32,000 bases of DNA from Candidatus Heimdallarchaeota archaeon. Its GTDB lineage: Archaea; Asgardarchaeota; Heimdallarchaeia; JABLTI01. The position numbers and the translations under genes were made by a program. Positions within the stretch are counted from its first letter, which is position 1; the number at the start of each line of letters is the position of its first letter. This document shows, piece by piece, positions 1 through 32,000 of this stretch. The DNA lies in NCBI GenBank assembly GCA_030614005.1, contig JAUWKS010000007.1:46610-78609 (forward strand), in the 5' to 3' direction. The notes under the pieces were generated by a model that had not been told where the DNA came from, searched no databases, and worked only from the letters and a program-made list of their open reading frames with translations.

Positions 1-187
1 GATCAATCATTGACACGAAACACCATTCATTCTACACTTTTGTTGGAAGGAGAAAATATAAAGCTAATTAATATAATTGTTTACTTGAAAATCAATGCGT
101 CCAACAATTTTATTAAGAAGCGCTTATGGTTGTTTAGCGAAGAAATTAATCTCATAATATAATAAGAAAAAACCAGAGGAACCAATT

Positions 188-1447
188 ATGCCAAGTTCAA
201 AAGAACTCATTGAAATGGACAACAAGTACGGAGCACATAACTACCATCCAATTCCAGTAGTTATCTCCAGAGCCGAAGGCGTTTGGGTATACGACCCAGA
301 AGGAAAGAAATATTTGGATTGCTTATCCGCGTATTCAAGTCATAATACAGGACACAGACATCCTGAAATCATTAAAGTACTCAAAGAGCAAGCAGATTTA
401 GTAACACTTACTTCTCGCGCTTTTCATAATGATAAAATGGGTCCTTTCTTAAAGAAACTCTGTGAAGTTGTAGGTCCTCACGTAAGCGACCCCAAGAAAT
501 CAGGTATAATGGCTCTCCCAATGAATACAGGTGCAGAAGCTGTTGAAACTGGTTTGAAAGTTGCTAGAGCATGGGGTTACATAAAGAAGAAAATACCAAA
601 AGAAAAAGCACAAATTATTGTCTGTAGAGACAACTTCCACGGGAGAACAATAACAATTGTTGGATTTAGTACTGACATTAGCCATGGTAGATATTTCGGT
701 AATTTCGGACCTTTCACTCCTGGTTTTACTGCTATTTCTTACGGGGACGCTGAAGAATTAGAAAATACTATTTTAGAACTTGGACCAGAGAATGTTGCAG
801 GATTCTTATTTGAACCACTCCAAGGAGAAGCTGGAGTTATTGTTCCTGTTGAAGGCTTTATGACGAAAGCAAGAGAAATATGCACAAAATATAATGTTCT
901 AATGATTGCTGATGAAATCCAATCTGGATTATGTCGCACTGGGAAACTCTTCGCAGTAAATCATGAAGATGTTAAACCTGATATGTTCTTACTTGGAAAA
1001 GCACTCGGTGGTGGTGTTTATCCCGTTTCGGCAGTAGTTGCGACTACTGATGTAATGGGCCCAGAGGTAATTACTCCAGGTGTGCATGGAAGCACTTTTG
1101 GTGGAAACCCATTGGGTTCTGTTGTAGGAATCAAATCTCTCGAGATTCTCATTGAAGAAAAATTAGCTGAAAAATCAGAAGAGATGGGCAAATACTTCAG
1201 AGAAGGTTTGCGAAAGATTGCTGCAATGAAAACCAAAGTACCAATCATTGATGTTCGTGGAAAAGGATTACTAATTGCTATCGAAATAATTGGTAAAGCA
1301 CGACCTATCACAGAAGGAATGATGAAGAAAGGTTTGCTCGCAAAAGAAACACACGATACAATAATTAGATTTGCTCCACCTTTGGTTATCACAAAAGAAG
1401 AAATTGATTGGGTATTAAAGATTATTGAAGAAGTTTTTACAAAGTAA
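188..1447 (+). CDS. rocD: Ornithine--oxo-acid aminotransferase (class III PLP-dependent)
   Basis: Starts with YGAHNYHP; contains FHGRT, EPLQGEAG, ADEIQSGLCRTG, the PLP lysine in LGKALGGG, and HGSTFGGNPL; AGAGGA lies upstream of the ATG. Confidence 0.93.
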   Translation: MPSSKELIEMDNKYGAHNYHPIPVVISRAEGVWVYDPEGKKYLDCLSAYSSHNTGHRHPEIIKVLKEQADLVTLTSRAFHNDKMGPFLKKLCEVVGPHVSDPKKSGIMALPMNTGAEAVETGLKVARAWGYIKKKIPKEKAQIIVCRDNFHGRTITIVGFSTDISHGRYFGNFGPFTPGFTAISYGDAEELENTILELGPENVAGFLFEPLQGEAGVIVPVEGFMTKAREICTKYNVLMIADEIQSGLCRTGKLFAVNHEDVKPDMFLLGKALGGGVYPVSAVVATTDVMGPEVITPGVHGSTFGGNPLGSVVGIKSLEILIEEKLAEKSEEMGKYFREGLRKIAAMKTKVPIIDVRGKGLLIAIEIIGKARPITEGMMKKGLLAKETHDTIIRFAPPLVITKEEIDWVLKIIEEVFTK

Positions 1448-1461
1448 GCAAGCAAAACTTA

Positions 1462-1519
1462 CTTTAACTTTTCCTTTTTTTTAAAGCATTTTTTGTTCTA
1501 TTTTGGTTCACTTTTTTTG
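1462..1519 (+). terminator. Oligo-T tract, probable archaeal terminator of rocD
   Basis: Several T-runs (ttttcctttttttt, ttttttg, ttttttt) directly after the stop at 1447. Confidence 0.55.
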
Positions 1520-1587
1520 AACGGTTATCTATATGTGCTGTTTCACAGTTTAGAGTCCTATCATTGTAAAAAGAGGACTTTCTACAA

Positions 1588-4482
1588 ATGACTACACAGC
1601 AATCAGATACGAAAGAAAGTAAAACATCATTCAAAATTATCTTTGGTGTTTATTTTAAAACAGGAAAACGAAGAATTATTACTTCTGCTATCACTGGCGC
1701 AATCATCTTTCTAGTATTAACGACCTTTTTCATGACTTGGTACAGTTTGCGATATGATTCATTCTATAATTATATTGATCAAAATCATGATTGGAGGGAA
1801 GATGAGAAAACCAGTGTTTTTGGCACTGAATATATTTACAATAGTTATTCTATTGGAAATAATTACCTTAATTCTGCTATTACAGAAGTTACAGCAAAAC
1901 TTGATGAACTTGTGCCTGGGATAAGGGGAAATTATACGGCAGGAATGCGTTTTAATATTTATACCAATTTATCTAGTTTTGAAATTATCACCAACGACCT
2001 GATTTCACTGGATGATTCTTCTACACAAGTACTCAGCACTTGTTTAACGGAAGGACGTATGCCGGAAAATTACACAGAAATTGTCTATTATCAAAAAGGT
2101 AGCACAACAAATATTACATTAAATGAGATAATTCCTTTCCAAGCTATAGGTTATACGTCTGAATTTTCTGAAAAAATGTTAAATTGTACCATCGTTGGTA
2201 TAGTAAAAAACGTTGAGAATATTTTGCTTAAAAATGGTATTTCCATTGATTTCTTGTTTGATCCCGATGCTTATTACTTTTATGAGGAGTCAAGTGATGC
2301 TGAACAATTCTTTACAAATCCAGATTTAATGGATGATGTTATCAACTATTACCCTCACATCTCTAGCACATTTTCAGCTGGTCTAGATTTTGACTACGAA
2401 ATTTCTATTAGTCATATCAAGAATATACGTCAAATAACAGAGAAAATAATTAAATTTCAAAGGTCTATTACTAGCTTCAATTCTTTACCTGGATATTATG
2501 TCATTTTCTGTGAAGATTTGATTAACGCATTTCGTAACTTTGAAGCAATTTGGTTAAAGCAAACGATAAGTGTATTTGCATCAAGTTTGCCATTATTGTT
2601 TTTATTTGGAGTGATTATTGTTGAAACATTTAATATTGGATCATTTGAACAAGAATCAAAATTCAGATTACTAAAAACTCATGGCTTAGAGTTTAAAACA
2701 CTTAGAAAAATGCTAATATTGGAGAATTTCATTACAGCAAGCACAAGTTTACTTTCAGGTTTTAGTTTAGGACTTTTAGTAGGCTTTTTAGTATTCTTAA
2801 AATTAGATATCTCAAAAGAAGTAAACTATATTGCAGCAGCAATTGAGCCATTTATTGTATTAGGATTAGTAGTGTTATTCTTAGGTTTCTTTATCTTTGG
2901 TATGCTAATTCAATACATTCATGCGAAGAAAACTTCAGAAACTGCTACCCAACAGTATAAAGGAAAGCGTAAAGGGAAAGGAAGAAAACTGATAAGGAAA
3001 ATATTTTCTGCTTCAGAAGTAATGTTCCTAATTCCTGGAATAATATTATCCGCTGTTGGTATTATTGGATTAACTACAATAATGTTTTCTGGTGAGTTTG
3101 GTTCAGCTGTAAACCCAGCATTAGCTGCTCTTATGTGGTTTCTAATTACATTTGGAATCCTATTTACTTTGACATCGCTGTTTCTATTTATATCACGATT
3201 ACTAAATCTGATATGGACTGCGCTTGGCAATAAAATATGGAAAAATACTAAAAGCTATTTTGCATTAACATTAAAGCATCTAGCGATTTACAACAAAAAT
3301 TATCAAAGAATGGTCTTAGCAATGTTTATTCTTGGTTTAGGAATAACACCAGGATTCATTATAAGCAAATCAATTGATAATCATCATACATTAGAGGCTC
3401 AACTCACAGTTGGATGTTCTGATTTAGTTATAGAAAATTGGGATGTAACGAAAAAAATACTGAAAGGAAATATATCTCAAATTGAAGGCGTACAAAGCCT
3501 TACAGAGATATCAATAACAACAATGGAAGTATTTTCTACTATTGACATATGGTCTTGGGACTCGTATAATATCAGATTCTTTACAATTCAAAATATAACA
3601 GAATATTTGCAAGTAGTAGATTTAAGTACACTAGAAGATGACTATTCAGAAAATGATATTGAACAATTATCTACAAATCTTACTTGTATGATGAGTAGAA
3701 AATATGCAAAAAGGAATGACTTTGACAAAGAAGCAATTTTCAAAACAACTATGATAACCAGTAAACAACACGAACCATACACAATGGCTTATGTCAATTC
3801 TTTCGAGTATTATCCTTTATTACCAAGAACTGCGCCCTCTTTTATTGATAGATTCTTTGCTGATAAGAGAGAATTCGATTTAATTTTAAGCAAAACTACG
3901 ACAGAACTACTTGTAAATAGATCAGATAATAGTGTAAGTAAAAAGGGATACTTGCTTATTAATGCAAAACAAGATGCCAATTTAACTAAAATCAAAAATG
4001 AGATTAGTAAAGACTTTAGCTACACAGCAAAAACGATTGATGACGTAAGCAATGATTTGGATAAAAAAGTTAGTCAATACGCTCAAGTATTTCTAATAAT
4101 AACCTCAATAATTACTTTATTAGCTGTTTTCTTCTTTGGTTTTATTTCAGCTATCAATATTTATAGACAAAGATTGAGAATAATTGAATCTGAATTCCAA
4201 ATAGGAGCTCAAAGACGGCAAATTTGGGGTAGCTTTACTTTAGAAGTTTTGTTAGTTATTCCAATACCAATTGCAATCTCTATGGCAATAGGAATTCCAA
4301 TTATAAATCTACTCAGTGCTAGTGTTCTGAACATTACAGAGGGTTTTGTAAAGTTTGTCCCATGGATGCCCTGGTGGATAATCCTAGTTATTATTGCAAC
4401 TGGAATAATTGCTTTGGTGTCAAGTTGGTTGCTGAAGATAATTCCCTTAGTGAAAAGCTACAAACCAATAAAACAGGAGTGA
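1588..4482 (+). CDS. FtsX/MacB-like (type VII) ABC transporter permease, two-repeat, 964 aa
   Basis: Two repeats of TM + large extracytoplasmic domain + 3 TM; FtsX-type segments (FRLLKTHGLEFKTLRKMLILE; FQIGAQRRQIWGSFTLE); GAGGA upstream; adjacent to an ABC ATPase. Confidence 0.85.
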   Translation: MTTQQSDTKESKTSFKIIFGVYFKTGKRRIITSAITGAIIFLVLTTFFMTWYSLRYDSFYNYIDQNHDWREDEKTSVFGTEYIYNSYSIGNNYLNSAITEVTAKLDELVPGIRGNYTAGMRFNIYTNLSSFEIITNDLISLDDSSTQVLSTCLTEGRMPENYTEIVYYQKGSTTNITLNEIIPFQAIGYTSEFSEKMLNCTIVGIVKNVENILLKNGISIDFLFDPDAYYFYEESSDAEQFFTNPDLMDDVINYYPHISSTFSAGLDFDYEISISHIKNIRQITEKIIKFQRSITSFNSLPGYYVIFCEDLINAFRNFEAIWLKQTISVFASSLPLLFLFGVIIVETFNIGSFEQESKFRLLKTHGLEFKTLRKMLILENFITASTSLLSGFSLGLLVGFLVFLKLDISKEVNYIAAAIEPFIVLGLVVLFLGFFIFGMLIQYIHAKKTSETATQQYKGKRKGKGRKLIRKIFSASEVMFLIPGIILSAVGIIGLTTIMFSGEFGSAVNPALAALMWFLITFGILFTLTSLFLFISRLLNLIWTALGNKIWKNTKSYFALTLKHLAIYNKNYQRMVLAMFILGLGITPGFIISKSIDNHHTLEAQLTVGCSDLVIENWDVTKKILKGNISQIEGVQSLTEISITTMEVFSTIDIWSWDSYNIRFFTIQNITEYLQVVDLSTLEDDYSENDIEQLSTNLTCMMSRKYAKRNDFDKEAIFKTTMITSKQHEPYTMAYVNSFEYYPLLPRTAPSFIDRFFADKREFDLILSKTTTELLVNRSDNSVSKKGYLLINAKQDANLTKIKNEISKDFSYTAKTIDDVSNDLDKKVSQYAQVFLIITSIITLLAVFFFGFISAINIYRQRLRIIESEFQIGAQRRQIWGSFTLEVLLVIPIPIAISMAIGIPIINLLSASVLNITEGFVKFVPWMPWWIILVIIATGIIALVSSWLLKIIPLVKSYKPIKQE

Positions 4483-4487
4483 TTGAT

Positions 4488-6149
4488 ATGATACGCTGCA
4501 GAGATTTAATAAAAATATTCGAAGATGATGAAGTCGAAGGTAACCGAATACCAGCCCTTCGAGGTTGTGACTTAGACATCAAAGAAGGAACTATTGTTTC
4601 AATGGTAGGTCCAAGTGGTTCAGGTAAAACAACTCTAATTAACATCTTAGCCGGACTCTTAAAAATATCAAGTGGAGAATGCAAAGTTGGTAATTATGAT
4701 CTTGAATTGATGAATCAAAAATCTTTGAATAAATATCGACTAAAAAATGTTGGAATAATTGACCAATTTCCAGAAAGAACGCTATTTCTTGACGCAACAG
4801 TAGAAGAAAACATGAAATTTTCCATAGGTCTACTTCATGGTAATTCTACTGATTACAAAACAAGGAATTTGGAAATACTAGAAAAATTAGGTATTGATCA
4901 TCTCAAATCTAGATTAGTGAGACATTTATCTGGAGGCGAGATGACTAGAACTGCTATTGCATGTGCATTAGCAAAGAACGTTCCAATACTTTTATGTGAT
5001 GAACCTACAGGTCAACTGGACAGCCTTAATACTGAGAAAGTTAAAACTCTACTAAGACAAGTTGCTCAAGAATTCGGAACAACCATCTTTGTCGTTACAC
5101 ATGATTATCGCTTTTTTGATGGAGTGGATAAAACATGTGAAATAAGGGATGGTAGAGTATCCTCAATGCTTTCTATAGAAGAACAAATGCTACTTAACGG
5201 TAACAAAGAGTTCCCCTTAAAATTTAGAGCTCAAATTGATTCATCGAATAGTGTTCGAATACCTGATCTCGTTTCAAGAACAATGAAAATCAAACGAGAA
5301 GTTGATTTTGAGCTGTTTGAATTAGGTGAGGTAAAACTTTCTCATCCAGAGAATCTACCGCCTGAAAAGGTGGTTAAAGAAGACATCAAAGTACGCCGAA
5401 GAGATTTACATGTAAATCCCTTACCTCAAACATATTTCAAAGGAAAAGAAATAATGGTTGACATCAAAGATGTTTCAAAAACCTATTATGGAAATGGAGT
5501 TGATGTTAAAGCATTACAAAATATCAACTTACAACTCTTTAAGGGTGAATTGTTATTTGTTCTTGGACCCAGCGGATCTGGAAAAACCACATTGATTAAA
5601 CTATTAGCAGGTTTAGTAAATGCCACAAATGGTTCAATACTTTACCAAAACACTGACTTTACAAAATTATCTGATATACAAAAATCAGATTTTCGTAGAA
5701 ATAGAATGGGCTTAGTTTCACAACAAGGGAATCTTCACCCATTTTTGACTATTGACGACAACTTCTACCTCAAGGATATCTTTTCAGGGAAACGTTTTAC
5801 CAATGTTGAAAATCTGAGTGACAGAAATAAGGAATATCTAGATAAATACAAAATTGATCATCGTAAGAATTCCTACCCTCTTGAAATCTCAGGAGGCGAA
5901 TTACAACGAGCTTCCCTTGCCATAGCAAATTATTCCTATCCTCCTATAGTCATATTAGATGAACCAACAGCGAATTTCGATTCAGAATTGGCTTCACATG
6001 CTATCGAAGAAATCTATGATACACATGAGAAATCAGATACTACTTTTATTATCGCTACTCATGATATCACTTTGATAAAAGATGGAATACGTGCAATAGA
6101 ACTACAAGATGGTCAAATCAGTCAAGATGGTATTGTGTTCACAAAATAG
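4488..6149 (+). CDS. ABC ATP-binding protein with two LolD/MacB-type NBDs and a central AbrB-like segment
   Basis: Two GPSGSGKT Walker A motifs, LSGGE/ISGGE signatures, DEPT Walker B motifs and THD H-loops. Start moved from the ORF-track 4362 to ATG 4488, which follows AGGAGTGA and the permease stop. Confidence 0.9.
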   Translation: MIRCRDLIKIFEDDEVEGNRIPALRGCDLDIKEGTIVSMVGPSGSGKTTLINILAGLLKISSGECKVGNYDLELMNQKSLNKYRLKNVGIIDQFPERTLFLDATVEENMKFSIGLLHGNSTDYKTRNLEILEKLGIDHLKSRLVRHLSGGEMTRTAIACALAKNVPILLCDEPTGQLDSLNTEKVKTLLRQVAQEFGTTIFVVTHDYRFFDGVDKTCEIRDGRVSSMLSIEEQMLLNGNKEFPLKFRAQIDSSNSVRIPDLVSRTMKIKREVDFELFELGEVKLSHPENLPPEKVVKEDIKVRRRDLHVNPLPQTYFKGKEIMVDIKDVSKTYYGNGVDVKALQNINLQLFKGELLFVLGPSGSGKTTLIKLLAGLVNATNGSILYQNTDFTKLSDIQKSDFRRNRMGLVSQQGNLHPFLTIDDNFYLKDIFSGKRFTNVENLSDRNKEYLDKYKIDHRKNSYPLEISGGELQRASLAIANYSYPPIVILDEPTANFDSELASHAIEEIYDTHEKSDTTFIIATHDITLIKDGIRAIELQDGQISQDGIVFTK

Positions 6150-6170
6150 TAAAATGAACGCAATATTATC

Positions 6171-7787
6171 TCATCTTCTTTTTTTTCTATTAAATATCAG
6201 CACTGTTATTGTACTTAGTAAGAAGAAACTTACTAATACACTGTTCACAGAAAACCCTTCTAACAGAAAAGATAACTCATCCGGATAAGATGAATTGCCG
6301 TAAAATATTTCCTCAGGAGGCGTGTAAATCAAATCTTCTCTTGGAGGATTGTTAGTAATATTTGTTGGATCTGTCCCAGCCAAAACTTCAATACCATCTG
6401 TAAAACCGTCTAAATCTGTATCTGAGCTATTTACTTCTGTTTGGTAGTAGGTTTCAGAAAGGTCGTCAAGTAAATCGGAATCACTATCCAACCAACCGGT
6501 GTTAGCAAATGAACCTCGATAGCAATACCATGGAGAAGCTCCAGATTGAGTTACACCTGTTAATTCCAAACAGTACAAATTTGTATCATAATAGCCAGAA
6601 CCAAAGAGTATCTCGGAAACATTATCGTTATCAAGATCTATTACGCATGAAGGTGTTCTTGCAGCAGCGAGAAGGGTATACTTCCAAATCATACTTCCAT
6701 TATTTTGTAAGCAATAGAAATCATAATTATTACTGCCAATTAAAATTTCAAAAGTACCATCATTGTTCAAATCAGCGATTGAAGGCGAAGACCAAATACT
6801 TTCTCCTGTAGAAAAAGCCCAGTTAAGGGTTCCATTGTGGAATAAACAATATACCGTTCCATCATTTGACCCTATAATAATTTCTTTGTTGGAGTCGCCA
6901 TATATATCATAAATCGCTGGAGAAGAATAAATACTTTCAGCTGTTAAATATCTCCATATTGTATCTCCTGTTGAATTAAGACAATAAATGCTATTATTTA
7001 ATGAACCAATAATTATCTCTAATTTTCCATCATTATTCAAATCACTAATCGTTGGTGAGGAATAGCTCACTTGCGAAACTTGTGCTGCTTTCCAAACAAG
7101 TCCTCCAGATGAATTAAGGCAATATAATGCATCTGTACCTGCTAATACTTCTAGCTGCCCATCAGAATTAATATCAGCAACACCTAATGCACTCTCAAAA
7201 TAAAATATCCCCGTTGTTTCATAACTCCATTCTAATGTTCCATTAAATCCTAGGCAATAAAGAATCGAATCTCCTGAACCAATTAATACCTCAAGTTCAC
7301 CATCCTTATCTATGTCAATAATGGTAGGCGATGTTGATACATCTCCTCCTGTTGTATAGATCCAATTGGTGTAAACTATTGCATAGCCATTATTCAGAAT
7401 AGGTGTGATACAATAGATGTTGTTATCATAGGATCCGAAGACTATGTCAAGAAATCCATCTTTATTTAAATCTGCAACAGCTGGTGTGGATGAAATTACA
7501 TCTCCAGCAAAGTAGCACCATAATTCATTGCCATCTTTATCAACACAATAAAGACAACCTTCTTGTGAAGCAAAAATAATCTCTAGAACTCCATCTCCTT
7601 CAAAATCGAAAGGAATTGGTGCAGTTCCGATTGCACTAAATGTTGGAAAAACCCACTTCAAATCTACGCCCATTGCTTCAATTGAATAACTATCAGAATT
7701 TTCACTTGTCACTTGCGCATGTGATTCTACAAATGATAATTGGGAAATGACTAACAAACAAATGACTAATGCTATGGATTTTTTCAA
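6171..7787 (-). CDS. Secreted, membrane-anchored FG-GAP/VCBS-repeat beta-propeller protein with acidic Ca-binding (TSP3-like) repeats
   Basis: N-terminal signal peptide; eight repeats of W-x-Y..SSP..ADLxxDG..EI.xGS....YC[LVI]; DSDSDLLDD and DTDLDGFTDGIE; C-terminal TM followed by NRKKRR; TTG start after GGAGAG. Confidence 0.85.
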   Translation of the reverse strand: MKKSIALVICLLVISQLSFVESHAQVTSENSDSYSIEAMGVDLKWVFPTFSAIGTAPIPFDFEGDGVLEIIFASQEGCLYCVDKDGNELWCYFAGDVISSTPAVADLNKDGFLDIVFGSYDNNIYCITPILNNGYAIVYTNWIYTTGGDVSTSPTIIDIDKDGELEVLIGSGDSILYCLGFNGTLEWSYETTGIFYFESALGVADINSDGQLEVLAGTDALYCLNSSGGLVWKAAQVSQVSYSSPTISDLNNDGKLEIIIGSLNNSIYCLNSTGDTIWRYLTAESIYSSPAIYDIYGDSNKEIIIGSNDGTVYCLFHNGTLNWAFSTGESIWSSPSIADLNNDGTFEILIGSNNYDFYCLQNNGSMIWKYTLLAAARTPSCVIDLDNDNVSEILFGSGYYDTNLYCLELTGVTQSGASPWYCYRGSFANTGWLDSDSDLLDDLSETYYQTEVNSSDTDLDGFTDGIEVLAGTDPTNITNNPPREDLIYTPPEEIFYGNSSYPDELSFLLEGFSVNSVLVSFFLLSTITVLIFNRKKRR

Positions 7788-7824
7788 GTTGAATCTCTCC
7801 TAATGAAGGTGATAGCTCAACTAA

Positions 7825-7855
7825 ATATGGTATTATAAAATTATTAACTTTTAGC
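7825..7855 (-). promoter_or_regulatory. Putative BRE/TATA promoter for the FG-GAP gene
   Basis: Minus strand reads aaaagttaataattttataata about 45-65 nt upstream of the TTG start. Confidence 0.35.
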
Positions 7856-7911
7856 ACAGATTTGTAGTTGCAATTTTTTACAATAATACACTAGCTAAGA
7901 AAATAATGGAA

Positions 7912-8883
7912 CTAATAGTTCCATTCTTTCTTAATAGAAAATGAATTGTTAGTGTCAGTGTTTTTTCTGTAGAAAAGTTCTGCTAAGAATCCAATAAAGA
8001 TCAATAATATTCCAAATAAGAATAGTATCAACCCTATTGTAACTAGTGGATTGGAAAGAAATGCTACCGGATCTGAATAATAGTTCCAAAATCGATAGAA
8101 CAGCACTCGCTCAAATATTGCCCAAACACCACTTAGAAAACTCAAAAAGATGAATACAGAAGCCCAGAGATTGAAGAGGTGACCAGGTTTTGTTCCCCAT
8201 TTGTTCATTGCACGTAAAGTTAGGAGGTCATTAAATCCTCTGAATAATCTTTTGAAACCATATTTTGTTTTACCCATTGTTCTTGGTTTGTGGTTTGTTT
8301 CAATTTCGCCAATTCTGTATCCTTTTTTGGAAAGGATAGCTGGAATATATCTATGTCCTTCAGCAAACAATTGCAATCCATCGATAGCTTCTCTTCGATA
8401 TGATCTAAGAGTGCATCCAGAATCATGTACAGCTAAATTATTGAAACGACGGTTGAGGAAGTTGTTAAATTTAGAAGGTATTTTTTTCAAGGAATTGTCT
8501 TGACGATTTTTACGCCACCCACATATTACATCATATTCGTTTGTTAAAGCATCCAACAATTTTGGAATATCTTGTGGATCATTTTGAAGATCGCCATCAA
8601 GTGTAACAATAACATCACCTGTCACATTTGCGAATCCAGCTAACAACGCTGGAGTTTGCCCGTAGTTTCTTTGCAATTCCAAAATTCGCAGAGAACCATT
8701 AGTTTTGTCATAACCATTAGATAATATGCTTCTCAAATTTAGTAGAGTTTTATCTCGAGAGCCATCATCTACAAATATGATTTCGTATGGATGATTTCTT
8801 TTACCCATAACATTAGAAATGGAATGATAAAGGGGAAGAACATTGTCTTCCTCATTATAAACTGGAATTACTATTGAGATCAA
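7912..8883 (-). CDS. GT2 glycosyltransferase, polyprenyl-phosphate sugar transferase type (ArnC/GtrB/Dpm1-like) with two C-terminal TMs
   Basis: SIVIPVYNEE, FVDDGSRD, RNYGQTPAL, a DGDLQNDP DxD motif, DSGCTLR, HRYIP and two C-terminal hydrophobic helices; TTG start after GGTG. Confidence 0.9.
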   Translation of the reverse strand: MISIVIPVYNEEDNVLPLYHSISNVMGKRNHPYEIIFVDDGSRDKTLLNLRSILSNGYDKTNGSLRILELQRNYGQTPALLAGFANVTGDVIVTLDGDLQNDPQDIPKLLDALTNEYDVICGWRKNRQDNSLKKIPSKFNNFLNRRFNNLAVHDSGCTLRSYRREAIDGLQLFAEGHRYIPAILSKKGYRIGEIETNHKPRTMGKTKYGFKRLFRGFNDLLTLRAMNKWGTKPGHLFNLWASVFIFLSFLSGVWAIFERVLFYRFWNYYSDPVAFLSNPLVTIGLILFLFGILLIFIGFLAELFYRKNTDTNNSFSIKKEWNY

Positions 8884-8910
8884 ATTGCACCAGCTCGTAT
8901 TATTTATGTA

Positions 8911-8933
8911 ATGAGCTATTTTTGTCAGCTCAT
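8911..8933. promoter_or_regulatory. Perfect 7-bp inverted repeat ATGAGCT-N9-AGCTCAT (operator or hairpin)
   Basis: Read directly in the intergenic region between the HEAT and GT2 genes. Confidence 0.4.
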
Positions 8934-8970
8934 ATACACGCTGGGCAATTTACTTTTTAAATAGCTAAAT

Positions 8971-9690
8971 TTAGGTTAATTTCTCTAAATCATCCAGTGA
9001 AGTTTTCGCTACTGTACGAACAACAGGATGCTTGTCATTTTTATGAGCTTTCAGTAGCGCTTTTTTTACTTTAGAATTATTGATTTCTCCAAAATTACGA
9101 GCGATCTTCTGCCTTAATCTAAAGTCTTCATCACTTTCCAATGCTTCAATTAGCTTTGGTAGAACTGATTCCAGATGTTCCTTGTTCTTGATGAGTATTC
9201 TAGCAGCATTCATTCTAGTACCATAATAAGCTGCATTTTTCAATGCTGATAATAAACCTGGGATTAAGTTTTCAAATTTATCATATTCCATTTCACCAAG
9301 AGCAATTGCTGCCACATCTCCGATACCTTGTTTCTCTCCAAGATATTTTACGATAAAAGGTATTGCTTCTTGTGCTTTAGTTGCTCTCCAACCTAATCTC
9401 TGAATTGTTTGGAAGCAGATTCGTGAATCTAACTTGTCATATTGCATTATTGTTGTGAGAATTGGAATATAGTGTTCATCTTCTAAATATGGTAGAACTT
9501 GTCGGTAAATAATTGATAAAAGAATGAGATTTTCAGCTAGTTTTTCATTTTGAACCAATCTAAGTATAATCTCGCCTACTTCTTCTTTATTCTTCTGAAC
9601 AAATGGTTCAACAATATAATTAGGTCTACTCAATTCCTGTTCGATTAACTTGAATAATTCTTCTTCAATGCTAGTAGTCTTTGTTGACAT
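8971..9690 (-). CDS. HEAT-repeat (PBS-lyase-like) protein
   Basis: Repeated helical pairs: VAAIALGE, RMNAARIL, LIEALESDEDFRLRQKIARNFGEI, DKHPVVRTVAKTSL. Confidence 0.8.
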   Translation of the reverse strand: MSTKTTSIEEELFKLIEQELSRPNYIVEPFVQKNKEEVGEIILRLVQNEKLAENLILLSIIYRQVLPYLEDEHYIPILTTIMQYDKLDSRICFQTIQRLGWRATKAQEAIPFIVKYLGEKQGIGDVAAIALGEMEYDKFENLIPGLLSALKNAAYYGTRMNAARILIKNKEHLESVLPKLIEALESDEDFRLRQKIARNFGEINNSKVKKALLKAHKNDKHPVVRTVAKTSLDDLEKLT

Positions 9691-9703
9691 TTTTTTTCAC
9701 CTG

Positions 9704-17725: not shown

Positions 17726-19009
17726 ATGGGTCATAAGAAAGGGCATGAGATGAATAGTTATCTCAAGCTTCAGCAAAGATTAGATAAAGCTCCTCAAGGA
17801 GCACCTCTTTCGAAATCATTATTCGAAATTCTCCAAGTACTATTTACTGATGAAGAAGCAGAACTTGTTTCAATACTTCCGATTAATTTTATCACAAAGG
17901 AAAAAGCAGCGAAAATATGGAAAAAAACTCCTGATGAAGCAGAGCAAATTCTCGATACATTAGCAAGTAAAGGCCTGATGCTTGATGGTTGTCAAGAGGA
18001 AATGCGAACGTATATTTTAGCTCCACCTATGGCTGGTTTCTTTGAATTTTCTCTAATGCGTACAGACGGGAAATTCGACCGTAAAATACTATCCGAATTA
18101 TATTATCAGTACATAACTAAAGAAGATGATTTTCTTTTCGCTATTTTTGACTCTCAAACTCCGATAGATAGGGTTTTCGTTCAAGAGGAGACAATAAAAG
18201 AAGAAGATTATTCTATTGTTTTGGATTATGAACGAGCAACTCAAGTAATAGAAACAGCGAGTTGTATAACCGTCGGCACTTGTTACTGTAGACACAAAAT
18301 GGAACATCTGGGAAAAGCTTGTGATCAACCCCAAGAGGTTTGTCTAACATTCAACGGTGCAGCAAAGAGTTTGTCAAATCATGGCATAGCAAAGGAAATC
18401 AGTAAAGAAGAAGCCCGGAAAATACTTGATCAATGTGTGGACGCAGGTTTAGTTCAAATCGGTGATAATGTTCGTGAGAGTGTTGCTTGGATTTGTAATT
18501 GCTGTGGTTGCTGTTGTGAAGCGATAGTTGCTTATAAGAGGCTGGGATTTAGTCCTGGAATCTATAGCAACTTTACTCCAGAAATAATCTCAGAAAATTG
18601 CTCCGGCTGTGGTATTTGTATCAAAAAATGTCCCGTTGACGCTATCACGTTAACTACAGATACAGCTAATCGAAAAATTGCTAAGATAAATTACGACCGC
18701 TGCTTTGGTTGTGGTGTTTGTGCTAAAAGTTGTAACAAAGATGCTATACAAATGAATCGTAGAAAGGATTTAATGCATACACCCAAAGATGCCTTTGATC
18801 GCGGTGTGCACATGGCAATAGATAAAGGAAAATTACAAAATCTTCTCTTCGATAATCAACATCTCTGGACTCATAAAATGCTTCAGAGGTTTATTGGTAT
18901 ATTACTTAATCTCGATCCAATCAAAGCTAAATTAGCAGATAGACAATTACAATCAAAGTTCATTCTTTTTGCAAGAAGAATGCAGAGATTTAGGAAAACA
19001 AAATTATGA
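17726..19009 (+). CDS. Cys-rich iron-sulfur protein (CNCCGCCC family) with a 2x[4Fe-4S] ferredoxin domain
   Basis: CYCRHK, C..P.EVCL, ICNCCGCCCE, CSGCGICIKKCP, CFGCGVCAKSC; GGTGA upstream of the ATG. Confidence 0.85.
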   Translation: MGHKKGHEMNSYLKLQQRLDKAPQGAPLSKSLFEILQVLFTDEEAELVSILPINFITKEKAAKIWKKTPDEAEQILDTLASKGLMLDGCQEEMRTYILAPPMAGFFEFSLMRTDGKFDRKILSELYYQYITKEDDFLFAIFDSQTPIDRVFVQEETIKEEDYSIVLDYERATQVIETASCITVGTCYCRHKMEHLGKACDQPQEVCLTFNGAAKSLSNHGIAKEISKEEARKILDQCVDAGLVQIGDNVRESVAWICNCCGCCCEAIVAYKRLGFSPGIYSNFTPEIISENCSGCGICIKKCPVDAITLTTDTANRKIAKINYDRCFGCGVCAKSCNKDAIQMNRRKDLMHTPKDAFDRGVHMAIDKGKLQNLLFDNQHLWTHKMLQRFIGILLNLDPIKAKLADRQLQSKFILFARRMQRFRKTKL

Positions 19010-19224
19010 ACGGTAATTTGAATGCTCCTTTTTATCAAACTAAACTGAAAAATTATCTTTTAAAAAATAAACTCACTCAAAAGATATATAACCTATCAAA
19101 CTACTTTCACTACAAAAAAAATAGTCGTACATAAAATGAAACAAAAAAATAAGCAAAATCTTTTTATGTATTCTAATTCAAGTCAAAGAATTGATTTAGT
19201 CAAAATCAAATAAGGCGATGCATA

Positions 19225-19557
19225 TTGATTGACACTCAACCATTCACATTATGGATAGCATTAGGTCTAGTCCTTATCGCAGTCGTTCTATTGTACCTTT
19301 TGGGAAGACGAATCGCCCCTCGAAATCCCACACCAGCCAAACTAAAAAGCTACGCATGCGGAGAAGACATGGAGGGCGGACAAGTACAATTTTACCCAAA
19401 CACATTTATTTTCGCAATCTACTTTACAATATTTGACATCTTGGCTTTTATCCTTGCAACAGCAATGGTGACCCTAGATATGGGTATTGGATATACAGTT
19501 GTTCCAGCAATATTTGCCGGAATAGGTTTACTGGGAGTGTTAACTCTCAGAAGGTGA
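19225..19557 (+). CDS. nuoA: NuoA/FpoA-like membrane subunit of the hydrogenase complex
   Basis: Three hydrophobic segments; KLKSYACGED loop and YFTIFDI; TTG start after TAAGGCG. Confidence 0.85.
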   Translation: MIDTQPFTLWIALGLVLIAVVLLYLLGRRIAPRNPTPAKLKSYACGEDMEGGQVQFYPNTFIFAIYFTIFDILAFILATAMVTLDMGIGYTVVPAIFAGIGLLGVLTLRR

Positions 19558-19566
19558 TTTCAAGCT

Positions 19567-20073
19567 ATGGTACTACAAAAAATAATTACCTGGGCAAGAG
19601 TAAAGTCACCATGGATTATCCATGTTAATACCGGAGGATGCAATGGATGCGATATCGAAGTTGTCGACGTTCTTACGCCAAGATATGACGTCGAACGATT
19701 AGGAATCCTTATTCAAGGCTCCCCGAGACATGCGGATGTACTTATGGTGACCGGACCTGCAACACAGCAGATGAAAGATCGCTTAAAGCTTTTACATGAA
19801 CAGACACCAGATCCAAAATTTGTCATTGCTATCGGCGCTTGCGCCTGTAGTGGAGGCATTTTTAGACACTCATATATTCCTTGCTTAGGAATAGATACCG
19901 TTATTCCGGTAGATGTCTATATACCTGGTTGTCCTCCAAAGCCAGAAGCGATTATCTTTGGCGTCGCTCAATTGTTAGCAAAACTTCAGGGTAAAGACTC
20001 CCCAGTCATTACACCTAAGAAGATTGCCCTCAAAGATCTTAAAAAATCAATAGAGGAGGGTCTAGCAAAATGA
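19567..20073 (+). CDS. nuoB: Group 4 [NiFe]-hydrogenase small subunit (NuoB/EchC/MbhJ family)
   Basis: GCNGCDIE (CxxC, not the tandem CC of complex I NuoB), SPRHAD, GACACSGG, YIPGCPP. Confidence 0.92.
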   Translation: MVLQKIITWARVKSPWIIHVNTGGCNGCDIEVVDVLTPRYDVERLGILIQGSPRHADVLMVTGPATQQMKDRLKLLHEQTPDPKFVIAIGACACSGGIFRHSYIPCLGIDTVIPVDVYIPGCPPKPEAIIFGVAQLLAKLQGKDSPVITPKKIALKDLKKSIEEGLAK

Positions 20074-20588
20074 GCAAGACACTACAAGATGAACAGGATA
20101 TAGTTGACACTTTAAAGAGTCAATTTGGTGAGAAGATACTCGAAGCAAAGGTTCAACGTGAACGAAGAATTTTCGTTAAAGTTGCTAACCCAGATCATTT
20201 GGAGATTTTCTCGTTTGCTATGGAAAAATGGAAAGCATGGCATTTGATAGCAATATCTTCAGTCGATAAACCTGATGGTGTTATTGCCGCAGTATATCAT
20301 TTTGATATCCGTCCACCCTTTGGTGGTCAAGTAGCAATTTCCATGAATTTAATGATCGATTGCGACAGTCGAGAAAAACCAATACTAGCTTCTGTATATC
20401 ATCTTATAAATGGTGCAGAATATTTCGAGCGCGAAGCACACGATTTGATGGGAATATTTTTCGAAGGAAATCCCAACCTAATTCGACTTATCTTACCTGA
20501 TGACTTCCCTGAAGGTGTTTATCCACTGAGGAAAGACTTCCTTTTAGAGATTCAAAAGGAAGAACAGGCAAAGAAGGAGAAAAAATGA
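20070..20588 (+). CDS. nuoC: NuoC/MbhK/EchD-like subunit
   Basis: FEREAHDLMGIFFEGNPNLIRLILPDDFPEGVYPLRKD; ATGA overlap with the preceding gene. Confidence 0.9.
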   Translation: MSKTLQDEQDIVDTLKSQFGEKILEAKVQRERRIFVKVANPDHLEIFSFAMEKWKAWHLIAISSVDKPDGVIAAVYHFDIRPPFGGQVAISMNLMIDCDSREKPILASVYHLINGAEYFEREAHDLMGIFFEGNPNLIRLILPDDFPEGVYPLRKDFLLEIQKEEQAKKEKK

Positions 20589-20601
20589 GGTGATATGAAA
20601 T

Positions 20602-21873
20602 ATGGCTGATAAAAAGAAAATTAAATTAGGATCACCCCAAACCGGTTGCAGTTCATGCATACCAAATACTTTCGAAATACCTCTTGGGCCTCAGCATCCA
20701 GCTCTAAAAGAACCAACCCACTTTCTATTAGAAGTGGAAGGTGAAATAATTGTTAATGCAACTCCAAGAATTGGTTATGTTCATCGAGGAATTGAAAAAC
20801 TCGCCGAAACAAAAACTTATTCCGCTAACCTTACACTCGTCGAACGTGTGTGTGGTATATGTTCTCATATTCATTCCATTTCCTTAGCAAATGCTGCAGA
20901 AGCAGCTCTCGCTTTAGAAGGATTTGAGGTGCCATTAAGAGCACAATATATCAGAACTATTGTAGCTGAATTGGAACGTATCCATAGTCATATTCTTTGG
21001 TTAGGTGTAGCAGCTCATGAAATAGGGTTTGATACCTTATTTATGCTCTCGTGGAGAGATCGTGAGTTAACAATGGACCTTTTAGAAGACATCTCTGGAA
21101 ACAGAGTTAATTATGCTATGAACGAAATAGGCGGTTCAAGAAGAGATATGAACCAAAGTCAAATTGACCGTATGCTCAAATATATGGACATAACTGAAGA
21201 AAGGATGGAACGATACAAAGATATCTGTATAAATGAAAATACCATCCGAATGCGAACTCAAGATGTAGGAATACTCCTACCCCAAAAAGCTAAAGAATTG
21301 TGCGCTTGTGGACCTACTGCACGTGCCTCTGGAGTAGCTATTGACGTTCGATATGATGATCCTTATTCAGCTTATGGAGAGTTTCGTGACATATTCAATG
21401 TCATAACTTATGATACAAATGATGTATTCTCTCGAGTCGTCGTACGTATCATAGAGACAGTAGAAGCTTGCAAATACATCAAATGGATGTTGAAGAACAT
21501 ACCAGATGGGCCAATATTCAAAAAAGCCCCTAGGAAAGTTCCAGAAGCACAAATCTTGTCTCGAACAGAAGCTCCACGTGGTGAGTTGATTCACTACCTT
21601 TGGTCAAACAATACCAACAAACCTTACAGACTGAAAATAACAACACCAACACTATCAAACATCAATACCGTCCCTGAAATGATGAAAGGAGACTACTTAG
21701 CAGATTCGACAATTACATTAGCATCCATTGATCCATGTTTCAGCTGTGAAGACAGAATGATTACCATTGTGAACAATGACCGAAGAAAACCCAAGATAGA
21801 AACTTGGTCTGAAAGCCAACTCAGAAAATATAGTAATGATTGGCACGCAAAAAATAAAAGGTGGAAAAAGTGA
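20602..21873 (+). CDS. Group 4 [NiFe]-hydrogenase large subunit (NuoD-family fold; EchE/HycE/MbhL-like)
   Basis: L1 motif ERVCGICSHIH (C84, C87), L2 motif DPCFSCEDR (C379, C382), GPQHPALKEP, EAPRGE. Confidence 0.93.
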   Translation: MADKKKIKLGSPQTGCSSCIPNTFEIPLGPQHPALKEPTHFLLEVEGEIIVNATPRIGYVHRGIEKLAETKTYSANLTLVERVCGICSHIHSISLANAAEAALALEGFEVPLRAQYIRTIVAELERIHSHILWLGVAAHEIGFDTLFMLSWRDRELTMDLLEDISGNRVNYAMNEIGGSRRDMNQSQIDRMLKYMDITEERMERYKDICINENTIRMRTQDVGILLPQKAKELCACGPTARASGVAIDVRYDDPYSAYGEFRDIFNVITYDTNDVFSRVVVRIIETVEACKYIKWMLKNIPDGPIFKKAPRKVPEAQILSRTEAPRGELIHYLWSNNTNKPYRLKITTPTLSNINTVPEMMKGDYLADSTITLASIDPCFSCEDRMITIVNNDRRKPKIETWSESQLRKYSNDWHAKNKRWKK

Positions 21874-22961
21874 CCGCTGTTTGGTGGATTCTTACAATAT
21901 TGGGAATATTATTCTTCCCAGGTATAGGCTTCTGTATATCCATTGCATTATTTGATGAATGGATTGACAGGAAGTTTTATGCAGCTTTGCAAGATAGAAT
22001 AGGTCCAGAACACGCAGGATTCAAAGGTATTTTACAACCTTTGGCCGACTTCCTTAAGCTTTTAGCAAATGAAGATATTGAACCTGAAGCTGCCGATAAA
22101 TGGGGTATGCGATTTACAGCCATCATTGGCTTAGCAATACCACTAGTAGCATTATTGTTTATACCAATAATTGATACTACAGGGTTACTCTCATTTGAAG
22201 GTGATATTCTTCTGTTGGCATTCTTGACAACAATGATAGCTTTAATCATCTTCTTAGCAGGATGGTTCTCCGCGAGCAAATTGGCAATGCCAGGAACGAT
22301 GCGTGCTGCATCACAACTCTTGAGCTATGAAATTCCAATTCTATTAGCAATGTTCGCAGTAGCGTTACGGACACAATCTTTCTCACTTGCAGGAATTGTT
22401 CAGTGGCAACTTGATGCTCACCGACCAACATTATTCAGCTTACCGATGGTAGTCTTCTTCTTAGTATTCTTGCTTTCATCACAAGCAGAATTAGAACGAA
22501 GCCCATTTGATATTCCAACGGCTGAAACAGAAATAGTCGGTGGGTGGGAAGTTGAGTATTCTGGGAAAAAGTTAGGCTTTTTCCGATTATCTGCAGATTT
22601 ACAAATGGTTTTCTCCGCAGGTTTAGCAGTGACCCTCTTCTTAGGAGGTCCAACTGGTGTTGAAATGTGGATTCCTTCATTTGCTGATTGGTTAGCAAGT
22701 ATCGAAGGCGTTTCAGGTTTAGCAGTTGTTGCAATTCTCTATTACACTACAATGTTTGCTATAAAAACAACGATTATTGTTCTTATACTTTCAGCGTTTA
22801 GAGCTTTAATGGCGAGATTGCGTATAGAGCAATTCTTAGAATTTTCATGGAAATGGGTAATTCCAGTAACACTAGGTGTTTTTGCAATTACATTCTTCTA
22901 TGTCCCTTGGACAGACAATGTAGTCTGGTCTCACTGGGAAGGACTTTTTGATGTATCCTAA
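21870..22961 (+). CDS. nuoH: NuoH/MbhM/EchB-like membrane anchor subunit
   Basis: DRKFYAALQDRIGP, GILQPLADFLKLL, RAASQLLSYEIP, ERSPFDIPTAETEIVGG..VEYSG. GTG 21870 (GTGA overlap, AAGGTGG upstream) preferred over 21861. Confidence 0.92.
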   Translation: MTAVWWILTILGILFFPGIGFCISIALFDEWIDRKFYAALQDRIGPEHAGFKGILQPLADFLKLLANEDIEPEAADKWGMRFTAIIGLAIPLVALLFIPIIDTTGLLSFEGDILLLAFLTTMIALIIFLAGWFSASKLAMPGTMRAASQLLSYEIPILLAMFAVALRTQSFSLAGIVQWQLDAHRPTLFSLPMVVFFLVFLLSSQAELERSPFDIPTAETEIVGGWEVEYSGKKLGFFRLSADLQMVFSAGLAVTLFLGGPTGVEMWIPSFADWLASIEGVSGLAVVAILYYTTMFAIKTTIIVLILSAFRALMARLRIEQFLEFSWKWVIPVTLGVFAITFFYVPWTDNVVWSHWEGLFDVS

Positions 22962-22979
22962 TAAAGGAGATGAAGAATT

Positions 22980-23393
22980 ATGCCACGACCCGGAGTAATT
23001 GTTTGGGAAGCACTGAGAAATGTTTTCAGTAAAAAGGCAACCATAGATTATCCATTTGAAGAAGGCGTTAAACCAAAATATGGTTTGCGTGGAGCACATG
23101 TTCTCTATATTGAGGAATGTACAGGCTGCAGAGCTTGTCAGAGAGTTTGCCCATCATTAGCAATCGAAATGGTTCCATCCGAATTAACGAAAACCAAAAA
23201 ACGACCCGTTATCAATTTAGGTCAATGTATCTTTTGTGGCTTGTGTGAAGAAGCTTGTAGATATGATGCACTCTTCTTGACTGACTACATAGAACTTTCA
23301 GCCTTCCAACAAAAGGAGATGATTATCTATGAAAACGAACCCCCCAAAGAAGAAATTTCTGAAGGGAATGAACCGAAGGAGGAAGACTCCTAG
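22980..23393 (+). CDS. nuoI: NuoI/MbhN/EchF-like 2x[4Fe-4S] subunit
   Basis: ATIDYP, CTGCRACQRVCP, CIFCGLCEEAC; AAAGGAG upstream. Confidence 0.92.
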   Translation: MPRPGVIVWEALRNVFSKKATIDYPFEEGVKPKYGLRGAHVLYIEECTGCRACQRVCPSLAIEMVPSELTKTKKRPVINLGQCIFCGLCEEACRYDALFLTDYIELSAFQQKEMIIYENEPPKEEISEGNEPKEEDS

Positions 23394-23432
23394 TAAAATT
23401 ACTAGGACGAATTCATAGGAAGCGTGTAAGAT

Positions 23433-23732
23433 ATGGAACTCAACACAATTTTGTTGATAATACTATTAGCTATAGTGATCATTGCCGCTATTTTCGCAAT
23501 AGAGTTGCGTGATTTAATTTATGCATCTATTGCCTTAGCTGTACTAAGCATCGCTCTTGCTGGAGCATTCTGGATTCTGAACGCCCCCTGGGTAGCTCTC
23601 TTTCAGTTGATGGTTTACGGTGGCGCCGTTACAGTATTACTACTTTCTACTGTTGCACTCACCGAACGCTTTGAAACTGGTGAGCCAGCTGAGGATCTAG
23701 ATAAACTGCTCCCCGAAAGCAGCAAAACCTAG
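23433..23732 (+). CDS. nuoJ: NuoJ N-terminal half (FpoJ1/MbhD-like), 3 TM
   Basis: AGAFWILNAPWVALFQLMVYGGAVTVLLL matches the NuoJ TM3 region. Confidence 0.82.
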   Translation: MELNTILLIILLAIVIIAAIFAIELRDLIYASIALAVLSIALAGAFWILNAPWVALFQLMVYGGAVTVLLLSTVALTERFETGEPAEDLDKLLPESSKT

Positions 23733-23746
23733 GAGGAATACTACTG

Positions 23747-24169
23747 ATGAACAGAAAAACACGATCAATCATTCTATTCGCCTTTAGCATAGTCCTCGCG
23801 TTAGGTGTGTATGCATTCATTATGTACGGCTTAGTCGACTTTAATGATCCAAACAACGATACAAATGGTTTACGAGTGGATGAGTCTAATGACATTGCTG
23901 ATAGAGCAATTGGTTATGGTTTAGTTGATCTAAACTCTAGCGATTTTGCTTCCATTGGCAGAGCTGTTGGACACTTCATCTGGGAAACCAGAGCAATTGA
24001 TGTTATTCTTGTTGGAATAATATTATTCGTTGCTTCTGAATCCGCTGGCGCAGTAGTCCAAGGAATGGAAAAACAACGTAGCGAATTCCGCACTGAAATG
24101 TGTGACACAGACAAATACATCATCTTGGAAGAAATGAAAGAAGATGAGAAACAAGAGGAGACAGACTAA
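23747..24169 (+). CDS. NuoJ C-terminal half / MbhE-like membrane subunit
   Basis: N-terminal TM; GRAVGHFIWETRAIDVILVGIILFVA resembles the R.xD.....vLF.A motif of MbhE/FpoJ2; sits between J1 and K; AGGAGG upstream. Confidence 0.7.
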   Translation: MNRKTRSIILFAFSIVLALGVYAFIMYGLVDFNDPNNDTNGLRVDESNDIADRAIGYGLVDLNSSDFASIGRAVGHFIWETRAIDVILVGIILFVASESAGAVVQGMEKQRSEFRTEMCDTDKYIILEEMKEDEKQEETD

Positions 24170-24171
24170 GC

Positions 24172-24510
24172 ATGGCTTTATCGATACCTTTTGACAATAT
24201 CTACTTAATCTTAGGTTTCTCAGTAGCCTTATTGGTTATTGGTCTCTACGGATTAACCTCAAAACAGAATATGATCAAGTTCTTGATTGCTATCGAGTTA
24301 TTGCTTGATGCAGCTCATTTGAACTTTATTGCATTTTCAAACATCGTCGGAGGAAATGCAGGATTAGTTGATCCACTACCACATGTTGTCGTTATACTCA
24401 GCATTTGTGTGGGTGGATGTGTCGCTGGCGTTGCCTTAAGCTTGATAATTCAAGCCTACCGTGTGCATGCCACTTTGAATAGTCGAAGACTAAATCACTT
24501 GAAACATTAG
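24172..24510 (+). CDS. nuoK: NuoK/MrpC/MbhG-like subunit
   Basis: GLYGLTSKQNMIKFLIAIELLL; DPLPH motif before TM3. Confidence 0.88.
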   Translation: MALSIPFDNIYLILGFSVALLVIGLYGLTSKQNMIKFLIAIELLLDAAHLNFIAFSNIVGGNAGLVDPLPHVVVILSICVGGCVAGVALSLIIQAYRVHATLNSRRLNHLKH

Positions 24511-24513
24511 GAG

Positions 24514-26652
24514 ATGAAAGAACAGATGTTATTAGAATCTGCAGCAATAATGAATTGGGCTATCCCATTCGCAGGTGCACTAATTACTCCTATTATCGGC
24601 TTTATTGCAGGTAAACTAAAGGAAGGGTCTCAAACCCAAAAGGTGCTCCGAATAATCAGAAATTGGATGGCTGTATTTACATCATTCGTTGCATTCCTTT
24701 TCACAATGTTATTAGTGGTAGATGTTTTCAATGGCCAAGGTGGAGAAGCATTCGTAACCAATTGGTTCTGGAACATAGGCGACAAACCTTTTGCTGCAGG
24801 ATTCGGTGTCCTTGTAGACCCACTGACGGTCTTAATCGCTAGCTTTGCCTCAGGCATTGGTACTTTGATTATGATCTATGGTATTAACTACATGAAAGAT
24901 GACAAACATCTTGACCGCTACTGGTTCCTCATGCAGATGTTTATTGGTGGAATGATATTTTTAGTAATGTCAAACAATTTCCTTCAATCATTCGTCGGCT
25001 GGGAAATAGTTGGATTCTGTTCCTATGCATTGATTGGATACTTCTTCGATAAGAAAGGTCCACAAGATCCAAAAGAGTTTACCATTAAAGAGGAAACTGA
25101 AGGTGACTATAATGCTCACGCTGGATTTAAAGCATTCATAACCACTAGAATTGGTGACGTTATGTTGCTCACCGGAATACTCATTATTTTCGCCGTTGCT
25201 GGTACATTCAGATACACTGAACTATTATCAGATTTAACTTGGCTTAGCGACCTACACGACAAGAAGATTCTCGTCTTAACAGCAGTCCTCATCTTCGGTG
25301 GACCAATCGGTAAATCCGCACAATTTCCATTGCAATTCTGGCTTCCAGAAGCTATGGCTGGCCCCACAACTGTTTCAGCACTTATTCATGCTGCAGCAAT
25401 GGTCAAAGCTGGTATCTTTATGGTTGTTAGAACCTACCCAATGTTTTACCTCGGTTTACACGATCTACATATCGAAAATCTTCAATATTACTTCCTTATT
25501 GTGGCAGCAGTTGGTGGATTCACCGCTCTTATGTCTGCAACAATGGGTACGTCCGCGACTGAATTGAAGAAAGTTCTCGCTTTCAGTACTGTATCCCAAC
25601 TTGGTTACATGTTTATGGGATTAGGTGTTGGAGGACTAATTGAACCCGTAGGCGGAGTTATGGATTACAACGGCTATTTTGCCGGATCATTCCACATGTT
25701 ATCTCACGCCATCTTCAAAGCTTTACTGTTCCTTTCAGCTGGGGCAGTCATTCACGCCGTTCATACGAAATATATCGATGAAATGGGTGGTCTTCGTAAA
25801 GATATGCCAAAGGTCTTCTGGCCAATGCTTATCGGTGGTTTATCCTTATCTGGTGTTGTTCCACTAGGTGGATTCTTCAGTAAGGAATCAATCTTCGGTG
25901 CTTGCTGGCATCTTGGCGAAGAAGGAAACAATGCAGGATGGATATTCTTTGCCGTCGCTGCAGTCGCTGCTGCTTTAACATTCTTCTATACAATAAGATT
26001 CTTGGGCCATACGTTTGGCGGGAAGAAAACGGAGCATGTTGAAAAGGCAGAAAAAGAACAAGGTGGTCATTTACATAAGACCTCACCACTACTCTGGGTC
26101 CCATTAGTGATCCTAGCAGTTGGTACAATTGTTATCGGTTTCCTTGCACCTGTCGTTGAATTATTTATGAGCAAGAATGACTGGTTTGCAGCCGCAACTA
26201 ACTTTACCGTAGAAGCGTTCCATATAGATTATGCACACTTCTTTGGACACACTTTCGGATTTAGTCCACCAACCTTCTGGATAACTATTGGTATTCTATT
26301 AACCGGCTGTTTACCTGCCTATTTCTTATTCGTAAGAAAACAATGGGACACCAAAGAAATACTCAAGAAGAGCAAGATTGTAAACGGTATCTACACCTTC
26401 TTCCACAGGAGATGGTACATGAACCATGCAATTTATTGGTGCTTAAGAAAGTTCAAAGTATTCGCCGAATGGTTATACGAGAACTTCGATTTGAAAGTGA
26501 TAGACAGATCAAACTACATAATCGCATCAGGAACAATGAAGTCGGGAGAAGTGTTCAGAAAGACCCACACGGGTATTCTTTCAGTGAACTTTCTCTACAT
26601 GTTATTAGGAGCAATAATCCTAATCGCAGTATTATTATTCATTCCATTCTAG
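24514..26652 (+). CDS. nuoL: NuoL/MrpA-like antiporter-type subunit with long C-terminal extension
   Basis: GWEIVGFCSYALIG, AFITTRIGD, GKSAQFPLQFWLPEAMAGPTTVSALIHAAAMV, KKVLAFSTVSQLGYM, HAIFKALLFL, KTHTG before the last TM. Confidence 0.93.
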   Translation: MKEQMLLESAAIMNWAIPFAGALITPIIGFIAGKLKEGSQTQKVLRIIRNWMAVFTSFVAFLFTMLLVVDVFNGQGGEAFVTNWFWNIGDKPFAAGFGVLVDPLTVLIASFASGIGTLIMIYGINYMKDDKHLDRYWFLMQMFIGGMIFLVMSNNFLQSFVGWEIVGFCSYALIGYFFDKKGPQDPKEFTIKEETEGDYNAHAGFKAFITTRIGDVMLLTGILIIFAVAGTFRYTELLSDLTWLSDLHDKKILVLTAVLIFGGPIGKSAQFPLQFWLPEAMAGPTTVSALIHAAAMVKAGIFMVVRTYPMFYLGLHDLHIENLQYYFLIVAAVGGFTALMSATMGTSATELKKVLAFSTVSQLGYMFMGLGVGGLIEPVGGVMDYNGYFAGSFHMLSHAIFKALLFLSAGAVIHAVHTKYIDEMGGLRKDMPKVFWPMLIGGLSLSGVVPLGGFFSKESIFGACWHLGEEGNNAGWIFFAVAAVAAALTFFYTIRFLGHTFGGKKTEHVEKAEKEQGGHLHKTSPLLWVPLVILAVGTIVIGFLAPVVELFMSKNDWFAAATNFTVEAFHIDYAHFFGHTFGFSPPTFWITIGILLTGCLPAYFLFVRKQWDTKEILKKSKIVNGIYTFFHRRWYMNHAIYWCLRKFKVFAEWLYENFDLKVIDRSNYIIASGTMKSGEVFRKTHTGILSVNFLYMLLGAIILIAVLLFIPF

Positions 26653-26666
26653 GAGGATAAAAGTAA

Positions 26667-28190
26667 ATGTTTCAATACACACTAGTAATTGCAATCTTTA
26701 CACTACTCATTTCACCAATATTGGTATTCGTACTAGGAAAGTGGAATGAACACGTTGCAAAATGGACAGCATTCCTCGCAGTACTAACTTCTGCAATATT
26801 TGCTCTCTTAACAATCGGCGATGTATTATATCTCGGAGCATATACGGATACTTTAGGTGGCTTTACACTAGATCTGGGAGCAAAAGCTCTCTCAATTAAT
26901 TTCATTCTAGTAGCAGACTCACTAAGTCTTCCAATAGCAGGAGCAATCTATGTGCTCGCACTCGCTGTAATAATGTACAGCTTCGGTTACATGAAGGAAC
27001 AAAAGAACTTGGGACTCTATTATGCGCTCTTAGTTCTCTACGTTGCTGGAATGATCGGAGTAGTATTCGCAGGTGACTTAGCTTATTTCTACGTCTTCTG
27101 GGAACTGATGCTAATACCATCATACTTCATTATCGCGAACTGGGGTTCAAAACCAAACTCAGTGAAGATTGCATTCAAGTACTTCATCTTTACACATGTA
27201 GGTGCTATGGCAATACTCATCGGCATTGGTGGACTCTGGGCATTCTCAGATTTTGGAATAACAGGTGGTGCCTTAACAATGGCAGGATTTGCTCTAAGTA
27301 GCAGTGTTGCATCATCAACTATCAGATTGTTGACTTTGCTCTTTATAGTAGGATTTTCCGTCAAAATGGCGATATTCCCACTACACACGTGGCTTCCAGA
27401 TACTCACGGTGAAGCCCCCACACCAATCAGTGCTATCTTATCAGGTGTAATGATTCAAACGGCTGCTTACGCAGTTCTTCGTATCTGCACAGATATTATT
27501 GGCATAGACGGTATGGGCGGTTGGATGCGCTGGGTATTAATTGGCTTCGCAGTATTCACAATGATCTACGGGGGTGTCATGGCTATAGCTCAAAAGGATA
27601 CCAAACGACTCTTCGCTTACTCATCTATTTCACAGATGGGCTACATCTTCTTCGGACTTGCCACCTTTACAGCATACGGTGCAATAGGTTCTATGTTCCA
27701 CATCATCAGCCACTCGCTCGCGAAAGGATCCTTGTTTATGGTTGCAGGAATACTCATGACCCAAGTCGGTCACCATAAAGGACGAGAAATCAAAAAACTA
27801 GGCGGTCTTGGATTAAAGATGCCTATCACCGCAATTGTTGCTACGGTAGCAGCACTAAGCCTTGCAGGAACTCCACCACTGGCAGGATTTATGTCAGAAT
27901 GGATAATCTTCTCAGGAGGCTTAGCAGCAAACGATACTTTAGGAATTATAGCAGTAATATTCGCTATACTCTCAACAGCTCTAACAGCGACCTATGTTCT
28001 TCTCTTCTTGAAGGATGTATTTTTGGGACCAGTAAAAGAGGAATACAAGGATGTCAAAGACCCAAGTCCATATATGTGGATACCCTTGGTCACCATGGCA
28101 ATCCTAAGCTTCGTAATTGGAATATTCCCGAAAAGTGCACTAATTTTCATAACAAATTATGTTGCACCATTATTCACCGGAGGTTCATAA
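26667..28190 (+). CDS. nuoM: NuoM-like antiporter-type subunit
   Basis: [64 protein letters not shown]; AGGAGG upstream. Confidence 0.9.
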
Positions 28191-28194
28191 AACA

Positions 28195-29712
28195 ATGAAT
28201 GTATTCTGGATACTCCCAATAATCATACCACTTGCTGGTGCAGCATTAATTGGTATACTTGGAAAAATAGCTAAAAAAGAATCAGCTAGTTGGAATTTAG
28301 TCTATGCAGTAATTGCTAATATTTGTTTATTAGCAGTTCTTGGAATACTAATAACATTCTACACTTCACTAGGTTCTATTCTTAGCACCGAACTGAGTTG
28401 GAACATTGGACCTGATGTAGGTGCAACTTTCAAAATGGACCATTTAACTTGGTGGTTAGTACTAGTATTCGCCATCTTGGGTTCTGTAGTATCAATCTAT
28501 AGCATCAAATATATTGATCAAGACGACCGTATCGACCGATACTATCTTCTCTTACTCATCCTTGTTGCTGGAATGATTGGTGTAGTAATGTCAGGTGACA
28601 TGCTAACATTGTTTATCTTCTGGGAAACTATGAGCATAGCAAGCTATGTTCTTGTTGCTTTCAGAAAAGAACAACCAGAACCAATTGAAGCAGGTATCAA
28701 GTACCTCTTCATGTCCGCTTTCGGAAGTGTGATGATCCTCTTCGGAATGTCCTTAGCTTACGGAATCACAGGAACACTAAACATCGCCTCTGTTGGTACT
28801 ATCATTGCAACCAAATTCGCTAGTGGTCTCTCTGGAGTTCACTATATAATTATTGCAAGCCTTATCATCGGATTCGGTGTCAAAGCAGCCATCGTACCAT
28901 TACACACATGGCTTCCAGATGCGCACCCCGCAGCCCCAAGCGGAATTTCCGCAATGTTGTCTGGTGTTGTCATTATGACTGGCATGTATGGTATGATCTA
29001 CACTCTTACATCCTTCTTCCGACCTACAGGAACAAACATTGGTTTTATCCTTCTCTGGATTGCAGTAATTACTATGATAGTTGGAAACCTTCTCGCACTA
29101 CGACAAAACGACCTCAAACGTTTGCTTGCGTTCTCTACAGTTCTCAACGTTGGTTTCATACTCTTTGGTCTATCTATGGCCCTAACAGGTCTTGACCAAG
29201 ATGTTGCTCTCATAAGCGTTCAAGGTGGATGGTTCCATATCTTTACCCACGCCCTTGGCAAGGGATTAGCTTTTCTTGCCGCCGGAGCGATTATCTATCG
29301 CATCGAAGATCGTGGTTTAGATCGCATGGAAGGCATTGGTAGAAAGATGCCCTGGACAATAACGGCTCTCACAATAGCTCTTTTGAGCCTTGCTGGTGTG
29401 CCCCCACTCCCAGGCTTCTGGTCCAAGCTAAACATTGTGCTTGCAGCTGTTAGCTCAGGTAACTGGCAATATTATGTTGGAATAGTTTTATTCCTACTAT
29501 CTAGCGTCATCTCTGTAGTTTATTATTTGATTGTTCTTCAGAAACTTTGGTTCAGCGAACCACAAGAACATCTCAAGGACGTCAAAGAAACACCTATAGA
29601 AATTCTAATACCACTTTACGTATTAGTTATCGTGATGCTTATTGTTAGTATCATTCCAGGTAGATTTGAAATATTGGTTAAGCAAGCTGCAGAAGTTGCA
29701 ATGTTGCTATAA
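28195..29712 (+). CDS. Third antiporter-type subunit in the NuoN position, MrpD/MbhH-like in sequence
   Basis: [69 protein letters not shown]; ATG 28195 after GGAGGT. Confidence 0.88.
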
Positions 29713-29763
29713 AACCAAATCGTTTACAAAATATAGAATTGCATGAAGTTTTTCTTCATGCGT

Positions 29764-30924
29764 TCAACTCTTTTTTTCTATTTTTTCTCTGCCATTTGAT
29801 TGTCTTTGTAGAGAAATAATCAATAATCCTCCAACGATACCTGGTATAAGCACATTAAAGAACGTTTGAAGAATTGAAAGATTAATTGAAGCAACACTGA
29901 TATTTGGAATCAAAGTATTGTTTACGATTAGAAATCCTAAGAGGATCATAATTACTGTGTCTCGAATACCAATGCCACTTATACTTATTGGGATGACCAT
30001 CGCAGTAATTGCTGCAACACACAATACTGCAATAACGATCAGCGGATTCTGCACTGAATTGAAAATTTCTACTCTAAATGCTTCTAATAAAATGCATCCT
30101 TGCAGTCCCAACAAAACCCAAAAACCAACTGAGAGAGTGGCTAAAATAATGTACTGCCACCAGCGGTAATTTTTTTGATTTTCATAAAAATCAGTTATTA
30201 TTTCTTGAGAAGTCATTTCTATCTTATTCTTTGCATTCTTTTTCTTGAACATTTTTGAAATGAATTTTAGTATGAAATTTAGAACCGGTTTTGTTATCTT
30301 TCCATTAAAAACAGCAATAATTAATATAATGAATATTAGAAATCCTAAGCCAATGCCTGCAGGCATCCACCATGCAATTTCACTGAAACCTAGTTTCATT
30401 ATTGCTACAGGTATTGTTATTCCAACAATGATGAAGATACCTGTTAAATCTAATAGTCGATCAAAAACAACTGAAAAAACCGATAAACCAATTTTGATTT
30501 CCTTTCGCTCTTTTGAGAGATAAACTGCCCTTAAAACATCACCTATTTTTGCTGGAGTGATACTAGATCCGAAGGTGCCAATCAGTACAAATCTCAGTGC
30601 TTGTATGAAAGGTATGTTGTATCCATGAGGTTTTAAGACTAATTGCCATCGAATAGTTTTGATGATAAATAATAAGAAAGTGCAACCCACTGCGCCAAAA
30701 ATCAGTGCTATGTTTGCATTTACCAAAGATTTCCAGATTTGTTCTGGATTACTTTTTAGTATTAAGTAGGTCATTAGGCCTAAAGCCACCACAATTCCAA
30801 GAGCGAATTGCCAATATTTTTTCACCTGAAATTTCACTCGAGAGCCTTCACTGCTCTCATCACGTAATTGTTCATTTATCTCTTCGCTTTCAAATTGGAT
30901 GTTTTTTACTGTCAAGTTAAACAC
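29764..30924 (-). CDS. UPF0104 / lysylphosphatidylglycerol-synthase TM-domain protein (putative flippase); start uncertain
   Basis: KTIRWQLVL, TPAKIGDVLRAVYL, VVFDRLLDL, IPISISGIGIRD; multiple TMs. Confidence 0.85.
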   Translation of the reverse strand: MFNLTVKNIQFESEEINEQLRDESSEGSRVKFQVKKYWQFALGIVVALGLMTYLILKSNPEQIWKSLVNANIALIFGAVGCTFLLFIIKTIRWQLVLKPHGYNIPFIQALRFVLIGTFGSSITPAKIGDVLRAVYLSKERKEIKIGLSVFSVVFDRLLDLTGIFIIVGITIPVAIMKLGFSEIAWWMPAGIGLGFLIFIILIIAVFNGKITKPVLNFILKFISKMFKKKNAKNKIEMTSQEIITDFYENQKNYRWWQYIILATLSVGFWVLLGLQGCILLEAFRVEIFNSVQNPLIVIAVLCVAAITAMVIPISISGIGIRDTVIMILLGFLIVNNTLIPNISVASINLSILQTFFNVLIPGIVGGLLIISLQRQSNGREKIEKKS

Positions 30925-30958
30925 TTTTTTTTGTCTGTCTTACATCCATATTTTCCTT

Positions 30959-31978
30959 TCAAGGACTAAAGATCTCTGTGGAACTAAATTCTCTATCAAT
31001 CAATTTCTCGCTTGCGAGGAGTTTACCATAGTTAACTTCTTCCCAATATTGGGCAAAATCTATAACAGCATCTGAAATTGTTTTCTTGGGTTGATAGCCT
31101 AACAACCGTCTAGCTTTCCCAATATCTGCAAAAGTATCTTTAACATCTGCTTTGTTCATTTCAGTATATGTTAGAATGGGTTCAATACCGGTTACTTCTT
31201 CTACAATGGCTAGAACTTCATTCACCGAAATTCTCGTTCCTGCACCAACATTGAATATTTGCTGTTTTGCTTTTGGTTGTATTGCTGCCAAATAAAATGC
31301 TTGAACCATGTTCCCAACGTGGGTCCAGTCTCGAGTCTGATTTCCATCGCCAAAAATATTTATTGTTTCTCTATTCAGTACTCTTGAAATAAAAATATTT
31401 ATTGCCATATCAGGACGCTGGCGAGCTCCTACCACAGTAAATGGTCGAAGAATTGTAGTATCAAATTCCGGATAAAGGTGATTACATACTGCAACTAATT
31501 TTTCAGTTGTTAGTTTTGACACACCATAAAAGCTGATTGGTTCTGTTGGATGCTCCTCATCCATTGGCATATATTGTGTTGCCCCAAATACTGAAGAACT
31601 GCTAGTGATGACTACTTTTTTCACACCATTCTCTCGAGACACTGAAAGAACATTTGATGTTCCTTCCACATTTATTCTTAAAGCCATTTCGGGGTTTTCA
31701 GTAGAATATCGTACTCCGGGTTGCGCTGCTAAATGAACAACTGTATCAATTTTGTTTTTATAAATCGCTCTTGCTAAATGTTTCTTTGAGAGGATATTTC
31801 CTTCAACAATTGTTCCTCCGAGATTTTCAACGTCTCGAGCATTTCTCCATTTTAAATATGGTGAATAGTAATCAGAGAAGCAATCGTAAATTGTTACTTC
31901 TTCTTCCATTCCAAGAAGATGTTTTGCTAAATGATGTCCGATAAATCCTGCTCCACCAGTTATCAAGAAATTAGTCAA
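30959..31978 (-). CDS. NAD-dependent nucleotide-sugar epimerase/dehydratase (extended SDR, UDP-glucuronate/UDP-glucose 4-epimerase-like)
   Basis: ITGGAGFIG, HLAAQPGVRYS, SSSSVFG, YGVSK (YxxxK), RPFTVVGARQRPDMA, GDGNQTRDWTHV; TTG start. Confidence 0.92.
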   Translation of the reverse strand: MTNFLITGGAGFIGHHLAKHLLGMEEEVTIYDCFSDYYSPYLKWRNARDVENLGGTIVEGNILSKKHLARAIYKNKIDTVVHLAAQPGVRYSTENPEMALRINVEGTSNVLSVSRENGVKKVVITSSSSVFGATQYMPMDEEHPTEPISFYGVSKLTTEKLVAVCNHLYPEFDTTILRPFTVVGARQRPDMAINIFISRVLNRETINIFGDGNQTRDWTHVGNMVQAFYLAAIQPKAKQQIFNVGAGTRISVNEVLAIVEEVTGIEPILTYTEMNKADVKDTFADIGKARRLLGYQPKKTISDAVIDFAQYWEEVNYGKLLASEKLIDREFSSTEIFSP

Positions 31979-32000
31979 TTTTTGTCAGCTCTTTCAGTGA

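Follow-up and report, generated by a model that had tools for sequence, protein, structure and literature searches.

A probable Hfo-type energy-converting [NiFe]-hydrogenase on the core of complex I in a Heimdall-group archaeon

The closest described system is an Fpo-like [NiFe] hydrogenase of 11 subunits, named Hfo, from Bathyarchaeia (Bathy-6). Loh, Herve and Brune (2021, Front Microbiol, PMC7886697), who described it, also reported clusters resembling Hfo from Pyrodictium delaneyi and from Ca. Methanomethylicus; according to the same paper, no Hfo-type enzyme had been purified or assayed as of 2021. Among the Asgard archaea, complex-I-like group 4 [NiFe]-hydrogenases have been described from Freyarchaeia and Atabeyarchaeia (Valentin-Alvarado et al. 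2024, PMC11291895), and the groups 4j, 4m, 4p and 4q from Heimdallarchaeia (Appler et al. 2024, bioRxiv 10.1101/2024.07.04.601786). Here we analysed a stretch of 32,000 nucleotides (the window) from a Heimdall-group archaeon of marine sediment, which carries an intact operon for a predicted hydrogenase built like the core of respiratory complex I, an evolutionarily telling combination. The host DNA is represented in marine-sediment and cold-seep metagenomes from four studies.

Twelve genes in complex I order

The ORF listing of the window contains twelve co-oriented ORFs at 19225-29712 on the forward strand, precisely where the preliminary description had placed them, in the order nuoA-B-C-D-H-I-J1-J2-K-L-M-N. 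The genes are densely packed, with successive spacings of 9, -4, 13, -13, 18, 39, 14, 2, 3, 14 and -32 nt, and the largest gap of 39 nt agrees with the upper limit given in that description. The genes were assigned to families by Pfam and NCBIfam profile searches, and J2 by a profile of unsplit NuoJ-like proteins, as follows.

19225..19557, + strand: A, NuoA-like membrane subunit, 110 aa, TTG start, 3 predicted TM helices (Oxidored_q4 PF00507, E 1.2e-9)
19567..20073, + strand: B, NuoB-like/hydrogenase small subunit, 168 aa, proximal [4Fe-4S] cluster (Oxidored_q6 PF01058, E 3e-33; NuoB TIGR01957, 149 bits, above cut-off)
20070..20588, + strand: C, NuoC-like, 172 aa (Complex1_30kDa PF00329, E 1.3e-23; top NCBIfam FpoC and NuoC, below cut-off)
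20602..21873, + strand: D, [NiFe]-hydrogenase large (catalytic) subunit in the NuoD position, 423 aa (Complex1_49kDa PF00346 and NiFeSe_Hases PF00374)
21861..22961, + strand: H, NuoH-like membrane subunit, 366 aa, GTG start 13 nt inside D (NADHdh PF00146, E 4e-77)
22980..23393, + strand: I, NuoI-like 2x[4Fe-4S] ferredoxin subunit, 137 aa (Fer4 families; NuoI TIGR01971, E 1.4e-26)
23433..23732, + strand: J1, N-terminal half of NuoJ, 99 aa, TM1-3 (PF00499, E 1.6e-12; MbhD PF13244)
23747..24169, + strand: J2, C-terminal half of NuoJ, 140 aa, two TM helices and a long loop (unsplit-NuoJ profile, E 1.4e-5)
24172..24510, + strand: K, NuoK-like, 112 aa (PF00420, E 7e-20)
24514..26652, + strand: L, NuoL orthologue, 712 aa, antiporter-like (NuoL TIGR01974, 457 bits, above cut-off)
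26667..28190, + strand: M, NuoM orthologue, 507 aa (NuoM TIGR01972, 307 bits, above cut-off)
28159..29712, + strand: N, NuoN orthologue, 517 aa, antiporter-like (PF00361, E 1e-64)

The true start of the N gene may be the ATG at 28195, which would abolish the 32-nt overlap with M. The products make up the full 11-subunit core of complex I (A, B, C, D, H, I, a split J, K, L, M and N) without an NADH, F420 or Na+ module. Indeed, the Pfam and NCBIfam assignments revealed no NuoEFG, FpoF or Mrp/MbhABCF module within the cluster, as had been claimed for MbhABC/MrpEFG. The identical gene order recurs in four further assemblies of the window's family (L048, L049, L086 and L087), and an assembly artefact as the source of the operon was thus rejected.

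Hydrogenase module and membrane arm

We examined the catalytic subunit D, in which the L1 motif reads R-V-C84-G-I-C87 (RVCGIC) and the L2 motif D-P-C379-F-S-C382-E-D-R385 (DPCFSC), so that the set of four Ni-Fe cysteines (C84, C87, C379, C382) is complete, while the hydrogenase-type glutamate lies in PALKEP, within GPQHPALKEP. The residues after R385 form a C-terminal tail of 38 aa (386-423) that aligns with the pro-peptides of HycE and HyfG, and a family-specific N-terminal extension bears a conserved CxxC (C16, C19). The four cysteines, the PALKEP glutamate, the arginine after L2 and the tail are kept in all 20 of the 20 Asgard orthologues, at 40-95% identity, and also in Bathyarchaeia. The best PDB matches of D are MbhL (6cfw_L, 270 bits) and HycE (7z0s_E, 262 bits), with Nqo4 behind at 206 bits. 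In the large-subunit phylogeny, which the preliminary description had set beforehand as a test, D falls among the cysteine-bearing group 4 hydrogenases and is separated, with support 100/99, from the cysteine-less NuoD set of E. coli and three canonical Heimdall nuo operons. These canonical Heimdall NuoD proteins have GPQHPVNHG, DRLCY and a final DR without a tail, whereas the window's D has GPQHPALKEP, RVCGIC and DPCFSCEDR followed by the tail.

The electron-transfer subunits are likewise conserved. B has the CNGC motif, and the motifs announced for B and D were all recovered; its first Cys pair is thus CxxC, as in HycG, versus CC in E. coli NuoB, and C25, C28, C92 and C122 are invariant across all compared homologues. 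The eight cysteines of I (47, 50, 53, 57, 83, 86, 89 and 93) are also invariant across all homologues, and I is the probable docking and entry point of ferredoxin.

The genome was then searched for hypABCDEF, as proposed earlier, and the result was partial: HypA, HypB, HypC and HypE are present, together with four HycI-family proteases, two of which are not adjacent to another hydrogenase, but the assembly yielded neither HypD nor HypF. Most sister genomes have both (HypD in 8 of 11, HypF in 9 of 11), about 20-25 kb apart on one contig, and the syntenic contig (C63 of G000) stops 19 kb short of hypD; the two genes missing here are located in the region lost at this contig break.

In the membrane arm, H best matches NdhA (153 bits) and Nqo8 (124 bits), far above MbhM (78) and HycD (53), and conserves the acidic residues D36, D63, E157, D217, E222, E224 and E232 as well as R37. 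J1 covers positions 2-80 of the 167-position unsplit NuoJ-like profile (E 5e-26). J2, which is conserved in the family, has no Pfam or NCBIfam match, but it matches the same profile within 87-155, in the colinear segments 87-110 and 125-155, and thus represents the C-terminal half of NuoJ. Furthermore, E. coli NuoL, NuoM and NuoN each have a one-to-one orthologue in the operon, namely L, M and N (clade support 100/99, 100/99 and 100/98). The combination of a full Ni-Fe ligand set with a separate NuoA and three antiporter-like subunits, as first described, was borne out. L scores highest with NdhF1 (263 bits over residues 15-710, the C-terminal part included), followed by NuoL (235), MbhH (116) and HycC (58); a TM scan placed its lateral-helix region at about 608-692, before the last TM helix at 693-711.

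In the alignment, each of the three antiporter-like subunits retains the TM5 Glu, the TM7 Lys and the TM12 Lys or Glu, the conserved residues being E164, K267, H394, H398, K402 and K457 in L, E146, K233, H349 and E411 in M, and E156, K242 and K423 in N. A D71 aligns with what we take to be E. coli NuoA D79, and K E42 with what is presumably NuoK E36. By the same presumed E. coli numbering, V84 stands at the position of NuoK E72, Q264 at that of NuoM K265 and M273 at that of NuoN K247, and these changes may lower the pumping stoichiometry or leave some channels without activity.

Proposed activity and its alternatives

We consider the likely product of the operon to be an energy-converting [NiFe]-hydrogenase of group 4 (HydDB 4g-like radiation) and of the Hfo type, which would make H2 from ferredoxin and pump. 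As judged from the sequence, the most likely activity would be ferredoxin oxidation with H2 formation and proton pumping, with the reverse possible; ferredoxin is the presumed donor because no other input module is present. Reduced ferredoxin, supplied by the many 2-oxoacid:ferredoxin oxidoreductases of the host, would dock on I, and electrons would pass through the two [4Fe-4S] clusters of I and the single cluster of B to the Ni-Fe centre held by the four cysteines of D, where H2 would be formed from protons. From the interface of D, B and H, the effect of the redox reaction would be relayed via the acidic residues of H and via A, J and K to the antiporter-like N, M and L, clamped by the lateral helix of L, for outward proton translocation. 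D would be made as a precursor, into which the Hyp machinery would insert the metal centre before a HycI-type protease cuts off the 38-residue tail after R385.

The reaction would be reversible; for a sediment anaerobe that lives by fermentation or in syntrophy, we infer H2 evolution coupled to ion pumping as the physiological direction. It is possible, though rather unlikely, that the same enzyme runs in reverse, with the membrane potential driving electrons uphill from H2 to ferredoxin, as in Eha, Ehb and Ech of methanogens, and with the three-pump arm providing a strong driving force for each pair of electrons. Loh et al. 2021 (PMC7886697) argued for this direction for Hfo in acetogenic Bathyarchaeia. 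By our own estimate, Fd(red) to H2 frees much less energy than NADH to quinone, so that a full four-channel arm translocating 4 H+ per 2 e- in the forward direction is implausible, and an arm with many channels is better suited to powering an endergonic step by proton influx than to pumping on a small free-energy drop. Reductant could also be disposed of by other, cytoplasmic hydrogenases, whose [NiFe] large subunits are encoded on contigs C27, C4 and C5. However, no CdhC (ACS) was found in the 90%-complete genome, which leaves no evident Wood-Ljungdahl sink for extra reduced ferredoxin and makes the ferredoxin-reducing role proposed for Hfo less compelling here; moreover, reduced ferredoxin is already supplied by seven POR/OFOR alpha-type genes (2-oxoacid:ferredoxin oxidoreductases), and H2 evolution has been predicted for Heimdall complexes by Appler et al. 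(bioRxiv 10.1101/2024.07.04.601786).

It appears improbable that the electrons come from a dedicated partner rather than free ferredoxin, for example from a NuoEF-like module elsewhere or from a 427-aa Fe-S protein whose gene (17726-19009) ends 215 nt before the operon. This protein has a 2x[4Fe-4S] domain and additional Cys motifs, its gene is co-oriented with the operon, and the partners of 11-subunit complexes are believed to vary (PMC3144371); however, the gene adjoins the operon solely in the nearest same-genus genome, L048, and is not at that position in L049, L086 and L087, and the operon itself has no input-module gene.

Finally, a true respiratory 11-subunit complex I/Fpo-like enzyme that reduces quinone or another membrane carrier, with the Ni-Fe cysteines as relics, is very improbable: the gene order, the complex-I type of L, M, N and H, the NCBIfam NuoD score of D (322 bits, slightly below the cut-off of 360) and the canonical nuo operons within the genome's own class speak for it, but a relic would not keep the four cysteines, the glutamate and the cleavable tail in orthologues down to 40% identity, D differs from the canonical Heimdall NuoD and lies outside its clade, and a search of the 90%-complete genome gave no heme-copper oxidase.

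Comparison with known systems

The enzyme class is already published, as Hfo from genomes in 2021 and as complex-I-like group 4 hydrogenases from Asgard archaea in 2024, and the preliminary description was right to call it probably not wholly new. The window's operon shares with Hfo (PMC7886697) the same eleven subunit types, the Fpo/Nuo gene order and the L1 and L2 Ni-Fe motifs of D, and like Hfo it has no FpoF/O, NuoEFG or MbhABCF Na+ module. Indeed, a bathyarchaeial operon (L212) shows the order ABCDHIJKLMN and the Ni-Fe motifs; its D is 53% identical to that of the window and belongs to the same radiation in the tree, and its L, M and N fall within the same NuoL, NuoM and NuoN clades. In contrast to Hfo, the host belongs to a Heimdall-group Asgard family, NuoJ is split over two genes, and D bears the family-specific N-terminal extension with its CxxC.

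The Asgard complex-I-like hydrogenases are similar in that their peripheral arm consists of NuoBCDI and lacks NuoEFG, their Ni-Fe D is apparently active, their L has the complete lateral helix and ferredoxin is their predicted donor. The D of Freyarchaeia/Jordarchaeia (57% identical) is among the nearest neighbours outside the family. Unlike these, the window's family has L, M and N all in one colinear operon; the sampled same-class Heimdall families have A-B-C-D-H-I-J-K-L-N with two antiporter-like subunits, and their D is just 41-51% identical.

Mbh of Pyrococcus furiosus (group 4d, PDB 6CFW) and E. coli FHL/Hyf (group 4a, PDB 7Z0S) provide the closest solved catalytic subunits, with the same Ni-Fe ligands and, in HycE and HyfG, a homologous C-terminal pro-peptide. 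However, Mbh lacks NuoA and combines a single antiporter-like subunit with a Na+ module of the Mrp type, FHL has only HycC/HycD and a formate dehydrogenase partner, the three antiporter-like subunits of Hyf lie outside the NuoL, NuoM and NuoN clades, and MbhH, MbhM, HycC and HycD score well below complex I subunits against L and H. The reading given in the preliminary description is supported, D being hydrogenase-like and L, M, N and H complex-I-like, with one correction: E. coli Hyf and a bacterial clade of 4g type, which is very widespread, also combine a full Ni-Fe site with three antiporter-like subunits.

The 11-subunit complex I, Fpo-like complexes and cyanobacterial NDH-1 have the same subunit set and order, orthologous L, M and N, no NADH module and ferredoxin as the likely donor, and H and L are closest to NdhA and NdhF1 of NDH-1; unlike the window's enzyme, they have no Ni-Fe cysteines, and their electron acceptor is quinone or methanophenazine. 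Moparthi and Hagerhall (2011, PMC3144371) found the C-terminal Cys pair missing from all 11-subunit complexes then known, and postulated an 11-subunit Ni-Fe ancestor.

Gene content, order and surroundings of the operon

We examined the operon gene by gene in assembly G000 (GCA_030614005.1; 3.62 Mb, 126 contigs, 90% complete), where the window spans C34:46610-78609. The 12 ORFs at window positions 19225-29712 (+), spaced by 9, -4, 13, -13, 18, 39, 14, 2, 3, 14 and -32 nt, were matched by Pfam and NCBIfam to NuoA, NuoB, NuoC, the NuoD/[NiFe] large subunit, NuoH, NuoI and the N-terminal half of NuoJ, followed by a 140-aa membrane protein without a family match, NuoK, NuoL, NuoM and an antiporter-like NuoN, confirming the twelve-gene order read in the preliminary description. 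Its call of two J genes was also right, as the first (J1) matches positions 2-80 of the unsplit-NuoJ profile and the 140-aa protein (J2) matches positions 87-155, the C-terminal half. The twelve genes thus cover, as one cluster and with J in two parts, all of A, B, C, D, H, I, J, K, L, M and N, the eleven core subunit types, and the twelve-chain complex totals 3463 residues. The order A-B-C-D-H-I-J-K-L-M-N is that of E. coli nuo minus EFG, of the canonical nuo operon of another Heimdall family (L171) and of a Bathyarchaeia locus (L212). Since four further assemblies of the window genome's own family (loci L048, L049, L086 and L087) carry the identical twelve-gene order, the operon is real and not an assembly artefact.

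Family searches of the 12 genes and the flanking genes detected no match to FpoF/O, NuoEFG or an MbhABCF/Mrp Na+ module, no MrpE/F/G-type gene lies within or adjoining the operon, and the operon holds no FDH or HycB/HyfA-type gene. The combination originally proposed, a full Ni-Fe site with NuoA and three pumps and no MbhABC/MrpEFG module, therefore holds for the operon and its flanks. Downstream lies a convergent LPG-synthase-like gene, and upstream an Fe-S protein gene:

17726-19009, + strand: 427-aa Fe-S protein, ending 215 nt before nuoA; residues 285-345 form a 2x[4Fe-4S] domain, and there are further Cys-rich motifs

This protein has paralogues on contigs C24 and C106 of the same genome. 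As a dedicated electron-input core subunit it was rejected, because only the nearest genome, of the same genus, has it next to the operon. At the other end, the longest ORF of N, from 28159, runs over the last 32 nt of M. Starting N at the in-frame ATG of 28195 (Met13) would leave a 4-nt gap and bring its length nearer the 508 aa of the other-genus orthologue L049; the start annotated at 28159 is therefore probably too early.

Catalytic subunit, electron wire and membrane arm

We next consider subunit D, which carries an L1 motif R-V-C84-G-I-C87-S-H-I-H and an L2 motif D-P-C379-F-S-C382-E-D-R385, the latter followed by 38 residues. Compared with all solved structures, D scores highest against MbhL (6cfw_L, 270 bits) and HycE (7z0s_E, 262 bits), both alignments spanning the two cysteine motifs, whereas complex I structures score lower (Nqo4, 206 bits; other 49-kDa subunits, about 100-190 bits). 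The D tail can be aligned residue for residue with the C-terminal extensions found in HycE and HyfG; in HycE, the protease HycI cuts off this extension behind the L2 Arg. The beta1-beta2 loop of D has the sequence GPQHPALKEP, which resembles GPIHPGLEEP of MbhL and not GPxHPSxHG of NuoD, with K36-E37 at the His-Gly positions, and C87 stands where NuoD has Tyr. Alignment with HycE, HyfG and MbhL thus bore out the RVCGIC, DPCFSC and GPQHPALKEP motifs first noticed by eye. Both CxxC pairs and a tail of 26-45 residues are kept in all 20 Asgard orthologues examined (40-95% identical), and the Bathyarchaeia homologues likewise keep both pairs and the tail. Judged by these motifs and alignments, D is predicted to be a hydrogenase catalytic subunit and not NuoD. 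We gave no weight to an insertion specific to E. coli NuoD and missing from D, since the NuoD proteins of canonical Heimdall operons are no longer than the hydrogenase core.

D of the family also has an N-terminal extension of ~24 residues (window 20602-20673) with an invariant TGCxxC(M/I/V)P motif (C16, C19), present in all full-length family members examined (P0001-P0024, L048, L049, L086, L087) and absent from the Jordarchaeia and Freyarchaeia orthologues compared. The other operon subunits offer no clear partner Cys pair for C16/C19.

The cluster ligands of subunit B (C25, C28, C92 and C122) are invariant among the homologues compared. Its first pair, C25/C28, is a CxxC as in HycG and not the CC of E. 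coli NuoB, in agreement with the CNGC-type pair reported earlier. In subunit I, the eight Cys that would bind two [4Fe-4S] clusters are all invariant, and the electron wire appears intact by its ligands.

In the membrane arm, L and M exceed the NuoL (TIGR01974) and NuoM (TIGR01972) cut-offs, respectively. Against solved structures, L scores 263 bits with cyanobacterial NdhF1 (residues 15-710) and 235 with E. coli NuoL, compared with 116 for MbhH and 58 for HycC; H scores 153 with NdhA, 124 with Nqo8, 78 with MbhM and 53 with HycD. In a 71-row tree of antiporter-like proteins, L joins E. coli NuoL (branch support 100/99), M joins NuoM (100/99) and N joins NuoN (100/98), in three separate clades that also contain the canonical Heimdall subunits. 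E. coli HycC, HyfB, HyfD and HyfF branch outside all three, and so does the antiporter-like trio of a large clade of bacterial hydrogenases with the order M-L'-N-J-K-A-B-C-D-H-I. When aligned to E. coli, L, M and N retain the TM5 Glu, the TM7 Lys and the TM12 Lys or Glu, L retains the His/Lys connecting residues, H most of its acidic residues and K its E42. By this alignment, three coupling positions, numbered K265 in NuoM, K247 in NuoN and E72 in NuoK in the E. coli mutagenesis literature, are altered to Q264 (E in relatives), M273 and V84, respectively, and no other key Glu, Lys or His residue is changed. A non-TM stretch of ~85 residues between the last two predicted TM helices of L matches the expectation for a lateral helix. 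The arm is accordingly best described as a predicted complex I-type arm, with differentiated NuoL (including the lateral helix), NuoM and NuoN together with NuoA, H, J and K.

We also considered a recent module swap, in which a hydrogenase head would have been set on a captured complex I arm. This is not supported, because the hydrogenase-linked subunits group apart from the canonical ones within the NuoL (94/90) and NuoM (93/88) clades, as does D in its own tree; the split for N is not resolved.

Relatives, maturation genes and direction of the enzyme

Maximum-likelihood trees of D were built with 57 rows and, in a larger version, 108 rows. In the 57-row tree, a cysteine-less NuoD clade, comprising E. 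coli and the D of three canonical nuo operons from other Heimdall families, was split from all cysteine-bearing sequences (100/99). Nesting of D within Nuo/Fpo had been set beforehand as part of a refutation of the hydrogenase reading, and D lies outside. A respiratory complex I, Fpo or NDH-1 with a quinone-type D is made very unlikely by this position, by the lack of the His/Tyr quinone-site signature, and by the presence of both C-terminal Cys and the tail. The window D belongs to a family clade of five rows with full support, inside a broad archaeal and bacterial hydrogenase radiation, which is poorly resolved (46 rows, 86/66) and lies in a 48-row clade (99/93) of Bathyarchaeia (including L212), other Asgard classes, Thaumarchaeota, and bacteria with relatives named 4g in the literature.

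Close orthologues of D (77-95% identical) were found only in the window's own family. The next relatives, at 53-58%, come from Bathyarchaeia and from other Asgard classes, among them the Freyarchaeia/Jordarchaeia enzyme described in 2024; bacterial homologues of many phyla are 47-54% identical, and in other families of the same class D is only 41-51% identical, within A-B-C-D-H-I-J-K-L-N operons that have two antiporter-like subunits. Gene order among the relatives varies, from ABCDHI alone to a divergent or upstream J-K-L-(M)-N block, and the Bathyarchaeia locus L212 combines the exact A-B-C-D-H-I-J-K-L-M-N order with the Ni-Fe motifs. The bacterial M-L'-N-J-K-A-B-C-D-H-I clade (loci L090-L165, GTDB genomes) is very widespread, keeps the Ni-Fe motifs, and includes Acidobacteriota, Planctomycetota, Omnitrophota, Elusimicrobiota, Bacillota, Aminicenantes and Spirochaetota, while the cultured Anaerolineae Longilinea arvoryzae and Leptolinea tardivitalis have a K-L-N-B-C-D-H-I form.

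The canonical operons of other Heimdall-class families (L171:4057-14984, L172:4150-10133 and L173:12947-14929, from genomes G255, G102 and G054) are cysteine-less nuoA-B-C-D-H-I-(J)-K-L-M-N, and their D proteins read GPQHPVNHG and DRLCY and end at ...DR with no tail. The quinone type and the Ni-Fe type of one operon thus coexist within one archaeal class. In the window's genome itself, tblastn detected no second complex I, only a cysteine-less D-like/H-like pair on contig C29 and an Mrp-like arm on C87. The C29 pair (L174:6990-9271 (-), G000:C29 ~20990-23270) consists of a very divergent NuoD-like protein of 381 aa, without Ni-Fe cysteines, 29% identical to D and on a very long tree branch, beside a NuoH-like protein, and may be an Ehr-type 'hydrogenase-related' module.

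The hyp genes that the preliminary description had proposed to look for were found in part: G000 encodes HypA, HypB, HypC and HypE, with four HycI-family proteases, two of them not adjoining another hydrogenase, and searches of this 90%-complete assembly detected neither HypD nor HypF. Among 11 sister genomes, eight have HypD and nine HypF, with ~20-25 kb between the two genes on a single contig; C63, the G000 contig syntenic with that region, ends 19 kb short of hypD. True loss of hypD and hypF was rejected on these grounds; the gap is most likely an assembly break. The Hyp system is required in any case, since G000 has four or five further [NiFe] large subunits. Beyond the point matching the C63 end (59943), the sister contig (G234:C6:50457-100451) continues for ~50 kb with hypD (69134) and hypF (94185), a stretch with no syntenic counterpart in G000.

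As for the mechanism, electrons would pass from ferredoxin via I and B to the Ni-Fe site in D, and the redox step at D would be coupled through H, A, J and K to the pumps N, M and L; the subunit chemistry supports such a path. We infer an H2-evolving direction, in a fermenting or syntrophic anaerobe that sheds reduced ferredoxin as H2 while conserving energy. This lifestyle fits the seven OFOR-type genes of G000, the fact that neither CdhC nor a heme-copper oxidase was found in the 90%-complete assembly, and the occurrence of the operon DNA in marine-sediment and cold-seep metagenomes. The enzyme might instead run in reverse, driven by the membrane potential. By our own estimate the free-energy span from ferredoxin to H2 is small, which, like the three altered coupling residues, speaks against full four-channel pumping, and so the reverse direction keeps a minor yet real chance beside the preferred H2 evolution. 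No public RNA run was listed as containing either the whole operon or its D gene, which is no evidence either way.

Significance and comparison with known systems

Complex I is thought to have descended from a membrane-bound hydrogenase, and a Ni-Fe site on a complete complex I scaffold offers the closest living model of that transition. Here a full L-M-N arm is predicted to be coupled to proton reduction in an anaerobic sediment member of the archaeal class nearest eukaryotes, whose sister families hold the quinone-type version of the operon. The bioenergetic question is thereby sharpened: with the small ferredoxin-to-H2 drop to draw on, what ion yield can an arm of three antiporters reach, or is the enzyme run backwards?

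The idea has already been published (Hfo in 2021, PMC7886697; Asgard complex-I-like hydrogenases in 2024), as the preliminary description suspected in calling the class probably not wholly new. What is new here is an incremental addition to that class, whose value lies in a clean, complete example and comparative evidence; interpretation as such an Hfo-type enzyme in a Heimdall family is supported. For Heimdallarchaeia, a complete, canonically ordered L-M-N arm in which every member has its orthologue in complex I, together with a quinone-type twin operon in sister families, may be unstated in the two Asgard papers. A bolder reading, which we hold to be distinctly improbable, is that no hydrogenase more like complex I has yet been seen in the lineage nearest eukaryotes, and that this one is an extant form of the 11-subunit Ni-Fe ancestor postulated in 2011, with L, M and N each orthologous to those of complex I and with the cysteine-less, quinone-type operon in same-class families. 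If the D and L/M/N trees were truly congruent, the Ni-Fe-to-quinone switch would have happened on a finished complex I scaffold, and both states, 'before and after', would still be found in a single archaeal class. On the same reading, the TGCxxC extension of D could be an extra metal or redox site, undescribed for any group 4 hydrogenase.

The closest known system is Hfo, named by Loh, Herve and Brune in 2021 (PMC7886697), which retains L1/L2, has no Na+ module and falls in HydDB class 4g; it shares with the operon the eleven subunit types, the Fpo/Nuo order, both motifs, and the lack of an input or Na+ module. That paper states that no 4g enzyme, including the Hfo type, has been characterised, and proposes ferredoxin reduction by H2 driven by the membrane potential, or the reverse. 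It also places a cluster of the Hfo-like kind in Pyrodictium delaneyi. Among Asgard precedents, Valentin-Alvarado et al. 2024 (PMC11291895) reported on Freyarchaeia and Atabeyarchaeia, whose complex-I-like group 4 hydrogenases include a full lateral helix, and Appler et al. 2024 (bioRxiv 10.1101/2024.07.04.601786) on complex-I-like groups 4j, 4m, 4p and 4q in Heimdallarchaeia. Moparthi and Hagerhall 2011 (PMC3144371) found the C-terminal Cys pair missing from all 11-subunit complexes then known and postulated a common ancestor with 11 subunits and a Ni-Fe site. Mbh (group 4d) has a single antiporter-like subunit and an Mrp-type Na+ module (MbhA-C, F), whereas the operon has three such subunits and no such module, and MbhH and MbhM are only distant matches to its L and H. 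Hyc/Hyf (group 4a) differ in that their antiporter-like subunits (HycC, HyfB, HyfD and HyfF) fall outside the clades of the window L, M and N, and the operon has no FDH partner gene. With complex I, Fpo and NDH-1, finally, the operon shares the differentiated L, M and N together with A, H, J and K, but it differs from them by a D that has the Ni-Fe ligand set and lacks the NuoD-type quinone-site residues.
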